64,000 nucleotides of DNA, taken from positions 445,047-509,046 of the forward strand of contig CAVVAD010000002.1 in assembly GCA_963746105.1 (NCBI GenBank). The letters are read 5' to 3'. Shown one piece after another: positions 1-64,000 of this stretch (positions are counted from its first letter, which is position 1; the number at the start of each line of letters is the position of its first letter). Origin of the DNA: an uncultured beta proteobacterium. Lineage in GTDB: Bacteria > Pseudomonadota > Gammaproteobacteria > Burkholderiales > Gallionellaceae. The notes beneath the pieces are model-generated. The model did no database searches. It worked only from the letters and a program-made list of their open reading frames with translations, and had not been told where the DNA came from. Made by a program: the position numbers and the translations under genes.

Positions 1-1
1 C

Positions 2-199
2 TCGGTTCGCGACCGCGGGCTGAACGGCGTGGTGTGCGGCCATATCCACAGCGCCGCGATCAAGCAGGTCGGCGAGCTGTTGTACATCAATTGCGGAGAC
101 TGGGTGGACAGCTGCACCGCGATCGTCGAGCATCTGGATGGCCGGCTGGAGCTGATCGAATGGCGCAGCGCCAAGCCTCAGGGCGGAGACAGGATCTGA
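2..199 (+). CDS. 3' end of a calcineurin-like metallophosphoesterase (PlcP / LpxH2-like, often annotated UDP-2,3-diacylglucosamine diphosphatase); runs off the window start
   Basis: Frame 2 translated by hand: SVRDRGLNGVVCGHIHSAAIKQVGELLYINCGDWVDSCTAIVEHLDGRLELIEW...TGA at 197-199. The GVVCGHIH and N(C)GDWV.SCTA.VE motifs match this family. Absent from the ORF track. Confidence 0.8.
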   Translation, partial: SVRDRGLNGVVCGHIHSAAIKQVGELLYINCGDWVDSCTAIVEHLDGRLELIEWRSAKPQGGDRI

Positions 200-235
200 T
201 TGCGGCAGGAGCAGGCAGCCTGGGGAACCTGGGTG

Positions 236-826
236 TCAGTCCACGCAACTGTTTGCCGGGATATCGCCCGGCTTCTGCGCATATTTTTCCGCATGCTTCT
301 CTGCCATGCTGGCGATCGTGTTGAATTTGTCGATCAGGCCATTCTTTGCGAAATGATCGATGATGAATAAGGGGATCAGCGTATCCGGTTCCCACACCCC
401 CTTGAACTTCAGCATGCTGCCCTGGCGCTCGGGCTGGATGGTCCAGCTGCCCTGGAACGACTTCGAATCGCCCGCCAGCTGGGTGAAGGCGATGCGGTCA
501 AATGGACTTTCCGTGTATTCCACCACCGAGTGCAGCCTGACATCGAAGAACAGGATGTGTTCATCGACGATACGTTCTACCCTGACCTGGCTGGCAGATT
601 CGCGATAGGCATGCGACTCGATCACACCCGGCATGTCTTTGTCGTCCTGATAGTCGGTCAGGTAACGGTAGGCGGCGCAGCGCGTCAGCGACGTATCGAA
701 ACTGGCCTGGAAGGTGTACAGGCTGCCGTCTCGGGTGACCTCCACCTGCAAGCCGGGGGCATACCCCTGCGCCCGGGCGGAGATGCCGGCCGACAACAGC
801 AACGCGAACAAGATCAGTTTCCTCAT
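236..826 (-). CDS. Exported SRPBCC/START (polyketide cyclase/dehydrase-like) protein
   Basis: N-terminal signal peptide; LTDY..(D)MPGV.ES and GDSKSFQGSWTI motifs of the SRPBCC fold. Confidence 0.7.
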   Translation of the reverse strand: MRKLILFALLLSAGISARAQGYAPGLQVEVTRDGSLYTFQASFDTSLTRCAAYRYLTDYQDDKDMPGVIESHAYRESASQVRVERIVDEHILFFDVRLHSVVEYTESPFDRIAFTQLAGDSKSFQGSWTIQPERQGSMLKFKGVWEPDTLIPLFIIDHFAKNGLIDKFNTIASMAEKHAEKYAQKPGDIPANSCVD

Positions 827-919
827 GAAGATCCCTTATAGGGTAACTTCATGACGCGGCGATGACAGCCTCGCTGACAGCGCAACCGGTCCGGGTGATA
901 CCCGGTTTCTAACCCGCTG

Positions 920-1972
920 TCAGGCTTCCCCGGCAACTCCGCGGCTGCGCTGTCTGCCCAGCTGGTACCAGTGTTGCGAGGCATTGGCGATCTTCACCAC
1001 CAGCAGCATCACCGGCACTTCGACCAGCACCCCGACCACGGTGGCCAGCGCCGCGCCGGACTGGAAGCCATACAGGCTGATCGCGGTGGCCACCGCCAGC
1101 TCGAAGAAATTGCTCGCGCCGATCAGCGCCGACGGTGCGGCGACACAGTGCACCACGCCCAGGCGCCGGTTCAGCCAGTAGGCCAGCCCCGCGTTGAACA
1201 GCACCTGGATCAGGATGGGCACGGCCAGCAGCGCGATCACCAGCGGCTGGGCGACGATGGCATTGCCTTGCAGCGCGAACAGCAGCACCAGCGTCAACAG
1301 CAGCGCGCCCATGGACAACGGCGCGATCGTCTCCAGCGCCCGTTTGAACGCCGCTGCGCCGTGCGCCAGCAGCTTGCGGCGCAGCAGTTGCGCGAGGATG
1401 ACCGGGATCACGATGTAAAACACCACCGACACGAACAGCGTATCCCATGGCACGCTGATGCTGGCGATGCCGAGCAACAGCGCCACCAGCGGGGCGAAGG
1501 CGAAGATCATGATGGTGTCGTTGAGCGCCACTTGCGACAGCGTGAAATACGGGTCGCCTTTCACCAGCTGGCTCCACACGAACACCATCGCGGTGCAGGG
1601 TGCGGCGGCCAGCAGGATCAGTCCGGCGATATAGCTGTCGAGCTGGTCGTGCGGCAGCCAGGCGGCAAACACATGGCGGATGAACAGCCAGCCGAGAACA
1701 GCCATCGAAAACGGTTTCACGCCCCAGTTGATGAACAGCGTCACGGCGATGCCGCGGCGCTGCGCCCTGACCTGATGCAGCGCGCCGAAATCGATCTTCA
1801 GCAGCATCGGGATGATCATCACCCACACCAGCACGCCCACCGGGATGTTGACCCTGGCGATCTCCAGGCCGGCGATCGCATGGAACACGCCCGGCAGGAA
1901 TTGGCCGAGCAGTACGCCGACGAAGATGCACAGCGCGACCCAGAGGGTCAGATAGCGCTCGAAAAGATTCAT
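920..1972 (-). CDS. acr3: ACR3-family arsenite efflux transporter
   Basis: FERYLTLWVALCI, INWGVKPFSM, AAAPCTAMVFVWS, GASNFFELAVA and GVLVEVPVML motifs. Confidence 0.97.
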   Translation of the reverse strand: MNLFERYLTLWVALCIFVGVLLGQFLPGVFHAIAGLEIARVNIPVGVLVWVMIIPMLLKIDFGALHQVRAQRRGIAVTLFINWGVKPFSMAVLGWLFIRHVFAAWLPHDQLDSYIAGLILLAAAPCTAMVFVWSQLVKGDPYFTLSQVALNDTIMIFAFAPLVALLLGIASISVPWDTLFVSVVFYIVIPVILAQLLRRKLLAHGAAAFKRALETIAPLSMGALLLTLVLLFALQGNAIVAQPLVIALLAVPILIQVLFNAGLAYWLNRRLGVVHCVAAPSALIGASNFFELAVATAISLYGFQSGAALATVVGVLVEVPVMLLVVKIANASQHWYQLGRQRSRGVAGEA

Positions 1973-1975
1973 GAC

Positions 1976-2473
1976 TTAATCCTCGATGCGGCCGATCTCG
2001 GCGAGTTTTTCCTTCAGCGCGAGCCGGTCCAGTTTCTCGATCGGTAGACTCATGAACAGCTGAATGCGCCGCGCCAGTTGTTCGTAGGCGCGCCTGAAGG
2101 CGGCACGCCTTGCCTCATCGCCCTCGACATGCGCCGGGTCCGGGATACCCCAGTGTGCCGTGGCCGGCCTGCCCGGCCAGACCGGGCAAACCTCACCCGC
2201 GGCGTTGTCGCACACGGTAAAGATGAAATCGAATTCCGGCGCGCCGGGCGCGGCGAACTCGTCCCAGCTCTTGCTGCGCAACCCGCCGACAGCATAGCCG
2301 CGCTGCTGCAACAGTTCCAGCGCGCCGGGATTCACTGCTCCGGCCGGCTTGCTGCCCGCGCTATAAGCCCTGAACCGGCCCTTGCCCATGCTATTGAACA
2401 GCACCTCGCCCAGTATGCTGCGCGCCGAATTGCCGGTGCACAGCACCAGTACCTTGTATTGCCTTTCACTCAT
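1976..2473 (-). CDS. arsC: Arsenate reductase, thioredoxin-coupled LMW-PTP type
   Basis: VLCTGNSARS P-loop, TVCDNAAGEVCPVWPG, HWGIPDPA; lies between arsR and acr3. Confidence 0.95.
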   Translation of the reverse strand: MSERQYKVLVLCTGNSARSILGEVLFNSMGKGRFRAYSAGSKPAGAVNPGALELLQQRGYAVGGLRSKSWDEFAAPGAPEFDFIFTVCDNAAGEVCPVWPGRPATAHWGIPDPAHVEGDEARRAAFRRAYEQLARRIQLFMSLPIEKLDRLALKEKLAEIGRIED

Positions 2474-2524
2474 TTTTGTTTCCCCGGTAAATTATCGGCA
2501 TTGCTTGCTCAGTATTTTTTTGGT

Positions 2525-2848
2525 TCAGCATTTTTGGCCGGGCACCCTGCAGGCATCCGCATTCCCGCCGCAACAGTTCTCCGTCAGGTAATCCACCATC
2601 CCGTTCATCACCGCAAAGTTCGCCGCGTAGTAGATGAAGCGCCCATCCTGCTTGCTCTCCACCAATCCGGCATGGCTCAACGTCCTGAAGTGAAACGACA
2701 GCGTCGCCGGCGCCACTTTCAGCCTTTCGGCTATCTGCCCCGCCGCCAGGCCCTCCGGCCCATGCTCCACCAGCAAGCGGTAGATCGCCAGCCGCGTGGG
2801 TTGCGCCAGTGCCGACAGCGCCTTGACCACTTGATTCGGTTTCATCAT
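2525..2848 (-). CDS. arsR: ArsR/SmtB repressor with C-terminal CC As(III) site
   Basis: ALAQPTRLAIYRLLV HTH, LSFH, and C-terminal LTENCCGG...C. Confidence 0.95.
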   Translation of the reverse strand: MMKPNQVVKALSALAQPTRLAIYRLLVEHGPEGLAAGQIAERLKVAPATLSFHFRTLSHAGLVESKQDGRFIYYAANFAVMNGMVDYLTENCCGGNADACRVPGQKC

Positions 2849-2859
2849 TTTACATTTCC

Positions 2860-2872
2860 ATTGTTAAACAAT
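2860..2872. promoter_or_regulatory. Candidate ArsR operator
   Basis: Perfect inverted repeat ATTGTT-A-AACAAT 12 bp upstream of the arsR start in an AT-rich tract. Confidence 0.5.
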
Positions 2873-2929
2873 TATTAAAACGACAGGCGCAATTGAAACA
2901 GAAATCAGCCGGTTGTTCAACTCTATTGG

Positions 2930-3820
2930 CTAGGCATGGTCTGATAAAGCGCAAACCAGACTGCCGGTTTCAATCTGGATGGTGGCGTGCTCGATGGCGA
3001 AATTGTCATGCAATGCCTCCGCCACGCGGTTGAGAAAATCATCTCCCGGATGCCCGTCACGCATGACCAGATGCACGGTCAGTGCGATATCGGACGAACT
3101 CATCGCCCACACATGCAGGTCATGCACTGCGCTGACGCCGGGCAGGGCTGACAGGTAATTTTTCACCGCATCCAATTCGATCGAGGCGGGTACGCCGTCC
3201 AGCGTAAGGTGCAGGGACTGGCGCAGCAGCCCCCAGGTGCCCAGCAAGATCACCACGGCGATCACCAGGCTGAGCGCCGGGTCCAGCCAGGTCCAGCCAG
3301 TCCGGATAAATACCGCACCCGCGATGACCACGCCGAGTGAAACCAGCGCGTCCGCCGCCATGTGCAGAAACGCGCCGCGCAGGTTGAGGTCATCCTTGTT
3401 GCCCGACATGAACAGCCAGGCGGTGATGCCGTTGATCGCCACACCGGCAGCAGCGACCAGCATCACGATGCCGCCCTGGATCGGAACCGGGTGCGAGAAC
3501 CGGGAGATGGCCTCCCACGCGATGCCGCCTACCGCGACCAGCAGAATCAGCGCATTGAACAATGCGGCCAGTATCGTCGCGCGGCCCCAGCCGTAAGTGT
3601 GCTTGCGGTTGGGGCGCAAGCGTGCCAGATAAAACCCTCCCCATGCCATCAGCAATCCCAGCACGTCGCTCAGGTTGTGTCCGGCATCGGAGAGCAGCGC
3701 GAGCGATGCCGCCTGCCAGCCGTAGAACGCCTCGACCAGCACGAACACCACGTTCAGCGCGATGCCGATAACAAAAGCGCGGTCATAGTTTGCGGCGTGG
3801 CTGTGGGAGTGTGCGCTCAT
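2930..3820 (-). CDS. Cation diffusion facilitator (CzcD/ZitB-like Zn/Co/Cd efflux)
   Basis: His-rich N-terminus, LLSDAGHNLSD, NLRGAFLHMAADAL, HDLHVW, HATIQIE. Confidence 0.93.
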   Translation of the reverse strand: MSAHSHSHAANYDRAFVIGIALNVVFVLVEAFYGWQAASLALLSDAGHNLSDVLGLLMAWGGFYLARLRPNRKHTYGWGRATILAALFNALILLVAVGGIAWEAISRFSHPVPIQGGIVMLVAAAGVAINGITAWLFMSGNKDDLNLRGAFLHMAADALVSLGVVIAGAVFIRTGWTWLDPALSLVIAVVILLGTWGLLRQSLHLTLDGVPASIELDAVKNYLSALPGVSAVHDLHVWAMSSSDIALTVHLVMRDGHPGDDFLNRVAEALHDNFAIEHATIQIETGSLVCALSDHA

Positions 3821-4023
3821 ACGACACCCTTGCAGCGAGGGACGCTGCCATGGGTATCGATACGCACCAGATCAACCTGAAATATCATTTTTATCCTGTG
3901 TTCGCTCATCGCTTGGTCATTGTGAAAATAATTGCCACCAGCGCTTTCGATTATCGGGATGCCGCTCTCGATGAGCGCCGGTTGCGGGATACTACACAGC
4001 AGTCAGTAATAAAGACGACAGAT

Positions 4024-4091
4024 GTAGGGTGGATAAGCGAAGCGCATCCACCAAAGCGCTTTGGTGGATGCGCTTCGCTTATCCACCCTAC
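4024..4091. repeat. GTAG-type REP doublet (perfect 68-bp palindrome)
   Basis: GTAGGGTGGATAAGCGAAGCGCATCCACCAAAGC is followed directly by its exact reverse complement; each half has an internal GGTGGAT/ATCCACC hairpin. Confidence 0.9.
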
Positions 4092-4107
4092 GTTACTCAC
4101 GGCATCC

Positions 4108-4539
4108 TCAGCTTGAAAAAAGCTGCCACCAGCGCTTGCGATTATTGGGCGTTGGCGCATGGGTCTCGATCAACGCGGGCGGCTCGGTACTGAGTATCCA
4201 GCCCGGCGGCGAGGGCGTTGTATCACGGCTACAGGAAGAGCCCATGTTACCCGGATCATAGACCTTGATCAGCGTCGGCTGCTCCACATCGTCGGCATAG
4301 ACGATGCCGCAGTAGTGGTAATCATGTTCACTATGCAACAACCGGTTCAGCGCATCGATGCGCGCCGCGAGTTCGCCGCCGCCCAGTGCTTCTTCCGGCA
4401 CATCCTCGCCCACCTGGTAAAAGAACCATAGGCCGGGTTTGACACGCGCCCACAACTCGTCGAGCTGCTGCCATTGCAGGATGCCTGAAAAGGTTCCTTT
4501 CAGGCGCGCATGAAAAGCTTCTGCTGCGGTGCTGTCCAT
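4108..4539 (-). CDS. Conserved-looking hypothetical protein with CGIVY...YDP.N.GSSC motif
   Basis: 143-aa ORF with protein-like composition and C-terminal RKRWWQLF; function not recognised. Confidence 0.7.
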   Translation of the reverse strand: MDSTAAEAFHARLKGTFSGILQWQQLDELWARVKPGLWFFYQVGEDVPEEALGGGELAARIDALNRLLHSEHDYHYCGIVYADDVEQPTLIKVYDPGNMGSSCSRDTTPSPPGWILSTEPPALIETHAPTPNNRKRWWQLFSS

Positions 4540-4588
4540 ATCATCCCCATATCATTATTGATACTTCCATAATTCATGACACCCTTGC

Positions 4589-4709
4589 CGTTATTGCGAA
4601 CGAAGTGAAGAAATCCAGCAAGACCAAAGTGCATTTTGGCTAAATCACCTGGATTCGCGCTTGTCCGAGGGACAGTTTATCCTGAGTCCATCGAAGGACG
4701 GGAATGACG
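4589..4709. repeat. Degenerate CGTCATT...AATGACG-type palindromic intergenic repeat
   Basis: Outer CGTTATT/AATGACG and inner AATCCAG (4612-4618)/CTGGATT (4649-4655) inverted pairs. Confidence 0.55.
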
Positions 4710-4776
4710 TGCCAGTTTTTTAATTTCTCCTTACCGCATTCCGCAAGATGCGTCACCGTCATCAAATATGGAAACC

Positions 4777-5007
4777 TCAATAGAATAACCAGCCGGCGAT
4801 CTTGTCGCGGCCCGGCATACCGCATGCAACACTTTTCCCTCCACCACCGCGCCGGCCGTGGATATGATGCCATAAGCCATGATGTCCCGGACCTGCCCGA
4901 CTTTCCCCTGCCGGATTTCGATGCCCTTTTATTTGGCGGCAGTCTCGACCAGTTTCAGCCTGGTCCTGCAGTTGCACACCTGTGCCGAGAACTTCGATGC
5001 TTTTCAT
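4777..5007 (-). pseudogene. Degraded small thioredoxin-like redox-active disulfide protein (MTH895/TM0996-type)
   Basis: MKSIEVLGTG, frameshift, CNCRTRLKLVETAAK-stop-KGIEI...DIMAYGIISTAGAVVEGKVLHA, frameshift, GMPGRDKIAGWL. Two frameshifts plus one internal stop. Confidence 0.75.
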
Positions 5008-5133
5008 CCGACTCCGGATTTATTATAAGCAAAGCCGCGTGTCGCATTGGCGACCACAACGCCCCGGTAACAAAAGCTTCACGCAGCAAGATTAGTATCG
5101 CCCGCTTACACAGGCCAGGCGGGGAGCTGCCAG

Positions 5134-5841
5134 ATGGTTAACAGCGAACACACTTCAAGGCAATATGACGCAGAACTTGAATCCGTCCGCTGTCGCGTGC
5201 TGCAGATGGGCGACTTGGTGGCAAACCAGGTCCGTCTCGCCGTTGCGGCGCTGGCCAAAGGCGATACGGCGTCGATAGATCGCATCATCGCGGATGATCA
5301 CCGTGTCAATGCGCTGGAAGTGGCGATAGATGAAAGTTGCAGTCACATCATCGTGCGCCGGCAGCCGACCGCAGGCGACCTGCGTATCGTGATGATGGTG
5401 ATCAAAACGATCACCGACCTGGAACGCATCGGCGATGAGGCAAAGAAGATCGCTCTCACGGCCAAGCGGCTGAAACACAGGCAAGGCCTGACCCTGCCCC
5501 GTTTCAACAAGATCAATCATGTGGCAAAGCTGACGCTGGACATGCTGCTCAAGTCGCTGGACGCTTTTGCCAACCTGGATATATCCGCTGTCGCGCAGGT
5601 GGTGCGCCAGGACGAGAAGGTGGACGAAGAGTTTCGCAACATCATGCGCTACCTCGCCACTTTCATGATGGAAGACCCGCGTACTATTTCCAGCGCGCTG
5701 GAGATCCTGTTTGTCGCCAAGGCCATTGAACGCATCGGCGACCATGCCAAGAACATGTCCGAATATGTCGTGTATATGGTCAAGGGGCGCGATGTGCGCC
5801 ATATCACCGTGGATAAGATCGAGCGCGAAGTGCAGCAATGA
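5134..5841 (+). CDS. phoU: Phosphate signalling protein PhoU
   Basis: HTSRQYDAEL, RQPTAGDLR, DLERIGDEA, KAIERIGDHAKN. Confidence 0.97.
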   Translation: MVNSEHTSRQYDAELESVRCRVLQMGDLVANQVRLAVAALAKGDTASIDRIIADDHRVNALEVAIDESCSHIIVRRQPTAGDLRIVMMVIKTITDLERIGDEAKKIALTAKRLKHRQGLTLPRFNKINHVAKLTLDMLLKSLDAFANLDISAVAQVVRQDEKVDEEFRNIMRYLATFMMEDPRTISSALEILFVAKAIERIGDHAKNMSEYVVYMVKGRDVRHITVDKIEREVQQ

Positions 5842-5940
5842 TCCGCAGGGATCACCATGCCCTGCAATTCAGACGCCAAAATCTGCACTATCCCATCCGC
5901 GCACAAGCGCTGCTCGCCTATTGGGATTTTCAGGGATAGA

Positions 5941-5973
5941 CTGTAATAATCCAGTAACATAACCGCCATAATA
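5941..5973 (+). promoter_or_regulatory. Pho box (PhoB site) upstream of pstS
   Basis: Three 7-mers at 11-bp period separated by A/T-rich 4-mers: CTGTAAT-AATC-CAGTAAC-ATAA-CCGCCAT-AATA, resembling CTGTCAT-A(A/T)A(A/T) repeats. Confidence 0.7.
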
Positions 5974-6087
5974 TGCAACCCGCAACAAACTTTGCCGGAT
6001 TCACCACTTTGCCGGCCTGACCCGGGATCTTGACCGGGAATCACGGATGACCGCAGCCCGCAACTCAATATAGATTATGGAGAGATC

Positions 6088-7137
6088 ATGAACAGCAAAC
6101 TGAAGCAACTCATCATCGGCATCGCCGCCGCTACTGTGGCGGCCTATGCCGGCGCCAGCCAGGCTACCGACATCACCGGCGCCGGCTCGACCTTTATCTA
6201 CCCGATCGCCGCCAAATGGGCTGATGCCTACAAGACCAAAACCAATATCGGCCTGAATTACCAGTCCATCGGCTCCGGCGGCGGCATCAAGCAGATCGAA
6301 GCCAAGACCGTGGATTTCGGCGCCTCCGACATGCCGATGAAGAAGGAAGACCTGGACGCGAATGGCCTGATGCAATTCCCGGCCATCAATGGCGCCGTGG
6401 TTCCGGTCGTGAATTTGGAAGGCATTGAAACCGGCAAGCTGAAACTGGACGGGACTGTATTGGCCGACATCTACCTGGGCAAGATCACCAAGTGGAATGA
6501 TCCGGCGATCGCCGCACTGAACAAGGACATCAAGTTGCCCGATGCGGACATCACCGTGGTGCACCGCTCCGACGGTTCGGGCACCAGCTTCATTTTCACC
6601 AACTATCTGTCCAAGGTCAGCGCAGACTGGAAGTCCGCTGTGGGCGAAGGCACGGCGGTCTCCTGGAAAGCGGGCACCGGCGGCAAGGGCAACGAAGGCG
6701 TGGCCTCCTATGTGCAGCGCATCAAGGGTTCGATCGGTTATGTGGAATATGCCTACGCGCTGCAGAACAAGATGAACTACGTGCAAATGAAGAACCACGA
6801 CGGCCATTTCATCCAGCCGAATATCGAGTCCTTCAAGGCAGCGGCAGCGGGCGCGCGCTGGGACAAGGCTCCGGGCTTCTACGAGATCCTGACCAACGAA
6901 CCGGGCAAGAACAGCTGGCCGATCACCGGCTCCACTTTCGTGCTGATGCACAAGGTTCAGGACAAACCCGAGACCGCCAGGGAAGTGCTGAAGTTCTTCG
7001 ACTGGGCCTACCGCAATGGCGGCCAGATGGCCGAGTCGCTGGACTACGTGCCGATGCCTGAATCGGTAGCCAAACTGATCGAAGCCGCCTGGAAAGCACA
7101 AATCAAGGACGCCGCAGGCAAACCGGTCTGGAAATAA
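6088..7137 (+). CDS. pstS: Phosphate ABC transporter periplasmic binding protein
   Basis: ITGAGSTF, YQSIGSGGG, DFGASD, HRSDGSGTS, IGYVEYAYA. Confidence 0.98.
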   Translation: MNSKLKQLIIGIAAATVAAYAGASQATDITGAGSTFIYPIAAKWADAYKTKTNIGLNYQSIGSGGGIKQIEAKTVDFGASDMPMKKEDLDANGLMQFPAINGAVVPVVNLEGIETGKLKLDGTVLADIYLGKITKWNDPAIAALNKDIKLPDADITVVHRSDGSGTSFIFTNYLSKVSADWKSAVGEGTAVSWKAGTGGKGNEGVASYVQRIKGSIGYVEYAYALQNKMNYVQMKNHDGHFIQPNIESFKAAAAGARWDKAPGFYEILTNEPGKNSWPITGSTFVLMHKVQDKPETAREVLKFFDWAYRNGGQMAESLDYVPMPESVAKLIEAAWKAQIKDAAGKPVWK

Positions 7138-7197
7138 GGCTTTCTGGAAATATGCCCGGGGTGCGTGGCTGACACGGCACAAGCTTAGGCTATAATC

Positions 7198-7226
7198 GCG
7201 GGGGCTGATGCCCCCGCTGTTTTTTT
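7198..7226 (+). terminator. Stem-loop plus U-tract between pstS and pstC
   Basis: GCGGGGG-CTGATG-CCCCCGC followed by TGTTTTTTT. Confidence 0.7.
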
Positions 7227-7242
7227 AACCGATCATACAACC

Positions 7243-8205
7243 ATGCAGATGTTTTCACAGGAAACGCGCCTTAAACGACAAGCGGTGTTCGACTTGCTGT
7301 TCCGCAGCCTGACACGCGTCTGCGCATTCGGCGTATTGTCGCTGCTGGCGGCGATCATCGGTTCGCTGGTGGTGGGCAGCCTGCCTGCGATCCATGCTTT
7401 CGGCCCGGGCTTTCTGGTCAGTTCCGACTGGGACCCGGTCAACGACAGGTTCGGCGGCCTGATCCCGATCATCGGCACGCTGGTCACCTCGGGTATCGCA
7501 CTGCTGATCGCGATTCCGGTCAGCTTCGGCATCGCACTGTTCCTCACCGAGCTTTCGCCGCGCATGCTGCGCCGCCCGCTGGGCATCGCGATCGAATTGC
7601 TGGCGGGCATTCCCAGCATCATCTACGGCATGTGGGGATTGTTCGAATTTGCGCCGCTGTTCGCCGACCACGTCGAGCCGTGGCTCAACAAGCATGTCGG
7701 CACGCTGCCCTACATCGGCCCGTTCTTCTCCGGCCCGCCCATGGGCATCGGCCTGCTGACTGCCGGGATCATCCTCGCGATCATGGTGATCCCGTTCATC
7801 GCATCGGTGATGCGCGACGTGTTCGATGTGGTACCCACGCTGCTGAAGGAATCCGCTTACGGACTCGGCGCGACCACCTGGGAAGTGATGTGGCAGGTGG
7901 TGCTGCCCTACACCAAGGTGGGTGTGGCCGGCGGCATCATGCTGGGGCTCGGGCGCGCATTGGGCGAAACCATGGCCGTCACCTTCGTGATCGGCAATGC
8001 GCACGACCTGAGCCAGTCCCTGCTGATGCCGGGCAACAGCATCTCCTCGGCGCTGGCCAACGAGTTCACCGAAGCGGTCGGAGACCTGTACACATCTTCG
8101 TTGATCGAGCTCGGCCTGATCCTGTTCTTCATCACTTTCGTGGTCCTGTCGATCGCGCGCTACATGCTGTACAAACTGGGGCAGCGCGAAGGCCAGGCTG
8201 CCTGA
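7243..8205 (+). CDS. pstC: Phosphate ABC transporter permease PstC
   Basis: [39 protein letters not shown]. Confidence 0.98.
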
Positions 8206-8224
8206 ACGGGACTGCGCAAACACC

Positions 8225-9070
8225 ATGCTGAATCTATACACGCGCCGCCGCATCATCAACGCAGTGGGACTTTCGGTCTCGGTGCTGGCGATGCTGTTCG
8301 GATTGTTCTGGCTGTGCTGGATATTGCTGACCCTGCTGGATCATGGACTGCCCGCGCTCACCCCGATGGTATTCGCGCAAATGACCCCGCCGCCGGGCAA
8401 TTCGGGCGGCCTGCTCAACGCCATCGCCGGCAGCCTGATGATGACGGTGGTCGGCACCCTGATCGGCACGCCGATCGGCATCCTGGCCGGCACCTATCTG
8501 GCCGAATTCGGCCAGCGCGGCTGGCTGGCGCCAGTCACCCGTTTCATCAACGATGTGCTGCTGTCCGCCCCTTCCATCGTGATCGGCTTGTTCGTGTATG
8601 AAATGTATGTGGTCAAGGTCAGGCATTTTTCCGGCTGGGCCGGCGCTTTTGCACTGTCCATCCTGGTGATCCCGGTGGTGATCCGCACCACCGAAAACAT
8701 GTTGCGCCTGGTGCCCAGCACGCTGCGCGAAGCCGCCGCGGCGCTCGGCGCGCCGCAATGGAAAGTGATCAATTTCGTCACGCTGCGCGCCGCGCGCGCA
8801 GGGATCATCACCGGGGTGTTGCTGGCGGTGGCGCGCATCAGCGGCGAAACCGCGCCGCTGCTGTTTACCTCGCTGAACAACCAGTTCTGGAACAGCAACA
8901 TGAACCAGCCGATGGCCAACCTGCCGGTGGTGATTTTCCAGTTCGCAATGAGTCCCTATGGCGACTGGCAAAAGCTGGCCTGGGCAGGCGCGCTGCTGAT
9001 CACCATCAGCGTATTGACGCTGAATATCCTGGCGCGTGTGCTGTTCAGGCAAAGCGCCACCACCCATTAA
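8225..9070 (+). CDS. pstA: Phosphate ABC transporter permease PstA
   Basis: [35 protein letters not shown]. Confidence 0.98.
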
Positions 9071-9096
9071 AATCCGGCCACACACCAGGTCAGCTC

Positions 9097-9870
9097 ATGA
9101 ACATTGAAACCATCGCCAATCCAAAGATCATCATCAAGGACCTGAATTTCTATTACGGGAATTTCCGCGCCCTCAAGGACATCAATCTGAACATCGCGGA
9201 AAAAATGGTGACCGCATTCATCGGCCCTTCAGGTTGCGGAAAATCGACCTTGCTGCGCACCTTCAACCGCATGTACCAGCTCTATCCCAAACAAAAGGCC
9301 ACCGGCGAGATTCTGCTGGACGGCGCAAACATCCTCGACAGCAAACAGGATCTGAACATGCTGCGCGCCAAAATCGGCATGGTGTTCCAGAAACCCACCC
9401 CGTTTCCGATGCCGATCTACGACAACATCGCATTCGGCGTCAAACTTTACGAAAATCTCAGCAAGCACGACATGGAGGCCCGCGTGGAATGGGCGTTGCG
9501 CAAGGCGGCGCTGTGGACCGAGGTCAAGGACAAGCTCAAGCAGAGCGGCACCGGGCTTTCCGGCGGGCAGCAACAGCGTCTGTGCATCGCCCGCGCCATC
9601 GCGGTCAAACCGCAGGTGCTGCTGCTGGATGAACCGACTTCGGCGCTGGACCCGATTTCCACCGCGCACATCGAAAAGCTGATCGACGAGCTGAAGGAAG
9701 ACTTCACCATCGTGATCGTCACCCACAACATGCAGCAGGCCGCGCGCATCTCCGACTACACCGCCTACATGTACCTGGGCGACCTGATCGAACTGGGCGA
9801 GACCAGCTCGGTGTTCACCAATCCCAAACGCAAGGAAACGGAAGACTACATCACCGGCCGCTTCGGTTAA
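9097..9870 (+). CDS. pstB: Phosphate ABC transporter ATPase PstB
   Basis: Start moved to ATG 9097 ([10 protein letters not shown]); [42 protein letters not shown]. Confidence 0.98.
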
Positions 9871-9887
9871 TCCGACCTTCAACAAAC

Positions 9888-9917
9888 CAGAAAGCCCGGA
9901 ACAAACCGGGCTTTCTG
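9888..9917. terminator. Bidirectional terminator between convergent pstB and dedA
   Basis: CAGAAAGCCCGG-AACAAA-CCGGGCTTTCTG. Confidence 0.8.
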
Positions 9918-9944
9918 CTTATTCGAAGCCGCATCGCAGCCCGT

Positions 9945-10583
9945 TCAAACGGACTGTTTGCCTTTGCGGTGGCGTATCAATTCGCGCAGCGCGGGCAGCA
10001 GGGAGATCACGATGATGGCGGCGACGATCAGCGTCAGGTTGTTCTTCACCACCGGGATGTTGCCGAAGAAATAGCCGGCCAGCGACAGGCTGGCTATCCA
10101 CAGTGTCCCGCCCAGCGCGCTGAACAGCATAAACAGCCGGTAGCGCATCAGGCCGACACCCGCCACGAAGGGCGCAAAGGTGCGGATGATCGGCAGGAAG
10201 CGCGCGAAGATGATGGTCTTGCCGCCATGCTTCTCGTAAAAGAGGTGGGTCTTCTCCAGATGTTCGCGCTTGATGAATCTGCCTGCACGTTCGAATAAAC
10301 GCAACCCCAGCGTGCGCCCTATCCAGTAATTGGTGTTGTCGCCGCCGAATGCCGCCAGCACCAGCAGCGCTATCAGCCAGTGCAGTTGCAGTGCGCCCAT
10401 GCCGCACAAGGTGCCTGCCACGAACAGCAGCGTGTCGCCGGGCAGGAACGGCGCAATCACCAGGCCGGTTTCGGCAAAGATGATCAGGAACAGGATGGCG
10501 TACACCCACACGCCGTAATCATGCACCAGCGCCAGCAGATGCGTGTCCAGGTGCAAGACGATGTCGTACAGGATCAGGCTCAC
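9945..10583 (-). CDS. dedA: DedA family membrane protein
   Basis: IIFAETGLVIAPFLPGDTLLFVAG, GDNTNYWIG, FARFLPIIRTFAPFVAG. Confidence 0.95.
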   Translation of the reverse strand: MSLILYDIVLHLDTHLLALVHDYGVWVYAILFLIIFAETGLVIAPFLPGDTLLFVAGTLCGMGALQLHWLIALLVLAAFGGDNTNYWIGRTLGLRLFERAGRFIKREHLEKTHLFYEKHGGKTIIFARFLPIIRTFAPFVAGVGLMRYRLFMLFSALGGTLWIASLSLAGYFFGNIPVVKNNLTLIVAAIIVISLLPALRELIRHRKGKQSV

Positions 10584-10627
10584 GGTTTATCCGGGGAAAG
10601 CAAAATGTCGGGGCAAGCTAACCCAGG

Positions 10628-11557
10628 CTACGGAAGGGCTTCCGCCTCGGTCTTCTCCGGCTTGATGAAATCTTCGCGCGACACCCCAAGCAGCATCAGC
10701 AGCGGGCTGGCCACCAGCACCGAAGAGTAAATGCTGAACAGGATCCCGATGGTCAGCGCCATCGCGAAATAGTGCAGTGTCTCGCCGCCGAGGAACAGCA
10801 TCGCCCCGACCATCATCTGGGTGCAACCGTGGGTGATGATGGTGCGCGACATGGTGCGGGTGATGGCGTTGTCGATGATGCGGGAGACTTCGGCCTTGCG
10901 CATGGTGCGGAAATTTTCCCGGATACGGTCGAACACCACCACCGACTCGTTCACCGAATAGCCCAGCACGGCCAGCACCGCGGCCAGCACCGACAGCGAG
11001 AAGTCCCACTGGAAGAAGGCGAAGAAGCCGAGGATGATCACCACGTCATGCAGGTTGGCGATGATCGCGGCCAGGCCGAATTTCCACTCGAAGCGCAGCC
11101 ACAAATAGCCGACGATACCCAGCGACACCAGCAGCAAAGCCAGCTCGCCGTTGTCGACCAGATCCTTGCCGACCTGGGAGCCAACGAATTCGACGCGGCG
11201 CCTTTCCACATCGGGATCCTGTTTGCGCAAGGTGTCCAGCACCTGGTCGCTCAATTTCGCCCCGGAAATATTCTGTTTGGAAGGAACCTGTATCAGCACG
11301 TCGCGGCTGGAACCGAAATTCTGCACCAGCACATCCGGCAGATTCATCCCGGCGAGCTGCGCCCGTATTTTTGAAATGTCCGCCGCTTGCTGGTAATGCA
11401 ATTCGATCACCGTGCCGCCGGTAAAGTCCACGCCGAAATTCAGGCCCCTGGTGGCGAGAAAGAATACCGCGAACAGGAATGTCACCAGCGATATCGAGGT
11501 GGTATACCGCCCATAGCTCATGAACGGGATATCTTTTTTGATCTTGAAGAATTCCAT
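10628..11557 (-). CDS. secF: Protein translocase subunit SecF
   Basis: GLNFGVDFTGG, NLHDVVI, LGYSVNESVVVFDRIRENF. Confidence 0.98.
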   Translation of the reverse strand: MEFFKIKKDIPFMSYGRYTTSISLVTFLFAVFFLATRGLNFGVDFTGGTVIELHYQQAADISKIRAQLAGMNLPDVLVQNFGSSRDVLIQVPSKQNISGAKLSDQVLDTLRKQDPDVERRRVEFVGSQVGKDLVDNGELALLLVSLGIVGYLWLRFEWKFGLAAIIANLHDVVIILGFFAFFQWDFSLSVLAAVLAVLGYSVNESVVVFDRIRENFRTMRKAEVSRIIDNAITRTMSRTIITHGCTQMMVGAMLFLGGETLHYFAMALTIGILFSIYSSVLVASPLLMLLGVSREDFIKPEKTEAEALP

Positions 11558-11810
11558 AGCCGCCTCTAATAATCTACTGCGCAGCCCAATTGCTGCATCA
11601 CATGCTCGTTCAATCCTGAGCGTAGCGGTCGTCGCTCTAGCGACGGGAACCGCACGGCCTGCCCCTTGCGGGTGCGCCTACCTATCAGGTATGTCTCGTC
11701 TTTCACTGATAAAACTCCTAGCCATTCGACTAAGCCCACAAGTGGGCAAGTCGCTGGTTATGCGCGGCTCCTTTCACTTGTGCTGCTCATAACGATTCTT
11801 AGAGCCGTCT
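11558..11810. mobile_element. MITE-like element of 253 bp between secD and secF
   Basis: Imperfect 17-bp terminal inverted repeats (AGCCGCCTCTAATAATC vs reverse complement AGACGGCTCTAAGAATC, 14/17), flanked on both sides by CCAT (11554-11557 and 11811-11814). Confidence 0.6.
11719..11761. repeat. Dispersed hairpin repeat, copy 1 (TAGCCATTC.AC.AAGC-hairpin-CAAGTCGCTGGTTAT)
   Basis: Both termini are shared with the copy at 53178-53226; central CCAC-AA-GTGG hairpin. Confidence 0.75.
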
Positions 11811-11820
11811 CCATCATGTC

Positions 11821-13632
11821 TCAACCGATTGCGACCTTCGCGAGCCGCGCCTTGCGGCCGTAAATCAGATTGACCATCGCGCGCGAGATCAGCACCGCGC
11901 TGAACATCGAGGTCATGATGCCCAGGCACAGCACCACCGCAAACCCCTTGATCGGGCCGGAACCGAACATGAACAGCGCAACCCCGGCGATGAAGGTGGT
12001 GACGTTGGAGTCGAGGATGGTGCCGAACGCCCGGTCATAGCCGGCATGGATCGCCGCCTGCGGCGTGACGCCGTTGCGCAGCTCTTCGCGGATGCGCTCG
12101 TTGATCAGCACGTTCGCGTCGATCGCCATGCCCAGCGTCAGCGCGATGCCTGCCATGCCCGGCAGGGTCAGTGTCGCCTGCAGCAGCGACAGCAGCGCGA
12201 CCAGCAACAGCAGGTTGGCCGCCAGCGCCAGCACGGAAATGACGCCGAACATCAGGTAATACGCGATCATGAATATCGCCACCAGGGTGAAGCCGATCTT
12301 GGTGGAATTGAACCCGCGCGCGATATTCTCCGCCCCCAGGCTGGGGCCGACGGTGCGCTCCTCGATGATCTCCATCGGAGCGGCCAGGGCGCCGGCGCGC
12401 AGCAGCAGCGCGGTATTCTGCGCCTCCATCGAATCCATCGATCCGGTGATCTGCACCCGCCCGCCGCCGATTTCCTCGCGGATAACCGGGGCCGTCACGA
12501 TCTCGCCCTTGCCCTTTTCGAACAGGATGATCGCCATGCGCTTGCCGACGTTTTCGCGGGTTGCATCCTTGAACAGCCTTGCACCCACGCCATCCAGATT
12601 GATATGCACGGCGGCTTCATTGGTGCGGCTGTCGAAACCCGGCTGTGCGTCGCTGATGCGCTCGCCGGTCAGTATCACCTGCTTTTTCACCAGCATCAGG
12701 TTGCCGGAACGATCCTTGAACATGTCGTCGCCGAATGGCGGCGGCGCGCCGGCGACGGCCTGATTCGCCTCGTCCACCATGCGCACTTCCAGCGTCGCGG
12801 TCCGCCCCAGGATATCCTTGGCGCGGGCCGTATCCTGCACCCCGGGAAGCTGGACCACGACGCGGTCCGCACCCTGCTGCTGGATCACCGGCTCGGCCAC
12901 GCCCAGCTCATTGACGCGATTGCGCAAGGTGACCAGATTCTGCTGCACTGCGGACTCCTGGATGCGATGCACGGCCTCGGGCTTGAGTGTCGCCAGCAGC
13001 ACGAATGCGCCGCCATCATCCTTGTCGTTCAGAGTGTAGTCGCCGAATTGCTGGCCGATTTCGGCTTCGCCCTTGCTGCGCGCAGCGGCGTCGCGGAATT
13101 TGACCGTGAGCACGTCGCCGTCGCGGCTGATCCCGGAATAGGGGATGTTCTGCTCGCGCAATCCGCTGCGCATGTCGCTGGCAGCCGCATCCAGCGCCTT
13201 GGTCAGCGCCGCCTGCATGTCCACCTGCAGCAGAAAATGCACGCCTCCGCGCAAATCCAGCCCCAGATACATCGGCAACGCATTCAAACTGGCCAGCCAT
13301 TGCGGCGAACGCGGCAACAGATTGAGGGCCACCACATAATCATCCCCCAGTTGACCGGCCAGCACATCCTTGGCTTTCATCTGGTGATCGGTATCCGCAA
13401 AGCGCGCCTTGACGCTGCCGCCGTCCAGTTCGGTCAGATCGGGGTTGAGGTTGGCCGCCTTGAGTATCGAGTCCACCCGTGCCAGCAGCGCGGCATCAGC
13501 CTTGAGGCCGGTGCGCGCAGGCGATACTTGCACGGCGGGTGATTCGCCGTAAAAATTCGGCAGGGTGTAAATCATCCCCGCCACCAGTACCGCCAGGATC
13601 AGCAGGTTTTTCCACAATGGATATTGGTTCAT
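11821..13632 (-). CDS. secD: Protein translocase subunit SecD
   Basis: Start moved to ATG 13632 (MNQYPLWKN); LGLDLRGGVHF, RNRVNELGVAEP, VGPSLG, GMAIDANVLINERIREE. Confidence 0.98.
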   Translation of the reverse strand: MNQYPLWKNLLILAVLVAGMIYTLPNFYGESPAVQVSPARTGLKADAALLARVDSILKAANLNPDLTELDGGSVKARFADTDHQMKAKDVLAGQLGDDYVVALNLLPRSPQWLASLNALPMYLGLDLRGGVHFLLQVDMQAALTKALDAAASDMRSGLREQNIPYSGISRDGDVLTVKFRDAAARSKGEAEIGQQFGDYTLNDKDDGGAFVLLATLKPEAVHRIQESAVQQNLVTLRNRVNELGVAEPVIQQQGADRVVVQLPGVQDTARAKDILGRTATLEVRMVDEANQAVAGAPPPFGDDMFKDRSGNLMLVKKQVILTGERISDAQPGFDSRTNEAAVHINLDGVGARLFKDATRENVGKRMAIILFEKGKGEIVTAPVIREEIGGGRVQITGSMDSMEAQNTALLLRAGALAAPMEIIEERTVGPSLGAENIARGFNSTKIGFTLVAIFMIAYYLMFGVISVLALAANLLLLVALLSLLQATLTLPGMAGIALTLGMAIDANVLINERIREELRNGVTPQAAIHAGYDRAFGTILDSNVTTFIAGVALFMFGSGPIKGFAVVLCLGIMTSMFSAVLISRAMVNLIYGRKARLAKVAIG

Positions 13633-13716
13633 GACAGCCTCTTGATGACTTGCCGGAGCCAGCCCGGCGCATCCTGCCTGGGCGCATCCGGGCGGACGCA
13701 TCCGGGCGGAAATCGA

Positions 13717-14049
13717 TTACTTGATTGCCTTGATCGTTCCCTTGGGCAACACACTCTGAATCGCGCTCTTCTGCACCATCACGACCAGATTCTCGGCGAT
13801 TTCGACGCCAACGTACTGATCGTAAACCTTGCTGACCGTGCCGACCTCGCCGCCGACTGTCGCCACCTCGTCGCCGCGCTGCAGCGCGGCTATCATCGCC
13901 TTCTGTTCCTTGACGCGGGTCGATTGTGGACGCAGTATCAAAAAATAAAACACCACGATCAACACGAACAGCGGCACAAAACTCATGAGCCCGCTTCCGG
14001 TGGACGCTGCCGCCCCCGCATCTGCATAAGCATTGCTGATAAACATCAT
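13717..14049 (-). CDS. yajC: Preprotein translocase subunit YajC
   Basis: FYFLILRPQ..R.KEQKAMIAALQRGDEVAT.GG. Confidence 0.97.
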   Translation of the reverse strand: MMFISNAYADAGAAASTGSGLMSFVPLFVLIVVFYFLILRPQSTRVKEQKAMIAALQRGDEVATVGGEVGTVSKVYDQYVGVEIAENLVVMVQKSAIQSVLPKGTIKAIK

Positions 14050-14105
14050 TTAATCTCCAGATATGAATCAAAAGGCCGGCATTCTAGCATGATAGCCGCA
14101 GCCGT

Positions 14106-16228
<2,123 letters not shown>

Positions 16229-16338
16229 GGTCTAGACGATCGCGGCTGCGGGTAACGGTGGCCTGATGCCGAGCCGTGTCGGCTGGGAGCGGCGCTGGTG
16301 TATGCACGATTGGAAAAGAATTGCCCAAGGGTAAATAA

Positions 16339-17187
<849 letters not shown>

Positions 17188-17272
17188 TGCTGCGTATCAT
17201 CCATTCCTGTCCGGGGAAGGCGGGATTGTAGTTGATATGGCATCTTGCTTCATGGATAATGCGGCCCGCCTG

Positions 17273-17358
17273 GCCGGGGTGATGGAACTGGTAGACGTGC
17301 CGGACTCAAAATCCGGTGCCAGAGATGGCGTGGGGGTTCGAGTCCCCCCCCGGCACCA
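17273..17358 (+). tRNA. tRNA-Leu (CAA)
   Basis: Acceptor stem GCCGGGG/CCCCGGC, anticodon arm CCGGA-CT-CAA-AA-TCCGG, long variable arm, GGTTCGAGTCC, encoded CCA end. Confidence 0.96.
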
Positions 17359-17467
17359 ACAGGGCAGTGCGGTTGCGCTGTCAACCGAACCATCGCACAG
17401 CGCGTTATAGGCACCGACACGGTAGTGTCTTAAACGTTTATCAATCTACTACAAATTGGAGTTTACA

Positions 17468-17686
17468 ATGAGCAAACTGTTATCCGTACTGATCGCTGCT
17501 GTATTTGCTGCTGTTTCTTTCTCTGCTGTTGCAGCTGACGCTGCTGCTCCTGCCGCTGCACCAGCCATGGCTGCTCCTGCAAAAGCTGAAAAGAAAGAAG
17601 AGAAGAAAGAAAAGAAGAAAGAAAAGAAAGCTCACAAAGCAAAAAAAGCAAAAAAAGCAAAAAAAGCTGAAGCCGCTGCCAAGTAA
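17468..17686 (+). CDS. Small exported Ala/Lys-rich protein (Asr-like composition)
   Basis: GGAG RBS, Sec signal ending AVA-A, mature part AAP.. then KKEEKKEKKKEKKAHKAKKAKKAKK; own terminator. Confidence 0.8.
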   Translation: MSKLLSVLIAAVFAAVSFSAVAADAAAPAAAPAMAAPAKAEKKEEKKEKKKEKKAHKAKKAKKAKKAEAAAK

Positions 17687-17702
17687 TTACGGCGCAAGCT
17701 TG

Positions 17703-17731
17703 AAAAAGGCAGGGGCAACCCTGCTTTTTTT
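17703..17731 (+). terminator. Rho-independent terminator
   Basis: AAAAAGGCAGGGG-CAA-CCCTGCTTTTTTT. Confidence 0.8.
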
Positions 17732-17740
17732 ATTGCCCGC

Positions 17741-18193
17741 ATGAAAGTGATCTGGAAACCCAACGTTACGGTCGCTGCAGTCATCGAGGACCAGGGAAGA
17801 TTCCTGCTGGTCGAAGAAGAAACTGCTCAAGGATTGCGCTACAACCAGCCTGCCGGACATCTCGAGGCGGGAGAATCGCTGCTGGATGCCGTAGTACGCG
17901 AAACGCTGGAAGAATCGGCCTACCACTTCATTCCGCAGCACCTGCTCGGCATTTATCGCTGGCATTCCGGCGAATCGGACACCACCTTCCTGCGCTTTGC
18001 CTTCACCGGTCAAATCACCGGGCATGAGCCTGGCCGCAAGCTCGACAGCGGTATACTGCAAACCTTATGGCTGTCTCCCGCAGAAATCCTTGCCACCCGC
18101 TCCCGCCACCGCAGCCCGCTGATATTGCGTTGCGTGGAAGATCATATTGCGGGAAGGCGTTATCCCCTGGAGTCACTGATTGACTATGGCTAA
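17741..18193 (+). CDS. nudJ: NUDIX hydrolase (NudJ/YmfB-like)
   Basis: [36 protein letters not shown]; conserved position upstream of mnmA-purB. Confidence 0.85.
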
Positions 18194-19388
18194 ACGTGTC
18201 GTGGTGGGCATGTCCGGCGGGGTGGATTCCTCGGTCACCGCCTTGCTGCTCAAGCAGCAGGGCTACGACGTGGTCGGCCTGTTCATGAAGAACTGGGAAG
18301 ACGACGACAACGACGAATATTGTTCTACGCGCCAGGACTTGCTGGATGCAGTCTCGGTCGCCGACACCATCGGCATCCCGATCGAGGCAGTGAACTTCTC
18401 CAGGGAATACAAGGAACGCGTATTCAGCTCCTTCCTGCACGAATATCAGGCCGGGCGCACCCCCAACCCCGATATCCTGTGCAATGCAGAAATCAAGTTC
18501 AAGGCGTTTCTCGACCACGCGATGCAACTCGGGGCCGGCAAAATCGCCACCGGACATTATGCGCAAGTGCGCGAGGTGAATGGCCTGTTCCAATTGCTCA
18601 AGGCCGATGACGGCAGCAAGGACCAGAGCTACTTTTTGCATCGCCTGAATCAGATGCAGCTGAGCCATGCGCTGTTTCCGCTGGGAAAACTGCTGAAGTC
18701 GGAAGTGCGCGACATCGCAAAACGGCATGGCCTGCCCAATCACGCCAAGCGTGACAGCACCGGTATCTGCTTCATCGGCGAGCGCCCGTTCCGCGAATTC
18801 CTGAATCGCTATCTGCCGACCCAGCCGGGGGAAATGTGGGCCCCCGGCACCTTAGCCGGCAGGCCCGGTTGCGGGAGGAGCTCCAATGTGGTTGCTCCCA
18901 CAACTGAGTGCTCCGCACCACCGTCTCGCAACCCCACTCCGGAAGGCCATGTGGTCGGGCAGCACATCGGCCTGTCGTTCTATACGATAGGCCAGCGCCA
19001 GGGTCTGGGCATAGGCGGAGCCAGGCAGGCTTCCGGAGAGCCGTGGTTCGTCGCGGGCAAGGATATCGCCAACAATCGCCTGATCGTGGTGCAGGGGCAT
19101 GACCACCCCGCACTGCTTGCCAGGCGTTTGACTGCGCTGGACAGCCACTGGATCAGCGGTTCCGCACCGCTGCTCGATCATCCCTATGCCGCCAAGACGC
19201 GCTACCGGCAGGCCGATGCACCCTGCCGGCTCACCCGCGTCGAGGGCAATTCCTGCGAGATCGAGTTTGACCAGGCGCAGTGGGCCGTGACGCCGGGACA
19301 ATCGGTGGTCGTCTACGACGGCGCCGTCTGTCTGGGAGGAGCAATCATCGAACAAGGCAGCGTATTCATGGAACAAAGGCCGGGCTGA
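18186..19388 (+). CDS. mnmA: tRNA 2-thiouridylase MnmA carrying an in-frame insertion of about 32 aa
   Basis: [56 protein letters not shown]. Confidence 0.98.
18840..18935 (+). repeat. 96-bp repeat-derived in-frame insert in mnmA
   Basis: Interrupts PGEMW|TPEG; contains CCGGTTGCGGGAG, the exact reverse complement of MITE 62078-62090; internal hairpin GTTGCGGGAG...CTCCCACAAC. Confidence 0.75.
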
Positions 19389-19397
19389 TTCGCGTAA

Positions 19398-20801
<1,404 letters not shown>

Positions 20802-20819
20802 TCCCGGTCGTGACACAGA

Positions 20820-20845
20820 AAGAAGCCCGCGATCGCGGGCTTCTT
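20820..20845. terminator. Bidirectional terminator between purB and the FecR-domain gene
   Basis: AAGAAGCCCGCG-AT-CGCGGGCTTCTT perfect palindrome. Confidence 0.85.
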
Positions 20846-20865
20846 CATTTCAAAGGACGAACCTG

Positions 20866-21756
20866 TCAGTGATGTGATTCCAGCGTCTCGGGCGTCGACT
20901 CTATCGTGGTCTTGACCCCGTCATCGCCGGACAGGGACGCAGCCGCGCCCTGGGCTTCGCCGATTTCCGTCGTCTCGCTTCCATGCACGCGGAATTTGTC
21001 CACCTCCGCATTGTCGCGCATGCCGTCCTTGTCCATCGTTGCAGCTTCACGCATTTCCCGGCCACCCTGGGATTTGCCTTCATGCCGTTCGCGGTCACCG
21101 GGCACCCCGGGCTGGGTTGCCGCAGTGAAAATGTTCAGGTTGACTGGTTTCAGTTGCGGCATTTGCTCGGGGTCGCCGACAAATCCCATCTGGTTGGGCA
21201 GCACGAACAGCGTGCCTTTCGTGGTCGTCATCGAGGTCTCGCCCAGGTTCACCCTGTTATAGGTGCCGGCAGGGTTGGCTGCTGCCAGCTCGCTGTCAGG
21301 CGTGACCACAAAGGTTTCATGGTCCGTGCCGCGTATGCCGATGGTGGTCGCCGGGGTGGTGATTCGATAGCTGGCCTTGTTCTTCTTGCCGATCTGGCCG
21401 GTTATCGCGCGGAAGCCCCCCTTGAACAGCGAGAAAAAACTTTTCTCGCTACCGTCTTGTTGTCCATCAAAGGAGAAACGCTCGATCTTGAGCCGGGTGT
21501 CCGGACGCATCGCCAGCATACCGCCATCTTCCATCCTGATTTGCGCCGAAGCGGATGGCGCGGAAAGCAGGGTATCGCCTTCATTCACTGCATCGCCTTT
21601 CTGCGCCGCATGCGTCACCCCGGTTGCGCTGGTCAGCTGCACCTTGCCGTGCACGAACTGCACCCGGCCCGCAATGGCGGCATATACACTGGTGCTGCCG
21701 CCCAGCCATAACAGCAGCCCGGCGAGGCCGAGTATTGCCCTGGTATAATTTGTCAT
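20866..21756 (-). CDS. Exported FecR-domain protein with a charged low-complexity C-terminal tail
   Basis: Signal peptide, then AGRVQFVHGKV, EGDTLLS, QIRMEDGG, TIGIRGTD FecR-domain motifs; no cytoplasmic anti-sigma N-domain; start taken at ATG 21756. Confidence 0.85.
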   Translation of the reverse strand: MTNYTRAILGLAGLLLWLGGSTSVYAAIAGRVQFVHGKVQLTSATGVTHAAQKGDAVNEGDTLLSAPSASAQIRMEDGGMLAMRPDTRLKIERFSFDGQQDGSEKSFFSLFKGGFRAITGQIGKKNKASYRITTPATTIGIRGTDHETFVVTPDSELAAANPAGTYNRVNLGETSMTTTKGTLFVLPNQMGFVGDPEQMPQLKPVNLNIFTAATQPGVPGDRERHEGKSQGGREMREAATMDKDGMRDNAEVDKFRVHGSETTEIGEAQGAAASLSGDDGVKTTIESTPETLESHH

Positions 21757-21772
21757 AGCAACACCTTTCACA

Positions 21773-23203
21773 CTATTTGAAATTGCGCCGTAGCGTCAGC
21801 GAGAAATCGCTGCGCTCATAGGTATATGCGGCAACATTGGACACATTCAGATAGCGCACCAGTTGCGGCCGAACAATCCATTGATTGTCCAGATACCAGT
21901 TCATCCCCAGCGTGAGGTCGCTCAGGCGGTCGATACGCTGACTCGAGATTGCCGGGTCGACATTGCTGAAAATGCCATATTGCTGGCCTGCGCTGAAGAA
22001 CAGTTTCGCCTGGTCCGCCACGGCCGCCAGCCCGGCAACGCGAAATCCGGCGAAATTCTTGACGCCATCGGTTCTTCCGCCGCCGGGATTGGAGGCTGTG
22101 GACGGGCCGACATCATTCTCTGTTCCAAGGTACAGGCTGCCGGACAGGTTAGACTTCGCATCCTGCAGCATATGCTGCCAGCCTGCACCCGCAACCGCCT
22201 GATTGATGTCATTCAGCTGAAGCGTGGTATTGGCATAGCGGTATTGCACATACTGCCCGAACACGTTCAACTGATTGCTCGCATCGACGCTATGGCGCCA
22301 ATCCCCATTGAGCCCGGATGTATTGTAATATTGCGCACCACCCAGGGTGTTCTGCCCCCCCAACATGCCGACACGGTAACGGTCAGTTCCCGTGCCATAG
22401 ATCACGCCAACCCGTCCATTCAGGCCGAATGAATCAAACCCGTTTTGCCGGTAGTAGTCGCGCTGATTGATATCCGCTCCGGCATACAGCCGCAAGCTGG
22501 GGTCCAGATCGTGGCTGATCTCGCCGCCTGCTGCCAGCCCATAATAATTGTCGGCCAATTCCGAGGTGGTCGGGTACAGGGTTGGAATGATGACATTGTC
22601 CGGGGTTTCGGTCGCATTATTGATGTTGGTATCGTGCCCGACCGACCCCTCTATATAGCCACTGACCCGCGTCGATTTTCCGGATTGGCGTACTGCAATT
22701 TCATCCAGATATTTCTGGATGGTCGTGCGCGCCGCATCGGATGGATTTTGCTCCAGCACCGTTTCAAATTCGGTCTGAGCGCGCTGCATATCGCCCAGTT
22801 GATAATAGGCGCGCGCCAGATCCAGGCGTGCCCCGGCGTAATCGGGATCCACCGCCAGCACCCGCTCAAAAGCCAGCGTAGCTTTGTCCGGCTTGCCGCT
22901 ATCCAATGCGGCGATGCCGATCAGGTAATCGAAGCGCACCTCGCCGGAACGGTCGAACTCGAACGGCTCAAGCAGTTGGTAGGCTTGCTCGGCCTTGCCT
23001 GCTTTCATCAAAGCCTCGGCATCGCGCAACAGCATTTCCCCGGCATCGATTTCAACCGGCTTTTGCATCCGCGGTTCGGGACGCTGCCGGCCGTTTTGCA
23101 CCGGTTCCGCGCACACCCCGCCGCCGGCTGCCAGCATCAGCCCAGGCAGCACCCAACATGCCGATCTTGCAATTTTCATGTCATCCACCGCATTTTCCTG
23201 CAT
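21773..23203 (-). CDS. TPR-containing outer-membrane beta-barrel (Slam/DUF560-like)
   Basis: Signal peptide; TPRs (FDYLIGIAALDSGK..AFERVLAVDP..ARLDLARAYY); C-terminal amphipathic strands ending SLTLRRNFK; alternative start 23179. Confidence 0.75.
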   Translation of the reverse strand: MQENAVDDMKIARSACWVLPGLMLAAGGGVCAEPVQNGRQRPEPRMQKPVEIDAGEMLLRDAEALMKAGKAEQAYQLLEPFEFDRSGEVRFDYLIGIAALDSGKPDKATLAFERVLAVDPDYAGARLDLARAYYQLGDMQRAQTEFETVLEQNPSDAARTTIQKYLDEIAVRQSGKSTRVSGYIEGSVGHDTNINNATETPDNVIIPTLYPTTSELADNYYGLAAGGEISHDLDPSLRLYAGADINQRDYYRQNGFDSFGLNGRVGVIYGTGTDRYRVGMLGGQNTLGGAQYYNTSGLNGDWRHSVDASNQLNVFGQYVQYRYANTTLQLNDINQAVAGAGWQHMLQDAKSNLSGSLYLGTENDVGPSTASNPGGGRTDGVKNFAGFRVAGLAAVADQAKLFFSAGQQYGIFSNVDPAISSQRIDRLSDLTLGMNWYLDNQWIVRPQLVRYLNVSNVAAYTYERSDFSLTLRRNFK

Positions 23204-23474
23204 TCACCTCTGTACTCGATAAAATTTGCCCGGCTGTAGACTCAGGCAATATGCCTAAAAGTTCCCGCTGCCTGAGGATTATTGGTAATGCCGGGCTATC
23301 AAGCCGGGCATCGGCCCGTAAGGAATGGGGGCGGACAGGACAAGCAGGTTCGCGCGAAATTCCTGCTCCACTAGCCCGCTTTGCCCGGCCGGCAACTCCG
23401 CTCCGGCCCGATCAAGCACATCATGCAATGCTGCAGCAACCAGTCATTCCGCATCATGTCCATCCGATCGGAAA

Positions 23475-23705
23475 TCAAATATTGGCGGCAATACCGGTTA
23501 TCGTTACCGCCAGCGCGGCCAGCCAGCCGAGTTCGCTGAGAAATGCGAGATCATCACGCGACAGATCGGTCTTGTTTTGGATTTTTGAATTGATCTTTTC
23601 CAGTTCGTCCTGCAATTTTCTCAGGTTCTTTTCCTGGGCTTTCAACTCCTTCAGTTTTTCAACCTGCACAATTCTCAATTCACGAGTATTTATCTGGTTT
23701 TCCAT
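23475..23705 (-). CDS. Small coiled-coil protein with hydrophobic C-terminal tail (76 aa)
   Basis: GGAG RBS then MENQINTRE...; heptad-rich middle; C-terminal LGWLAALAVTITGIAANI; AT-richer than neighbours. Confidence 0.7.
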   Translation of the reverse strand: MENQINTRELRIVQVEKLKELKAQEKNLRKLQDELEKINSKIQNKTDLSRDDLAFLSELGWLAALAVTITGIAANI

Positions 23706-23978
23706 CGTAACGTCTCCTGAGGATAATCCGGCCGCGGCCAATGGGTTGGCAGCAATACAAGGCAATCGAATGTTACTCCACTCCCGGTATTCCGATGCAC
23801 ATAAGCTGCGAGTTCAGTCTGCCACCAATCGCGGCCATAAAAAAACGGCCGTGAAATCCGAGTCGTCCAAAGACGCAACAGAATGAAAGAATTTCTGAAA
23901 TGCGCCTGATGGCCCCGATGCCTGCGCGTGTTCGATTTCGTTTCCAGGCAAGCGGCACGGCGGATTTTCCCGGGATGA

Positions 23979-24653
23979 TCAAATCAGCCCTCTTTCCGCA
24001 AATGACAGTGTCTGCCCGACCGTCACGATGAAATGATCCAGCACCCGAACATCGACCAGTGCCAGGGCCTGCTTGAGTGCGCCGGTCAGGAGTTGATCCG
24101 ATTGGCTGGGTTCGGTGACACCCGAAGGATGGTTGTGAGCGAATATCACGGCGGCCGCATTATGCGCCAGCGCGCGCTTGACCACTTCGCGAGGGTAGAC
24201 GCTGGTCTGGCCCAGCGTGCCGTGAAACAGCTCTTCGGATGCGATCACGCGATTTTGCGTATCCAGGAACAACACCATAAAAACTTCCTGCTGCCTGGAG
24301 CCCAGCTGCAATTGCAGATATTCGCGAACCGCACGGGGTGAACCGAGCGCATCGCCGCGCTGCAATTCCTCATGCAATGCGCGGCGCGACATTTCAAGCG
24401 CCGCCTGGAGTTGCACATACTTTGCTTTCCCCATGCCTTTGCTTGCGCAAAGCTCGGTCTCGCTGGCACAAGCCAGCCGGGTAAGGCTGCCGAATCGAGT
24501 CAGCAGCTCGCGCGCCAGATCCACCGCGCTCTTCCCGGCCACTCCGGTGCGCAGGAAAATCGCCAGCAATTCCGCATCGGACAGTGATGCCGCACCGCGC
24601 TTTGACAGCTTTTCGCGCGGCCGCTCTCCTTCCGGCCAGTCTGTGATCGCCAT
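23979..24653 (-). CDS. radC: RadC/JAB (MPN) domain protein
   Basis: [55 protein letters not shown]. Confidence 0.96.
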
Positions 24654-24875
24654 AACTCCTCGCCAGCATGTGTTGCCCAGGCCCATGCATTCTGGCCGCA
24701 TGGGCCTTCAAGTCTGTTTTCCCACTCTACCCGAGCCTGGGGATTGTGGTAAGCCCATCCCGGTCCGACAAGCGGTTGCCCTTCCCGACAAGCGGCACAA
24801 CAGCACCGGCATATTTGCTTTATGCTGGTATCCACAATTATGCAAATAGTATTAACTACCTGAAAGGAAATCGTC

Positions 24876-25592
24876 ATGAAAAGAAGCTGGTCAACGCTAT
24901 TCATCCTGGGCTGCTGTGCGCAACCCGCGCTGGCAGCTAATAACATCAACCTGGCCAATTTCACCGGCCCGGCTGCGCAAAGCGATTTCAGGACCTTTTC
25001 GGAAGATTTGGGTTCGGCGCTCAGCTATAAAGCGCTCACGCCGCCGACGCCATTGGGTATCACAGGCTTTGACATGGGGATCGAAGCGACCGACACCAAA
25101 GTCAGAAACCTGGGCATAGCCACCAACAGTTCGATGAGCGACCTGATCGTGCCCAAGCTGCATATATACAAAGGCCTGCCGCTCAACATCGATATCGGCG
25201 CTTTCTACTCTGCGGTTCCCACCACCAATATCAAGCTTTATGGCGGCGAGTTGCGCTATGCGATCGTTCCAGGCGGCGTCACCACGCCTGCTATCGGCAT
25301 CCGCGGCGCATTCTCCAAATTGAGCGGCGTAAGCCAGCTGGATTTCAGCACCAAGAGCCTGGATGTTTCCATTTCCAAAGGCTTCGCGATGTTTACCCCG
25401 TATGCGGGCGTAGGCTCGGTGTGGGTGGACAGCACGCCCAACGGGATACCGGGCCTGGCGAATGAATCCTTCCGCCAGAACAAGGTCTTTGCGGGCAGCG
25501 ATCTCAACTTCGGATTGGTCAACGTCGACCTGGAATATGACAAGACCGGTTATGCGCCTTCCTACAGCGCAAAACTGGGTTTCCGTTTCTAA
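24876..25592 (+). CDS. Predicted outer-membrane beta-barrel protein of unknown function
   Basis: Signal peptide ending ALA-A, alternating hydrophobic strands, terminal KLGFRF (BAM-type C-terminal Phe). Confidence 0.75.
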   Translation: MKRSWSTLFILGCCAQPALAANNINLANFTGPAAQSDFRTFSEDLGSALSYKALTPPTPLGITGFDMGIEATDTKVRNLGIATNSSMSDLIVPKLHIYKGLPLNIDIGAFYSAVPTTNIKLYGGELRYAIVPGGVTTPAIGIRGAFSKLSGVSQLDFSTKSLDVSISKGFAMFTPYAGVGSVWVDSTPNGIPGLANESFRQNKVFAGSDLNFGLVNVDLEYDKTGYAPSYSAKLGFRF

Positions 25593-25639
25593 CGAATCCT
25601 GAGTCCGGCCGCTGCCGGCAAGACGGGACGGAGCCGGCA

Positions 25640-26934
<1,295 letters not shown>

Positions 26935-26940
26935 TCAGCC

Positions 26941-28152
26941 ATGCGAAATGATTTGCGCGATATCCAGGCTTTGCTGCGCTTGATCGCAACACGCTTCGTG
27001 CGAGACCGTTGCGCGCGTACCGCGGCGAGCCTGGCCTTTACCACGCTGTTGTCGCTGGTTCCGATGATAACCATTGCCCTGACGGTATTTTCGGCATTTC
27101 CGGTATTCGAGGATTTTTCCTCCCAGATCAAAAGCTATCTGCTGAGCAACCTGATCCCGCAAAATGCCGGCATCATCATTACCCAATACATGCAGCAATT
27201 TGCCGACAGCGCAACGCGGCTTACCGCTGTTGGCATCGTGTTTCTCGGCGTCACCGCGATGACGATGATGCTGACCATAGACAATGCATTCAACGTCATT
27301 TGGCAGGTGACGCAGCCGCGCCCGCTGGTGAAACGCCTGGTGGCATACTGGGCCGTGCTGACCCTTGCGCCTTTGCTGGTCGGAGCCAGCCTGTCGCTGA
27401 CATCATGGCTGGTCGGATTGTCCATGGGGCACGGCAAGTATGTGTCGCCCTTGGGTATCGCGGTGCTCAAAACCCTGCCGGTCATTTTTACCACGCTGGC
27501 ATTTACGCTGCTGTTCGAGCTGGTACCGAACCGGCATGTGCCGCGCGTCCATGCATTGATCGGCGCAGCGGTGGCTGCACTGGCATTCGAGGCCAGCAAT
27601 CGCACCTTCGGCTATTTCGTCAGCCATTTCGCCACTTACAAACTGGTGTATGGCGCTTTCGCCAGCGTGCCGATATTCCTGATGTGGATCTACCTGTCCT
27701 GGCTGACCATCCTGTTCGGAGCGGTCATCGCCGCCTCGCTATCGCATTGGCGCACCGCGGCGCCACACTCTCCCACGTCTGCCGCCCGCTTGCTGGATGC
27801 GCTGCGCCTGCTGCAAGTCCTGGCGAACGGCTTGCATAGCGGCAGCGTAAGTACCTTGCCGGTACTATCCAGATCCTTGCGCCTCGGATATGACACGCTG
27901 GAAAAATTGCTTGCGGAGTTGGCAGGGATTGAAATGGTTCACAAAGTGGAAGGCAATGGCTGGGCACTGACACGCGATCCGGGCCATATTCGCGCCAGCG
28001 AGCTGGTGCGCTTGTTGGTACTGGACCGCGATTCCCTGCCGCGGGCGAAACAGGACGATCCCTTGCAGCAATGGCTGGTGTCCTGCGCGGGCCGGCTTGA
28101 GCAGGATACCGATATCACGCTGCAGGAACTGTTTGCGCGGCAAGCTTCCTGA
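26941..28152 (+). CDS. YihY/BrkB-family inner membrane protein with C-terminal winged-helix extension
   Basis: AASLAFTTLLSLVP, IDNAFNVIW, YGAFASVPIFLMWIYLSW; start at ATG 26941. Confidence 0.9.
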   Translation: MRNDLRDIQALLRLIATRFVRDRCARTAASLAFTTLLSLVPMITIALTVFSAFPVFEDFSSQIKSYLLSNLIPQNAGIIITQYMQQFADSATRLTAVGIVFLGVTAMTMMLTIDNAFNVIWQVTQPRPLVKRLVAYWAVLTLAPLLVGASLSLTSWLVGLSMGHGKYVSPLGIAVLKTLPVIFTTLAFTLLFELVPNRHVPRVHALIGAAVAALAFEASNRTFGYFVSHFATYKLVYGAFASVPIFLMWIYLSWLTILFGAVIAASLSHWRTAAPHSPTSAARLLDALRLLQVLANGLHSGSVSTLPVLSRSLRLGYDTLEKLLAELAGIEMVHKVEGNGWALTRDPGHIRASELVRLLVLDRDSLPRAKQDDPLQQWLVSCAGRLEQDTDITLQELFARQAS

Positions 28153-28213
28153 TGGCTTGCCCGGGCAAGCCAATTGCGCTCTAATGTCCGGCAATACCGA
28201 CCGGGGAAAAATC

Positions 28214-28789
28214 ATGAAATTTCTGGAAACCCTTTTTGAGGGCACGCTGTGGAACAGCCGCTTTGTGGTCATTGCAGCGGTGATCGGCAGCCTGCTGGCC
28301 GGCTTTGCGATCTTCTACATGGCGACGGTGGATGTGGTTAACCTGTTCCTGCACGCCCTGCATTACGCCGACTCCAGCCTGACCGACGAAGCGCGCAGGG
28401 CACTGCACGACAGCACCGTCACGCATATCGTGGAAGTGGTGGATGGCTATTTGCTGGCGACCGTGATGCTGATCTTTTCTCTGGGCCTGTATGAGCTTTT
28501 CATCAGCGACATCGATCAGGCGCACGGCAGCAGGGCATCCAGCAAGATCCTGGTAATCAGCAGCCTGGACGACCTGAAGTCCCGTTTGGCCAAGGTGATC
28601 CTGATGATCCTGATCGTCACCTTGTTCCAGGAGGCGATCAACATGAAGCTGCATACGCCTCTGGATCTGGTATATCTGGGTGGCAGCATCACACTGATCG
28701 CGCTGGCACTGTATTTCAGCCATGCCGCCGAAACCAATCATGACAACAGGGAAGACCGCGCTGATGCGCCGGCGCAGCGCGATCATTGA
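28214..28789 (+). CDS. YqhA (UPF0114) family membrane protein
   Basis: LWNSRF, VDGYLLATVMLIFSLGLYELFIS, ISSLDDLKSRLAKVI. Confidence 0.88.
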   Translation: MKFLETLFEGTLWNSRFVVIAAVIGSLLAGFAIFYMATVDVVNLFLHALHYADSSLTDEARRALHDSTVTHIVEVVDGYLLATVMLIFSLGLYELFISDIDQAHGSRASSKILVISSLDDLKSRLAKVILMILIVTLFQEAINMKLHTPLDLVYLGGSITLIALALYFSHAAETNHDNREDRADAPAQRDH

Positions 28790-28796
28790 TCATTCC

Positions 28797-29318
28797 ATGA
28801 ACCCGATCGCAGCTGGTCCGGCCGCAGCGGGCGCAATTGATGCGCCCCGCTCCAGAACCGGTTTGTTGCGCAGCACGCTGCTCACGCTGCTGCTGGTTTG
28901 CTCATGCTGCGCTTGCGCAGCGGATTTTTCGCTGCAGGATATGCAGGGTAAAACCCATCGCCTGGCTGACTATCGCGGCAAGTGGGTGCTGGTGAATTTC
29001 TGGGCGACCTGGTGTCCGCCTTGCCTGAAGGAAATCCCCGAACTGGTCAGTCTGCACGACGCCCATCACCGCAAGGATCTGGTGGTGTTCGGCATTGCGA
29101 TGGATTCCGGCTCGAACCAGGAAGTTGCCGATTTCGCCAAGGCTCACGGCATCAGTTACCCTGTGGTGATGGGAGACCGCAGGACCGCTTCCCAATTCGG
29201 CCAAATAGAGGCTCTGCCGGTCAGCTACTTATACAACCCCAAGGGCGAACCGGCGGGTTATCAGGCGGGTGAGGTGACCCGGGCGGGCATCGAGGCTTTT
29301 ATCAGGAAGCAACCATAA
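28797..29318 (+). CDS. TlpA-family thiol-disulfide oxidoreductase
   Basis: YRGKWVLVNFWATWCPPCLKEIP; ALPVSYL. Confidence 0.92.
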   Translation: MNPIAAGPAAAGAIDAPRSRTGLLRSTLLTLLLVCSCCACAADFSLQDMQGKTHRLADYRGKWVLVNFWATWCPPCLKEIPELVSLHDAHHRKDLVVFGIAMDSGSNQEVADFAKAHGISYPVVMGDRRTASQFGQIEALPVSYLYNPKGEPAGYQAGEVTRAGIEAFIRKQP

Positions 29319-29333
29319 TCAGGTCGCCGCGGC

Positions 29334-29984
29334 TCAATTGACCGCCGAGTAGTAGTTGCTGACTGTGCGGTGCGGCAAAGCCCAGTGATCGCGCCATGCG
29401 GCGCGCACCAGATTTGGGTATCCCGGCTTGCCCAGGGTACCGTTGTAACGCCCCAGGGCGCGGTACAAATTGCCTTTTTCCAAGTCCAGGTAATAGCGCA
29501 GGATGGTGCAGCCGTAACGCAGGTTGACGCGCTGGTGAAACAGGTCCTGGTCGCGGGTTCCGAGTTCCGTTACCCAGAACGGCATCACCTGCATATAGCC
29601 GCGTGCGCCCACGCGGGATATCGCATACTTGTTGAAATGACTCTCGACCTCGATCAGGCCCAGCACCAGTTCGGGGTCCAGCCCTGCTCGCGTGGCTTCA
29701 TAATGCACAGTCTTCAAAAAATTCATGCGGTATTCGTCGTCCGGCATGCTTTTTTTCAAACGGCGCGACATCGAATTCAACCAGAAGTCCGCTTCATATT
29801 GCGTGGCAAACGCAAGTTTGAGCGGTGCCTGATCCGACACGCTGCGCTGCAGCACCGCGCGTACACTGGCAGACAGCGGCGTGTAGATCTGTCCGCCGGC
29901 TTGCGCAGCCACGGCGAACAGCATCCCTGCGACGCACAACGGCACAGCAAGATACAGCGAAAAAAATAGTCGTTTCAGGCGCAT
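29334..29984 (-). CDS. Lytic transglycosylase (SLT domain)
   Basis: [45 protein letters not shown]. Confidence 0.93.
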
Positions 29985-31690
29985 AGCCTGGATTCTACGA
30001 ACTTCACGGCGTTTTGCAAGGGGATGGCTTGCGCCGCCGCATCGCGCCGTCCCTGGTATTCCAGCATGCCATCTTTCAAACCGCGCTCGCCGATCACGAT
30101 ACGGTGAGGAATGCCGATCAATTCCATGTCGGCGAACATCACCCCAGGACGCTCGTCGCGGTCATCCAGCAATACCTCGATCCCCGCGCTTTGCAGTCCG
30201 GCATACAGCTGTTCGGCGGTATTGCGCACCGCCTCGCTTTTGCCCATACCGATCGGCACGATCGCAATCTGGAACGGCGCCATCGCAGCCGGCAGCTTGA
30301 TGCCGCGCTCGTCATAATTCTGTTCGATCGCGGCGGCGACGATGCGCGACACGCCGATGCCGTAGCAGCCCATCTCGACCAGTTGCGCCTTGCCTTGCGC
30401 ATCCAGAAAAGTGGCTTTCAGGGTCTCGGCATATTTGGTGCGCAACTGGAAGATATGGCCGACTTCGATGCCGCGGCAGATATCCAGCGTGCCTTTGCCG
30501 TCCGGCGACACATCGCCTGTCACCACGTTGCGGATGTCCGCAACCAGGTCCGGCTCGGGCAGATCGCGCGCCCAGTTGACTCCGGCGATATGAAATTTGG
30601 CTTTGTTGGCACCCGCCACAAAATCGCTCATCGCCGCCACGGTCCGGTCGGCGATGACACGGGTCTTTGCCCGATCGACACCGACCGGCCCGAGAAAGCC
30701 GGGGGGGCAATCGAAATGCGCCCGGATCTCTGCTTCCGTGGCAAAGCGGAAGCCGGCAAGGCCGGGCAGTTTTCCTGCCTTGACTTCATTCAGGCTGTGA
30801 TCTCCGCGCAACAGCAGGATATGCAGCTTGCCATCGGCCATCAGCGCGATCAGCTTGACTGTGCGCTGCAACGGGATGCCGAGCAGCTCGGCCACCTGCT
30901 CACAAGTCGTCTGCCTGGGTGTTTCGACATCGTGCATCGCTTCAGTCGCCGCGGCCCGCGGTTTGACCGGAGCGAGCGCCTCGGCCAGTTCCACGTTGGC
31001 CGCATAATCCGAAGCCGGACAATAAGCCAGCGCATCCTCCCCGGAGTCGGCCAGCACATGAAACTCGTGCGAGCCACTGCCGCCGATCGCGCCGGTATCC
31101 GCCGCGACGGCGCGGAACTTCAGACCAAGGCGGGTAAAGATGCGCGAATAAGTGTCATGCATCACGCGGTAGGTCTGCTCCAGGCTCACATGATCGGCAT
31201 GGAAAGAATAGGCGTCCTTCATCAGGAATTCGCGCGCACGCATCACACCGAAGCGCGGCCTCACCTCGTCGCGGAACTTGGTCTGGATCTGGTAGAAGTT
31301 GACCGGCAACTGCCGGTAACTGCGGATCTCGCGGCGCGCAATGTCGGTGATCACTTCCTCATGCGTGGGGCCGAAACAGAAATCGTTGTTGTGCCGGTCC
31401 TTGATCTTCAGCATCTGCGGGCCGAACACTTCCCAGCGTCCGGTTTCCTGCCACAGCTCGGCAGGCTGCACCGCCGGCATCAGCAATTCGATCCCGCCGC
31501 TGCTATCCATTTCCGCCCGCACCACGCTTTCGACCTTGCGCAGCACGCGCAGCCCCAGCGGCATCCAGGTATACAGGCCGCTGGCCAGTTTTTTGATATA
31601 GCCCGCGCGCAGCATCAGTTTGTGGCTGGCGAGTTCTGCTTCTGAAGGTGCTTCTTTCAAGGTCGAAATGAAAAATTGCGAGACGCGCAT
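29975..31690 (-). CDS. proS: Proline--tRNA ligase
   Basis: [58 protein letters not shown]. Confidence 0.99.
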
Positions 31691-31847
31691 GACGGGTGCT
31701 ACCTGAGTATGGTTATGGATGCGCGATTTTACAGGTAATGCCAGCGCTCCGGTATGCCGAGATGCCTGCCGATAACCGGTCAGCTTTTCTTTGCTGAAGA
31801 AATGTGAAAGAATCCAAGCATTAAAATTAACTTGAGCAGGGTTGAAA

Positions 31848-32372
31848 ATGATAGACCGAGACGGCTACCGCCCGAATGTCGGTATCATCATCACCAACGA
31901 CAGGAATCAGGTGCTTTGGGGCAAGCGGGTAAAACAGCATGCATGGCAGTTTCCGCAGGGTGGCATTCAGCACGGCGAATCGCCCGAGCAGGCAATGTAC
32001 CGCGAGTTGCACGAAGAGGTCGGTTTGATGCCGCAACATGTGAGGATACTCGGACGCACGCGCGACTGGATGCGCTACGAGGTTCCGCAAAGCTGGAACA
32101 AACGCGAATCGCGCAGCTATTACCGCGGGCAAAAGCAGATTTGGTTTCTGTTGCTTCTGGTGGGTCGTGATTGCGATGTCTGTTTGCGCACCAGTCCGCA
32201 TCCGGAATTCGATGCGTGGCGCTGGAACGATTATTGGCTGGACATCAATGCCGTGATTGAATTCAAGCGCGAGGTCTACACCCTGGCGCTGAATGAATTG
32301 GCCAGTTATCTCCCGCCACCCAAACTTGGCCGGGCACATAACACCGGACAGCTGCAACCTGCCCATAGGTGA
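31848..32372 (+). CDS. rppH: RNA pyrophosphohydrolase
   Basis: [56 protein letters not shown]. Confidence 0.97.
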
Positions 32373-32397
32373 GTCTGGACAACGACCGGGAGTGCAC

Positions 32398-32994
32398 ATG
32401 ATCAAGGAATACCATCCTCTGCCCACCATCCGCTTGAAGACAGGTTCATCCTTCGTGCGCCCGGTCCAGACACTGCCGGAACTGGTCAGGCTGAGCGACC
32501 CGGCAGTCAGCGTGATGACCGACCTGAGCAAGGTTTCGGTGGTGAGTGTGCGCGCCAAAACCTCAATGGACAAAGCCAACGCGAAGATGATCCGCTATGG
32601 GGTGCGCCTGCTGCTGGTGCTGGACGACAATGACCAAGTGGCGGGATTGCTGACGGCCAGCGATATCCTTGGCGAAAAGCCGATGCGCTACCTGCAGAAC
32701 ATGGGCGGCACCCATGCCGACATCATGGTGCGCGACATCATGACCACGCAGCGTGAACTGGAAGCGCTCAGAATCGAAGACGTAAAAAAGGCCCGGGTCG
32801 GAGAAATCGTCGCCAGCCTGAAAAAGTCCCACCGCCAACACGCACTGGTGGTCGCCGAAAACCCGGATGGCAAACAATCGGTGTGCGGCCTGTTCTCCGT
32901 CACCCAGATCGCCCGCCAACTCGGCGCGCAGGTTCAGAGTTTCGAATTGGCGCACACCTTCGCCGAGATCGAGGCGGTGATCGCGCGCGGCTAA
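32398..32994 (+). CDS. CBS-domain protein
   Basis: DPAVSVMTDL, GVRLLLV.D...GLLTASDILGEKP, VRDIMT, GLFSVTQIARQLG. Confidence 0.85.
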   Translation: MIKEYHPLPTIRLKTGSSFVRPVQTLPELVRLSDPAVSVMTDLSKVSVVSVRAKTSMDKANAKMIRYGVRLLLVLDDNDQVAGLLTASDILGEKPMRYLQNMGGTHADIMVRDIMTTQRELEALRIEDVKKARVGEIVASLKKSHRQHALVVAENPDGKQSVCGLFSVTQIARQLGAQVQSFELAHTFAEIEAVIARG

Positions 32995-33086
32995 AAATCC
33001 GGATTTGCGAACATCCGCTGTGCATTGCCTGCTTGCCCCGTTTCCGCGCCCCGCATCGGGGCGAATCCTGGATTATCGGGTTGTTC

Positions 33087-33542
33087 TCAGTGTTTGCCGG
33101 TACTGCCGAAACCGCCGCTGCCGCGTTCGCTCAGCGGAAATTCTTCCACGATATTGAACTTTGCCTGCATCACCGGCACGATCACCAGTTGCGCCATGCG
33201 CTCCATCGGCATCAACGTAAACGGAATCTGGCTGCGGTTCCATAACGAAACGAATATCTGCCCCTGATAATCCGAGTCGATCAGCCCGACCAGATTGCCC
33301 AGCACAATACCGTGCTTATGCCCCAGCCCGGAGCGCGGCAAAATCATCGCGGCATAACCCGGGTTGCCCAGATGAATCGCAATGCCGCTCGGGATCAGCT
33401 CGCTTTGCTTGGGCTGGATCACCATATTGTGTTCGATGCAGGCGCGCAAATCTATCCCCGCGGAGCCGGCCGTGGCGTAACCCGGCATGTTTTCATGCAA
33501 GCGATGGTCGAGAATCTTGACATCGACGTCGATGTGTTTCAT
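33087..33542 (-). CDS. dut: dUTP diphosphatase
   Basis: [42 protein letters not shown]. Confidence 0.98.
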
Positions 33543-33553
33543 TGGGGTTTTCC

Positions 33554-34843
33554 TCACTTAATGCGCTGTGCAATGCGCTGCATCAATTGCCTGGCCAGCG
33601 TCAGCTTGTCCGCGCGCGGCAGAATCTGCCTGCCGCTGTCATCGAACAAAACCAGTTCGCTTGCGTCGCTGCCCACTGCCTGCTGCACCAGATTGCCCAC
33701 CAGCAGCGGCAGCTTTTTGGCGCGGCGCTTTTGCTCGGCATATTCGGCAAGATTTTCGCTCTCGGCAGCGAAGCCAACACAGAACGGCGGATTGGTCAGG
33801 TTGGCGACGTAGGCCAGAATATCCGGGTTGGGAACCAGTTCCAGCGTCAGATTGCCCGCGGTTTTCTTGATCTTTTGTGCGCTGGGCGCTGCGGCACGGT
33901 AATCGGCCACTGCCGCCACGCCGATAAAAATATCGCAATCGGCTACGTGTTGTTTCACCGCCTCGAACATCTGCTCGGCGCTCTGCACATCCACGCATTG
34001 CACGCCATGGGGCTTGGCAAGCGCGGTCGGGCCGGATACCAGCAGCACGTTCGCACCCGATTCCTGCGCTGCCTGCGCGATCGCATAGCCCATCTTGCCC
34101 GAACTCCGGTTGGTGATGCCGCGCACGGCGTCGATCGCCTCGTAGGTCGGACCCGCAGTGACCAGGACGCGCTTGCCGGACAACTTCCTGATCGGCGCCT
34201 GCACCTGTCCCCTTTCCCCCCCGGGGAGGGTTGCGGAGATGGGATCCTTCGATAGCGCGTTAGCGGTGGGCAAAAATGCCGCAATCTCCTGCGCCAGCTG
34301 CGCCGCCTCCAGCATCCGGCCCATGCCCTCCTCCCCGCAGGCCTGCATCCCGCTATCCGGCCCGAGCACCCGAACACCGTCGGCAATCAGCTGCTTCACG
34401 TTGCGCTGGGTCGCGGCATTCAGCCACATCTCGCGATTCATCGCCGGCGCGATGAGCAGCGGGCACACACGCGCCAGACACAAGGCCGAGAGCAGATCAT
34501 CCGCCAGGCCATGCGCAAGCTTGGCGATAAAGTCGGCGCTCGCAGGTGCAATCACGATCGCCTTCGCGCCCCGGCTCAGACCGATGTGTGCCATGTTATT
34601 CGGCACACTCGCATCCCATTGATCCGTGTACACGCGCCTGCCGGACAGTCCCTGCATCGTGGTCGGCGTGACAAAATGGCAAGCCGCCTCGGTCATCACG
34701 ACCTGCACCTCTATGCCCTGCTTTACCAGCAGACGCAGCAGTTCCGCCGCCTTGTATGCCGCGATGCCGCCGCTGACCCCCAGAATCATCCGGGGAATCA
34801 TCCGGTCCGCCGGTGAACCGGGCTGGTTGGATTCTTGTTCCAT
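33554..34843 (-). CDS. coaBC: Bifunctional phosphopantothenoylcysteine decarboxylase/ligase with an expanded interdomain linker
   Basis: [63 protein letters not shown]. Confidence 0.97.
34208..34243. repeat. CCCTCTCCC...GGGAGAGGG-type palindromic repeat core inside coaBC, read in frame
   Basis: TCCCCTTTCCCCCCCGGGGAGGGTTGCGGAGATGGG, translated on the minus strand as [12 protein letters not shown]. Confidence 0.65.
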
Positions 34844-34944
34844 AATGCTGCGCATCTTACAAGAAAAGGCACTGCCGCAACCACTGCACATTTTCCAATC
34901 GGGGATTTACGCTGCACGGCATCAAGTATGGATTCAGCGGAAAT

Positions 34945-34973
34945 AAAAACGGGCCGGCAATCATTGCCGGCCC
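34945..34973 (-). terminator. Rho-independent terminator downstream of the small ORF 35107-35220
   Basis: Minus strand GGGCCGGCAAT-G-ATTGCCGGCCC followed by GTTTTT. Confidence 0.75.
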
Positions 34974-35106
34974 ATCGAAGGTGAATTCTGCCAGCCGGAA
35001 ATTTCCCGGCCGGCCGGACTTTACGAAATCAACCCGGAATTTTCAGGCTGGTTGGCGCACGAGTATCTTTACAATCGGTATGCGCTTCAGATGTTGCCCA
35101 AAATTT

Positions 35107-35220
35107 TTATTTTTTCTTCTTACGGTCCCAGTTACGGTCGTCTGTCAGCAGGATAATGCCTACAAAGAGAAACAAACCAATAAAAAACATCGCTACGGAG
35201 CTACCTGCAAAAGCTTCCAT
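35107..35220 (-). CDS. Small 37-aa single-pass membrane protein, below the ORF-track cutoff
   Basis: GAGGAGAGGTGGA RBS; MEAFAGSSVAMFFIGLFLFVGIILLTDDRNWDRKKKK-TAA; terminator downstream. Confidence 0.7.
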   Translation of the reverse strand: MEAFAGSSVAMFFIGLFLFVGIILLTDDRNWDRKKKK

Positions 35221-35596
35221 TCCACCTCTCCTCGTTAATTGATGTTAATACTCCGGAAACACAACGTCATGCCAACTTCCCCAACTCGGCAGAGCAAACA
35301 CTCCGACAGTACAAGCGCTGTTGATTTCATTCCCCCTTAAGGCACGAAAGCAACTTACCCTTATATAGCCGGGGGCATTATAACGCCCATTCAAAAGATT
35401 GGTAATTTTTTTCGTGGCAGCCAAGGTTTATGTTATCTAAGCCACTATCAACCGGCTGAATTGCCATCGTACCAAAACTATCTGGATTTTAAGGGAACGA
35501 GAGTAAAAAGCCAATGGTCCAAAAAAAAACATTTAGGGGAGCTTTTGCATATGTCATAGGATAGTAAATTTCCTGGCATACGGCGGGATTCACTTC

Positions 35597-37339
35597 ATGA
35601 AATCAAAATACACAAGGGCATCAAACTGCCCCGCATTCATGATATCCCTGCTGATTTTCATGGGCGACGGGTATGCCGCCGTGGAAACAGCAGACAATGA
35701 AGAATTACGCAACCGGGCCAGGCAGGAAGCACAAGACCGTGAAAAGCAACTGAAATCGCCCAACGTCAATCTGCAAGGCGAAATTCCCGAAGCAGGCATT
35801 TATCAACTCCCCGCAGCAGAAACCCCGTGCTTTACCGTCAATTCTTTCGTGCTGGAAGTGCCCGGCACGCTTTCACCTGCGGCCCGGCGTTACGGGGCAA
35901 GCAAGCTCCCAATGGACACGTTCCGCTTTGCGCGGGATTTTCTGGAGCAATACAAAGGCGAATGCATCGGGCGCGAGGGAATCAATACGATAGTCAAAGG
36001 CGTTACCGCGAAGATTATTGAACGCGGTTATTCGACCACGCGTGTCCGGATTCCGGAGCAGGACCTGCTGAGTGGCACACTCAAGTTGACTTTGGTGCCG
36101 GGGATCATCCATGAGCTGCGATTTGCGGACCCAAAAACTGCAGGAACTTGGAAGAACGCCTTTCCAACATATCCCGGAAAGTTGCTCAACCTGCGCGACC
36201 TTGAACAGGGACTGGAGCAAATGAAGCGCGCAACTAGCCAGGATGTGGATATACAGATCGTTCCCGCCGGAGCACTGGGTGAGAGCGATGTCATTATTTC
36301 AGTAAAACGCACCAAACCCTGGAAGGTGACGGCCAGCCTGGATGACAGCGGGGCAAAAGGCACCGGAAAGACGCAAGCAGTATTGCAAGTCGGATGGGAC
36401 AACCTGCTAGGTATAAATGACTTGCTAAATATCGGTACCAGCACCGATGCGGAACGCAACAACTACATGCGCGGAACATCGGGCAACAATTTTTCCTATT
36501 CGGTACCGCTCGGTTACTGGACTGGCACCCTATCCGCGAGCGAGTACATGTATCACCAGCGCATCATGGGGGCTGTGCAAAGCTTCGTTTACAGCGGCAA
36601 AATGCAAAATATGGAAGCGAAAATAAACTACCTCTTCCATCGCAACCAATTCAGCAAAACTAGCCTGCAATTCCGTACAGCAAAATTCATCAGCCACGCC
36701 TACGTCGACAACACCGAAGTCATGGTGCAAAAGCGCGACATCACATTTGCCGAAATCGCATTGCTGCACAAACACAACATCGGACAGGGGCAAATCGATA
36801 CTACGCTTGCCTATCAGCAGGGGGTGCCATGGTTTGGTGCACAGATTGATCCTGCCGGCCTGAGCGCAACCAGTCCGCACAACCTCTATTCGCTTGAAAC
36901 GCTGGATGTCACGCTGAACGTGCCATTCCGACTTAACGAACGCCTATTCAGCTTCAGTTCCACGTTCAGCGCGCAAAACAGCAACAGCGCACTTTATGCC
37001 ACCCAATGGTTCGCTATCGGCAATCGCTGGACGGTGCGCGGCTTCGATGGCGAATATCCGATGAACGCCGAAAAAGGATTCTTTCTGCGCAACGAGCTCA
37101 GCATACCCATCACCGGTACTGCGCAATCCGCCTACGTTGGCCTCGACTTCGGCAAGGTGTATGGCGACAACACAGCCACGCTGCTGGGCAACAAATTGGC
37201 GGGATTCGTGACCGGACTCAGGGGAAGTCTGATGCAGGACGTGATGTATGAAGTCTTTGCAGGGATGGCGCTATACAAGCCGAAACAATATCCAACCGAC
37301 CAACCCGCTGCAGGCTTTAGTTTGATCTACCAAATTTGA
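35597..37339 (+). CDS. TpsB (ShlB/FhaC/HecB/CdiB) two-partner-secretion transporter
   Basis: POTRA (ERGYSTTRV, LNLRDLEQGLEQMKR), DDSGAKGTGK, IGNRWTVRGFDG VRGF loop, C-terminal barrel. Confidence 0.95.
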   Translation: MKSKYTRASNCPAFMISLLIFMGDGYAAVETADNEELRNRARQEAQDREKQLKSPNVNLQGEIPEAGIYQLPAAETPCFTVNSFVLEVPGTLSPAARRYGASKLPMDTFRFARDFLEQYKGECIGREGINTIVKGVTAKIIERGYSTTRVRIPEQDLLSGTLKLTLVPGIIHELRFADPKTAGTWKNAFPTYPGKLLNLRDLEQGLEQMKRATSQDVDIQIVPAGALGESDVIISVKRTKPWKVTASLDDSGAKGTGKTQAVLQVGWDNLLGINDLLNIGTSTDAERNNYMRGTSGNNFSYSVPLGYWTGTLSASEYMYHQRIMGAVQSFVYSGKMQNMEAKINYLFHRNQFSKTSLQFRTAKFISHAYVDNTEVMVQKRDITFAEIALLHKHNIGQGQIDTTLAYQQGVPWFGAQIDPAGLSATSPHNLYSLETLDVTLNVPFRLNERLFSFSSTFSAQNSNSALYATQWFAIGNRWTVRGFDGEYPMNAEKGFFLRNELSIPITGTAQSAYVGLDFGKVYGDNTATLLGNKLAGFVTGLRGSLMQDVMYEVFAGMALYKPKQYPTDQPAAGFSLIYQI

Positions 37340-37366
37340 CACGGCAAATATGAATCAGCGGTAACG

Positions 37367-39901
37367 ATGAAAACAGAGAGGTCACCTATGAGCACAGGTA
37401 ATCAAGCGAATATTGAACAGAACCTGAACAGCAATACGCTGGTTCGGCAGTCGCGCTTGCGTCGCGTGGTTGCCCGGCTCACCTTCGTTGCCTATATCGG
37501 ACAACCGATGATCGTCACCGCACAGGTTATTGCCGACCAGGCGGCCGCTGCAAACAAACGTCCCGTTATCGACACCACCGCCAACGGAATACCTCTGGTA
37601 CAGATCGCCACACCCAATGTAGCGAGCCTCTCGCACAACCAATATACCCAATTCAACGTCGACCCTGCCGGGCTGATACTCAACAACAGCCCGACGGCCG
37701 TTCTCACCCAACAAGCGGGCTTTGTAGCGGGAAATCAGAATTTGGCCAACGGCGCTGCCCGTATCATTCTTAACGAAGTGACCAGCACCAGCCGCAGTCA
37801 ACTGAATGGCTACCTCGAAGTGGCAGGATCGCAAGCCGAAGTCATGGTTGCCAATCCCAATGGAATTACTTGCAACGGCTGTGGCTTTATCAATACCAGC
37901 CGTGGCGTGCTTGCTACCGGTACGCCCGTCCTGGGTACGAGCGGTAATCTTGACTCACTTCGTGTGACGGGGGGAGACATTCAGATCGGTGCGGCGGGAT
38001 TGAATGCAGGCAATATCAGTCAGCTCGACCTCATTGCGCGCAGCGTCCAGGTCAACAGCCAACTCTGGGCGAACAATTTAAACGTCATTACTGGTGCGAA
38101 CCTCGTCAACTACAACAACCTGGGCGTGCAGATTATTGCGGGCGACGCCAACAAACCCATTGTCGGCATCGACATTGCCTTGCTTGGCGGCATGTACGCT
38201 AACAAGATTCGCCTCATTGGTACCGAAACCGGTGTGGGAGTGAACAGTCTGGGCACACTCGCTGCTCAAGTGGGCGACTTTACGCTAAATAACCAAGGGC
38301 AGATCACTTTGGGCGGTAGCACCACAGCCAGCGGCAATATCAGCGTTTACAGCAACACCGGCATCACCAACACGGGCACTATTGCTAGCCAGCAAACAAC
38401 CCAACTTACCAGCATCGGCCATATTCTAAATGGCACGGGTGCCACCCTAAATGCAGGCAATACCGTGTTGAACGCCGTCACGGGCGACATCACCAACAAC
38501 GGTTACATCTATGGCAACCAGATCAACACGCAGAGCAACAATTTCTACAACAACTATTCGATCATCGGAAACGTCGTCAATCTGACTGCGAACAATCTTT
38601 ACAACACCGGCGGCACGGCATTCATCGGCGCGACACAAACGGCTAATCTGGTTGTCGCCAATGCACTTGCGAATACAGGCGGGGCAGATATCAACAGTTT
38701 GAACGACATCAATATCGGTTCCGACGTTACCGTACAAGCCAACGGATATCTGACCGGCAATGCGGTCAGCGTACTGAATCAATCCTCTACTATTGAAGCT
38801 ACGGGTAACTTGCGATTTGCGGCCAACACCGTTAACAACCAGCGCACCGTGGTGGGACTGGAGTATGCTCCGTCGTGGACGGGTACACCCGTTGTCAACA
38901 CACCGGTAGTCGGCGGGTCCACTGTATATAGCTACACTCCGACTTACGCCGATCAACAATTCACCGCCACAACTACCCCTGCTGCCCAACTTTTGTCCGG
39001 TGCCAACATGTGGATTGGCGGCAGTACACTGAATAACAACTACAGTTCCATTATCGCGGGCGGAACATTGACCGCGCAAATGGCGATTAACAATTATGGA
39101 CCCCAGTTCTTGAAAAGCGAGACCTGGTCCGGGACATCCAGTGTCTGGGTGTCGACATATCACCCTCAGCAAGGCAGTTGCGGTTGGATAAGCGTGGGTT
39201 GTGTTAATGCTTATGTCTCCTGGGCGCTCGTCACTACGCCTTACTTGTCTACACAGATCCCCACCCCGATATCGGGCCTAAATTACACCAATCAGAATAG
39301 TTCGCCATCCGCATATCTTGCAGCCAAAAGCAATTCGACGGTCGCGCTTCCCACCAGCAGTCTGTACTCCATACATCCGCAGCCGGGTCAGCCATATCTG
39401 GTGGTCACCGACCCGCGTTTCGCCAACTACGCCAATTTCATATCCAGCAACTACATGTTGAGCCGCCTGTCGCTGGATCCGCAGCAAATGCAATTGCGTT
39501 TGGGGGATGGTTTCTATGAACAGCAACTGGTGACGCAACAGGTTACCGCCTACACGGGTCTCATCTATCTGGGCGGATACACCGATGCCGAGTCGCAATT
39601 CATTGCGCTGATGAATTCAGGGATAGATGCGGCGAAAGATTTCAATCTCACCGTCGGTGTGGCTCTGACCACTGAACAGATCAACTCTCTTAAGCATGAC
39701 ATTGTCTGGATGGTAAATCGCAGCGTGACTTTGCCGAACGGGACGACCGAACACGTTCTGGCCCCGCAGGTCTATTTGTCCAGCGTGCAGGAGGCAGACC
39801 TCAAAACGAGCGGCGCATTGATCTCGGCGAATGTGACCAACATCAACGCGCAACGTCAACAACAGCGGCACCATCCGCGCCGACACTGCGCTCTCGATTA
39901 A
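37367..39901 (+). CDS. TpsA N-terminal fragment: TPS secretion domain, FHA-1 repeats and YP-like region
   Basis: SHNQYTQFNV, ARIILNEVTS, NPNGITCNGCGFIN, GGMYANKIRLI, YLVVTDPRF...LRLGDGFYEQQLV. Confidence 0.9.
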   Translation: MKTERSPMSTGNQANIEQNLNSNTLVRQSRLRRVVARLTFVAYIGQPMIVTAQVIADQAAAANKRPVIDTTANGIPLVQIATPNVASLSHNQYTQFNVDPAGLILNNSPTAVLTQQAGFVAGNQNLANGAARIILNEVTSTSRSQLNGYLEVAGSQAEVMVANPNGITCNGCGFINTSRGVLATGTPVLGTSGNLDSLRVTGGDIQIGAAGLNAGNISQLDLIARSVQVNSQLWANNLNVITGANLVNYNNLGVQIIAGDANKPIVGIDIALLGGMYANKIRLIGTETGVGVNSLGTLAAQVGDFTLNNQGQITLGGSTTASGNISVYSNTGITNTGTIASQQTTQLTSIGHILNGTGATLNAGNTVLNAVTGDITNNGYIYGNQINTQSNNFYNNYSIIGNVVNLTANNLYNTGGTAFIGATQTANLVVANALANTGGADINSLNDINIGSDVTVQANGYLTGNAVSVLNQSSTIEATGNLRFAANTVNNQRTVVGLEYAPSWTGTPVVNTPVVGGSTVYSYTPTYADQQFTATTTPAAQLLSGANMWIGGSTLNNNYSSIIAGGTLTAQMAINNYGPQFLKSETWSGTSSVWVSTYHPQQGSCGWISVGCVNAYVSWALVTTPYLSTQIPTPISGLNYTNQNSSPSAYLAAKSNSTVALPTSSLYSIHPQPGQPYLVVTDPRFANYANFISSNYMLSRLSLDPQQMQLRLGDGFYEQQLVTQQVTAYTGLIYLGGYTDAESQFIALMNSGIDAAKDFNLTVGVALTTEQINSLKHDIVWMVNRSVTLPNGTTEHVLAPQVYLSSVQEADLKTSGALISANVTNINAQRQQQRHHPRRHCALD

Positions 39902-42196
39902 TGCGGACGACATCACCAATCAGGGCGGTACAATCAGCAGCGGTGGCAGCAACACACTGGTAGCCGGCAACGACATCCTCAATCTGTCCGGCAACATCAG
40001 CGGTGCGGATGTCAGCCTGACCGCCGGACGTGACATTGGCAACGCACTTACCGGCCAGTCGGTTAACCGCACGTTCGCCAACGGCACCGTGAACGGTACC
40101 GATCTTAGTACGGCAGCCGGTATCAATGCCACCAATTCGCTGAGCATGAATGCCGGGCGAGACGTCTCTATCATGGCCGCGGCGGTCAATGTGGGCGGCG
40201 ATGCCACGATCAACGCAGGGCGTAACCTGACCGTCGGGGTACTCACAGCCACCAATTCTGCAACCGCAAATCAAAATGCAGTGTATCGTACCGATGTCAC
40301 CCAACTGACCAGCAATATCCAGGCTGGGGGTAACCTCAACCTTGCCTCCGGCAGCGACATGCACCTGACATCTGCGGCACTTGGCGCCGGCAAAGACGCG
40401 GTGCTGGTGTCGGGCGGCGACCTGACCATCGATGCCAGCAAGAACGGCACCGCCTCCGGTTACAACACCGGTTCGGCGACAGGGCGCTTCAACGACGAAA
40501 CCGTACTCGGTTCCACACTGAAGGCAGGCGGCAATGTCACCCTGGTCGCCACACAGCTGAATGCAGGCGGTGCGACACAAGGTGGCGATGGAGGCAGCAC
40601 CGCCGGGCGCAGCGACGGCAAGGGCAACATTAGCCTGCAAAGCACCGACATCACCAGCAAGACCGGCACGCTCACGGTTGCTGCGGATGCCAACGTCAAC
40701 ATCGGCACGGCAGCAGAGCATCACGATGCTTACACCGAGTCGCATGCGACCGGAAGCAGTCTGTTCACAAACACCACACTCGATGTGCGTAACCAAAGCA
40801 GCCGCACCGGCAACATCGGCAGCAACCTGAGTGCCGACAGCATCAGTATCACCAGCGGCAAGAACATCGACGTTGTCGGCAGCACCGCCAGCGCCGAGCA
40901 CGACATCAACGTGGCCGCGATGGGTGATGTCAATCTCTCTGCGGCTACCAACACCTATAGCTCGGACCACTACAGCCACGAGACCACCACCGGCCTGCAA
41001 TTCAGTGGTGGCAACCCATTCAGCATCACCGACATGGGTCCCGACATCACCAGCAAGGCCCATACCGACGGCACCCGGCAAAGCTTCAGCCGCAGCAGTT
41101 TCACCAGCAATAGCGGCAATCTGAGCGTCATGGCCGGCCGCAAACTCATCGCCGGCGGTACCGACCTGGCCGCCAATGCCGGCGACCTTGCATTAACCGC
41201 AGGCGGAACCGTCGCCCTGCTGGCTGGCCAGGACACGCTGTAACCGAAACAGCAGCACCGTCACGGTCACCAATCCCAATTTCTTCACCAAGCAGCGCCA
41301 TACCATCACGGACACCTATATCAGCCTCGACTACCATGGGAGCACAGCACGAGGCAGCAATGTCAATATCAACAGCGGAGCCAACATCGTTCTCCAGGTA
41401 GCTCAAATCGCTTCGGGAGAAGAAAAGTTTCTTGGATCGGGCTCAGGAACAATGTCAACCTTTCCCGGTACTGGCATCGACCTGGCGCCGGGGGCGACAT
41501 CCAACTGCTTGCAGCCGCAATAGCGCCAGCAGCAAGCGTCAGGAAACGCTGCAAACCGACGGTGCGCTGCTTCAGAACAACGGATGGATCGATTACTTTT
41601 CCGACCGCCGAAAAAACAACCAGGTCGAAAACCAGAACGGACTACCCAGGTCACCAGCCTTGTCAGCGCAGGGAAGTTCGCCGCCCACTCTGGTGGAGAT
41701 ATCCTGATCGAGGCCAGCACATTGAGATGCCCAAGGATCGATAGATCTTTCGCCGGCAGCTCCCGAACCATAGTCAGGACAGTCACGCTTGGGCAAACCC
41801 CTTTTGGTCAGGCACAGGATAGCTACGATGGCAAAATTACCTTCACACGGCAATGGATAGTATCTACACCAGTGTTGCCGACAGCGGCAACTCCCTTTCC
41901 TGGCAAGGCCAGGACAGCCACGGCAGCTATAGTGAGACCATCAAGCTTGCCAATGTCAGACAGGCCAAATGCTGGACGTCTATGCCGCTGGAGGTATGGT
42001 CATCAATATCCCGGAGTTGGCCGTCGCACCCCTCCCACGTCGCAAATCTATGCACACGGAAACATTGCAAACCCAGTACCCCTGACCGCAGAACGCTAAC
42101 AAAGCAACGCCAGGCCGATCTTGAGCTTCATCTCCAGAATCTCGCCAGTCAACCCGGACAGGAATGGATTGGTCAACTCGCGCATGATCCCGGCTG

Positions 42197-43273
42197 ATGG
42201 TGCAACTTCAACAGGTGGCAGCCAAAGCCCAACACTGGGATTACTCGCACGACGGATTGACCCCGGAAGCAGCTGCGGTGATCGTCATCGTCGTGACCTA
42301 TCTCAGTGCTGGCACAGCCGGCAGCGCGGCAGGCACCATGACGGGTGTGGCCGCAGGCACCACTACCGTGACTTCTGCCGCCGTTGCAGCGGGCATCACT
42401 ACGCTGACCAGTCAAGCGGCTGTCGCATTCTTCAACAACAAAGGCGACATCGGCGAAACATTGAACGACATGGGCAAGAGCGAAAACGTGCGCAACACCA
42501 TTGCTGCGATGATCACCGCCGGCGTGACCCAGGATTATTTAAGAAAATACAATCTGGAAAGTTATGCTGCGAAAGCACTGACCGGCTGCGTCACCGGCGA
42601 CATGGCTGGAAACGGCTGTCAGCATGGCGCGACCACTGCGGCTGTCATGGCTGGATCGACATGGGCAAATGATGCAATGCGAACTGCTATGGTCGATGAT
42701 TCGAAAACATTCACGGGAGTTACAGATGCTAATGATCCATCCGGAAAAATGTTTAACAACACCACTGGTGGTGGGAGTGCAGGAATTGATGGTGATGGCT
42801 TACGAGTTGCAGGAACACGCATCAACATCAAAGGGCTGCAAGAATTTGGCACCATGACTCCAGTAACACCCAACAACCCCAATACTCTTTGGATGTTCGC
42901 AGGAAATACCAATCCGGCAACCGGACAACCCTTTTCCTTGACCGAAGCACTCGCCGCGCAAGGCGGGTTCACGGGCGGAACGCAGGCGCTATTACCGACC
43001 TTTGCCGGAATGCCCGTATCGCCCGGCAGATTCCTGGACAAGCTGCAGGAATCATTTGCCGGCCCGCATGATTACTTGGGTGGAGTCATAGAGGGCGGTT
43101 ATGACAATCTGGGCAACTGGAAGGCGACCAGCGACACCGCCGACTATATCCGGGGTTTCATGGCAGACATCAATATCCCGCTGGCAATCCCGCTGGCGAT
43201 TCCCACTTTGTTACAGCAGATCAACTTCGACCCGGTGGCAATGAGCAACACAATCCATAACGAGACCGATTGA
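42197..43273 (+). CDS. Intact C-terminal module: DUF637-like region plus uncharacterised C-terminal (putative toxin) domain
   Basis: WDYSHDGLTPEAAAVIVIVVT...LTSQAAVAFFNNKGDIGETLNDMG (DUF637-like), followed by GGFTGG...SPGRFLDKLQESFAGPHDYLGG...YDNLGN. Confidence 0.7.
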   Translation: MVQLQQVAAKAQHWDYSHDGLTPEAAAVIVIVVTYLSAGTAGSAAGTMTGVAAGTTTVTSAAVAAGITTLTSQAAVAFFNNKGDIGETLNDMGKSENVRNTIAAMITAGVTQDYLRKYNLESYAAKALTGCVTGDMAGNGCQHGATTAAVMAGSTWANDAMRTAMVDDSKTFTGVTDANDPSGKMFNNTTGGGSAGIDGDGLRVAGTRINIKGLQEFGTMTPVTPNNPNTLWMFAGNTNPATGQPFSLTEALAAQGGFTGGTQALLPTFAGMPVSPGRFLDKLQESFAGPHDYLGGVIEGGYDNLGNWKATSDTADYIRGFMADINIPLAIPLAIPTLLQQINFDPVAMSNTIHNETD

Positions 43274-43923
43274 ACATGGACCGGCATTTGATCCGCAGGG
43301 ATCTCACAGCCCTGGCAACCATCATGCTGTTGGTCGCATGCCAGACGATACCAAAGTGGGACAAGGAGACGATTGATAACCCGATTGAAGATGGCCGTTG
43401 CCCAGATTTGTCAGGCCGATTCAATTATGAACATCTTGGCGCAAAAGACACCAGAGGAATGGATTCGATACTTGGTGAGAACCTAACTAGCGAACTACCG
43501 GCAAATCAAATCGACAGGCGAACGTATAAGGCCACCACGGAGCCATCTACCTCAAAATATATAAGGGTAGATTCTTCGATGCCTATCCAGGGCACAGTAA
43601 TTGTCTCGCTAACACGTTTAGACAAGATTGGACGAAAGTATCATGTCAGGGTTGATTGGGATAAGGAAGGATTGCTCGGGGAATACGATATTGCATTCGA
43701 TCAAACGTGGATTTGTTCCGGAGATAAACTTATCCGGTCGGTGAAGAGTACACTACACGAGAGACCCAATCCCGATGAAATCGATCCCAGGGACTATCGC
43801 AGGATTTACCTGTTGCCGAACGGCAATATCCGGGTAGACAGAAAACACAATTACATATACATGCGGAATCAGAATCATTTCGTAAGATATTACGAAAGCC
43901 GGGTGTTTGCTCGAGTGCCGTGA
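43270..43923 (+). CDS. Predicted lipoprotein, candidate immunity protein
   Basis: Lipobox LLVAC after a hydrophobic stretch; TTGA overlap with the upstream stop; markedly AT-richer. Confidence 0.65.
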   Translation: MNMDRHLIRRDLTALATIMLLVACQTIPKWDKETIDNPIEDGRCPDLSGRFNYEHLGAKDTRGMDSILGENLTSELPANQIDRRTYKATTEPSTSKYIRVDSSMPIQGTVIVSLTRLDKIGRKYHVRVDWDKEGLLGEYDIAFDQTWICSGDKLIRSVKSTLHERPNPDEIDPRDYRRIYLLPNGNIRVDRKHNYIYMRNQNHFVRYYESRVFARVP

Positions 43924-43973
43924 ATCGATATTGCATCAGCCATTACAAACTGAACCTCCACCAAACCATCAGA

Positions 43974-44552
43974 TTATTTGGCAAACCACCCATCCCAGTT
44001 CGGATAGTTCGGGATGTTCACGGTATCCGCGTCATACACACCCTGCGCGGCCTGGGTGTGGCACTTGTCGCAGAAGCTCAGCGATTTCACGCCCTTGTTG
44101 CCCTTGATCATTTTCTCGGGAATGACATGGTGCTTGCGCGAGATATACAGCAGCTCGGTGATGCGCAGCGGAGCCGGGCCGGTCTCGGTGGCCACGGCGA
44201 TCTTGCGCGAACGCTTGTACCAGGATTTGTCCGCGGCATTGTCCACCGCGTAGTCGTGTATCTCTTTCAGCGTGTCGTCGTCGAGCTCGGCATTGGAACC
44301 GAAATGCTTGCGCAATGCATTATTGTTCAGCAGCGCGTCCCATGATCTTGCCGGCAACAGGCCGGGCTGATAGGGGAAGTGGCATCCGCCGCATTCTTCC
44401 AGATAGGCTTTGTTGGTAACCGGTTTGACCCCTTTTTGCCGATTGAAATTCAGCAGCCAGCCCTCAAAACTTTCTGCGGCGGCTGCATAAGCGCTATTCA
44501 ATACCAGCGCTGCGGCAAGCAGGGCGGCGATTTTCAATTTCCTTTGCATCAT
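43974..44552 (-). CDS. Diheme cytochrome c (DHC family), copy 2
   Basis: Signal peptide; EECGGCHFPYQPGLLPARSW and FCDKCHT. Confidence 0.92.
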   Translation of the reverse strand: MMQRKLKIAALLAAALVLNSAYAAAAESFEGWLLNFNRQKGVKPVTNKAYLEECGGCHFPYQPGLLPARSWDALLNNNALRKHFGSNAELDDDTLKEIHDYAVDNAADKSWYKRSRKIAVATETGPAPLRITELLYISRKHHVIPEKMIKGNKGVKSLSFCDKCHTQAAQGVYDADTVNIPNYPNWDGWFAK

Positions 44553-44563
44553 CTCTCCCCCCG

Positions 44564-45241
44564 CTACCAGGTCAACTTGATGGCCACAACCATGGCCACC
44601 GCGCCCAGCTCTGCGTAACCCGCGTGGCTGGTTGGCACCGAGGAATGCATGGACTTGTCGATTGCATACAGCATCAGCAGCGCGCCGGTGCCGGCCAGTG
44701 CCACGTGCTGGTTATCCGGGTCGGCAAAGCCGTCGCCCAGATGAAAGTCGTCCCAGTGATACAGCAGTCCAGTGATCACCGTGGCGATGGCCATCGCGCC
44801 GGTGGCGCGAGCCAGCCTGGTGTGGGCGGTGCCGGATGTCTGCCTGGGCGGTTGCTGCGATGCCGGTAGGCAATTCTCTTCGCAACTGCTCGGCGCGGCC
44901 AGCGCGGTGAGTCCGGCCAGCACGACGGTACCCAAGCCAAGATATTCATGCGCCTTTCTGCCGGTTAACCACGCCGGCTGGAATTGCTCGGCGGGGTCGA
45001 CAAATGTATCGCCGGCCTGCCCTTGCGCCGCCGCGCCGTCATTCGCCGCGATCAGGTAGCCTTTGGGATTGGCCCGCCGCGCATCCGATGGCCGATCTTT
45101 CAGGAGCGGGTCATTGGCGGTATAGAAATTCGCCGCCGCTGTCGGCAGCTGAAAATTCGCAGTTGTCTCGTCCGCATACGCCAAACCCGATAAAACCGCC
45201 AGCAATACGCCGGCGGCAACATGGTTACGCCTGTGCTTCAT
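44564..45241 (-). CDS. Exported-N-terminus membrane protein with four His-bearing helices (possible b-type cytochrome)
   Basis: Signal peptide; KAHEYLG, TAHTRLA, NQHVALA and TSHAGYA each open a hydrophobic helix. Confidence 0.65.
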   Translation of the reverse strand: MKHRRNHVAAGVLLAVLSGLAYADETTANFQLPTAAANFYTANDPLLKDRPSDARRANPKGYLIAANDGAAAQGQAGDTFVDPAEQFQPAWLTGRKAHEYLGLGTVVLAGLTALAAPSSCEENCLPASQQPPRQTSGTAHTRLARATGAMAIATVITGLLYHWDDFHLGDGFADPDNQHVALAGTGALLMLYAIDKSMHSSVPTSHAGYAELGAVAMVVAIKLTW

Positions 45242-45311
45242 TCATTACCCCTGACCATTGACTAAAATTCTGACTCGGCGGATGCGCGGCCTGTCGCGCC
45301 AGCTGGCGCCC

Positions 45312-45932
45312 TCATCCAAGCGGCTTCTTGACATAGGCGAACCAGAATACTGCCACCGCGATCACCATCAGCGCACCCAGCCAGGCATAAGGACGCTGGA
45401 TGCTTTTTTCTGTCCCGGCAGATTTGAATCCGGTAATCATCGATCGCACCAGATTTTCACGGTGCAGGATGCTGCTCATCAGCACGCCGGCCAGGTGCAG
45501 CGCTATCACGCCCAGCATCACGTTGGTTCCAAGCCCATGCAGATCGACCACAAAGTCGCTCGCGTCATCCTGGAGTGCCAGCACGCCGGTCACGCTGACG
45601 AATAAACCCAGCGCCAGCAGCAGCCAGACCGACACGCTCCCCGCCGGGTTGTGCCCGAGATAATGCGCGGGCTTGCGTTTGAGCATGGTTGACAGATAAA
45701 CGACGGTCTCCCTGGGATTGAACAGGAACGAGCTGAACCGCGCATAGCGTGTGCCGATAAACCCCCACAGCAACCTGAACACCAGCAGGCCCAGCAGGAT
45801 ATAGCCGAGCGCCACATGATAATTGCGCAAGCGTTCCGAAAATGCGGTCAGGTAGGCCACGCTGAAAGACGCGGCCTGCAGCCAGTGAAAAACCCGTGTG
45901 GGCACATCCCAAACCAGAATGCGTCTATTCAT
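45312..45932 (-). CDS. Cytochrome b (Ni/Fe-hydrogenase cyt b / b561-like)
   Basis: VWDVPTRVFHW, HVALGY, RYARFSSF, LGHNPAG, LHLAGV...HRENLVRSMITG. Confidence 0.95.
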   Translation of the reverse strand: MNRRILVWDVPTRVFHWLQAASFSVAYLTAFSERLRNYHVALGYILLGLLVFRLLWGFIGTRYARFSSFLFNPRETVVYLSTMLKRKPAHYLGHNPAGSVSVWLLLALGLFVSVTGVLALQDDASDFVVDLHGLGTNVMLGVIALHLAGVLMSSILHRENLVRSMITGFKSAGTEKSIQRPYAWLGALMVIAVAVFWFAYVKKPLG

Positions 45933-45944
45933 GCTCTGCTCTCC

Positions 45945-46439
45945 CTATCTGGGGATTTTTACATTGTCTTCGCTGTAATCGCCGCTATCCGCTGTGGTAT
46001 GACAAGCGCCGCAATTGGACCGGCTCTTGACCCTGGGATTTTTCCAGTGGCGGGCAGCCACTTCGCGGTGCTCGGACTTGAACCAGCGGGTTTCGGTGAT
46101 GCGCAGCAACGGTTTGTCCGTTGGCCTGTGTTTCCGGGTATCGGCATTCTTTTCCAGAAATTCCGATATCTCCCTGGCGGAAGCGGCATCCAGACTCGCA
46201 TCGCTGCCGAAATGCTTGTCCAGCCCCGACATGATCGCGCGCCAGGATTCGGCAGGAAGCATACCGGGCGGATAGGCAACGTGGCAGGCGCCGCATTCGC
46301 TCTTCCACTTGGCATTGTTGATATTGTATTTGTAGTCATCATCATCATCGTCGTCAGCGTATGCGATAGACACTGCGGTAACCGCCAACAATGCTGCAAC
46401 AGCAAATAGACGGGTCAATTTTGCGGTATCGATTTTCAA
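45945..46439 (-). CDS. Diheme cytochrome c (DHC family), copy 1
   Basis: SECGACHVAYPPGMLPAESW, KHFGSDASLD, RITETRWF..EH, SNCGACHT. Confidence 0.95.
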   Translation of the reverse strand: MKIDTAKLTRLFAVAALLAVTAVSIAYADDDDDDDYKYNINNAKWKSECGACHVAYPPGMLPAESWRAIMSGLDKHFGSDASLDAASAREISEFLEKNADTRKHRPTDKPLLRITETRWFKSEHREVAARHWKNPRVKSRSNCGACHTTADSGDYSEDNVKIPR

Positions 46440-46448
46440 GACCGCCCC

Positions 46449-46868
46449 CTAGCTTTTGGGTACGCTGAGCAGATAAGTCAGCACATCCCCTTTTTCCTGG
46501 GGGGTGCATTCCCGGTCCAGCACATCGTTGCAATTGCGCTTGAACCACTTCGCCACTTTTTTCATGTCGGTGAATCTTTCCGGGTTGGCGGCCGGGGCAA
46601 GCGGCTTGATCAGCTTGTCGGTCTCGGCGTGCTTGCCCTGCGCGGCGGGATTGTCGGTATGGCAGGAGGAACAGCTCAGATCGTGGTTATGCTTGGTCTT
46701 GAAGAAGCTTTCCCCGTGGGCAGCCGAGAATCCCTGGAAACCCGGCGTGGCCGACGCCTCGGTTTTTATGGCCGCCAGCACTTCGACCGGCGTTTCCGCG
46801 TACGCGGTGTCCATCAGCAGCCCGCTGGCCGCAACAAGCAAACCAAATACAGAAAATACGCGCAACAT
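46449..46868 (-). CDS. SHP-type (DUF1924) monoheme cytochrome c
   Basis: SCSSCHT, PLAPAANPERFTD..KVAKWFKRNCNDVLDRECT...KGDVL. Confidence 0.92.
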   Translation of the reverse strand: MLRVFSVFGLLVAASGLLMDTAYAETPVEVLAAIKTEASATPGFQGFSAAHGESFFKTKHNHDLSCSSCHTDNPAAQGKHAETDKLIKPLAPAANPERFTDMKKVAKWFKRNCNDVLDRECTPQEKGDVLTYLLSVPKS

Positions 46869-47061
46869 CACTTCCCCCCTGAATAGCGAAGTATCGTTGA
46901 GTTGTTTAAAAATTGGAAGTTCACACATGAATTTAATGTTATCTCACACACATTTTTGCAGCGCTGTGTTAAGCGCCCTTTCGGACCAGCGGCCCGAACT
47001 CGCGCAGGGAACCGCTAAAGCCGGTTGAGCATCGCATGGCGGATGGTAGAATCTGCCCCAT

Positions 47062-48081
47062 ATGCTCAACGACCGCGCACAAATCCTGCTCAGGACACTG
47101 GTGGAGCGCTATATCAGCGAAGGCCAGCCGGTGGGCTCGCGCGCGCTGCTGCAGTATTCCGGCCTGGATATCAGCCCGGCGACCATCCGCAACGTGATGT
47201 CCGAGCTGGAAGACATCGGCCTGGTGAGCAGCCCGCACACCTCGGCCGGCCGCGTCCCGACTGGGATGGCCTACCGGCTGTTCATCGACACGATGCTGGT
47301 CACCAAGCCGCTGGACAGCCAGCGCGTGCAGCAGATGGAAAACAAGCTGCAGCCGGACAACCCGTCGCGGCTGATCGCCCAGGCTTCCAACTTGCTCTCG
47401 GAACTGACCCATTTCGCCGGCGTGGTCGCCACGGCGAAACGCAGCGCGATCACGGTGCGCCAGATCGAATTCCTGCGCCTGGGCGAGAAGCGCGTGCTGC
47501 TGATCATCGTGATGCCGGACGGCGAAGTGGAGAACCGCGTGCTGCTGCTGGAACGCGATTACACGCAAACGCAGCTGACCGAGGCCGGCAACTTTCTCAA
47601 CCAGAATTACATCGGCTGCAGTTTCTCGCAGATCCGCGACCGGCTGCGCGGCGAGCTGCAGCAGCTGCATCAGGACATGAGCGCGCTGATGACCGCGGCG
47701 CTGGCCGCCGGCGATGCGGCGCAGGCCAAGCAATCGCAAGACTACGTCATCAGCGGCGAACACAACCTGCTGCATGTGGCCGACCTGTCCACCGACATGA
47801 ACCGCTTGCGCGGGCTGTTCAACCTGTTCGAGAAGAAGACCGAATTGCTGCAGCTGCTGGATGCCGGCGGCCGCGGCCAGGGTATCCACATCTTCGTCGG
47901 CAGCGAATCCGGGCTGGCGTCGCTGGACGCATGCAGCGTGATCACCGCGCCCTATTCCGCCGACGGGAAAGTGGTGGGCACGCTGGCCGTGGTCGGCCCG
48001 AAACGCATGGACTACGAGCGCGTCATCCCGATCGTCGACATCACCGCGCGCCTGCTGGGCAATGCGCTGTCGCAGAACTAA
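47062..48081 (+). CDS. hrcA: Heat-inducible transcription repressor HrcA
   Basis: GQPVGSRAL, SPATIRNVMSELE, SPHTSAGRVPT, VVGPKRMDY. Confidence 0.98.
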   Translation: MLNDRAQILLRTLVERYISEGQPVGSRALLQYSGLDISPATIRNVMSELEDIGLVSSPHTSAGRVPTGMAYRLFIDTMLVTKPLDSQRVQQMENKLQPDNPSRLIAQASNLLSELTHFAGVVATAKRSAITVRQIEFLRLGEKRVLLIIVMPDGEVENRVLLLERDYTQTQLTEAGNFLNQNYIGCSFSQIRDRLRGELQQLHQDMSALMTAALAAGDAAQAKQSQDYVISGEHNLLHVADLSTDMNRLRGLFNLFEKKTELLQLLDAGGRGQGIHIFVGSESGLASLDACSVITAPYSADGKVVGTLAVVGPKRMDYERVIPIVDITARLLGNALSQN

Positions 48082-48100
48082 AGCAAAAACGAAATCCGCA

Positions 48101-48237
48101 TCCGCAGATTGCACAGATCAGCCGGGATTATTCCCGGATCAAACATGTTATGCCAGCATTGAATCGTTCACCCGACCGATGAGCGAACGCTCATGGAGCC
48201 ATCGCAACAATCTGTGTGAATCTGCGTGATCTGCGGA
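48101..48237. repeat. CCGCAGAT-type inverted-repeat element between hrcA and hemH
   Basis: Left TCCGCAGATTGCACAGAT pairs with right AATCTGTGTGAATCTGCGTGATCTGCGGA. Confidence 0.65.
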
Positions 48238-48297
48238 CAACAGCTCTTGTCAGGATTATGCTAACCTCCAACAATCAGAACTCCGATTGTCTTTCCG

Positions 48298-49386
48298 ATG
48301 ACCTACCAGACCGAACCTACATTCGCGCATGGCACACCCGCCAGGACCGGCATCCTGCTGATCAACCTCGGCACGCCCGATGCGCCGACTGCGCAGGCCG
48401 TGCGCCCCTACCTGAAGGAATTCCTCAGCGACCCGCGCGTGATCGAGATCCCCAGGGCGATCTGGTGGCTGATCCTGAACGGCGTCATCCTCAACACCCG
48501 CCCAAAAAAATCCGCCGCGAAATACGCGACAGTATGGTCGCCGGAGGGCTCGCCGCTGCGCGTGCATACCGCGAAGCAGACTTCGCTGCTGCAGGGTTAT
48601 CTGAGCCAGCGCACCCGGGCGCCGTTCGTCGTGGACTACGCGATGCGCTACGGCAGCCCGTCGATCGCCAGCGTGCTGCGCAAGCTCAGGGAACAGAACT
48701 GCCAGCGCATCCTGGTCGTGCCTATGTATCCGCAATATGCCGCGAGCAGCAGCGGCACGGCCATAGACGGCGTGCTGCGCGAATTGCTGCAAATGCGCAA
48801 CCTGCCGGCGCTGCGCACCATCAGGAATTTCCACGACCATCCCGGCTACATCAAGGCGCTGGCGCACAACATCGGCGATTACTGGATGAAGAACGGGCGC
48901 CCGGAAAAACTGGTGATGAGCTTCCACGGCCTGCCGCAATTCTCGCTGGACAAGGGCGACCCCTACCACTGCGAATGCCACAAGACCGGGCGCCTGCTGG
49001 CGCAGCAACTCGGCCTTAAGCCCGAACAATATTTCGTCAGCTTCCAGTCGCGCTTCGGCAAAGCAGAATGGCTCAAACCCTACACCACCGCCACGCTGAA
49101 GGAGCTGGGCAGGCAAAAAACCAAACGCGTGGATGTGGTCTGCCCCGGCTTCGTCGCCGACTGCCTGGAAACGCTGGAGGAGATCGCGATGGAAGGCAGG
49201 GAGGATTTCCGCCACGCCGGCGGCGGCGAATACCACTACATTCCCTGCCTCAACGAACGCGACGACTGGATGCAGGCGCTGGCCGATCTGGTGATGGACA
49301 ACCTGCAAGGCTGGCTGGCCGAGCCGGATGCCGCGGAGCTGGAACAAGGCAGGTTGAAGGCGCTGGCGATGGGAGCGAAAAAATAG
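48298..49386 (+). CDS. hemH: Ferrochelatase
   Basis: [56 protein letters not shown]. Confidence 0.98.
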
Positions 49387-49443
49387 GTCCAGTCTGGCTG
49401 CTCGAATCATATCGCTTAACCATTACATCGACGGGGCGGAAAT

Positions 49444-49983
49444 ATGAGTCATCTGCTTGATACCATAAAGAGTGACCTGTTCGACCCGAAAACCCTGGTC
49501 GGCGCCGTTTTTTTCGGCGTTCTGTTTCTGATCGCTGCCAGTGCATTCGCGGCCGTAATCAGAAGGGCTGCCCAGCGCATCAAGGTTCACCTGACGGACA
49601 AGACCGGGCTTGATTTCGCCAGCGCGCTGATGCAACTGCTTGCCTACCTCGTCGGGTTCGTACTGTATGCCCATCTCATTCCTGAGCTGCGCTCGCTGGG
49701 CAATGCCCTGCTTGCGGGAGCCGGTATCGTGTCGGTGGTATTGGGTCTGGCCGCGCAGAACACGCTGGCAAATCTGATCGCCGGCCTGTCCCTGGTGCTT
49801 TACCGGCCGATCAGGATAGGCGACAGTGTGCAACTCTCCACGCCCAGAGGGTTGGTGACCGCGAGCGTGGAAATGCTGTCTCTGGGGTATACGATACTGA
49901 GGGATGCCGATCAAAACGAGATCATGGTACCCAACAGCGTGATGATGAGCAATATCGTGATCCGGGTAAACAAGCGCACGTAG
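49444..49983 (+). CDS. Small MscS-family mechanosensitive channel
   Basis: GLAAQNTLANLIAG..L..RPIRIGD, TILRDADQNEIMVPNS. Confidence 0.9.
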   Translation: MSHLLDTIKSDLFDPKTLVGAVFFGVLFLIAASAFAAVIRRAAQRIKVHLTDKTGLDFASALMQLLAYLVGFVLYAHLIPELRSLGNALLAGAGIVSVVLGLAAQNTLANLIAGLSLVLYRPIRIGDSVQLSTPRGLVTASVEMLSLGYTILRDADQNEIMVPNSVMMSNIVIRVNKRT

Positions 49984-50097
49984 CGTGAAATAAGTGAAGC
50001 GCATTGCACCGGGCGAAGCCACACACAGCGCAATGCCCGCTGGTTAAGACTCCCTGCGGAATCCAGGAATATTCAGGGCCAGACATAATCAGCCCGG

Positions 50098-50206
50098 CAT
50101 CCCTGGATACACCCGAACATTTTGAAGCGCCGCGTATCGACATCATGCACGGGCTGATGCACGCGCGGCCGCTGGCCAATCTGGTCACGCGGGTATCCGG
50201 CAGCCT
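50098..50206 (+). pseudogene. Remnant 5' fragment of a paiB-like gene
   Basis: TPEHFEAPRIDIMHGLMHARPLANLVT aligns to TPRHFEEPRVEVMHELMRVRPLATLVT of 53256-53900 (roughly 75-80% nt identity by eye); start codon lost. Confidence 0.8.
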
Positions 50207-50364
50207 CAGTTTTCGGGCATCGACCTGATACTTTGGGGTTACCCTTCGTGCCGATAGCAAACAGCCGCTGCTATCAGCCATGAAACTTAAAGCCGGCCAA
50301 AACGGCTATCGTCTCTGGACGATGTCATCAGGCTGTAACATTCAGCAGGCAAGGTGCGCGCGTG

Positions 50365-52284
50365 ATGAAATATTATCTAAGCGCAAGCACCATAGAAAAT
50401 CTGTCCGGGGGAAAAGTCCCACCACCAGCTTCTACTCAGCCAGACAGCAAATCCGGCAACGGATACTCACACCGGGCTCTGTTCGCGGTGAGCTCGCTGG
50501 GTCTCGGCCACGCCACCCGTACGCTGGCGGTGATACGCGAGTATCTGCGCCGCGGCTATGCAATCACTGTGGTATCAACCGGCAATGCCCTGGCATTCCT
50601 GCGTCTGGAACTGGAGGGTGAACCCGGCGTTCAGTTGCGCGAGATGGCTGATTATCCGCCTTTGGAGCGCGGCACGGGCTGGCGCCTTTACTGGTACCTG
50701 TTCATCGACCTGCTGCATACCTGGCGCCTGATCCGCAATGAACAGCGCGAGGTGCAGGCCTTCGCAGGAGAATACGATTTCATATTCAGCGACGGCAAAT
50801 ATGGTTTTTACAGCCGCTGGACCCCTTCGTTCATTCTGTCGCACCAGATCGCTTTTGTTCCGCCCAAGGGCTTGCGCGAAGCTTCCTGGCTGACGGAGAA
50901 CGTCAATGTCGCGGCGCTGCGGAAATTCGACATGCTGTTCATTCCGGATTATTTCGGACCCAGCCTGAACCTGGCCGGCAACCTGTCGCACTCGCCAACG
51001 CTGCATCGCTGCCCGCATCGTTATATCGGCATTCTTTCTTCCTACCGTCATCTGGGTTTGGAGCAGGACATCGACTGCCTGTTCGTGATCAGCGGCTATC
51101 TCCTCGAGCACAAGGAATCGTTCGTGCGCAACCTGCTTGAACAGGCAAGCGGCCTGCCCGGGAAAAAGGTATTCGTGCTGGGCGATGCCAGCGGAGACGA
51201 GTCAGCCTATGATCGCTACCGCCGCGACGATCTGCAAATCCATGCCGTGGCGAGCAGGGATTTGCGCCAGGAGCTGTTCAACCGGGCGCGGGTGATCGTC
51301 TCGCGCGCCGGTTACACCACGGTGATGGACCTGGTGGAACACGGCAAGCGTGCCCTGCTTATTCCGACGCCGAATCAAACCGAGCAGGAATACCTGGCCG
51401 CCTATCTTGGCAACCAGCACTTCTTTGTTGCCCGCACGCAGCAGGCCAAGCTGGATTTGGCGCCGGTCCTGCATGACTGCGAAAAGACTCGTTTGTTCGA
51501 GCCACCATGGAAGACGGATGAATCCCTGCGCCGCATTACGGACAGTATCGAGGAATTCATGTACCGGCACTTCATCTCCATCATCGTGCCGGCATACAAT
51601 GAGGAGACCGAGATCGAGGCGACCCTGCAGTGCCTGCTCGCACAACGCTATCCTGAAGACCGCTACGAGATCGTCGTGATCGAGAACGGCTCAACCGACG
51701 CCACCCTGAACATCGCCAACCGGATTGCCAAACAGGCAAGCGGCAGGCGCATACGCATCGTCTCGATCCACGCGGGCGGGGTGTCGCATGCCAAGAACGT
51801 GGGTCTGGATAATCTCGCGCCGGAATCCGAATGGGTGGTGTTCTGCGATGCCGACACCCGCCTCGGGCGGAATTTCCTGCAGCATCTCAACACCTGGCTG
51901 AACCGCTGCGGCGAGGACGGTCTGAGCGTGGGCACGACGAGCGTACGTCCGGAGTCCGGCAACGGCTTGTATGCGCGCTCCTGGTTCGCGGCTTACGATT
52001 ACATCCATCGCCTGACCAGAACCTCGTTTTCCATCCAGATTGCACGAACCCTGATCGCACGCGGCGTGGGCTTTCACGAGGACCTGAACTTCGCCGAGGA
52101 CCTGATGTTCATACAGGAGTGCAGGCGCTTCGGGCGTTTCTTCTTCGTGCCCACCGACCAGGTGAGCACCTCGACGCGGCGCTTCGATACGCACGGCTAC
52201 CTGCGCCAGGGGTTGCGCTGGACATTCCAGGCGCTGTTGCCGCTACGCTTGAAGGTCAACCGCAAGTACGATGTCATTCGTTGA
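50365..52284 (+). CDS. Fused glycosyltransferase: N-terminal GT-B (GT28-like) plus C-terminal GT-A (GT2)
   Basis: SSLGLGHATRT, SRAGYTTVMDL, LIPTPNQTEQEYLA; then ISIIVPAYNEE, IENGSTD, VFCDADT, FAEDL. Confidence 0.88.
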   Translation: MKYYLSASTIENLSGGKVPPPASTQPDSKSGNGYSHRALFAVSSLGLGHATRTLAVIREYLRRGYAITVVSTGNALAFLRLELEGEPGVQLREMADYPPLERGTGWRLYWYLFIDLLHTWRLIRNEQREVQAFAGEYDFIFSDGKYGFYSRWTPSFILSHQIAFVPPKGLREASWLTENVNVAALRKFDMLFIPDYFGPSLNLAGNLSHSPTLHRCPHRYIGILSSYRHLGLEQDIDCLFVISGYLLEHKESFVRNLLEQASGLPGKKVFVLGDASGDESAYDRYRRDDLQIHAVASRDLRQELFNRARVIVSRAGYTTVMDLVEHGKRALLIPTPNQTEQEYLAAYLGNQHFFVARTQQAKLDLAPVLHDCEKTRLFEPPWKTDESLRRITDSIEEFMYRHFISIIVPAYNEETEIEATLQCLLAQRYPEDRYEIVVIENGSTDATLNIANRIAKQASGRRIRIVSIHAGGVSHAKNVGLDNLAPESEWVVFCDADTRLGRNFLQHLNTWLNRCGEDGLSVGTTSVRPESGNGLYARSWFAAYDYIHRLTRTSFSIQIARTLIARGVGFHEDLNFAEDLMFIQECRRFGRFFFVPTDQVSTSTRRFDTHGYLRQGLRWTFQALLPLRLKVNRKYDVIR

Positions 52285-52924
52285 TCACGCCTCTGTCGAA
52301 CACATGGCCGCGGCGCTCGGTGAACGTGACCAGCTTGCGTATGCGGTACTGTTCCTGGGTGCATTCTTCGAGACCCTGATCCCGACCTCGCTGTTCGTGC
52401 TGGGCGAGGTATTCTTTATCGCCGGTGCATTGCTGGCGGGCATGGGGATATTGAATGTCTGGGTTGTGCTTGCCGTGCTCTATGCAGGCGGGATACTCGG
52501 CGACAACGCCAGCTATTGGCTGGGCCGCCGCTTCGGCGCGTCGCTGTTTGACCACTTGGCGCGCTGGCCACTGGTCGGACGGTTTGCCGATAACGACAAC
52601 TACCGGCGTGGCGTGGTGTTTTTCGAACGGCGCGGCGCAGTAGCCGTCTTTGCGGCGCGCCTCAGCGGCCCCCTATCCTGGGTGATGCCCGCGATGGCCG
52701 GTGTGTTCCGCCTGGACTATGCCACCTTTCTTCGGTTCAACACCCTCGGCATCATGATCGGGATCGGCCAGTTCATCGCCGTCGGCTACTTCTTTGGGGA
52801 ATACTTGCCGTCCATTCTTTATTTCGCCGACCGTTTCGGCAGCGCCATTCTGGCGTCGCTGTTAACGCTGCTCGCGGCGGGAGGGTGGTTCTGGTGGCGG
52901 CGCAGGGTGCAGGCGCTGCTTTGA
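52271..52924 (+). CDS. DedA family membrane protein
   Basis: FLGAFFETLI..SLFVLGE, GILGDNASYWLGRRFG, VFAARL; overlaps the GT stop. Confidence 0.9.
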   Translation: MSFVDHASVEHMAAALGERDQLAYAVLFLGAFFETLIPTSLFVLGEVFFIAGALLAGMGILNVWVVLAVLYAGGILGDNASYWLGRRFGASLFDHLARWPLVGRFADNDNYRRGVVFFERRGAVAVFAARLSGPLSWVMPAMAGVFRLDYATFLRFNTLGIMIGIGQFIAVGYFFGEYLPSILYFADRFGSAILASLLTLLAAGGWFWWRRRVQALL

Positions 52925-53177
52925 CCGGCCTGGCCAGGTTCAGGCCATTATGCAGAAACCGCGGGGCCAGCGATGTTCATGACTCAATGGCCATCGTGGG
53001 TCTGATGGAACGGCTGCCGATGGGCATTTCCCTGATCCAGATACAGATAGTTAAACGCCCATAGACCGCCATAGACCAGTCGAGCAACGCAGGGTACCTG
53101 GGACACCCCCAAGGGGGTGCCGTGCGGGGCCATACCTCGCGACTTTGATCTTGGATTTTGTCATTCATGTTTCGATA

Positions 53178-53226
53178 TAGCCATTCTACCAAGCTGGCAA
53201 ACGACGCCAGCCAAGTCGCTGGTTAT
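53178..53226. repeat. Dispersed hairpin repeat, copy 2
   Basis: TAGCCATTCTACCAAGCTGGC-AAACGAC-GCCAGCCAAGTCGCTGGTTAT; termini match 11719-11761. Confidence 0.75.
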
Positions 53227-53255
53227 CAACGCGAACAGCCTTATAATGCACATCC

Positions 53256-53900
53256 ATGTACACCCCCAGGCATTTTGAAGAACCGCGCGTCGAGGTCATG
53301 CACGAGCTGATGCGCGTGCGGCCGCTGGCAACTCTGGTCACGCTGGCTTCCGGCGGGCTGAATGCGAACCACATCCCGCTGCACCTGCTGGATGCGCCTG
53401 CACCGTTCGGCACATTGCGCGGCCATGTGGCGCGCGCAAACCCGCTGTGGAGCGATTTCGCAGCAGAGGTCGAAGCGCTGGCGATATTCCACGGCCCGGA
53501 CAGCTACATCACGCCTTCCTGGTACGCCACCAAACAGGAGACCGGCAGGGTCGTGCCCACCTGGAATTACGCGGTCGCCCATGCCTGCGGCACACTGCGC
53601 GTCATCGACGATGCGGCCTGGATACGCGCCCAGCTCGAAGCACTGACGGCGCACAATGAGGCAAAGTTTGATCTTCCCTGGTCGATCTCGGATGCGCCGC
53701 GCGAATACACCGACAAATTGATCGAGACCATCGTCGGCATCGAGATCGTCATCACGAAACTGACCGGCAAATGGAAAGTGAGCCAGAACCAGCCCGCAAA
53801 GAACCAGGCCGGTGTCATCGCAGGGCTTGCCCATAGCGATCAGCGCGATGCGGCGGAGATGGCTGCCCTGGTTTCTGCCGGGGCGAAGCATCCACGCTGA
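53256..53900 (+). CDS. FMN-binding negative transcriptional regulator (PaiB family)
   Basis: MYTPRHF, GHVARANP, YITPSWY, VPTWNYAVAH, GKWKVSQNQ. Confidence 0.93.
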   Translation: MYTPRHFEEPRVEVMHELMRVRPLATLVTLASGGLNANHIPLHLLDAPAPFGTLRGHVARANPLWSDFAAEVEALAIFHGPDSYITPSWYATKQETGRVVPTWNYAVAHACGTLRVIDDAAWIRAQLEALTAHNEAKFDLPWSISDAPREYTDKLIETIVGIEIVITKLTGKWKVSQNQPAKNQAGVIAGLAHSDQRDAAEMAALVSAGAKHPR

Positions 53901-53963
53901 CTGAAATGCGCCCCGATTAATGGGTACAATTCGTATCATCCCACGTGTCTCCCTGATCAAAAA

Positions 53964-56414
53964 ATGCCGATTCAGAACCTGACTCCCGCCGAGCTGCGCC
54001 TCACCATCGCTGCCGATACGCTGGGCTACAGCGACACCTCCGAATTGCTGGAGCAGGCGCTGCCGTGGATCGGGCAGCAGCGCGCCGAGGAAGCCGCGCG
54101 CTTCGGGCTGGGCATCGATCAGCCGGACTACAACCTGTTCGTACTGGGCGAGGTCGGCAGCGGGCGCTCGTCACTGCTGAAGCAGGCGATGCAGGCCAGC
54201 GCCGCCAAGCGGGCGGCGCCGCCCGATCTGTGCTATCTGCACAACTTCGATGCGCCGGAACGGCCGCGCGCGCTGCGCCTGCCTGCCGGGCAGGGACGGC
54301 TGCTGCGCCAGCTGATGGCGCAGATGACAAAATCGCTGCAGACGGAAATACCGCTGCGCCTGGACGGGCAGGATTACAAGGTCGAAAGCAAGCGCATCGA
54401 GAAGGCCCACAAGGCCGAGGAAGCCCAGGCCTACGCCGAGCTTGAGGCATTTGCCGAGGCGCGCAGCTTCACAATGCACCGCGAGACCGGGCACATCCTG
54501 TTCACGCTGATCGGGAAAAAAGGCCGCGCCTACACCGAGGACGAAGTGCTTGCACTGCCGAAGACGCGCCGCGCCGGGATCGCCACGGCCGAACAGGAAC
54601 TGCGCACCGAGATCGCCCGCTATTTCGACAAGACCCGGCCGATGGAGCGGGCCATGAACGAGGCGCTGGCGGCGCTGCGGCGCCAGGTGGTCAAGCCGCT
54701 GCTGGAGCACGAACTGCAGGAGATCCGCGTCGCGCTGAAGAAGCAGATCAAGGATAGCGTCAAGCTGAACGCCTACCTGGATCAGGTGATGCATGACGTG
54801 CTCGAGAACCTGGAGCTGTTCAAGCCTGCCGATAGCGACGACGAAGTCAGGCGCGAGGCATTGACCGCGGTGCTGTCGCGCCACCGCGTCAACCTGGTGG
54901 TCGACAACGGCGGGCTGGAGGGCGCGCCGGTGATCATCGAAGACAACCCGCTGTTCCGCTCGCTGTTCGGCAGCATCGAATACCAGTCCGAGAGCGACGT
55001 GCTGATGACCGATTTTTCGCGGATACGCGCCGGCAGCCTGCACCGCGCGCACGGCGGTTTCCTGATGCTGCATATGCGCGACCTGCTGGCCGACCCGCTG
55101 GTGTGGGAGAAGCTGCGGCGTTTTCTGCGCAGCGGCAGGCTGCAGATCGAGGAACCGGGCACCGCGTATGCGCCTATTGCCGCCGTTTCGCTGGTGCCGG
55201 AGGCAGTGGATGTCGAAACCAAGATCATCATGATAGGTTCGCGCGAACAGTATTATGAATTGCAGGAGGAAGACCCCGAGTTCGCGCGCCGCTTCCGCGT
55301 CAAGGTGGATTTCGCCGAAAGTTTCGCGTCCGGCGCCGAGGCCCGCCGCGCCACGGCGATCTTCGTCGCACATGCCTGCCGCGACTTGGGGCTGCCGCAT
55401 TTTTCCGCCGCCGCGGTCGCACGACTGCTCGAACACAGCCACCGCGAGGTGGACGACCAGACGCGCCAGAGCGCGATCTTCGCCCGCGCCGAGGCGCTGG
55501 TGGTGGAAAGCGCGACACTGTGCACTGCGCGTGCAGGCCGCCTGGTCGAGGAAGCGGATGTAGCGGCGGCACTCACGGCGCGCACCCGGCGCCACGATTA
55601 CCCCGACCAGCGCATGCAGGAATCATTCGTCAAAGGCGAAGTGCTGATCGCCTTGCACGGCGAACAGGTGGGGCGGCTCAACGGCCTGACCCAGATCGAC
55701 CAGGGCGATTACCGTTTCGGCTTCCCGGTGCGCATCACGGCGCGCAGCTTTGCCGGCGAGGACGGCCTGCTCAACATCGAGCGCGAAGTCGAGATGTCCG
55801 GACCGATCCACGACAAGGGCGTGCTGATCCTGCAGAACTACCTGTCCGCGCTGTTTTCAGCCAATGCGCCGCTGGCGCTGGACGCGTCCATCGTGTTCGA
55901 ACAGGAATATCACGGCGTCGAGGGCGATTCCGCTTCCTGCGCCGAACTTTTCGTGCTGCTCTCCTCGCTGTCCGGTCTGGCGCTGAAGCAGGGCATCGCG
56001 GTGACCGGCGCGGTCAACCAGCACGGCGACGTGCTGCCGGTGGGTGGCATCAACGAGAAGATCGAGGGATATTTCCGCATCTGTGCAAAAGCCGGGCTGG
56101 ACGGCAGCCAGGGCGTGCTGATCCCGCAGCGCAACCGCCGCCACTTGATGCTGGACCGCACCGTGATCGACGCGGTCGCCAGCGGCCTGTTCCATATCCA
56201 CACCGCGGAACATGCCGGCGAGGGCATCGAACTGCTGACCGGATGCCCGTTCGGCGCCGCCGATGCAGCCGGCATCTATCCGCCGGACAGCGTGCTGGGA
56301 AAAGCCCAGGCCACGCTGCTGGCCTATCGCCGCGCCTGCCAGGCCTCCGGCCACCACGAGCCCGAACATGCGAAGACTGAGCATCCAAAATCCGGACACA
56401 AGCGTGTGCGTTGA
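53964..56414 (+). CDS. Lon-like (LonB/LonC-type AAA plus S16) protease
   Basis: YNLFVLGEVGSGRS, AGSLHRAHGGFL, FARRFRVKVDF, HDKGVLIL, EGDSASCAEL (catalytic Ser), GGINEKIEG (catalytic Lys). Confidence 0.92.
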   Translation: MPIQNLTPAELRLTIAADTLGYSDTSELLEQALPWIGQQRAEEAARFGLGIDQPDYNLFVLGEVGSGRSSLLKQAMQASAAKRAAPPDLCYLHNFDAPERPRALRLPAGQGRLLRQLMAQMTKSLQTEIPLRLDGQDYKVESKRIEKAHKAEEAQAYAELEAFAEARSFTMHRETGHILFTLIGKKGRAYTEDEVLALPKTRRAGIATAEQELRTEIARYFDKTRPMERAMNEALAALRRQVVKPLLEHELQEIRVALKKQIKDSVKLNAYLDQVMHDVLENLELFKPADSDDEVRREALTAVLSRHRVNLVVDNGGLEGAPVIIEDNPLFRSLFGSIEYQSESDVLMTDFSRIRAGSLHRAHGGFLMLHMRDLLADPLVWEKLRRFLRSGRLQIEEPGTAYAPIAAVSLVPEAVDVETKIIMIGSREQYYELQEEDPEFARRFRVKVDFAESFASGAEARRATAIFVAHACRDLGLPHFSAAAVARLLEHSHREVDDQTRQSAIFARAEALVVESATLCTARAGRLVEEADVAAALTARTRRHDYPDQRMQESFVKGEVLIALHGEQVGRLNGLTQIDQGDYRFGFPVRITARSFAGEDGLLNIEREVEMSGPIHDKGVLILQNYLSALFSANAPLALDASIVFEQEYHGVEGDSASCAELFVLLSSLSGLALKQGIAVTGAVNQHGDVLPVGGINEKIEGYFRICAKAGLDGSQGVLIPQRNRRHLMLDRTVIDAVASGLFHIHTAEHAGEGIELLTGCPFGAADAAGIYPPDSVLGKAQATLLAYRRACQASGHHEPEHAKTEHPKSGHKRVR

Positions 56415-56434
56415 ACCGGCAAGCAGGTTAAAAG

Positions 56435-57265
56435 ATGGCTACTGACAATCCAATCGGTGTGTTCGATTCCGGCGTCGGCGGATTGTCGGTGCTGCGCGAA
56501 ATCCGCCGTGAACTGCCGGGCGAGCATCTGCTGTATGTAGCCGATTCCGGCCATGCGCCGTATGGCGACAAACCCGCCGAGTTGATCGAGGCCAGGGCTG
56601 TCGCGATCGTCGAATTTCTGATCAGCCAGCGCGCCAAGGCCATCGTCGTGGCCTGCAATACCGCAACCGGGGTGGCGATCCGGATGCTGCGCGCAAGGTA
56701 TGCACTGCCCATCATTGCGATGGAACCCGCGGTCAAACCGGCGGCGGCGCACACCCGGTCAGGCGTGGTCGGCGTGCTCGCGACCAGCAGGACGATCGCC
56801 AGCGACAACTTTGCGCGATTGCACCAACGCTTCGGCACCGGGGTGAAGATCCTGATGCAGGCTTGTCCGGGGCTGGTCGAACAGGTGGAAGCCGGCGATC
56901 TGCAGGGTGCGAGCACCCGTGCATTGATCGAGCGCTATGTAGCCCCGCTGGTGGCGCAGGGGGCAGACAGCCTCGTGCTGGGATGCTCGCACTACCCCTT
57001 CCTCGCCGCGCTGATCCGGGAGATAGCCGGACCTGGCGTGGCTATCATCGACCCATCGCCCGCGATCGCGCGCGAGCTTCGCCGCCGGCTGACGGCTGCC
57101 CGGCTGTTATCGAACGCAAACCGTGGCGGCACAGAGCAGTTCTGGACCAGTTCCACACCGGAAGCAAGCCGGCCGGTGATCGCCCAATTGTGGCAGGCGA
57201 ACATAGCCATGCAACGTTTGCCGGACAATCCGGATGCGGCCGCCAGGCCACACGCACGCCGCTGA
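56435..57265 (+). CDS. murI: Glutamate racemase
   Basis: IGVFDSGVGGLSV, PYGDK, VACNTAT, LGCSHYP. Confidence 0.96.
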   Translation: MATDNPIGVFDSGVGGLSVLREIRRELPGEHLLYVADSGHAPYGDKPAELIEARAVAIVEFLISQRAKAIVVACNTATGVAIRMLRARYALPIIAMEPAVKPAAAHTRSGVVGVLATSRTIASDNFARLHQRFGTGVKILMQACPGLVEQVEAGDLQGASTRALIERYVAPLVAQGADSLVLGCSHYPFLAALIREIAGPGVAIIDPSPAIARELRRRLTAARLLSNANRGGTEQFWTSSTPEASRPVIAQLWQANIAMQRLPDNPDAAARPHARR

Positions 57266-57406
57266 GAAATTACGCTTTTCACGGGTATTCAGTAAACTGG
57301 CGCGCGCGACATCCGAATCCGCCCTGGCTGCATTGTTTGCGATGCCCCGTGTTGAAAACCAAACGGCAGATGGTATCCAGGGCACGCGGCTATAAGGGGG
57401 AAGAAG

Positions 57407-57676
57407 ATGCAACTATTCAAATCGGCAGCGTTGCTTGCGTTTCTTTTCACCGCAACACCGGCTCTTGCTTTTGACGAACAGCGCGAAGGATTCATCTTGG
57501 GTTTCGGCGCCGGCTTCCATATCCTCAAGGAAGATGATCCGGGCACCGGCACCTGGTCGAGGTCCGCAGGCGGCCTGGCCACCTCCCTCAAAATTGGTGC
57601 CGGGATCACCAATCAGGTCGCCGTTTATTACGTGAGAAACGCTTCCTGTCCACCAGCATGCCGAGAGCCGGTTTGA
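57407..57676 (+). pseudogene. Truncated exported beta-barrel-like gene (5' fragment only)
   Basis: AAGAAG RBS, signal peptide ALA-F, FDEQREGFILGFGAG and GLATSLKIGAGITNQ strands, then an abrupt switch to non-barrel sequence and stop after 89 aa. Confidence 0.55.
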
Positions 57677-58020
57677 ACCTCAGATCATCGTCGCTTCAGT
57701 TCACGGTCAATTATCTTTTCTGTTAGCTTATATTTCTGCCGGCAAATGATATCTTCTGCCGGATATCTGGGCACAGGCAGACAGCAGCCTGCAAAACCGT
57801 TCAGACCAAAGCCAAATCCATCAATGTTTCGATGAGCTGCCGGCGATGTAAACCCGCGCCGCCGCGTGCGCGACCAATTTCCGGCTGGCCATATATCCGT
57901 GCCCGGGAAGTCTTTGGGAAGCATGAACAGGGAATCACGCAAGGGATACGGCATCGGCAAGGCCGGAGGAAAATGCCGGGCGAGCGTTGCCGCAGCGCAG
58001 CATCGCGGCCGGAAGCCAGG

Positions 58021-58308
58021 TCAATCTTTGCTTATGCGCGGTGGCAAACCTTCCGCCGGCTCACCGGTTTCCGGATCTATCCAGGTGGAAATGCCAATCT
58101 CCTCTTCCGCGTCTGCCAGCGACTCACCCTCTTCAAACCCGCCATCGTTCTGGCCTTCCATGTCCTGTAGCGCCCCAAGTCGCGTGGCAAAAGGGCCGTA
58201 CAGCTTTTCGGTGAGTTTGTCCTGCCAATAGAATCCATCCGGCCTTTCCACTATCCGCGCAGGGTTTTCTTCGGATGGGACGGGTGCAACAGGTTTGTGC
58301 GTGGTCAT
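58021..58308 (-). CDS. Small acidic hypothetical protein
   Basis: GGAGG RBS; IVERPDGFYW...YGPFAT...GESLADAEEEIGISTWIDPETGEPAE. Confidence 0.8.
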   Translation of the reverse strand: MTTHKPVAPVPSEENPARIVERPDGFYWQDKLTEKLYGPFATRLGALQDMEGQNDGGFEEGESLADAEEEIGISTWIDPETGEPAEGLPPRISKD

Positions 58309-58359
58309 CGTTACCTCCAGCAGGTGCAAGGCGTGCAGGCAGACGACCTGTCAACGCCG

Positions 58360-58905
58360 TTAGAGCTTGATGAAATGCTCCCGATAATGCTTCATCTCGC
58401 TGATCGATTCGTAGATATCGGCCAGCGCCTCGTGTTTGCCGTGTTTTTTGACACCCTGTGCGATGCCGGGTTTCCAGCGCTTGGCCAGTTCCTTGAGCGT
58501 GCTGACGTCAAGGTTACGGTAATGGAAATATTCCTCGAGCTTCGGCATCCAGCGCGCCAGGAAACGGCGATCCTGGCAGATCGAGTTGCCGCACATCGGC
58601 GAAGTGCGGATCGGTACGTAATCCTTGAGGAATTCGATCATCTGCTCCTCGACCATCGCTTCGTTCAGCGTGGACGCTTTTACCTTTTCGATCAGCCCGG
58701 ATTTGGCGTGAGTGGATTTATTCCATGCATCCATGCCGTCCAGCACGCTGTCGGGCTGATTCAACACCAGCACCGGTGCCTCGGCAATGGTCTCCAGATC
58801 ATTGTCGGTAATCACCAGCGCAACTTCGATCACACGGTCGGTATCCGGGACCAGACCAGTCATTTCCATGTCTATCCAGATAAGGTAGTTTTGGTTTTGT
58901 GCCAT
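58360..58905 (-). CDS. orn: Oligoribonuclease
   Basis: [48 protein letters not shown]. Confidence 0.98.
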
Positions 58906-58987
58906 AATTCGCGCGTCTGATAATTGAACGGTAGGGCACACATTGTGTCATAACCGCGCCTGTTGCGAACACTGATATAAACCAACC

Positions 58988-60238
58988 ATGACTGCTACTC
59001 AATTCACTTTTATTTTCATCGCCGCACTGGCTGTGACCACACTCGCCAAGCTGTGGCTGGCGCGCCGTCATCTGGCCCACATCGCGGCACATCGGGCTGG
59101 TGTGCCCGAGGCATTCCATGAAAAAATCCGGCTGGCCGATCATCAGAAGGCGGCCGACTACACCATGGCCAAGACCCGCTTCGACATGCTGGGGGCGCTG
59201 TTCGATGCCGCCCTGTTGCTGGCGTTTACCGTCGCGGGCGGTGTCCAGTTCGTTGCAGATCAATGCAACCGCTGGTTCCACACCCCGATCATGCAGGGCA
59301 TCTCCACCCTGGTTGCAGTGCTGATACTCTACTCTTTGCTGGAAGCACCATTCAATATCTATCGCACCTTCGTCATCGAAGCGCGTTTCGGTTTCAACAA
59401 GATGACTTTCAAACTGTATCTGCTGGACGCGCTGAAAGCCGCTTTGATCGGCGCCGCTCTCGGCCTGCCATTGCTGTTCGGCGTGCTGTGGCTGATGCAG
59501 CGCATGGGAACTTACTGGTGGCTGTATGTGTGGCTGGTATGGGTGGTGTTCAACCTGTTGCTGCTGTTCATCTATCCGTCCTTCATCGCGCCGCTGTTCA
59601 ATAAATTTTCGCCACTGCAGGATGATGCGATGAAATCGCGCATCGAAACGCTGCTGGCCAAATGCGGCTTCACCGCGCAGGGACTGTTCGTGATGGACGG
59701 CTCGAAACGCAGCGCTCACGGCAATGCCTATTTCACCGGCTTCGGCAAGACCAAGCGCATCGTGTTCTTCGACACGCTGCTGGAACGCCTGAGCATGAGC
59801 GAAATCGAGGCGGTGCTGGCGCACGAACTCGGACATTTCAAACGCCGCCATGTGGTGAAACGCATCGCGGCGACCTTTGCACTGAGCCTGGGTTTCCTGT
59901 GGCTGCTCGGCCAGTTGATGCAAACCGCGTGGTTCTACCGGGGCCTAGGGGTCAGCACACCATCCACCGCGATCGCGTTGCTGCTGTTATTCATGGTGCT
60001 GCCAGTATTCAGTTTTTTGCTTGGGCCGGTAATGTCGGCCTATTCGCGCAAACATGAATTCGAGGCAGATGCCTACGCTGCCGGGCAGACCGACGCCGCC
60101 GACCTGGTCAACGCGCTGGTCAAGCTGTATCAGGACAACGCGGCCACGCTAACGCCCGACCCGCTGTATTCGAGGTTTTACGATTCGCATCCGCCTGCGA
60201 TGGTGCGCATCACTCATCTTCAGGCTCTGCAGGCCTGA
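58988..60238 (+). CDS. M48 family (Ste24/CAAX-type) membrane metallopeptidase
   Basis: MDGSKRSAHGNAYFTGFGKTKRIVFFDTLL, HELGH, RKHEFEAD, YDSHPP. Confidence 0.96.
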   Translation: MTATQFTFIFIAALAVTTLAKLWLARRHLAHIAAHRAGVPEAFHEKIRLADHQKAADYTMAKTRFDMLGALFDAALLLAFTVAGGVQFVADQCNRWFHTPIMQGISTLVAVLILYSLLEAPFNIYRTFVIEARFGFNKMTFKLYLLDALKAALIGAALGLPLLFGVLWLMQRMGTYWWLYVWLVWVVFNLLLLFIYPSFIAPLFNKFSPLQDDAMKSRIETLLAKCGFTAQGLFVMDGSKRSAHGNAYFTGFGKTKRIVFFDTLLERLSMSEIEAVLAHELGHFKRRHVVKRIAATFALSLGFLWLLGQLMQTAWFYRGLGVSTPSTAIALLLLFMVLPVFSFLLGPVMSAYSRKHEFEADAYAAGQTDAADLVNALVKLYQDNAATLTPDPLYSRFYDSHPPAMVRITHLQALQA

Positions 60239-60428
60239 CCGGCCTGCCCCGGATGAGTTATGATGAACCAGGTGCTGGAATCAATCGCGGCGTTCGCTTT
60301 TCCCGTGATCATGCTGTCGAGTCTGTTGGCGCGCCACAGCGTTTCCCGCGCTGTGGACACACCTCTCTACCAGCCAACTTGCAACTTGTAGCATAATTGG
60401 ATATCCGATCAATTCAAGTGAGTCACAT

Positions 60429-60767
60429 ATGAACTCTGCAAACGACTTGACCAGCAGGCAATGCAAGCCCAGTACGCCGGGCTCGCTTCCGCTATCAAAC
60501 TCCGAGGCGGACAAGCTGATGCGGCAACTCGAAGGCTGGAAACATTACGATCACCTTATCGGGAAGACTTACCATTTCAAGAATTACTACGAGACCATCG
60601 CATTCGTCAACGCCGTCGCATGGCTTTCACACGGCGAAGACCACCACCCGGAACTCACCGTCACCTATAACAGCTGCCAGGTCGAATATACCACCCACTC
60701 GATCCACGGCCTTTCTGAAAATGACTTCATCTGCGCTGCAAAAGTGGACGCGCTGTTCAAGATTTGA
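60429..60767 (+). CDS. phhB: Pterin-4-alpha-carbinolamine dehydratase
   Basis: FKNYYETIAFVN, EDHHPEL, THSIHGLSENDFICAAKVD. Confidence 0.93.
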   Translation: MNSANDLTSRQCKPSTPGSLPLSNSEADKLMRQLEGWKHYDHLIGKTYHFKNYYETIAFVNAVAWLSHGEDHHPELTVTYNSCQVEYTTHSIHGLSENDFICAAKVDALFKI

Positions 60768-61906
60768 GCGAGCTTTTGCACGGCCAGGTTATCGCCGCAT
60801 TCGGCCGCCAGTATCTGGTGCGGCTGGATGACGGCAGCGCAATAGCCTGCCTGACGCGCGGCAAAAAAAGTGAAGTGGCCTGCGGCGATCTGGTGGAAGT
60901 CAAACGCACCGCAGCAGCCACATCCGCAAATGACACAGGCGCACAGGGCGTAATCGAACATATCGCACCGCGCCACTCGCTGCTGCATCGCTCGGATGCG
61001 TTCCGCGAAAAACTCATCGCCGCCAACGTCACCCAGATCATCGTCGTAGTCGCCGCCGAACCTTCGTTCAGCGACGAACTGCTGGCACGTTGTCTGGTCG
61101 CGGCTTTCGATCAGAAACTCGAGGTGCTGATCGTGCTGAACAAATGCGACCTGCCCGATGCCGCAGCCGCCGCGCGCAAACGGCTGATCCCCTATTCCGC
61201 CATCGGCTATCGCGTGCTGGAACTCAGTGCCAAAAATCCTACCAGCCCCTCCGGGCTGGAAAATGCTGAACAACCTGCCCGTCGTAAACTGGAGGGACGA
61301 TTGCCGCCTGTCCCCGAAGGGGGGAGGATTGTGGAGGGGGTGGATGCCCTGCGCCCATTCCTGATTGGCCACACCAGCGTGCTGGTTGGGCAATCCGGCA
61401 TGGGCAAATCCACGCTGATCAATGCGCTGCTGCCCGATGCACAGGCCGCCACCCGTGAGATATCCGCGGTGCTGGATTCCGGCAAGCACACCACCACCCA
61501 CGCGAGGCTGTACCGGATTGATGATGGCGCGGCTGCGACACGTTACCGCGAAGCGGCCGATTGCACCCGCAAGGAGTACGCCGGCGGGTACCCGGCAGCT
61601 TCGCTGCCACCCTACCGCAACGTGAACAGCCGCCAGACACCCATCCCTCACCAGGAGGCTCCGCCACACCGTGTCGGGGTGTCCGGATTAATCGACTGCC
61701 CCGGTGTGCAAGCCTTCGGCCTGCATCACCTGAGCTTCGGCGGGATAGAACAGGGCTTTGTGGAATTCGCGCAGTATCTCGGCCAGTGCCGCTTTCACGA
61801 CTGCCGCCACGCGCATGAACCCGGCTGCGCGCTGCGCGCTGCGGTTGCACAAGGAAAGATCGCTGCGCGCAGGCTGGAGCTGTTCCGGCAGATCGCCGGC
61901 AAGTAG
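60764..61906 (+). CDS. rsgA: Ribosome small subunit-dependent GTPase RsgA carrying two in-frame insertions
   Basis: TTG start; AANVTQ, VLNKCDL, GQSGMGKSTLIN, GKHTTT, IDCPG, C-terminal CRFHDCRHAHEPGC zinc site. Confidence 0.96.
   Translation: MSELLHGQVIAAFGRQYLVRLDDGSAIACLTRGKKSEVACGDLVEVKRTAAATSANDTGAQGVIEHIAPRHSLLHRSDAFREKLIAANVTQIIVVVAAEPSFSDELLARCLVAAFDQKLEVLIVLNKCDLPDAAAAARKRLIPYSAIGYRVLELSAKNPTSPSGLENAEQPARRKLEGRLPPVPEGGRIVEGVDALRPFLIGHTSVLVGQSGMGKSTLINALLPDAQAATREISAVLDSGKHTTTHARLYRIDDGAAATRYREAADCTRKEYAGGYPAASLPPYRNVNSRQTPIPHQEAPPHRVGVSGLIDCPGVQAFGLHHLSFGGIEQGFVEFAQYLGQCRFHDCRHAHEPGCALRAAVAQGKIAARRLELFRQIAGK
61235..61330 (+). repeat. 96-bp inverted-repeat-bounded in-frame insert 1 in rsgA
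   Basis: Left AATCCTACCAGCCCCTCCGGG vs right CCCCGAAGGGGGGAGGATT; encodes NPTSPSG...PEGGRI. Confidence 0.7.
61526..61678 (+). repeat. In-frame insert 2 in rsgA (about 50 aa), homologous to the MITE internal module
   Basis: GCGGCTGCGACACGTTAC (61529-61546) is the exact reverse complement of GTAACGTGTCGCAGCCGC at 62101-62118 and 62296-62313. Confidence 0.8.
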
Positions 61907-61925
61907 CCGCTCAATATTTGTTTAG

Positions 61926-62389
61926 GGAACCTCTGATTAAGTCCCACATGGCCGCGCACTCGGTTTTGCGGGATGGGATGCAAGGCGCGCGAGGCAGCGA
62001 ATGGTTGATCCCCTTCGTGAGCAGCCCTGACACGGGGCGGCGCAGCCGTGCGGTGCGGGAAGGGCTGCCAGCGGCTGCTCCCGCAACCGGCTGCTACGGA
62101 GTAACGTGTCGCAGCCGCAGTGCAACGCAGCAGACCGCCCGCAAAACCAGTGCCCACAGGGGTTGCGACAAAATCGCGCGCTCGCGGCGTTGTGCTCCTC
62201 GGCATCGTAGTCCCGGCTGCCGCCATGACACGGTGCGCGTAGCGTCGGTGCGGGAGTGGCGGCAGGCGGCTGCTCCCGCAAGCGGCTGCTACGCAGTAAC
62301 GTGTCGCAGCCGCTACCTTCGTCGCACGCCTTGCGATCATCGCGATTTTGTCAGCAACGCGGCTCATGGAGGACTTAATCAGAGGTTCC
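61926..62389. mobile_element. 464-bp non-autonomous IS5-like MITE
   Basis: Perfect 19-bp TIRs GGAACCTCTGATTAAGTCC / GGACTTAATCAGAGGTTCC; 4-bp TTAG direct repeats at 61922-61925 and 62390-62393; no transposase. Confidence 0.9.
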
Positions 62390-62930
62390 TTAGTCCCAAC
62401 TGCCGCCAACCCTGGTGCCCCAGCTTGTTCAGCGTCTCGACATTGTTGTCGGCGATCTGTTCGGCATCCGGAAAAGCCGCCACGGCGCGATCCACACTTG
62501 TTTCGCGCAGCAAGTGCAGCGTGGGGTAAGGCGAACGGTTGGTGTAATTCTCGATGTCTTCCGGCGCGGTGCCGGTGAACTGATACTGTGGATGCAGGCT
62601 GGCAACCTGGAATGCGTCTTTGAATTCCGGTTCTGCCACCGCAAGATCGACCGTGTCCAGAAAATCGTTGAAATCGAGGAAGTCGGTCAGCACATGGGGA
62701 TGGATCAGCAACGTGGTCTCGACCTTGTCGGGATCGGCATGTTGCAGCGCACGCAGCTCTGTCATCAAATCCTCCAGCAAGGCCTCGGGCGTGGTTGCCG
62801 CGCTGACCGCATAGCGTATCTGCTTCCTGACATGCACCGCTTTGGCAAAGGGGCAGAGGTTCAGGCCGATCACGGCTTTTTCCAGCCAATGTTGCGTGAC
62901 GGCGATGACGGTTTCGGCTTCGGTCAGCAT
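62379..62930 (-). CDS. DUF1415 family protein (stop codon supplied by the MITE end)
   Basis: WLEKAVIGLNLCPFAK, ETTLLIHP, FLDFNDFL, QVASLHP, YTNRSPYPTLHLLRE. Confidence 0.9.
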   Translation of the reverse strand: MLTEAETVIAVTQHWLEKAVIGLNLCPFAKAVHVRKQIRYAVSAATTPEALLEDLMTELRALQHADPDKVETTLLIHPHVLTDFLDFNDFLDTVDLAVAEPEFKDAFQVASLHPQYQFTGTAPEDIENYTNRSPYPTLHLLRETSVDRAVAAFPDAEQIADNNVETLNKLGHQGWRQLGLRNL

Positions 62931-62941
62931 CCGGCTTTTTC

Positions 62942-63919
62942 CTAAATCAATAATGGCGGCTCATCCATCAGCGCTATCTGCTCGCGCAGCTCCAGGATGC
63001 GGTCCTGCCAGTAGCGTTGCGTGTTGAACCAGGGGAAGGCAGCGGTAAAGGCGGGATCATCCCAGCGCCGCGCGATCCACGCGGAGTAATGGATCAGGCG
63101 CAGGGTGCGCAGTGCCTCGACCAGATGCAGCTCACGCGGCTCGAACTCGTAAAAATCCTCGTACCCGGCAAGCAGGTCGGAGAGCTGTCGCAACATATCC
63201 GCGCGTGCGCCGGACAGCAGCATCCACAGATCCTGTATCGCCGGCCCCATGCGGCTGTCGTCGAAATCCACGAAGTGCGGCCCCTCGTCCGTCCACAGCA
63301 CGTTGCCGACATGGCAATCGCCGTGCAGGCGCAATCTTCTCACAACTCCGGCACGGTCGATGCAACGCCTTACGCCATCCAGCGCCTGCGCGCTTACACC
63401 ACGATAAACCTCGACCAACTCAGACGGAATGAAATCGTGCGCCAACAAGTAAGCGCTGGGCTCCACTCCGAAACTCTCGATGTCCAGCGTCGGGCGATGC
63501 CGGTAAGACTCCAAAGCGCCAACCGCATGGATGCGGCCGATGAAACGCCCCACCCATTCCAGCGTATCGCGTTCATCCAGTTCCGGCGCACGGCCGCCGT
63601 GCCTGGCAAATACCGAAAAGCGAAAACCGCTGAACCGGTGCAGCGTCTGACTGCTGCTTTCGAGTGCCGGCACGACCGGGATCTCGCGTTCTGCCAGCGC
63701 TGCAACAAACGCATGTTCTTCGAGGATTTCTGCATCGGACCAGCGCCCCGGGCGGTAGAATTTGGCGACCAGAGGCGGCCTGTCTTCGATGCCAACCTGA
63801 TAGACACGGTTCTCGTAGCTGTTGAGGGCAAGCAGACGGCCATCGCCGCGCAGACCGATGCTTTCCAGGGCATCAAGCACGGCATCCGGCCCAAGCGCAG
63901 TAAAGGGTTGGATGTGCAT
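62942..63919 (-). CDS. srkA: Stress-response Ser/Thr kinase (YihE/RdoA/SrkA)
   Basis: LALNSYENRVYQ, KFYRPGRWS, RLHGDCHVGNVLW, DFDDSRMGPAIQDLWMLL, WDDPAF..AFPWF. Confidence 0.95.
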   Translation of the reverse strand: MHIQPFTALGPDAVLDALESIGLRGDGRLLALNSYENRVYQVGIEDRPPLVAKFYRPGRWSDAEILEEHAFVAALAEREIPVVPALESSSQTLHRFSGFRFSVFARHGGRAPELDERDTLEWVGRFIGRIHAVGALESYRHRPTLDIESFGVEPSAYLLAHDFIPSELVEVYRGVSAQALDGVRRCIDRAGVVRRLRLHGDCHVGNVLWTDEGPHFVDFDDSRMGPAIQDLWMLLSGARADMLRQLSDLLAGYEDFYEFEPRELHLVEALRTLRLIHYSAWIARRWDDPAFTAAFPWFNTQRYWQDRILELREQIALMDEPPLLI

Positions 63920-64000
63920 AATTATATTGTACGGTAGCACACAATATCCGGCAGCCTTGACGGCACGGCCACGGAATCATCTGGCTCCAGCCCTGCCCTG

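Follow-up and report, generated by a model that had tools for sequence, protein, structure and literature searches.

An in-frame insert in mnmA is a diverged copy of a palindromic repeat of the Gallionellaceae

Introduction

To our knowledge, palindromic repeats that code in-frame for protein on a large scale have so far been regarded as a peculiarity of Rickettsia. The Rickettsia palindromic elements (RPEs) were described by Ogata et al. (2000, Science 290:347; 2002, Genome Res 12:808), and are followed here through the accounts in PMC10969869 and PMC3733652. The CGTC-tagged REPs (Di Nocera et al. 2013, PMC3733652) include RPE-4, RPE-6 and the Neisseria dRS3; Sideroxydans lithotrophicus ES-1 is CGTC-positive there, and no intragenic Sideroxydans copies are given. 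REPINs consist of two inverted REPs that form a hairpin (PMC3337134), and bacterial MITEs with in-frame coding insertions include QMITE1 of Coxiella (PMC5896051) as well as Correia and ERIC (reviewed in PMC10969869).

Here, we describe a repeat whose closest known kinds, likened by description, would be the RPEs and the CGTC-tagged REPs. We analysed a window of 64 000 nt from an uncultured member of the Gallionellaceae, in which an earlier note had reported a 96-bp in-frame insert in mnmA. We consider it probable, at roughly 0.8, that a small palindromic repeat, itself non-autonomous, colonised Gallionellaceae chromosomes and that this block is one of its resident copies.

The insert and its host gene

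The host gene and the parts of the insert are as follows.

18186–19388, forward strand: mnmA, encoding tRNA 2-thiouridine(34) synthase, the host gene of the insert; 400 aa (ORF list, Pfam, PDB 2DER)
18837–18935, forward strand: inserted repeat copy; 33 codons (W APGT...SRNP) in place of one, net +96 nt
18838–18845, forward strand: outer stem strand X (GGGCCCCC), partly decayed, with two non-pairs against X' (cmsearch alignment)
18846–18877, forward strand: core 1 (GGCACCTTA...CCGGTTGCGGGAG), a diverged form of GACACGTTA–inner hairpin–TTGCGGGAG, encoding ...G-C-G-R
18878–18885, forward strand: stem strand X' (GAGCTCCA) (cmsearch alignment)
18888–18895, forward strand: stem strand Y (GTGGTTGC), pairing with 18928–18935 (cmsearch alignment)
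18896–18927, forward strand: core 2 (TCCCACAAC TGAGTGCTCCGCACC ACCGTCTC), an inverted relative of core 1
18928–18935, forward strand: stem strand Y' (GCAACCCC) (cmsearch alignment)

The mnmA gene is otherwise intact and under strong purifying selection. PF03054, PF20259 and PF20258 were all found in MnmA (Pfam, identical protein P0001), and the protein aligned to E. coli MnmA (2DER) with ~50 % identity (E=1e-126), the alignment being broken at the insert only. The PP-loop SGGxDS and both catalytic cysteine motifs (E. coli Cys102 and Cys199) aligned to 2DER, and the model of the three-domain protein gave TM 0.75/0.83 against that structure. The unusual length of the protein, and nothing more, would favour an assembly artefact or a pseudogene. 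We regard either as extremely improbable, given that the same insert occupies the same site in many independent assemblies from JGI, ENA and NCBI, and that the ORF is intact with all catalytic motifs, with a pN/pS of 0.165 outside the insert among carriers. The insert is tolerated in an otherwise intact gene under selection, as the earlier note had supposed.

Comparison at the DNA level with the empty alleles L007, L008, L125 and L126 showed that filled alleles differ from them by exactly the 96-nt block, which adds 32 amino acids to MnmA. The coordinates first proposed for the block, 18840–18935, are equivalent to 18837–18932, the delimitations lying one codon apart. The uninterrupted motif that had been expected elsewhere is indeed present, insert-free orthologues reading PGEM-[R/V/I/L]-TPEG. 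The insertion site falls between 2DER chain residues 233 and 235, where the HMMER alignment breaks, and this position is hypervariable among insert-free MnmA orthologues.

The proposed hairpin in the insert DNA was borne out by fold z-scores of −3.0 to −3.9. The fold of this copy differs from the canonical two-hairpin form of the family because its left stem has decayed; core 2 is the best-conserved part of the insert among mnmA orthologues. The insert peptide is predicted to be disordered, in an AlphaFold model of low confidence across residues 213–279: with a 120-sequence alignment the insert had a pLDDT of 25–41 and no regular structure, and its neighbouring residues were also <50. The other MnmA domains were modelled confidently with this alignment, whereas a 28-sequence alignment gave a mean pLDDT of 43.

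The repeat family

Far from being a private oddity, the insert belongs, as a diverged copy, to a palindromic repeat found across the Gallionellaceae. It matched the covariance model R1, which was trained on 116 copies from other genomes with the window copy left out, over 18834–18947 on the forward strand (67.8 bits, E=3.2e-12, model positions 1–117). A canonical copy is 96–99 nt long, including the junction repeat, and consists of two inverted half-units, each with a variable stem of 8–9 bp (X:X' or Y:Y') around a conserved core with a small inner hairpin. The half-unit cores of the family read GACACGTTA...TTGCGGGAG and TCCCGCACC...CCGTGTC; they are inverted relatives, and their profiles give matches in either orientation. 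Each core, of 35 nt, lies within an outer stem of 8 bp, and the inner hairpins have stems of 4–5 bp and loops of 3–4 nt.

Intact copies fold as two adjacent hairpins, and the family alignment showed covariation in all four helices. Paired cells amounted to 95.7 %, compared with 81.4 % in shuffles and 30–50 % when partners were slid, with helices 2 and 4 paired at 96–97 %. Double-sided changes numbered 575 against 146 in shuffles, and 0 of 500 shuffles reached 575. Wobble pairs were asymmetric between the strands (44 G·T versus 20 A·C), for which mutation bias could be the explanation.

At least 121 copies, at 115 or more loci, came out of a pattern scan. Judged by title, almost all of the matches listed belong to Gallionella, Sideroxydans, Sideroxyarcus, Ferriphaselus, Ferrigenium and unclassified Gallionellaceae/Nitrosomonadales MAGs. 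Searches of plasmid and phage collections for the repeat gave zero matches, and a search of Rfam with the repeat gave no family; a hit to mir-492 scored 30 bits, where the gathering score is 76, and was dismissed as chance. A peptide-profile search (tandem-dimer query against a database of 5.8 billion proteins) returned nothing but 18 short hypothetical ORFs; since P0012, in which the query occurs verbatim, was not among them, the search says nothing about the diversity of host proteins. None of the sequencing runs searched contains the source organism: they shared at most 19 % of words, all from metagenome contigs, with no RNA.

Copies elsewhere in the window and in other genes

Further copies of the family lie towards the far end of the window.

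62009–62122, reverse strand: module A, intergenic copy inside a composite MITE-like element (R1, 97.9 bits, E=2e-18)
62207–62317, reverse strand: module B, intergenic copy of the same repeat family (R1, 91.9 bits, E=4e-17)
61517–61695, forward strand: in-frame copy or fragments inside rsgA (60764–61906), third frame (AAATRYREAADC...) (R1 matches)

The mnmA insert had been proposed to be an in-frame repeat copy related to both the MITE-internal module and an insert in rsgA, and profile and covariance matches upheld this relationship. The 13-mer CCGGTTGCGGGAG, noted as common to the insert and the MITE module, occurs at four sites with at most one mismatch, against 0.14 expected, and is the mere tip of full-length homology. 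In nhmmer searches using profiles without the window copy, the MITE modules matched the mnmA insert at E=1.2e-5, and the mnmA inserts of relatives matched the MITE modules at E=2e-4 and 5e-4. The 16/19 match to the second rsgA insert could be read directly, and the rsgA segment itself matched the family model, at 61591–61695 (E=1e-5) and 61517–61597 (E about 0.007). An orthologous RsgA insert is present in L043, confirmed by Pfam RsgA_GTPase. The window also holds a separate palindrome of the GTAG type at 4024–4091.

Pfam verified 26 in-gene copies in about 20 different gene families. The hosts are HrpA (two sites), an Eco57I-like methylase, SucA, AceE, LigA, RNase R/II, AroA, a sulfite/nitrite reductase, UvrB, an epimerase, RecG, two acyl-CoA synthetases, NuoCD, an AAA ATPase, PGM, RsgA, M3 and M20 peptidases, and MnmA. 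At 56 of the 115 loci listed, an ORF of 300 aa or more runs across the copy. Repeat copies are usually stop-free in five of the six frames, and in-gene copies use at least four reading frames, on both strands, yielding peptides of 32–33 residues rich in Pro, Ala, Gly and Ser. With open frames and a length that is a multiple of three, copies in permissive protein loops leave the gene open and are translated.

The stable structure, which brings the ends together, and the short flanking direct repeats might suggest removal of the insert after transcription or translation, in the manner of an intron or intein. This idea is scarcely credible, as 96–99 nt is far too short for group I or group II introns or inteins and Rfam holds no match. 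Moreover, every in-gene copy has a length divisible by three and lacks stop codons in the frame of its host, and none uses the frame that is always closed, a pattern expected only if the copies are translated.

The insert among mnmA orthologues

Of the 120 Gallionella MnmA sequences closest to this one, 27 carry the insert at this site and 93 lack it. The prospect that distant betaproteobacteria carry the same segment was not realized, the carriers being Gallionella MnmA sequences among these 120. The history of the insertion is longer and more dynamic than that of one private event: carrier genes include tandem, nested and partly deleted forms, and carriers are scattered over the mnmA tree such that ~12 state changes are needed, on a neighbour-joining tree that has no support values and leaves gain and loss unpolarised. 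A single carrier, P0113, has V in place of W at the left junction. We considered whether loss of the 96-nt block left the R of the empty site as a scar. The empty-site DNA fits such a scar exactly (ATG|CGC ACG...), but sequences distant from any carrier often have R too, and the block has no flanking microhomology.

The clearest footprint of insertion comes from HrpA at residue 1166, where the filled allele reads AAGGCGC–92 nt–AAGGCGC and the empty allele has a single AAGGCGC. This 7-bp target duplication is defined by one clean filled/empty pair. More generally, 28 of 117 copies are flanked by direct repeats of at least 7 nt, compared with 6.6 % in the control. The length (about 5–13 nt) and position of the junction repeats vary, unlike what a classical transposase with a fixed stagger would produce.

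The element enters chromosomal DNA with a short target duplication, which becomes one strand of an outer stem. We suggest that it spreads by transposition or by another copy-and-integrate route, drawing on hairpins in single-stranded DNA and on a short match to the Y'-X junction. Purifying selection would purge copies that land in sites or frames that do not tolerate them, and the insert may be neutral, or nearly so, for MnmA function.

It is also conceivable that the same sites were struck repeatedly, with the mnmA inserts of different lineages being independent or converted rather than descended from one old insertion, either because the target resembles the Y'-X junction of the element or because the central X'-Y loop pairs with the target. 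In keeping with this, the HrpA-1166 target duplication is the exact complement of the internal X', and junction repeats always lie in the Y'-X zone, extending to 13 nt in L067. The R-type empty mnmA site, CGCACGCC, agrees with the tandem junction, CGCACCCC, at 7/8 positions; the state changes on the mnmA tree and close filled/empty pairs (L001 and L008 are 92 % identical) point the same way, as do the non-mnmA copies L065 and L082 with the same stems. However, all mnmA inserts have private features in common (a short inner loop GTTAGCCGnnAGGCC, a CCAAT spacer and an ECSAPP segment), as expected from common descent. Among the HrpA-404 orthologues, moreover, X varies and X' has changed to match, as would hardly be expected of a fixed guide, and the tree itself is unsupported and unpolarised. 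On balance, repeated striking of the same sites seems somewhat unlikely.

Selection on peptide and nucleotide sequence

The earlier note had drawn attention to two cysteines that the insert adds to an enzyme using Cys/persulfide chemistry. Both are present in the window sequence; the implied chemical significance did not survive comparison with orthologues, in which they vary. Their location ~35–50 residues downstream of the catalytic cysteine of the ICFIGER motif would be compatible with an adaptive addition that extends a persulfide relay or ligates a metal or Fe-S centre. Against this, orthologous inserts replace the first cysteine with Y, H or F and replace the second with F or H or delete it. 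The first cysteine is the TGC of the invariant core TTGCGGGAG in this frame, and D-C-G-R appears in every copy so read, in unrelated proteins. The insert had a pN/pS of ~1.35, compared with 0.17 for the rest of mnmA, is missing from most of the orthologues compared and is predicted to be disordered. We rejected a function for the cysteines, which we hold to be very improbable, on their variation and on this pN/pS; they are by-products of the conserved DNA core. The insert peptide is not under selection at the protein level.

The nucleotide sequence behaves differently. Third-position identity was 0.95 in the mnmA insert and 0.52–0.66 per adjacent 30-codon bin, with a sharp boundary. Conservation of synonymous sites is about five-fold higher inside the insert than in the flanking sequence. 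In HrpA, SucA, AroA, PGM, M20 and one more gene, identity was 91 % in the copies and 60 % outside them after removal of pattern-forced bases, although these non-mnmA pairs were ascertained by the exact pattern, which biases them towards intact copies. The combination of a high pN/pS with conserved synonymous sites shows that the insert evolves as a nucleic-acid element and not as a peptide. Site-specific stems are kept among orthologous copies, including those of HrpA-404 and mnmA, with 11 compensatory, 4 wobble and 20 stem-breaking changes; the mnmA series runs from ACCCCC/GGGGGT through ACTCCC/GGGGGT to ACTCCC/GGGAGT.

That resident copies evolve more slowly than neighbouring synonymous sites implies that they are constrained at the nucleotide level or else that the same sites are filled or converted again and again; simple neutral junk would show neither slow divergence nor compensatory stem changes. 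One explanation is that resident copies have a DNA or RNA function in situ and that selection on their sequence and structure as nucleic acids retains them, the peptide being a passenger. Such a copy might shape the mRNA at the boundary between domains, act as a signal for protein binding or of the uptake type, or serve as a recombination site. The conserved third positions in mnmA, the same conservation in the six other genes and the maintenance of stems all agree with this explanation, and the hosts are rich in genome-maintenance genes, as noted for intragenic REPs in PMC3733652. We nonetheless consider it unlikely: the insert is missing from 93 of the 120 close mnmA orthologues and partly deleted in some others, the window copy has broken stems and a diverged core 1, stem-breaking changes were counted as well as compensatory ones, and the non-mnmA pairs carry the bias given above.

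More tentatively, the family may represent a structured DNA/RNA module of ~96 nt whose in-gene copies are actively maintained or rewritten, placing the same 32–33 codons into the same housekeeping-gene loops family-wide. Maintenance could proceed through selection on the four-hairpin structure, or through a homing-like integration in which the X'-Y loop or the Y'-X junction pairs with the target.

Comparison with known systems

A resident copy of a non-autonomous palindromic repeat, our preferred reading of the mnmA insert, has its nearest parallel in the RPEs as they are described in PMC10969869 and PMC3733652. Both are multi-copy palindromic repeats (roughly 100–150 bp for RPEs, 96–99 nt for the Gallionellaceae copies), and in both a large share of the copies sits in-frame within unrelated housekeeping genes whose reading frame is kept and which apparently still function; both give characteristic peptides per family, and these accounts name no dedicated transposase for RPEs, as none is known for the Gallionellaceae repeat. 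The hosts differ, being free-living betaproteobacterial iron oxidisers rather than an obligate intracellular alphaproteobacterium. Unlike RPEs, the Gallionellaceae repeat conserves its loop cores whilst its outer stems vary and covary, uses at least four frames on both strands, has a documented 7-bp target duplication, and is more conserved in its resident copies than synonymous sites are. As the likeness is one of description and the host belongs to the Gallionellaceae, we treat the repeat as an RPE-like analogue and do not file it as an RPE member.

Similarity to the CGTC-tagged REPs, as PMC3733652 describes them, would lie in the ends of the cores and lies in the dimeric architecture. Core 2 ends in CGTGTC in most copies, or in CGCGTC, CGTCTC or CGCCTC, which resembles the CGTC/TGTC/CCTC tag. 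Head-to-head dimers of CGTC REPs recall the two inverted half-units of every Gallionellaceae copy; intragenic copies are frequent in replication and repair genes, and no link to a transposase is reported. In contrast to units of 20–40 bp with an 8–9 bp stem and a loop of 4–5 nt, the outer 8-bp stems of the Gallionellaceae repeat enclose a 35-nt core. Core 1 starts with the complement GACACG, and the tag-like motifs lie just inside the outer stems, not at the free end.

The hairpin of a REPIN is one long hairpin, unlike the two side-by-side hairpins that covariation supports in the Gallionellaceae repeat. REPINs, which RAYT transposases mobilise (Bertels & Rainey; PMC3337134), are otherwise comparable as ~100-nt doublets of inverted palindromic units that behave as non-autonomous mobile DNA and keep their hairpins by compensatory change. 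The REPIN/RAYT system differs in that the Gallionellaceae units have no GTAG at their ends and REPINs are essentially extragenic. With MITEs, the repeat has in common inverted terminal segments (core 1 and core 2), a target duplication and translational fusion with host ORFs, which is occasional in MITEs. It departs from them in having no known parental IS with matching ends, in junction repeats of varying length, and in an in-gene, in-frame share far above the MITE norm.

Implications

In-frame palindromes are broader than had been thought, and are not tied to reductive intracellular genomes. The Gallionellaceae iron oxidisers are free-living, environmentally important hosts of a structurally well-defined repeat system, for which the covarying stems, the target duplication and the complementarity of the target to the interior of the element offer mechanistic handles. 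Many natural pairs of filled and empty alleles, in conserved enzymes such as MnmA, HrpA, LigA and UvrB, lend themselves to the study of protein tolerance to loop insertions. The repeat also explains length heterogeneity and odd 'low-complexity' loops in the protein annotations and MAGs of the Gallionellaceae.

The mnmA insert

18186–19388, + strand: mnmA, encoding a 400-aa MnmA

The MnmA of the window aligns with the E. coli MnmA structure (PDB 2DER) in two uninterrupted blocks (residues 2–217 with chain positions 17–233, and 251–390 with 235–374), and the sole break is an extra segment of 33 residues. Conservation in this alignment extends to the PP-loop SGGVDS and to the motifs of both catalytic cysteines. 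Orthologues lacking the insert have PGEM-x-TPEG at this site, with R, V, I, L or one of several other residues at x, and filled and empty alleles differ by exactly 96 nt, the extent of the insert placed at 18840–18935 in the earlier note. The hairpin (z = −3.0 to −3.9) and the 13-mer shared with the MITE module (four sites against 0.14 expected) described in that note were both confirmed, and direct reading of both sequences bore out its 16/19 match with rsgA. In an AlphaFold model (pLDDT 71, pTM 0.75, TM 0.75/0.83 to 2DER), the insert lacked regular structure (pLDDT 25–41), and all of residues 213–279 scored below 50.

Upstream of a NUDIX gene and mnmA lies a small ORF (17456–17686, +) whose product starts with a signal-like segment and ends in a tail rich in Ala and Lys (…KKEEKKEKKKEKKAHKAKKAKKAKK…); related loci have small ORFs of 71–89 aa at the equivalent position.

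A structured repeat family of the Gallionellaceae

The mnmA inserts of orthologues contain CGACACGTTA-N14-TTGCGGGAG-N17-CTCCCGCACC..., and these blocks recur at equal spacing in both modules of the MITE-like element at 61923–62392 and in part of the rsgA insert. Profiles made without the window copy gave significant cross-matches between repeat groups. When the three conserved blocks were used as a pattern to scan a species-representative genome collection, at least 115 stretches matched; those listed were nearly all from Gallionella, Sideroxydans, Sideroxyarcus, Ferriphaselus, Ferrigenium and unclassified Gallionellaceae/Nitrosomonadales MAGs. An Rfam search with the repeat returned no family, and searches of plasmid and phage collections returned no match. 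Among the matches listed, only L024 (a Sulfuricaulis sp. MAG) and L052 (a Burkholderiales MAG) were titled outside Gallionellaceae/Nitrosomonadales; the subfamily variants in both are common ones, which leaves mis-binning of the contigs and transfer both possible.

In a canonical copy, the left half has the sequence X - GACACGTTA CTGGC GAA GCCAG CCGATTGCGGGAG - X', followed by 2–3 nt, and the right half reads Y - TCCCGCACC AGA GGGC TCC GCCC CACCGTGTC - Y'; cores 1 and 2 are inverted relatives. The 8–9 bp stems X:X' and Y:Y' vary in sequence by copy with complementarity kept, and the fold of intact copies is a pair of hairpins side by side. Covariation was found in both inner hairpins and both outer stems: in a 116-copy alignment, 95.7% of cells were paired, compared with 81.4% in shuffles and 30–50% with the partner slid, and double-sided compensatory cells numbered 575 against 146 in shuffles (0 of 500 reached 575). 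A covariance model was trained on these 116 pattern-found copies, leaving out the window mnmA copy, which fails the pattern. The model matched the mnmA insert over its full length (67.8 bits, E = 3e-12); it also recognised the rsgA insert and both intergenic modules, the latter at 98 and 92 bits. The mnmA copy has diverged, with GGCACCTTA in place of GACACGTTA, TCCCACA in place of TCCCGCA and a stem X interrupted by two non-pairs, and its minimum-energy fold therefore differs from that of intact copies.

Other repeats in the window

60764–61906: rsgA, encoding an RsgA of 380 aa, apparently longer than usual
61517–61695: in-frame copy or fragments of the repeat in rsgA, in a reading frame unlike that of mnmA (AAATRYREAADC...), apparently holding extra sequence
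~61240–61345: second, unrelated-looking rsgA insert further upstream (NPTSPSGLENAEQPARRKLEGRLPPVPEGGRIVEGV)
61923–62392: composite MITE-like element whose terminal inverted repeats span 28 nt (TAGGGAACCTCTGATTAAGTCCCACATG, 89% complementary), with two repeat copies inside, starting 17 nt past the rsgA stop codon and overlapping the 3' end of an ORF (62379–62930, −)
4024–4091: perfect 68-bp palindrome (GTAGGGTGGATAAGCGAAGCGCATCCACCAAAGC + complement) with GTAG at its start
3905–3958 and 4096–4149: 54-nt direct repeats flanking the palindrome, 76% identical

The RsgA orthologue at L043 has a simple form of the insert. Left flanks like that of the composite (gcgcgacg..ggtagcggct) occur at L046, L086, L102, L103, L111 and L112, which indicates that the composite is present in other genomes too. 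The palindrome resembles a REP/REPIN doublet of another family.

In-frame copies in other genes

Among the matches listed, 56 of the 115 loci have the element inside an ORF of 300 aa or more, and the host protein was verified by Pfam for 26 copies.

Host proteins of the repeat (Pfam)
HrpA, at two different sites in opposite orientations
Eco57I-type methylase
SucA, AceE, LigA
RNB-family RNase, AroA, sulfite/nitrite reductase
UvrB, RecG, epimerase
Two acyl-CoA synthetases, NuoCD, AAA ATPase
Phosphoglucomutase, RsgA, M3 peptidase, M20 peptidase, MnmA

Usually five of the six frames lack a stop, and the sixth is always closed, by TAA opposite GTTA. One opposite-strand frame (...RHGGAEPSGAG..LLPQSAGFASNVS...) is used by 18 verified copies, the MnmA frame (...DTLLAKPADCGR...APAPEGSAPP...) by four, the PGM/RsgA frame by three and the M3 peptidase frame by one. 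Together with insert lengths of 96 or 99 nt, both multiples of three, this frame pattern argues that in-gene copies are translated rather than excised.

Distribution and evolution of resident copies

In the 120 closest MnmA proteins, all Gallionellaceae-like and 75–90% identical, the insert occupies the identical site in 27 and is absent from 93. The carriers comprise 18 single 33-aa copies, two tandem duplications (P0002, L004:2139–3422, and P0003), two holding a nested insertion of 17 aa (P0009 and P0016) and five internally deleted forms. In P0002, two head-to-tail 96-nt copies give a 427-aa MnmA; the second copy of P0003 has an internal deletion. The extra in-frame 51 nt (SANSAPASAGSRLPTFSA) of P0009 (L005:1455–2699 and L006) and P0016 lies within core 1. 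Elsewhere, the element copies at L050 (~290–406) and L072 (~1414–1530) break off just past the core 2 start and continue into shared unrelated sequence (GTAACCAGCGACTTGGCCAGCG...GATGrCCTAGTCGA), which could be one end of a separate mobile element that targets the repeat.

Carriers are scattered on an NJ tree of MnmA with the insert masked (~12 parsimony changes), and close pairs differ in insert state, L001 and L008 at 92% DNA identity. R-type empty alleles (ATG|CGC ACG CCG GA) are the same as the carriers' 3' junction; the states thus differ by exactly the block TGG...AAC, and the data are compatible with gain as well as loss. The earlier note had drawn attention to two cysteines in the insert. 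We rejected a cysteine-bearing adaptation of MnmA, because several orthologues have Y, H or F where Cys-1 (TGC of the invariant core) stands, and Cys-2 has given way to F or H or been deleted.

Across six carriers, mnmA outside the insert showed pS of ~0.5–0.6 and pN/pS of 0.165, compared with ~0.1 and ~1.35 within it. Third-position identity was 0.95 in the insert versus 0.52–0.66 in all 30-codon bins on either side. The peptide is thus free of protein-level selection, yet the insert DNA evolves at a rate four- to five-fold below that of synonymous sites next to it, and the boundary is sharp; the mnmA set was gathered by protein similarity and is free of pattern ascertainment bias. The contrast recurs in orthologous copies in six other genes, 91% identical against 60% with pattern-forced bases removed, a comparison that retains some ascertainment bias. 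The slow evolution could reflect constraint on resident copies at the nucleotide level, repeated insertion or conversion directed to the site, or a mixture of the two; site-specific stems are kept in orthologous copies, and pairwise changes included 11 compensatory, 4 wobble and 20 breaking.

Insertion footprint

At HrpA aa 1166, L093 reads AAGGCGC-[92 nt]-AAGGCGC versus a single AAGGCGC in its orthologue L030, a gain of 99 nt with a 7 bp target duplication. Stem strand X is the duplicated target, and the internal X' is its exact complement. The single HrpA gene of L093 (1005–4964, −) holds two copies in opposite orientations; the copy at aa ~404 is common to both loci, and that at aa ~1166 is missing from L030. 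Flanking direct repeats of at least 7 nt accompany 24% of copies versus 6.6% in a re-paired control, reach 13 nt and always fall within the Y'-X junction zone, and this junction is shared within tandem arrays (L004, L058, L062 and L099). The data fit either of two routes: integration could proceed via short homology between target and element junction, with a circular or tandem form as one conceivable intermediate, or the central X'-Y segment could pair with the target.

Comparison with known repeats

Our literature search found no paper joining Gallionellaceae with the terms MITE, REP or REPIN. The closest analogue is the Rickettsia palindromic elements (RPEs), described in PMC10969869 as in-frame insertions in many genes. 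RPE-4, RPE-6 and Neisseria dRS3 are placed in a CGTC-tagged REP superfamily by Di Nocera et al. 2013 (PMC3733652); that paper describes REPs lying within genes, often those for replication and repair, reports that no dedicated transposase was found and lists S. lithotrophicus ES-1 as CGTC-positive, giving no intragenic copies for ES-1. The Gallionellaceae repeat has the head-to-head dimer form of these REPs, and the CGTC-like motif at its core ends, just inside the outer stems, may correspond to their terminal tag. It does not fit their defining 8–9 bp stem with a 4–5 nt loop. We therefore file it as RPE/CGTC-REP-like, a likeness rather than demonstrated membership. Overall, with a probability of roughly 0.8, the mnmA insert is one resident copy, itself somewhat decayed, of a structured palindromic repeat that occurs family-wide and is tolerated in frame.

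Follow-up and report, generated by a model that had tools for sequence, protein, structure and literature searches.

An undescribed family of candidate toxin tips and putative lipoprotein immunity proteins at a two-partner-secretion locus of a Gallionellaceae bacterium

The stretch of DNA analysed here (hereafter the window; 64,000 nucleotides from an uncultured member of the Gallionellaceae) carries a locus that we consider likely to encode a two-partner-secretion, CDI-type weapon, composed of a transporter gene (tpsB), an exoprotein gene (tpsA) and a lipoprotein gene, with the C-terminal tip of TpsA as the putative toxin and the lipoprotein as its candidate cognate immunity protein. The open reading frame at 42197-43273, from which this analysis started, is no separate gene and forms the tail piece of TpsA, encoded behind TpsB. 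The features of the locus are as follows.

35597-37339, plus strand: TpsB/CdiB-type outer-membrane transporter, 580 aa (Pfam ShlB, E = 2.3e-94; POTRA_3, E = 2.5e-23; POTRA_2, E = 2.9e-16).
37367-43273, plus strand: TpsA/CdiA-like exoprotein gene, about 1,970 codons with about 11 single-base frame changes (from stop-to-stop frames, tblastn of intact relatives and a three-frame reading).
37367-39901, plus strand: first frame piece of tpsA, 844 aa, with signal region, TPS secretion domain (aa 52-315) and repeat shaft (Pfam TPS, E = 1.2e-52; TIGR01901, E = 4.5e-23).
39837-41240, plus strand: second frame piece of tpsA, 468 aa, with FHA-2 type hemagglutinin repeats (Pfam Fil_haemagg_2, E = 6.6e-17), following a frame change near 39850.
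41241-42196, plus strand: frameshift-dense stretch of tpsA (about 10 frame changes in 0.95 kb, from the P0214 alignment), encoding the region adjacent to and upstream of DUF637.
42197-43273, plus strand: last in-frame piece of tpsA, 358 aa, the reported open reading frame.
42380-42541, plus strand: match to the first third only of the DUF637 Pfam profile (PF04830, E = 3.8e-16).
42605-43216, plus strand: core of the unnamed C-terminal domain family (HMMER family matches; AF2 model of mixed helix and strand).
43037-43072, plus strand: most conserved motif of the tip, D166-x3-E170-x3-G174-x-H176-D177 (LDKLQESFAGPHD), from conservation in the family alignments.
43157-43213, plus strand: hydrophobic, proline-rich C-terminal helix of the tip (INIPLAIPLAIPTLLQQIN; Kyte-Doolittle 1.62 over 19 residues; modelled helix 198-226).
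43270-43923, plus strand: candidate immunity lipoprotein, 215 aa from the ATG at 43276 (TTG at 43270), with lipobox LVAC and Cys22.

As expected of a TPS/CDI system, an Omp85-type transporter gene adjoins the exoprotein gene, and the exoprotein itself has an N-terminal TPS domain and hemagglutinin repeats (both by Pfam). Intact TpsA orthologues with open frames of 2081 and 2064 aa occur in the same genus, and the TpsA of G164 is 58% identical to the first frame piece over residues 90-935. The original prediction had described an 'intact DUF637-like' open reading frame, and this description stood in part: the frame exists and residues 62-115 of the 358-aa piece match positions 1-54 of the 168 in PF04830 with 59.8 bits, above the Pfam gathering cut-off of 26.6 despite the partial profile coverage. 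However, the frame is not intact, since the ATG at 42197 is an internal Met of a frame-broken tpsA that begins at 37367.

Of the roughly 11 shifts in the reading frame of tpsA, one lies near 39850 and some 10 lie within 41241-42196, as mapped by tblastn with three intact relatives (G164, open over 2081 aa; G177; P0214), which returned collinear pieces in alternating frames. Across 41241-42196 the P0214 alignment hops among all three frames with similarity retained, and some of the frame changes fall in runs of G5 (41489-41493) and C4 (about 42075). The function of this tpsA copy hinges on whether these changes are assembly errors, which is likely, or real. If they were real the locus would be a decaying pseudogene that no longer exports its toxin and retains only the lipoprotein, perhaps along with the tip frame, for instance to shield the cell from neighbours still firing the toxin; we regard this as rather unlikely. 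It would account for the 10 changes packed into 0.95 kb, where the genome mean is 0.18 per kb and the local density about 57 times as high, for the several changes that lie outside homopolymer runs, and for the clean frames of tip and lipoprotein. Yet amino-acid similarity is kept across every frame piece of tpsA, and an assembly origin of the breaks is probable, given that frameshifts also affect 22 of 118 conserved genes in the rest of the genome (19%; genes with 50-94% amino-acid identity to a relative). These likewise come in clusters; for example, C2:621.4-622.1 kb has 4 junctions within 0.8 kb, and C2:1009-1014 kb has 5 within about 4.4 kb. Clustered frameshifts are a signature of error-prone long-read assembly (here 2 contigs, completeness 95.9%).

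The C-terminal domain noticed earlier is present in the 358-aa frame, where both the GGFTGG...FAGPHDYLGG...YDNLGN stretch and the hydrophobic INIPLAIPLAIPTLL tail were found. HMMER searches place the tip in a family of 169 clusters at 50% identity (E<=1e-3; 65 at E<=1e-10), whose matches cover approximately query residues 22-225 and reach the C-terminus of the proteins or stop shortly before it. All eight long members that were scanned are TpsA proteins, six with ESPR, TPS and hemagglutinin repeats and two with repeats only. Many polymorphic toxin tips are common to several delivery systems; the carriers of this family were TpsA only, and none was seen on Rhs, T6SS or other proteins. The same tip family stands behind two upstream types, the DUF637-type and an ERVMNVLIGAV-type. 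The family is widely found among freshwater and soil Betaproteobacteria (including iron oxidisers, methylotrophs and Cupriavidus) and is present in Pasteurellaceae and Neisseriaceae too. The tip is rare in the representative genomes of the bacterial family (1 weak match among 150), and the window's own tip as query found no confirmed relative among species-representative genomes.

Searches of Pfam, NCBIfam and PHROGs with the tip and with 25 close, 21 diverse and 8 other-branch members recovered only the upstream DUF637, TPS and repeat domains, and PDB sequence searches with single sequences and profiles gave no match to the tip. The AF2 model (pLDDT 81, pTM 0.77) predicts a mixed helix and strand fold for which Foldseek against PDB and BFVD returned nothing significant (best E 5.3 or worse). 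The earlier view that this effector could not be assigned to a characterised family holds across all of these resources, and literature searches for CDI toxins whose immunity protein is periplasmic or a lipoprotein turned up no account of the tip family. The pretoxin motifs VENN, ELYN/NxxLYN and WVHN are absent from the 358-aa piece, which has no PT-VENN Pfam match either, and [VIL][ED]NN occurs in the last 450 aa of only 2 of 37 long family members, so that the cleavage and delivery step cannot be mapped onto a known motif.

Conservation within the family suggests that the tip is an enzyme, given that S54, R93, Q148, D166, E170, H176, D177 and Y187 are near-invariant. Among 115 non-redundant members H176 and D177 reach 100%, E170 98% and D166 97%, and the motif formed by these four residues is invariant in 21 diverse members of less than 45% mutual identity. 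One predicted helix (164-183) carries all four, and no conserved polar residue occurs in the helices after it. The INIPLAIPLAIPTLL tail is borderline in hydrophobicity by its Kyte-Doolittle value and falls inside the modelled helix 198-226 (blocks of about pLDDT 81-89); its hydrophobic ...P-F-A... character is kept across the family, with P217 in 89%. Exactly two Cys in one loop are found in 103 of 123 tips. The window's tip is without this loop disulfide, present in 84% of the family, and also departs from the consensus in having P in place of G152 and V in place of Y159.

The downstream gene encodes a lipoprotein signal (MDRHLIRRDLTALATIMLLVAC) with lipobox LVAC ending in Cys22, the hallmark of a bacterial lipoprotein, and this Cys is conserved in at least 90% of 51 homologues. 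The prediction of an AT-rich lipoprotein gene was borne out, its G+C being 47.1% against 58.7% for the genome. The tip stands between the two at 53.1%, and the lower G+C of tip and lipoprotein gene hints at a mobile cassette. Translational coupling, also proposed at the outset, is evident in the TTG at 43270 that overlaps the tpsA TGA stop (TTGA), with an ATG at 43276, 3 bases past the stop; at the homologous locus L016 the tip and lipoprotein frames overlap by 4 bases (1707 versus 1710). The window's lipoprotein family numbers 55 homologues, in which C42 and C147 are invariant and C22 nearly so, and Pfam assigned no family to any of them. The AF2 model of the lipoprotein is poor (pLDDT 54) and Foldseek matches to it are meaningless, leaving its predicted binding role without fold backing.

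A survey of the genes downstream of homologous C-termini, as the original prediction had recommended, found that the next open reading frame after the tip is a lipoprotein-like protein of 106-186 aa in 46 of 54 loci (85%) of named genomes, against a genome-wide base rate of 1.4% for such frames. Forty of these 46 overlap the tip gene by 4 bases, starting 3 bases before the end of its stop, and 44 of 45 downstream lipoproteins in the surveyed loci form one family. The pattern scan rested on the closer alignment of the other tip branch, the diverse alignment being too variable. By hhalign the window's lipoprotein family has only the signal peptide in common with that other family, and both keep two invariant Cys beyond the lipid-attachment Cys. 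Over the sub-branches of the tip, the partner lipoproteins come from no fewer than three or four unrelated families.

Within the window's own branch, every gene of the 215-aa lipoprotein family follows this toxin subtype or a 3' remnant of it. The pair was compared with those of L014 (tip 71% and lipoprotein 69% identical), L016 (65% and 55%) and, in Cupriavidus, L017 (42% and 23%, the latter with E of 0.017 to 0.027). At L014 the pair is an orphan cassette beside a DUF637+CDI_toxin_EC869_like and CdiI pair. The order at L039 is tip, lipoprotein, a 75-aa tip fragment and a paralogous lipoprotein, L005 has three tandem lipoprotein paralogues, and at L002-L004 and L005 only a 38-55 aa remnant of the tip end remains, directly upstream of the lipoprotein gene. 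Stand-alone cassettes of remnant and lipoprotein adjoin a ParE toxin-antitoxin pair. With two upstream types and orphan cassettes at L014, L039, L005 and L002, the tip behaves as the exchangeable tip of a CDI system would. Judged by these comparisons, the pair is no one-off but belongs to a widespread module, in which it forms a divergent branch; the co-inheritance, the orphan cassettes and the frequency of lipoprotein-next loci favour the idea of a toxin-immunity pair put forward at the outset, and the conserved Cys pairs in both partner families fit the envelope-acting toxin that it implied.

We propose that TpsB would export the filamentous TpsA, the C-terminal part of which, by analogy with CdiA, would be held in the producer's periplasm and upon contact cross the outer membrane of a neighbour. 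The last ~200 residues would be the toxin tip of the undescribed family, most likely an enzyme using S54, R93, Q148, D166, E170, H176, D177 and Y187. Its site of action is probably the periplasm or the periplasmic face of the membrane, aided by the hydrophobic C-terminal helix, and no entry into the cytoplasm would be needed; the conserved Cys pairs in the toxin and antidote families point to periplasmic action. Guided by the hydrophobic tail, our guess for the substrate is a membrane lipid or a lipid-linked cell-wall precursor. The translationally coupled lipoprotein, probably anchored in the outer membrane (Gln at +2), facing the periplasm and probably holding one disulfide, would serve as putative cognate immunity protein by binding and blocking the tip, both in the producer and upon delivery from a sister cell.

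Two other readings accept the domain and dispute its role. The tip might be a toxin that is no enzyme and harms the inner or the outer membrane directly, its hydrophobic C-terminal helix forming a pore or inserting like a detergent, with the lipoprotein blocking insertion. Conservation of the tail's hydrophobic character agrees with this, and CDI ionophores are a known class (PMC11630599), but the tip offers only a single, borderline hydrophobic segment (Kyte-Doolittle 1.62) and is unlike the known CDI ionophores, in which a five-helix bundle is paired with a small membrane immunity protein of two helices (PMC11630599). Moreover, near-invariant S, R, Q, D, E, H, D and Y in a mixed helix and strand fold look catalytic, and we hold membrane insertion to be improbable. 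Slightly less probable again, in our estimate, is that the tip is a non-toxic C-terminal module of one TpsA lineage, serving periplasmic retention, maturation or surface anchoring in the manner of the FhaB prodomain, with the lipoprotein as a BcpO-like accessory factor. The domain is indeed seen in TpsA proteins only, and BcpO, a lipoprotein encoded in CDI loci (Burkholderia bcpAIOB), has no known activity (PMC9086364). However, orphan tip fragments with their own lipoprotein genes, tandem divergent lipoprotein paralogues and remnant-lipoprotein cassettes beside ParE are hallmarks of toxin-immunity turnover, and the pairing of tip sub-branches with several unrelated lipoprotein families speaks against an accessory role.

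Returning to the toxin-immunity reading, we put at about even the broader proposition that this is a whole family of T5b/CDI toxins with a fold absent from PDB, whose members would be enzymes active in the periplasm or against a membrane-bound component of the envelope, with lipoproteins neutralising them. Almost all characterised CDI toxins are nucleases or inner-membrane ionophores and must cross or enter the cytoplasmic membrane (PMC9086364, PMC11630599). If the proposition is true, CDI has an envelope-targeting arm comparable to the periplasmic effectors of T6SS, independent of VENN cleavage and of an inner-membrane entry receptor. A large, conserved tip family with lipoprotein antidotes and no VENN would add the periplasm as an end-point of delivery, and its enzymatic activity and fold would probably be new as well. 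The family lends itself to experiments through its invariant residues, seven or eight in number, the small size of the cognate partners and the availability of several pairs that are non-cognate to one another. For the window itself, the apparent gene decay is probably an assembly artefact and calls for caution.

Several known systems were compared with the locus. The tip carries G77-G-S79-A-G81, with S79 conserved in 92%, but a GxSxG serine hydrolase or lipase (Tle-like) was rejected: some members have lost the loop, the model places it in a coil and is not of the alpha/beta-hydrolase type, and Pfam shows no hydrolase. Colicin M cleaves lipid II, carries the motif DxYDx5HR, acts in the periplasm and has an exported immunity protein. 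The tip's E170-x5-H176 is loosely similar to its acid-x5-His spacing; the full motif does not match and Foldseek gave no significant PDB match, and the colicin M family was set aside. T6SS Tle/Tli and Tae/Tai are periplasm-acting effectors with periplasmic or lipoprotein immunity. In these pairs and in TelC/TipC, as proposed for the window, an envelope-directed toxin is neutralised outside the cytoplasm by exported or lipid-anchored immunity (PMC12419801); in contrast, delivery at the window is by T5b, and no sequence or fold similarity was detected. The Lipocone tips (Burroughs, Nicastro, Aravind 2025) are helical, have lipid head groups as their predicted target and are in every case paired with a transmembrane or lipoprotein immunity partner (PMC12419801), the candidate partner at the window's locus being of the latter kind. 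Their pattern is a four-helix cone with His on H2, Glu on H3 and Asp on H4 at the aperture, and T5SS is not among the listed carriers (PMC12419801). This assignment was rejected on residue pattern and Foldseek, the tip having its D, E, H and D on one helix and no significant PDB match.

Closer to hand, the CDI ionophores of the CT-EC93 family combine a five-helix bundle, an entry domain and two-helix membrane immunity proteins of 72-100 aa (PMC11630599). They resemble the window's tip in that they are CDI tips directed at the membrane (as predicted for the window) and not at nucleic acids, but assignment to this family was rejected on the mixed helix and strand model, the one hydrophobic segment and the 215-aa lipoprotein partner. 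Compared with E. coli-type CDI (cdiBAI; EC93, EC869, UPEC536), the window's TpsA is without VENN, its tip matches no characterised nuclease or ionophore domain, and its partner is a lipoprotein instead of a cytoplasmic or integral-membrane CdiI, the probable site of action being the periplasm or envelope. In its architecture the locus follows the E. coli type, with a transporter, a filamentous TPS+FHA exoprotein, a variable tip and a small, tightly coupled downstream gene, and orphan tip/immunity cassettes occur at loci related to that of the window, in one case next to an EC869-like CT/CdiI pair.

The 358-aa open frame at 42197-43273 (+) is the tail portion of TpsA, the exoprotein of a two-partner secretion locus, and not a separate gene. 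The frame predicted here is real, and another ORF follows directly:

Features of the tpsB-tpsA locus and the following gene
35597-37339: TpsB transporter (ShlB, E 2.3e-94, and two POTRA domains)
37367: start of TpsA (TPS domain, E 1.2e-52)
39837-41240: frame piece with hemagglutinin repeats (domain match)
42197-43273 (+): open frame of 358 aa (ORF listing and stop-to-stop translation)
43270 (TTG) or 43276 (ATG) to 43923 (+): next ORF, 215-aa lipoprotein

Alternating frames of the window carry collinear pieces of one protein, as judged by tblastn with intact relatives and the metagenomic homologue P0214, and same-genus relatives have unbroken open frames that are 2081 and 2064 aa long. A three-frame reading against a template located about 11 single-base frame changes in tpsA, one near 39850 and about 10 between 41241 and 42196, of which a few lie in G5 or C4 runs and most elsewhere. 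The original prediction, which described the gene as intact, is therefore true of the last 1.07 kb only.

These frame changes may reflect real decay of tpsA. However, a complete same-genus genome was sampled in 20 evenly spaced regions of 20 kb each, and 360 long ORFs from them were mapped to the window's own genome (2 contigs, 2.6 Mb, completeness 95.9%). Frame junctions were found in 22 of 118 non-overlapping conserved genes (0.18 per kb), including some with 83-94% protein identity to the relative. Like those of tpsA the junctions were clustered, e.g. four in 0.8 kb; examples in that genome's coordinates are C1:490512, C1:1261115, C2:621426-622138 and C2:1009198-1013614. Such a distribution is what indel errors left over in a long-read assembly would give; they appear to be many, so that calling any gene of this genome a pseudogene requires the reads. 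The tpsA cluster is far denser than the genome mean, so real decay may also account for it, though assembly error is the likelier cause.

In the 358-aa piece the Pfam match covers just the opening third of the DUF637 profile (residues 62-115 of the piece), and Pfam matches nothing C-terminal of it. The final 243 residues, which contain the C-terminal domain (the tip), were used for an exhaustive search with HMMER; it recovered 169 clusters with E<=1e-3, of which 65 reach E<=1e-10, with matches finishing at or near the C-terminal end of the matched protein. All 8 long members scanned were TpsA proteins, six combining ESPR and TPS with hemagglutinin repeats and the other two having the repeats alone. 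The tip is preceded either by a DUF637-type region, as in the window, or more commonly by a helical '...ERVMNVLIGAV...MIEDSKKF' type, and no VENN-like motif was found upstream of it. Among 115 non-redundant members (numbered by window:42542-43270) S54, G91, R93, G145, H176 and D177 are invariant, while R47, N73, S79, Q148, D166, E170, G174, Y187, G191 and N192 are conserved in 90% or more. Of 123 members, 103 have a pair of cysteines within a single loop and no others; the window's branch has none.

A fairly confident AlphaFold2 model (25 sequences; pLDDT 81, pTM 0.77) runs from two long N-terminal helices through a strand-rich insert and a helix bearing D-E-G-H-D to a long hydrophobic C-terminal helix. 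Foldseek against PDB and BFVD gave no match, nor did profile searches against PDB sequences, Pfam, NCBIfam and PHROGs. Four known families were also rejected: Lipocone, whose defining His/Glu/Asp on three helices are absent; the CDI ionophores, which require a five-helix bundle and a membrane immunity protein that tip and partner do not fit; ColM, unlike the tip in both motif and fold; and GxSxG lipases, likewise ruled out by motif and fold.

The downstream gene was correctly called an AT-rich lipoprotein gene, as its product begins with a standard lipobox (MDRHLIRRDLTALATIMLLVAC|Q) and its G+C is 47.1% versus 58.7% for the genome. Its 55 homologues all lack annotation and share two invariant cysteines besides the lipid-attachment Cys. 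In every readable context this family lies directly 3' of the window's tip subtype or a remnant of it:

Lipoprotein contexts at other loci
L014: complete tip, 71% identity; lipoprotein, 69% identity
L016: complete tip, 65% identity; lipoprotein, 55% identity
L002-L004: 55-aa remnant of the tip's end; lipoprotein, 59% identity, adjoining a ParE toxin-antitoxin pair
L005: 38-aa tip remnant; three tandem lipoprotein paralogues

In L014, a related metagenomic locus, the pair sits as an orphan cassette within an array that also holds DUF637 with CDI_toxin_EC869_like, then CdiI. At L014 10208-16206 the array continues from EC869-like/CdiI to a 444-aa DUF6862-type piece, accompanied by small ORFs of 157, 89 and 260 aa, which may be additional uncharacterised tip/immunity pairs. 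A shorter related tip ('...AGLHDW...PALSVALPAAL') precedes lipoproteins of 121-126 aa sharing 'LxNGN...YFYEY(D/E)P' at L005 1-1318 and L014 1136-7299, and may represent a third tip/lipoprotein sub-branch. Orphan tips of the window's subtype (62% identity) lie downstream of an IS200-type transposase gene at L040 4359-6820 and L041 4933-6615, the former followed by an IS110-family transposase gene. In Cupriavidus the tip (42% identity) is followed by 213-aa lipoproteins whose relation to the window's family is marginal (BLAST E 0.017 to 0.027; hhalign E 0.0025, probability 12%). At L038 5001-7520 (Cupriavidus necator CP017757) a very short TpsA of 839 aa joins the TPS domain almost directly to the tip family, which would make it a compact, naturally occurring construct to experiment with; 3' of it are a lipoprotein fragment of 108 aa, two lipoprotein paralogues of 213 aa and IS66 genes. 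In the window itself, the opposite strand directly downstream (43974-46928, -) holds two dihaem cytochrome c genes (PF09626), an unassigned 225-aa ORF, cytochrome b561 (PF01292) and a DUF1924 protein, with hrcA-like and chaperone-sized ORFs beyond.

Surveying the genes downstream of homologous C-termini, as had been proposed, gave the same arrangement. A pattern scan of species-representative genomes, based on the commoner tip branch, returned 57 loci in Betaproteobacteria (Methylotenera, Sideroxydans, Polaromonas, Limnohabitans, Thauera, Vogesella, Herbaspirillum, Cupriavidus, Neisseriaceae and others), Pasteurellaceae, Methylophaga and one zetaproteobacterial MAG. Of the 54 loci whose downstream ORF could be read, 46 have a lipoprotein-like ORF (106-186 aa) in that place, while the same filter lets through 1.4% of the ORFs of the window's genome. 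In 40 of these 46 loci the ORF begins 3 bases ahead of the end of the TpsA stop. All but one of 45 partners belong to one family with three invariant cysteines, which shows no kinship to the window's lipoprotein beyond the signal peptide. One locus (L039) reads tip, lipoprotein, 75-aa tip fragment, paralogous lipoprotein. Loci typical of Betaproteobacteria (L055/L056, L057, L058, L069, L070, L074, L082) include some under the MAG labels Aggregatilineales, Bifidobacterium, Synechococcus or Klebsiella; the downstream lipoprotein ORFs of L055 (Burkholderiales) and L056 (Aggregatilineales) have an identical N-terminus (first 45 aa), and these labels look like mis-binned contigs in public MAGs.

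Tip and lipoprotein show the combination of features that is standard for polymorphic toxin-immunity modules: the tip lies at the C-terminal end of TpsA and is exchanged behind different upstream regions, its small, fast-diverging partner is tightly coupled to it, and orphan tip fragments with their own partners as well as stand-alone remnant-partner cassettes occur. At the level of sequence this supports the candidate toxin-immunity pair originally proposed. Since all partners are lipid-anchored and cysteine pairs are conserved in tip and partners, the two probably interact outside the cytoplasm, which together with the database searches agrees with the suggestion of an envelope-targeting effector of no characterised family. 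We favour an enzyme, given the invariant polar residues, and its hydrophobic tail leads us to guess at a membrane-associated substrate.

According to the CdiA model (PMC9086364, PMC11630599), the producer keeps the protein's C-terminal half in its periplasm until delivery, so a periplasm-active tip would need a periplasmic antidote, a role the lipoprotein could fill in the producer. In this CDI-type system it is the tip family, its fold and immunity on the envelope side that are undescribed.

Follow-up and report, generated by a model that had tools for sequence, protein, structure and literature searches.

Insert 2 of the rsgA gene described here is probably a selfish DNA repeat that entered the gene for a conserved GTPase in frame and has been tolerated there, a reading to which we assign a probability of roughly 0.8. 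The gene lies in a 64,000-nt stretch of DNA that was analysed as a whole (the window). A module of about 96 nt sits in frame in rsgA, at the turn of the hairpin that joins G2 to G3, and a 57-nt repeat of a second family nested within the module later.

The host gene and the site of the insertion

The gene and its two inserts are placed as follows.

60764-61906, plus strand: rsgA (ribosome small-subunit-dependent GTPase A), an ORF of 380 aa that is host to insert 2
61235-61339, plus strand: insert 1 of RsgA, 35 aa (NPTSPSGL...RIVEG), from alignment A1; a second in-frame presence/absence polymorphism
61529-61681, plus strand: the entire in-frame insert 2 (153 nt; 51 codons, A256-V306), delimited by comparison of empty, 96-nt and 153-nt alleles

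The product of rsgA matches PF03193 RsgA_GTPase in Pfam (E=2.9e-45) and aligns with RsgA chains in the PDB (E about 5e-47). The alignment with chain 5no2_Z (E=5.4e-47) falls into three stretches and is interrupted at query residues 160-191, the region of insert 1. The window protein resembles the circularly permuted GTPase RsgA/YjeQ of E. coli (5no2, 5uz4, 2ykr) and is an ordinary RsgA: the OB fold, the motif order G4-G1-G2-G3 and the C-terminal zinc-binding region are common to both, and all align. It is longer than the E. coli protein by 51 residues at the turn of the G2-G3 hairpin and by about 33 ahead of G1. The motifs NKCD, GQSGMGKS, HTTT and DCPG show no variation in alignment A1. RsgA homologues range in length from 295 to 394 aa, and relatives of 295-298 aa that are close to the window protein lack both inserts.

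Fifty-three residues separate HTTTHARLYRIDD from GLIDCPG in the window RsgA, in agreement with the approximately 50 extra residues reported in a preliminary description of this DNA, and insert-free homologues have 2-4 residues at this position (RIDENSGLIDC). The net gain is 153 nt, or 51 codons. The interval originally given for the insert, 61526-61678, has the same length as 61529-61681 and is equivalent to it given the ambiguity of the junction. The flanking codons of the module in rsgA read RIDD-G before and S-GLIDC after, and the peptide across insert 2 reads AAATRYREAADC...HRVGV.

Alignment with E. coli RsgA puts insert 2 between G2/switch I (HTTT) and G3 (DCPG), where it had been placed previously. 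Residues 255 to 308 of the window RsgA correspond to residues 228 to 230 of chain 5no2_Z, so that by sequence alignment about one residue of E. coli RsgA, at a strand-turn-strand junction, stands where the window protein has 52. The site is a beta-hairpin turn, linking the strand after G2 with the strand that leads into G3. The extra 51 residues would form a surface loop that leaves function in place; the rest of rsgA is under strong purifying selection in insert-bearing alleles. An AlphaFold model with the 37 sequences of alignment A1 as input had a mean pLDDT of 51 and a pTM of 0.39, with confidence lowest in the insert blocks, and was too poor to place the insert at the surface.

At the base level the site occurs in three states, empty (L002), with 96 nt (L001 and L003) and with 153 nt (the window). 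The presence of insert 2 varies between close relatives, as between the window protein and P0014 and between P0029 and P0058.

Insert 2 consists of two layers

The preliminary description called the insert "expanded", and the expansion proved to be a discrete nested element. Insert 2 is composed of a 96-nt structured module and a 57-nt repeat from another family, arranged as follows.

61529-61564, plus strand: 5' part of the 96-nt module, with the 18-mer GCGGCTGCGACACGTTAC, the P2 hairpin CCGC-GAA-GCGG and CCGATTGC
61565-61621, plus strand: nested 57-nt repeat of a separate family (ACCCGCAAGGAGTAC...CCGCAAC), between GATTGC and GGGAGC of the module
61622-61681, plus strand: 3' part of the 96-nt module, with GTGAAC and AGCCGCC ahead of stem arm X (AGACACCC), the conserved core CCCTCACC..CACCGTGTC and the opposite arm X' (GGGGTG)

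The 5' part is identical at 36/36 positions in six other rsgA alleles, three of them found by protein similarity (L001, L003, L113) and three through the 18-mer (L010, L026, L098). GTGAAC in the 3' part is a mutated form of GGGAGC. The exact boundaries of the 57-nt repeat are given by L113, and nine further copies were found in the fetched loci, with the consensus ...GGAGTAGGCCGG... The TAG of this consensus would be an in-frame stop codon in rsgA, and every rsgA copy has TAC or TAT instead. The lengths of all layers are multiples of three. Frame preservation and the change from TAG to TAY together indicate that insert 2 is probably translated.

The module of some relatives additionally contains a nested repeat of 60 nt from a third family; this 60-66-nt element gave 23 matches, 17 of them within modules. 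Its peptide also occurs at RsgA site A and within insert 1 in some homologues.

Because a large insert is unusual in a conserved GTPase, we considered whether insert 2 might be removed as an intron or intein, or might be an artefact of assembly. Nothing specific speaks for this explanation, and the evidence makes it scarcely credible. No Rfam family, introns included, matched positions 60700-62600 at E <= 1. At 51 residues the insert is too short for an intein (130 aa or more), and the terminal Cys/Ser/Thr...His-Asn signature is not visible in its peptide. Lengths in multiples of three and a purged stop codon would not be needed if insert 2 were spliced out. The 153-nt form is also present in three independent assemblies (L113, L114, L115), and one metagenome contig is identical to the window throughout 61469-61712 (0 differences). 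A search for RNA sequencing runs holding the rsgA locus found none, the matches being in DNA metagenomes only.

The downstream element carries related modules

Downstream of rsgA lies a longer element that contains two copies of the module in the opposite orientation.

61923-62392: outer MITE-like element of about 470 bp, between the convergent genes rsgA and DUF1415, with terminal inverted repeats at 61923-61950 and 62365-62392
62021-62118, minus strand: module m1 of the outer element, its 18-mer likewise on the minus strand
62219-62314, minus strand: module m2 of the outer element, its 18-mer again on the minus strand; it shares 90% identity with m1 across 68 nt
62379-62930, minus strand: DUF1415 gene, whose last codons and stop codon come from the right terminal repeat of the outer element

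The terminal inverted repeats are 28 nt long and 89% identical, and many genome bins of Gallionellaceae (L037, L058 and L088 among them) contain copies of the element at full or nearly full length; the element thus has both the terminal inverted repeats and the multiple copies of a classical MITE. Variants on metagenome contigs skip exactly 62219-62314, 96 nt, and one metagenome contig spans the junction between rsgA and the element.

The exact 18-nt match noted earlier is present: GCGGCTGCGACACGTTAC begins at 61529 on the plus strand, and its reverse complement lies in both downstream modules, at 62101 and 62296 (minus strand). These three matches in the window compare with 0.08 expected, and three were reached in 0/100 shuffles. 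The complementary arms of insert 2 and the downstream modules extend to 36 nt at 86-89%. A match had also been claimed for the 3' end of the insert, and by hand alignment GGCTCCGCCACACCGTGTCGGGG (61657-61679) does agree at 19/23 positions with the reverse complement of 62025-62047; the interval first given for it, 62024-62046, was off by one, and in that register 7/23 positions match. When the 57-nt repeat is taken out of insert 2, the remaining 96 nt align over their full length with both modules (78/100 and 75/98 columns identical), with local scores of 84 and 87 against 17.7 ± 2.9 for dinucleotide shuffles (maximum 32 in 2000). The likeness is therefore far beyond that of shuffled controls and bears out the proposal that, in inverted and expanded form, the insert repeats the type of module found in the downstream element. 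A search of the rest of the window (61 kb) found no further module copies.

A special tie between insert 2 and its neighbour, which the preliminary description implied, is not supported by these comparisons. The window rsgA module is 93-95% identical to the rsgA modules of other genomes, and its identity to the two neighbouring modules is 78-81%, at or below the family median of 82%. At four distinct orthologous loci (L001, L003, L026 and L113) insert 2 is present, DUF1415 adjoins rsgA at a spacing of 5-71 nt, and the outer element is absent. Local duplication from the neighbouring element was dismissed on architecture and on the module identities, the neighbours being no closer than the family at large. 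The likeness of insert 2 to the neighbouring element is that of a shared family and not of a working partnership, and the element adjoining rsgA is a separate, later and lineage-specific arrival.

The same data bear on the proposal that, in a read-through transcript, insert 2 pairs with the inverted modules downstream and that the duplex regulates the stability, processing or translation of the rsgA mRNA. The 36-nt complementary arms invite such a reading; the duplex of insert and module taken in isolation has a predicted energy of -61 to -64 kcal/mol, and no terminator-like site was found from the rsgA stop codon to the outer element, the only one found being inside the element at 62331-62345. 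However, when 61500-62400 was folded as one RNA, the minimum-energy structure held 0 pairs between insert and element and 0.024 were expected in the ensemble; about 48 pairs were predicted within insert 2, and insert and element each folded on themselves. The loci that carry the same insert and lack the element, and the ordinary distance between the neighbouring modules and that of rsgA, likewise weigh against pairing. The complementarity is a by-product of the presence of two family members in opposite orientation, as expected from any two such copies. We regard regulation by long-range pairing as very improbable.

A family of modules in Gallionellaceae

The 18-mer occurs in at least 109 genome loci, which represent about 40 distinct sites. 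Among the matches listed, nearly all are from Gallionella, Sideroxydans or Ferrigenium, and a single genome has several. From these loci came 118 sites, which fall into 46 flank classes. Most were located through the exact 18-mer, so these copy numbers are lower bounds and the sample is biased toward well-conserved copies.

The module of about 96 nt is made up of a conserved 55-nt 5' domain, in which stem P1 (GCGGCTG/CAGCCGC) surrounds the small hairpin P2, and a 3' domain closed by a variable, covarying stem. RNAalifold applied to 63 copies found P1 and P2 conserved; the 7-bp 3' stem was paired in 50-63 of the 63, and four pair types (CG, UA, AU and GC) occurred at each of its positions. Two further ideas were set aside. 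That the variable arm of the 3' stem was copied from the target site was rejected, as the empty rsgA site has no similarity to it, and strand-specific wobble pairing was dropped as a clue to an RNA strand because the C-A/U-G cases came mostly from one orthologous locus counted many times. Integron attC sites and, for tandem arrays, CRISPR were dismissed on architecture.

Modules are found in intergenic DNA, in the MITE-like element of about 470 bp and in frame within many housekeeping genes, where both orientations and several reading phases are used. Besides rsgA, at least 12 genes contain the module in frame, interrupting or flanking Pfam domains. They encode PEP carboxylase, anthranilate synthase I, two Mur ligases, RelA/SpoT, Ham1/RdgB, exonuclease III (in antisense orientation), an AMP-binding enzyme, a UbiH-like oxidoreductase, a GluRS-like protein, a Cu-oxidase_4 protein and Mfd. 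Half of the module copies are open in 5/6 frames, compared to 14% of shuffles. A GC content of 70% keeps many frames open and makes raw counts of spanning ORFs unreliable, and for this reason only genes confirmed by Pfam were counted.

The module may be spread by a hairpin-recognising enzyme acting in trans. A single-strand mechanism of the IS200/IS605 or REP/RAYT type would fit three features: the module ends are structured, no target-site duplication can be seen, and alleles with and without the module are clean. The module ends have only a short imperfect inverted match (GCGGCTGCGACACG vs CGTGTC.GGC.GC), the main pairings being internal. At rsgA no target-site duplication is visible, the empty and filled alleles differing by exactly 96 nt, though at so diverged a site a duplication of 1-2 nt could escape notice. 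Clustering of the 1018 ORFs within 2.5 kb of module copies revealed no autonomous partner or transposase; the clusters contained only housekeeping orthologues and spurious ORFs within repeats.

Conservation of the module sequence

The module in rsgA varies in a manner unlike that of the gene around it. Among seven alleles found by protein similarity, 26/22/77% of sites are variable at codon positions 1/2/3 of the host core. The corresponding values for the module are 35/35/26%, and the difference at position 3 is highly significant (Fisher p = 2e-8). Third-position variability in the module is about one third of that in the host gene, and coding periodicity is absent. Third-position identity is 0.94-0.98 inside insert 2 and 0.60 and 0.73-0.78 in the flanking blocks; blocks downstream of the insert are at the upper edge of the core third-position range, so a small effect on the flanks is possible. 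The amino acid identity of insert 2, 0.72-0.85, is lower than that of most neighbouring core blocks.

A similar pattern was seen in the Ham1/RdgB and ExoIII genes. In nt 19-55 of the 5' domain, which lie outside the 18-mer used in the search, 1/11 and 1/12 third positions are variable, compared to 77% and 72% in the respective host cores (p about 1e-5), in sets that were gathered through the exact 18-mer and thus favour conserved copies.

These observations bear on the idea that insert 2 has been recruited as a functional loop of the protein, by switch I/switch II, where it would tune GTPase activity or 30S binding. Its location between G2 and G3, its persistence in frame in lineages where core third positions are near saturation and the removal of the nested element's would-be stop codon are all compatible with recruitment. 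Nonetheless, the module lacks the coding periodicity of the core, its amino acid identity is below its third-position identity, close relatives differ in having it at all, and other genes read the same module in other frames and on the opposite strand. We consider recruitment improbable.

What appears to be conserved is the nucleotide sequence of the module and not the peptide. An insertion of the same age that decayed passively would not have diverged less than the synonymous sites of its host, and some further process must be at work, either constraint at the level of DNA or RNA or recent spread by short-patch recombination. It is a tentative possibility that the sequence or fold of the module is kept, even within coding sequence, for a function to the host or to the element, such as a protein-binding site or a structured DNA/RNA motif. 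The low third-position variability in rsgA and in nt 19-55 of Ham1/RdgB and ExoIII, the covariation of the stems and the far lower third-position identity of the flanking blocks are what such a function would lead one to expect, and the rsgA copies retain private variants, which argues against their being overwritten by other copies of the family. On the other hand, presence/absence polymorphism means that the module is dispensable at any single site, and insert 2 is distributed patchily over the RsgA tree, which is compatible with recombination; the insert could then be of more recent origin than the sequence on either side. The bias of the Ham1 and ExoIII sets toward conserved copies, and a module with neither an Rfam match nor a known binding partner, also weaken the case. 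The broader proposal, that the module is a nucleic-acid-level motif under selection across species and that a non-protein code overlaps the coding sequence of rsgA, Ham1, exonuclease III and further genes, is in our judgement unlikely.

Comparison with known repeat families

Our searches of the literature found no description of these elements. If the preferred reading of tolerated selfish repeats is correct, Rickettsia-style in-frame repeats extend to free-living, GC-rich, iron-oxidising betaproteobacteria, and one loop, probably on the surface, of a conserved GTPase can accommodate stacked repeats from as many as three small families. This would explain the large variation in length of RsgA and other proteins in Gallionellaceae genome bins, and it is a warning to annotators that such inserts are real and not errors of assembly. 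It also raises the question of whether the repeats are under selection at the DNA or RNA level or are moved between lineages by short-patch recombination.

REP and REPIN elements with RAYT transposases, and palindrome-associated elements derived from IS200/IS605, use a single-strand mechanism. REPs are extragenic by definition. As in elements of these kinds, the identity of the module lies in hairpins and not in terminal inverted repeats, target-site duplications are not visible and alleles with and without the module are clean. In the consensus of the 57-nt element GTAG precedes a GC-rich palindrome (GTAGGCCGG...CCGGC), an arrangement reminiscent of REPs tagged with GTAG or CGTC (PMC3733652). 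Unlike REPs, the 96-nt module is longer, has two domains and lacks a GTAG or CGTC head, and no RAYT or TnpA gene was found among the ORFs surveyed within 2.5 kb of its copies.

Intragenic MITEs have been described elsewhere, as QMITE1/2 in Coxiella (PMC5896051) and, as cited in PMC10969869, as intragenic ERIC elements and the MITEs of Anabaena. According to these accounts they are non-autonomous and at times fuse in frame with genes or provide their last residues and stop codons (PMC5896051, PMC10969869), much as the outer element here gives DUF1415 its last codons and stop. Most of those cited are at the ends of genes or in hypothetical genes, whereas the module described here is found in the middle of domains of conserved enzymes; nor does the 96-nt module have the clear long terminal inverted repeats or the target-site duplication of those MITEs.

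The closest parallel in functional class is with the Rickettsia palindromic elements (RPEs; Ogata et al. 2000 Science 290:347), in-frame repeats within housekeeping genes that are summarised in PMC10969869. By that summary RPEs and the module are both small (~100-150 bp), hairpin-forming, dispersed repeats of several families. Both occur in frame in unrelated housekeeping genes, which are lengthened by tens of residues but not destroyed, and both are also intergenic and confined to one bacterial clade (PMC10969869). The module accordingly has the features of an RPE-like class, being dispersed in multiple copies in a clade, hairpin-forming and in frame in unrelated conserved genes. The likeness is one of functional class, and kinship of sequence is not expected given composition and host: the hosts of the module are free-living, GC-rich, iron-oxidising betaproteobacteria, and those of RPEs are reduced, AT-rich, intracellular alphaproteobacteria. 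Unlike RPEs, the module is read in several frames and occurs in both orientations, up to three families are nested at the single rsgA site, and orthologous copies of the module are more conserved than the synonymous sites of their hosts.

Position and anatomy of the insert

The features of this part of the window are as follows.

60764-61906, +: rsgA ORF, encoding a 380-aa RsgA (Pfam PF03193, E = 2.9e-45; solved RsgA structures, E ~5e-47)
61235-61339: insert 1 of RsgA
61529-61681: insert 2 of RsgA, 153 nt
61923-62392: outer element, a ~470-bp MITE-like repeat between rsgA and a convergent DUF1415 gene
62021-62118, -: m1, a ~96-nt hairpin-forming module of the outer element
62219-62314, -: m2, a second such module

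The preliminary description reported an insert of about 50 aa between switch I and the G3 motif. In the window protein 53 residues separate HTTTHARLYRIDD and GLIDCPG, where insert-free relatives have 2-4. In the alignment with E. coli RsgA (5no2_Z), the stretch from query residue 255 to 308 faces chain residues 228 to 230, and insert 2 therefore replaces the turn between the G2-side strand (HTTT.ARLY) and the G3 strand (D.PG), as had been proposed. Insert 1 also falls within a break in this alignment (query residues 160-191). An AlphaFold model based on close relatives was of too low quality to inform on the insert.

Insert 2 starts with GCGGCTGCGACACGTTAC at 61529, and identical minus-strand copies of this 18-mer lie at 62101 and 62296, within both direct modules of the downstream element. 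This exact reverse-complement match, recognized earlier, amounts to 3 matches where 0.08 are expected, a number that no shuffle reached; the complementary arms extend to 36 nt (86-89%). A 19/23 match at the 3' end of the insert also holds, although its coordinates need a one-base shift.

Three states of one site were resolved from orthologous rsgA DNA, at loci (L numbers) fetched from genomes of relatives.

States of the insert 2 site
Empty site (...GATGAG AAC AGC GGC CTG...): L002
96-nt form: L001, L003, L010, L026, L098, L116
153-nt form: window, L113, L114, L115

L113 places the additional 57 nt precisely at the GATTGC/GGGAGC junction of the 96-nt form, which makes the "expansion" a discrete nested insertion (window 61565-61621). 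Once these 57 nt are taken out, m1 and m2, read as reverse complements, align with the window insert over its full length (78/100 and 75/98 columns identical), which bears out the description of the insert as an expanded, inverted copy of the neighbouring type of module. Local scores were 84 and 87, against 17.7 ± 2.9 (maximum 32) for 2000 dinucleotide shuffles. L115 carries one more nested element, of 60 nt, in the 3' half of the insert, and the layers of 96, 57 and 60 nt are each a multiple of three. Nine other copies of the 57-nt element among the fetched loci have the consensus ...AAGGAGTAGGCCGG..., whose TAG would be a stop in the rsgA frame; all rsgA copies have TAC or TAT there. The observation of the insert is confirmed and sharpened, and we consider it probable (about 0.8) that insert 2 is a tolerated, nested, in-frame insertion of a selfish repeat.

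In the homologue P0032 (columns 360-432 of the RsgA alignment) the module is reduced to a 10-residue remnant, DAAS...PHPVGVS, which looks like an internal deletion and would mean that insert loss is not always clean.

Independence from the neighbouring element

The rsgA module is independent of the neighbouring outer element. It is 93-95% identical to the rsgA modules of other genomes and 78-81% identical to m1 and m2, the family median being 82% among the matches listed. The rsgA copies have private variants in common (P2 hairpin CCGC-GAA-GCGG, stem arms AGACACCCC/GGGGTGTC) and therefore derive from one insertion. At four loci (L001, L003, L026 and L113) the insert is present and the rsgA-DUF1415 gap is just 5-71 nt, without the outer element; adjacency in the window thus stems from another member of the family that arrived later, in a lineage-specific event.

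The idea that the insert pairs with the MITE at the RNA level fared poorly, since the element is missing from those four insert-bearing loci and, when 61500-62400 was folded as one RNA, the minimum-energy structure contained 0 insert-to-element pairs, with 0.024 expected in the ensemble. Insert and element self-fold separately (element alone, -278 kcal/mol). An isolated 36-nt insert-element duplex would be strong (computed, -61 to -64 kcal/mol), so pairing is physically conceivable, but nothing suggests selection for it, and a functional RNA partnership is not supported.

The DUF1415 protein has ...GLRNL* at its C-terminus. At this 3' end of the gene (62379-62392, -), the final ~4 codons and the TGA stop (62379-62381) fall in the terminal repeat on the right of the outer element. 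In orthologues lacking the element the C-terminus reads GLDKL* or GLDSP*; insertion of the element therefore rewrote the C-terminus, and the length stayed 183 aa. In L001, L002, L003 and L114 the genes for the M48 peptidase and pterin-4a-carbinolamine dehydratase flank a ~106-aa cytochrome c gene (Cytochrome_CBB3); it is absent from the window, where only a 190-nt gap separates the two (60239-60428).

A dispersed family of structured repeats

The module belongs to a dispersed family of structured repeats; three families are nested, and insertions are in frame in many genes. A scan with the 18-mer, using one genome per species, matched at least 109 stretches. Nearly all of the matches listed are in Gallionella, Sideroxydans, Ferrigenium and unnamed Gallionellaceae, with several per genome; a few in unrelated phyla, having nothing in common beyond the 18-mer, were attributed to chance. 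Among the matches listed, module copies sort into 46 flank classes, and 63 distinct canonical copies have a common architecture of 18-mer, P2, P1 and 3' domain. P2 is a small hairpin with a covarying stem (CTGGC/GCCAG, CTGC/GCAG, CCGC/GCGG, CTGAC/GTCAG), and in stem P1 the module-start GCGGCTG pairs with CAGCCGC in CCGATTGCGGGAGCAGCCGC. A 7-bp stem in the 3' domain closes the conserved core CCCTCCCGCACC...CACCGTGTC; its sequence varies by copy with complementarity kept (CG, UA, AU and GC pairs at equal positions). Many copies contain a 60-66-nt element nested directly after GTTACTG, and 17 of the 23 matches to this element are inside modules.

The contexts of m1 and m2 make up two of the most populous flank classes, which shows that the outer ~470-bp element, too, is multicopy. 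Contigs of outer-element variants from metagenome runs X2 and X3 skip exactly 62219-62314 (m2) and have ACG instead; the outer element therefore exists both with and without m2, and the module is a separable 96-nt unit even within it.

Tandem arrays occur at L073 (7579-8000) and L109 (1-270), with a unit made of the 55-nt 5' domain of the module and ~57 nt of nearly identical other sequence. The period is 112 nt in L073 (at least four units) and 109 nt in L109, and both arrays extend past the locus ends; CRISPR spacers were ruled out, the units being too similar to each other. At an orthologous intergenic site upstream of a Proton_antipo_M (PF00361) gene, conserved in ~15 genomes (L048, L052, L089, L080 and L050 among the loci), ~100-270 nt separate a module copy from a 57-nt element copy, and the families thus adjoin there and are not nested.

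Insertions in other genes and at other RsgA sites

The census of in-frame insertions was restricted to Pfam-confirmed ORFs because 70% GC keeps many frames open.

Host genes of the module
PEP carboxylase: interrupted, profile split at position 434
Anthranilate synthase I: between its two domains
RelA/SpoT: in the HD domain
Ham1/RdgB: seven orthologous loci (among the matches listed)
Exonuclease III: seven loci (among the matches listed), antisense orientation
Two Mur ligases, AMP-binding enzyme, UbiH-like oxidoreductase, GluRS-like protein, Cu-oxidase_4 protein, Mfd: interrupted by the module or with it inside

Across host genes the module is read in no fewer than five of its six frames. The alignment of RsgA homologues has at least three polymorphic insertion sites. 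At RsgA site A, and also as a nested addition to insert 1 of homologue P0030, the extra peptide ITSDL..SRMAS.SI represents the 60-66-nt element translated in antisense.

Homologues P0014 and P0106 have a 28-aa insert, TGPSTKLITSDLAAVVGQPSRMASGSIR, at alignment columns 106-133, after window residue ~57 (~60930), part of which corresponds to the 60-66-nt nested family read in antisense; the window is without it, and other homologues carry shorter inserts (8-16 aa) at this site. Insert 1 (35 aa, NPTSPSGL...RIVEG) is likewise polymorphic for presence among close homologues, with a further 18 aa nested in P0030 and 8 aa in P0036 and P0039; among the fetched loci its DNA matched only rsgA orthologues. 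N-terminal extensions (columns 1-48) vary from 4 to 43 aa, with recurrent types such as SVEGSANSTTRGERGSQRS and SEPFD.ASEKLLAGHPQD, and could be alternative start calls or additional upstream insertions.

Evolutionary signature and proposed mobilization

Selection was assessed on seven rsgA alleles found by protein similarity and not via the 18-mer. Variable sites at codon positions 1/2/3 affect 26/22/77% of codons in the RsgA core, the usual signature of purifying selection, so the insert-bearing genes are still functional. The corresponding values in the module are 35/35/26% (position 3 versus core, Fisher p = 2e-8). In 12-codon blocks, third-position identity is 0.94-0.98 within the insert, 0.60 directly upstream and 0.73-0.78 directly downstream; amino acid identity within the insert (0.72-0.85) is below that of most adjoining core blocks. 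Ham1/RdgB and exonuclease III genes behave alike: over module nt 19-55, variable third positions number 1/11 in the former (host core 77%) and 1/12 in the latter (host core 72%), with p ~1e-5 for the comparison, although it is a caveat that both sets were found via the 18-mer. These patterns indicate that the insert is not evolving as a protein segment; probably it is under constraint as nucleic acid, or else it is of more recent origin than the sequence around it. Insertion states are scattered patchily over a neighbour-joining tree of the RsgA core, with sisters disagreeing on each insert, a pattern that fits recombination between lineages or repeated clean loss.

The module may be mobilized in trans by a hairpin-recognizing enzyme; this is suggested by stems that covary, by presence/absence alleles that are clean and by the fact that no target-site duplication is visible. 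The REP-like head of the nested 57-nt element (GTAG plus a palindrome) also suggests this. A search confined to the surroundings of the module copies found no transposase.

Comparison with known systems

Our literature search found no paper on such in-frame repeats in Gallionellaceae. The nucleotide-level conservation of the module inside ORFs is a feature worth further study. Among known systems, the Rickettsia palindromic elements come nearest, being ~150-bp repeats that lie in frame within many metabolic genes (PMC10969869); the parallel with intragenic MITEs of Coxiella and enterobacteria is weaker.

Follow-up and report, generated by a model that had tools for sequence, protein, structure and literature searches.

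The genes rsgA and DUF1415 converge on a 4-bp spacer in syntenic relatives. In the 64-kb stretch of DNA analysed here (the window), about 470 bp of highly structured DNA separates them. What is this segment, how did it reach the end of a coding sequence, and why does it hold two similar blocks whose relatives lie inside two genes of the window, rsgA and mnmA? A preliminary description of the window proposed a two-armed IS5-like MITE carrying duplicated cargo. The analysis below upholds the MITE and replaces the duplication. Very probably, an IS5-subgroup MITE inserted in the 3' end of DUF1415, its lineage having been invaded twice, at an earlier time, by an independent module.

A MITE with IS5-type ends

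The segment had been described as bounded by perfect 19-bp terminal inverted repeats and a TTAG duplication, and both were read directly (Table 1). The repeat, GGAACCTCTGATTAAGTCC, occurs exactly twice in the window (19/19 positions; chance expectation, none), and TTAG adjoins each end. Folded as single-stranded DNA, the 464-bp element reaches -153.9 kcal/mol (z = -11.8). The two long stems described earlier are present as well: the arm 1 stem pairs at 11/11 positions, and that of arm 2 has a core paired at 12/12 (62167-62178 with 62341-62352). Pfam gave no match on the open reading frames that cross the element, which hence contains no transposase.

More than 116 genomic loci contain the exact terminal repeat, which bounds over 100 small elements in assemblies of beta- and gammaproteobacteria. 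Among 78 repeat pairs, 30 span 260-290 bp, and 38 have identical 4-bp flanks. IS5-subgroup elements duplicate 4-bp YTAR targets; 33 of the 38 flanks are compatible with YTAR, which adjoins 66% of the exact repeats versus about 1.6% by chance. The canonical member of this family is about 275 bp long and folds into a Y: a stem formed by the terminal repeats, and two arms. Both arms are conserved, with compensatory changes, among 18 canonical MITEs. The stems had been described as enclosing copies of the module; they exist, but they are conserved arms of the MITE family and are not built around modules. With its modules removed, the window backbone aligns end to end with two canonical MITEs, L009 (88.7%) and L028 (86.9%).

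Insertion sequences of 1.15-1.24 kb bounded by the same repeat encode IS5-family transposases. Three loci (L030, L086, and L008) hold IS5-family transposase genes or remnants between their terminal repeats, and the ends of the L030 insertion sequence, 1149 bp long, match the left repeat of the window element exactly. The L030 and L086 proteins match NCBIfam NF033581 (IS5 family transposase; E = 1e-101 and 5e-99). The partner transposases contain the Pfam domains DDE_Tnp_1 (7e-30) and DUF772 (2e-18), and are 50-55% identical to annotated IS5-family transposases. These partners come from gammaproteobacterial assemblies, and what they have in common with the MITE is the repeat alone, with no internal sequence. 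Searching with the repeat, as the preliminary description recommended, therefore recovered insertion-sequence partners and sister MITEs with and without the module, all of them elsewhere; the 64-kb window contains neither an IS5-type partner nor a second MITE copy. Since other copies of the repeat exist, together with many sister MITEs and IS5-family transposases between the same ends, the assignment to an IS5-type MITE with a YTAR duplication stands.

MITEs are typically shorter than about 600 bp. The window element shows their full set of features: it is short and lacks a transposase; it has terminal inverted repeats and a target duplication; it belongs to a family of many copies; it has empty sites; and insertion sequences with the same ends exist. 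Judged by these features, it is a MITE, a non-autonomous transposon belonging to the IS5 subgroup of the IS5 family. Its 19-bp terminal repeats would be recognised by a DDE transposase whose gene lies elsewhere; this enzyme would excise the MITE and insert it at YTAR through 4-bp staggered cuts, giving the TTAG duplication.

A BLAST search of a plasmid collection with the MITE and the consensus module gave no match. Among viral contigs the MITE repeat was absent and the module was present in only four, so a phage vehicle is not indicated. A literature search found no description of the MITE family or of the module.

Table 1. Features of the locus and of related loci. Positions are those of the window, except for the insertion sequences, where they are those of the named locus.
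Feature	Position	Strand	Remarks
Composite MITE	61926-62389	none	464 bp; canonical backbone of ~271 bp plus two nested modules
Left TTAG, target duplication	61922-61925	none	4 bp; read directly
Right TTAG, target duplication copy	62390-62393	none	read directly
Left terminal inverted repeat	61926-61944	+	GGAACCTCTGATTAAGTCC; exact match
Right terminal inverted repeat	62371-62389	-	GGAACCTCTGATTAAGTCC; exact match
Arm 1 basal stem, 5' half	61962-61972		pairs with 62138-62148; 11/11 complementary
Arm 1 basal stem, 3' half	62138-62148		partner of 61962-61972
Arm 2 basal stem, 5' half	62162-62178		pairs with 62341-62358
Arm 2 basal stem, 3' half	62341-62358		partner of 62162-62178
Module m1	62021-62118	+	98 bp; site 1, distal unpaired part of arm 1
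Module m2	62219-62313	+	95 bp; site 2, apical loop of arm 2
DUF1415 gene	62379-62930	-	183 aa; Pfam PF07209, E = 1e-71
Former DUF1415 stop (TCA on + strand)	61911-61913	-	reconstruction; left of the MITE, 4 bp from the rsgA stop
rsgA, convergent neighbour	60764-61906	+	380 aa versus 296 aa in relatives; frame untouched by the MITE
Related module copy in rsgA	61529-61680	-	in-frame, 51 extra residues; interrupted by a further short repeat
Diverged module copy in mnmA	18837-18935	+	99-bp, 33-aa in-frame insertion
Insertion sequence in L030	160-1308		1149 bp; exact 19-bp repeat at both ends; 315-aa protein
Insertion sequence in L086	5324-6531		repeats with 1 and 3 mismatches; 315-aa protein
L008			repeats with 0 and 3 mismatches

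Insertion at the end of DUF1415

The DUF1415 protein ends in QLGLRNL, and its stop codon, TGA at 62379-62381, lies inside the right terminal repeat, as first described. The codons R-N-L and the TGA all come from that repeat. Removing the element and one TTAG in silico gives CTA AAC AAA TAT TGA, or QLGLNKY-stop, so direct reading bears out the restored end that had been predicted. The protein thus has RNL in place of a former NKY, and its length stays 183 aa.

Two comparisons with relatives indicate that the insertion rewrote this C-terminus, as had been claimed. The DUF1415 C-termini of 119 relatives, the comparison suggested at the outset, read DKY, DKL, DVL, and similar; RNL occurs in 0/119. 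The two nearest syntenic loci, L237 and L238, whose RsgA proteins are 90-93% identical, are empty: the two stop codons lie 4 bp apart, with no element between them. The altered tail is a segment that varies among relatives, and the PF07209 domain stops at residue 176. The empty site in relatives is CCAG, not TTAG, so the window lineage must have differed at three of six bases before the insertion.

The target of the MITE lay in the third-from-last DUF1415 codon, 9 bp upstream of the stop. The reading frame now enters the terminal repeat for nine bases, where TGA ends it. Read inwards, the repeat has a stop in its first 15 bases in two of three frames, so a gene that loses its last codons to it is re-terminated at once.

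Could the region instead be a native structured spacer or terminator between convergent genes, with no insertion at all? It does lie exactly between two such genes, it is extremely structured, and it holds one weak terminator-like hairpin (62331-62345 followed by a T run, + strand), which overlaps the 3' half of the arm 2 stem and is the sole such site in the region. However, shuffled sequences yield 0.9 such sites on average, so one is not significant. Moreover, a native spacer would account neither for perfect terminal repeats with a duplication nor for more than 100 copies in unrelated contexts, and the 4-bp spacer of the empty syntenic loci refutes it.

Metagenome contigs span both junctions of the MITE: the left junction in X2 (61730-61949), and the right junction in X1 (62366-62516). 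Both contigs carry the filled site only, and thus reveal no empty-site polymorphism in the population.

Two modules nested in the MITE

Both modules are absent from canonical MITEs; in the alignment with these, they stand out as two clean extra blocks of the window element. The preliminary description had placed copies of about 90 bp at 62028-62118 and 62227-62313; both are present, but slightly longer, at 98 and 95 bp. Metagenome contigs of MITEs lack one or the other. Module m1 is missing from MITE contigs of runs X3 and X4, which join 62017 to 62122 with CAACGAGC instead; m2 is missing from a contig of run X1, which joins 62218 to 62315 with ACG instead.

The earlier term, duplicated cargo, implies that the MITE captured one piece of DNA, which then duplicated internally to leave one copy in each arm. 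Modules m1 and m2 are indeed 86% identical, in the same orientation, and have the same B stem (GCGGCTGC/GCAGCCGC). However, the flanking arm sequences are not duplicated, and the A stems of m1 and m2 differ, each with a matched partner (GCAGCCCT/AGGGCTGC versus GCCGCCAT/GTGGCGGC). The closest copies of m2 occupy the same site in L051 (93%) and L080 (89%), and the former is nearer to m2 than is m1. Of the five sites known, sister MITEs have one, two, or three filled with a module, in differing sets: site 1 in L192; site 2 in L080; sites 0 and 2 in L217; and sites 0, 1, and 2 in L051. In addition, more than 100 loci have the module but no MITE. Given also a canonical MITE of ~275 bp that lacks modules, and to which the window backbone aligns at 87-89%, internal duplication is largely refuted and would be a highly improbable origin. 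As these alignments have it, the window element is a canonical MITE plus two separate insertions of a second palindromic element.

The lineage of the window MITE would thus have been invaded twice by an unrelated palindromic element of 95-101 bp before it transposed to this site, and the modules would then have ridden along as the MITE moved. A sister MITE inserted at a TTAA target in another locus, L203, contains m1 with the same stems, which indicates that the module travelled with the MITE. It had been suggested that the MITE is a plausible vehicle or sink for the module. From the copies compared, it is both: a sink, as a repeated target; and a vehicle, as in L203.

The 21 module copies in 15 MITE-bearing loci fall at only five positions, all unpaired in the consensus fold. 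This distribution might suggest a site preference of the module. It might also mean that module-bearing MITEs arose once, and that the shared positions reflect inheritance and recombination. Some relationships fit a single origin: the site-2 modules of four MITEs (the window element, L051, L080, and L217) belong to a single lineage and differ by small compensated changes; L191 arose by recombination of a site-1 with a site-2 module; and L203 is an instance of a module-bearing MITE transposing as a unit. Others do not. Two module lineages occur at site 0 and three or more at site 1, and their A stems are unrelated; the window backbone is nearer to the module-free L009 and L028 (87-89%) than to the module-bearing L080 and L051 (about 80-83%); and all five sites are unpaired in the fold. 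A single origin therefore seems unlikely, if still worth weighing, and some of the shared positions could be due to recombination among MITE copies instead of repeated insertion.

Repeated insertion, the preferred reading, has left no clean duplication in the MITE. Instead, 3-8 canonical bases are replaced at each module, so the insertion chemistry is not readable from the sequence.

The module outside the MITE

Modules form a much larger family than the MITEs do, and most occur independently of them: of more than 120 metagenome loci with a module, about 90% have no MITE repeat nearby. The hosts that are assigned belong to Gallionellaceae and other environmental groups of Proteobacteria, and live in sediment, soil, and groundwater.

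Each module is an imperfect palindrome made of two inverted related halves, each with a small hairpin, so both strands fold alike. Two 8-bp stems, hypervariable in sequence and strictly Watson-Crick, surround two conserved mirror-image loops of 32-34 nt. The covarying helices are these two stems, each closing one half, and not one long hairpin. Each of the 16 stem pairs varies on both sides; the paired share of stem cells is 96%, versus 81% in shuffles; and the covariation score of 0.391, versus 0.105, is reached by 0/500 shuffles. Only about 1% of stem cells are G-U, which is no more frequent there than other mismatches.

Two strongly covarying 8-bp helices and a small hairpin around conserved loops are the usual signature of a functional RNA. 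The module might accordingly be a structured RNA gene or a cis-regulatory RNA (ribozyme, riboswitch, or small RNA) that serves as functional cargo of the MITE. Yet the rarity of G-U pairs points to a constraint at the level of DNA, and both strands fold alike. Rfam 15 offered nothing credible for the element or for five module loci, even with permissive cut-offs, and for the whole window it returned a single tRNA at gathering score. In addition, the module lies in-frame within many unrelated coding sequences and in 99-bp tandem arrays. A functional RNA is thus an improbable identity for the module, and a DNA element is preferred.

Modules lie in-frame in recG, murD, ligA, and sucA of other genomes, as judged from the proteins RecG, MurD, LigA, and SucA, and in rsgA and mnmA of the window. 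RecG and MurD have one to three tandem copies, and the 99-bp period of the arrays corresponds to 33 codons. The related copies in rsgA and mnmA, reported earlier, were both recovered. The rsgA copy is absent from relatives: contigs of runs X3 and X4 join 61512 to 61691. The mnmA copy is 72-80% identical to modules elsewhere, and in an alignment with E. coli MnmA (2DER), it leaves residues 220-252 of the query unmatched. Among the RNA runs, only one holds rsgA words, 4% of them.

What moves the module was sought in its neighbourhood. Clustering of 1582 open reading frames within 2.5 kb of modules found no recurrent transposase; the recurrent ones, by Pfam, were housekeeping genes. A scan for a gene-sized gap between module halves was uninformative, because the two halves match each other on opposite strands. 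Its two extra hits in the window are ordinary coding sequence.

Two ideas about target choice were set aside. Modules show no general preference for the centres of palindromes: 8-nt flanks form at least 4 pairs in 11/86 cases, and about 10 are expected. The preference for loops is supported within the MITE only. The idea that stems are copied from the target, or that an internal guide chooses it, was not adopted: empty MITE sites do not contain the A and B' stems, and a repeat of B' in the left flank is confined to one module sublineage.

On the preferred reading, the module is itself mobile, independently of the MITE. The strict Watson-Crick pairing of its stems, its two-fold symmetry, and its loop preference suggest that it would be recognised as folded DNA. 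In tandem arrays, the module unit behaves as if it had been cut from a circle. More tentatively, and with doubt slightly outweighing belief, it is proposed that the modules form an undescribed and widespread family of 95-101-bp palindromes that lie in-frame in essential genes, are apparently translated, colonise the loops of transposons, and insert via folded DNA.

Significance

The MITE alone is an ordinary, well-documented case of tolerated insertion, in which the length of the protein was kept exactly. The nested modules add a second level of parasitism: a 97-bp palindrome repeatedly colonises the loops of a 275-bp MITE, and the MITE spreads it. The same module lies in-frame within essential genes across many environmental bacteria. 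Together, these elements offer a sequence-defined system for asking how tiny non-autonomous elements choose their targets; how proteins absorb insertions of 33 residues; and how hairpin stems turn over completely yet stay perfectly paired. If the module family is what is proposed, it would imply insertion on folded DNA by an enzyme not yet known. There is also a warning for annotation: oversized RsgA, MnmA, MurD, and RecG proteins in Gallionellaceae assemblies may contain repeat-derived segments.

Comparison with known systems

The MITE family resembles other IS5-derived MITEs in its small size, lack of a transposase, repeats identical to those of insertion sequences, 4-bp YTAR duplication, many copies, and strong self-folding. 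It differs in having no internal sequence in common with the insertion sequences that end in this repeat, and in its conserved two-arm, Y-shaped fold with compensatory changes. The window copy differs further, in carrying two nested elements of another kind.

A REPIN consists of two REP hairpins in inverted orientation that together make a longer hairpin; it is mobilised by a RAYT (a tyrosine transposase of the Y1 HUH type), whose single-copy gene has the repeats on its flanks. Like REPINs, the modules are about 100 bp long, consist of inverted related halves with small hairpins, are non-autonomous, occur in many copies, and are constrained as DNA hairpins. Unlike REPINs, the modules have conserved loops and variable stems; form tandem arrays with a 99-bp period; and are often intragenic and in-frame, whereas REPINs are extragenic. 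Moreover, neither RAYT nor any other transposase is recurrently adjacent among the 1582 neighbouring open reading frames.

Rickettsia palindromic elements (RPEs), of about 100-150 bp, lie in-frame in conserved protein-coding genes. The module likewise is a palindromic in-frame insertion that adds a peptide segment and leaves the frame intact, as in the 33-aa and 51-aa cases of the window, which relatives lack. A search of the RPE literature found no match to the module sequence, and the two are compared here by description. The hosts differ, being free-living Gallionellaceae and other Proteobacteria, not Rickettsia; and the module also amplifies in tandem within genes and inserts into another transposon.

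Nested transposons are common in plants and occasional in bacteria. As in those cases, an inner mobile element is carried when the outer one moves. Here, however, both elements are very small (about 275 bp and 97 bp) and neither is autonomous, and the inner one recurrently occupies five loop positions in the fold of the outer.

The insertion and its empty site

The 464-bp element between the convergent rsgA and DUF1415 genes is a composite: a MITE in which two copies of a palindromic mini-element of 95-101 bp (here the module; copies m1 and m2) are nested. The terminal repeats, TTAG duplication, two long stems and two module copies noticed in the preliminary description, along with module relatives in mnmA and rsgA, are all present (see table). 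The terminal 19-mer occurs exactly twice in the 64-kb window, inverted; none is expected by chance.

As had been proposed, the element is inserted DNA that altered the C-terminus of DUF1415. The protein now ends QLGLRNL, its TGA codon lying inside the right terminal repeat; in-silico removal of the element and one TTAG yields CTA AAC AAA TAT TGA, or LNKY-stop. Among the 119 DUF1415 proteins most similar to the window's (77-88% identical), none has the RNL tail; they end in LGLDKY (the best match), DKL, DVL, DVP, SK, PK and similar. Moreover, in two syntenic relatives (L237 and L238, RsgA 93% and 90% identical) the DUF1415 stop lies 4 bp from the convergent rsgA stop in an otherwise empty spacer, exactly the spacing predicted by the excision reconstruction. 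The relatives' site reads TATTTATCCAGTCCC versus TATTTGTTTAGTCCC in the reconstructed window, so the window lineage already differed there at three bases and TTAG was present. Both junctions are also covered by contigs of independent metagenome runs, the left one in X2 (61730-61949, one mismatch) and the right one in X1 (62366-62516). The junctions are thus not an assembly artefact; neither run contained an empty-site contig.

The tail swap is probably neutral, as it affects residues C-terminal to the Pfam domain, at a position variable among relatives. Two of the three frames that enter the repeat from outside soon meet a stop (TGA at bases 9-11, TAA at bases 13-15), an arrangement that may lessen damage to clipped genes. 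The window element offers no evidence of a promoter, and its single terminator-like hairpin does not exceed the number in shuffles.

Coordinates of the element, its relatives and the modules (window positions unless an L-number, a fetched stretch of another genome or metagenome, is named)
Feature	Location	Details
Left terminal repeat, 19-mer GGAACCTCTGATTAAGTCC	61926-61944	exact; inverted relative to right copy
Right terminal repeat, 19-mer GGAACCTCTGATTAAGTCC	62371-62389	exact; inverted relative to left copy
TTAG duplication	61922-61925 and 62390-62393	abuts both element ends
Stem 1	61962-61972 with 62138-62148	11/11 complementary
Stem 2	62167-62178 with 62341-62352	12/12 core
Modules m1 and m2	62021-62118 and 62219-62313	86% identical
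Module-related, rsgA	61529-61680	orientation opposite to m1/m2
Module-related, mnmA	about 18837-18935	
DUF1415 gene	62379-62930	minus strand; Pfam E = 1e-71, domain end at residue 176
Insertion sequence	L030 160-1308	exact 19-bp repeat at both ends; 315-aa ORF
Insertion sequence	L086 5324-6531	repeat with 1 and 3 mismatches; 315-aa ORF
MITE, sites 1 and 2 occupied	window element	
MITE, site 1 only	L192, L160	
MITE, site 2 only	L080	
MITE, sites 0 and 2	L217	
MITE, sites 0, 1 and 2	L051	
MITE, site 0 only	L124, L210, L176	
MITE, site about 80-86	L168	
MITE, site about 222	L135, L139	
Module in RecG	L163 734-940; L121	two copies; one at same place; in-frame, Pfam-confirmed gene
Module in MurD	L129 3427-3732	three copies; in-frame, Pfam-confirmed gene
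Module in LigA	L153	in-frame, Pfam-confirmed gene
Module in SucA	L127	in-frame, Pfam-confirmed gene

A family of MITEs with IS5-type partners

The exact repeat occurs in at least 116 stretches of a species-representative genome collection, and most listed hosts are Gallionellaceae, Nitrotoga, other Burkholderiales/Nitrosomonadales and Gammaproteobacteria. Pairing the repeats gave 78 elements among the listed stretches, 30 of 260-290 bp and three of 1149-1241 bp. Identical 4-bp flanks border 38 of the 78, and 33 of these 38 fit YTAR, the IS5-subgroup target; YTAR abuts 66% of exact repeats versus about 1.6% by chance. The three long elements are insertion sequences. The ORFs of two (L030, L086) match DDE_Tnp_1, DUF772 and NCBIfam NF033581, "IS5 family transposase" (E = 1e-101 and 5e-99). 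Against annotated IS5-family transposases (the IS1021 type of Ralstonia, for example) they reach 50-55% identity, and against each other only 52%; conservation of the repeat thus extends over a broad IS5 lineage. The search thus recovered both autonomous IS5 elements and sister MITEs, bearing out the suspected IS5 affinity.

The window element has the defining features of an IS5-subgroup MITE. It shares with these insertion sequences the terminal repeat and no internal sequence; the 64-kb window contains no transposase homologue, and no ORF crossing the element matches Pfam. The MITE, already carrying its modules, was presumably placed at TTAG, 9 bp upstream of the DUF1415 stop codon, by a DDE transposase of IS5 type supplied in trans.

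A few listed exact repeats (L034, L059, L067, L068, L096, L107, L115, L116) lie in assemblies labelled Chloroflexota, Acidobacteriota (Granulicella, Terracidiphilus, Edaphobacter) or Nitrospirales, reflecting either cross-phylum spread or binning contamination. On a gammaproteobacterial chromosome (L086, 5032-7773), a 288-bp MITE is followed directly by two tandem insertion-sequence copies (the second at 6536-7773) with the same terminal repeats.

Modules nested in the MITE

Six canonical copies of 273-276 bp (L009, L028, L048, L023, L073, L085) lack both module blocks on alignment. Without m1 and m2 the window element measures 271 bp and aligns over its whole length with L009 (88.7%) and L028 (86.9%). 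Metagenome contigs hold the MITE without m1 (X3 and X4, 62017 joined to 62122 with CAACGAGC) and without m2 (X1, 62218 joined to 62315 with ACG).

The predicted canonical fold is a Y of repeat stem and two arms (-81.9 kcal/mol, z = -7.8). Changes on both sides preserve the pairing of 27 of the 90 consensus pairs across 18 canonical copies; the two long stems are therefore conserved family arms. Module flanks map to five sites (about 48-52, 80-86, 93-107, 196-201 and 222), all five in unpaired parts of the fold.

The preliminary description took m1 and m2 for duplicated cargo. Internal duplication is rejected, because their A stems differ, each with a matching partner, and m2 is nearer to the L051 copy (93%) than to m1 (86%). 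Two module lineages, unrelated in their stems, occur at site 0, at least three at site 1, and one at site 2. The m1 copy, stems included, recurs in a sister MITE at another locus with a TTAA target (L203); the module was hence aboard before transposition. The MITE is both sink and vehicle for the module, and each role envisaged for it holds; the insertion, the MITE assignment and the altered C-terminus likewise stand, and the cargo duplication does not.

The L203 copy also carries a 33-bp insertion in arm 2 (about 12355-12390, AAACGAAGCGCAGCGCAGTTTCGAGGAACGGCC), missing from the window copy. Another MITE (L191, 335-608) has a single module with the left flank of site 1 and the right flank of site 2; apparently two nested modules recombined and the middle of the MITE was lost.

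Anatomy of the module

The module is independent of the MITE. Its right-half pattern matched at least 120 metagenome stretches, and the MITE repeat lies within 500 bp of only about one-tenth of those listed. The 86 distinct full copies span 95-105 bp (modes 98, 100 and 101) and share one plan: A(8), GACACGG, a small hairpin, TGG TGCGGGA, A'(8); then 2-3 nt, B(8), TCCCGCAAnCGG, a small hairpin, TAACGTGTC, B'(8). The second half approximates the reverse complement of the first.

Covariation was analysed in 53 non-redundant copies. Each of the 16 base pairs in stems A/A' and B/B' varies on both sides, and 96% of cells are paired versus 81% in shuffles; the score, 0.391 versus 0.105, was equalled in 0 of 500 shuffles, and slid controls reached at most 0.096. 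The complementary conserved motifs GACACG/CGTGTC and TGCGGGA/TCCCGCA show no covariation in these copies. G-U pairs fill about 1% of stem cells and are no commoner than other mismatches; this scarcity and the two-fold symmetry point to a constraint on the DNA rather than on a single RNA strand. The module may be recognised and inserted as folded DNA by an enzyme, with exposed MITE loops preferred. No transposase is recurrently adjacent to module copies, no Rfam, Pfam or plasmid record matched, and no description was found in the literature.

At about 15 loci the module is tandemly repeated every 99 bp, with B' abutting A. In eight stretches (L118, L125, L134, L133; L150, L151, L222, L226) the conserved right half adjoins unrelated left halves, which suggests a family of modular half-elements. 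One sublineage (L121, L149, L223, L227, L233; B' = G(G/A)AGGTGC) has 7-8 bases left of the element that repeat B', which could be a duplication, guide-like target choice or a tandem-array remnant; MITE-borne copies have no such repeat.

Small repeats within genes

In other environmental bacteria the module also lies in-frame in MurD, RecG, LigA and SucA, as 1-3 copies of a 99-bp tandem unit, all read as ...PSGAGxxASHLLPQTAGFASNVSE. The same peptide frame recurs in two further ORFs (L161, L131) that by eye resemble sulfite or nitrite reductase. A search with the peptide located it in small proteins, namely CoA-binding proteins, rhodanese, DedA and DUF3641, of assemblies assigned to Gallionella and Sideroxyarcus. 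Orthologous RecG genes differ in module copy number.

Compared with the E. coli protein, window MnmA contains an insertion of 33 residues. Two in-frame insertions, one of 33 and the other of 51 residues, lengthen RsgA to 380 aa, against 296 aa in relatives. A third kind of short repeat (about 61561-61630; matches in L151, 86%, L142, 94%, L149, L182 and L161) lies inside the rsgA module copy and makes it some 55-70 bp overlong, giving three nesting levels among this genome's small repeats. A second, different rsgA insertion (61235-61333; 99 bp, 33 aa, NPTSPSGLENAEQPARRKLEGRLPPVPEGGRIV) is in-frame, hairpin-rich (for example CCAGCCC..GGGCTGG and TCCCCGAAGGGGGGA), unrelated to the module and missing from L237 and L238, with a single weak match, L060. 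Within a long ORF (21773-23203), 28 bp at 22174-22201 are 87% identical to the module centre and may be a module remnant or a chance match.

Perspective

What merits following is a MITE repeatedly colonised at its loops by a second-order palindromic mini-element that also resides in-frame within essential genes. The MITE itself belongs to a known type, and the composite is a variation on known types.
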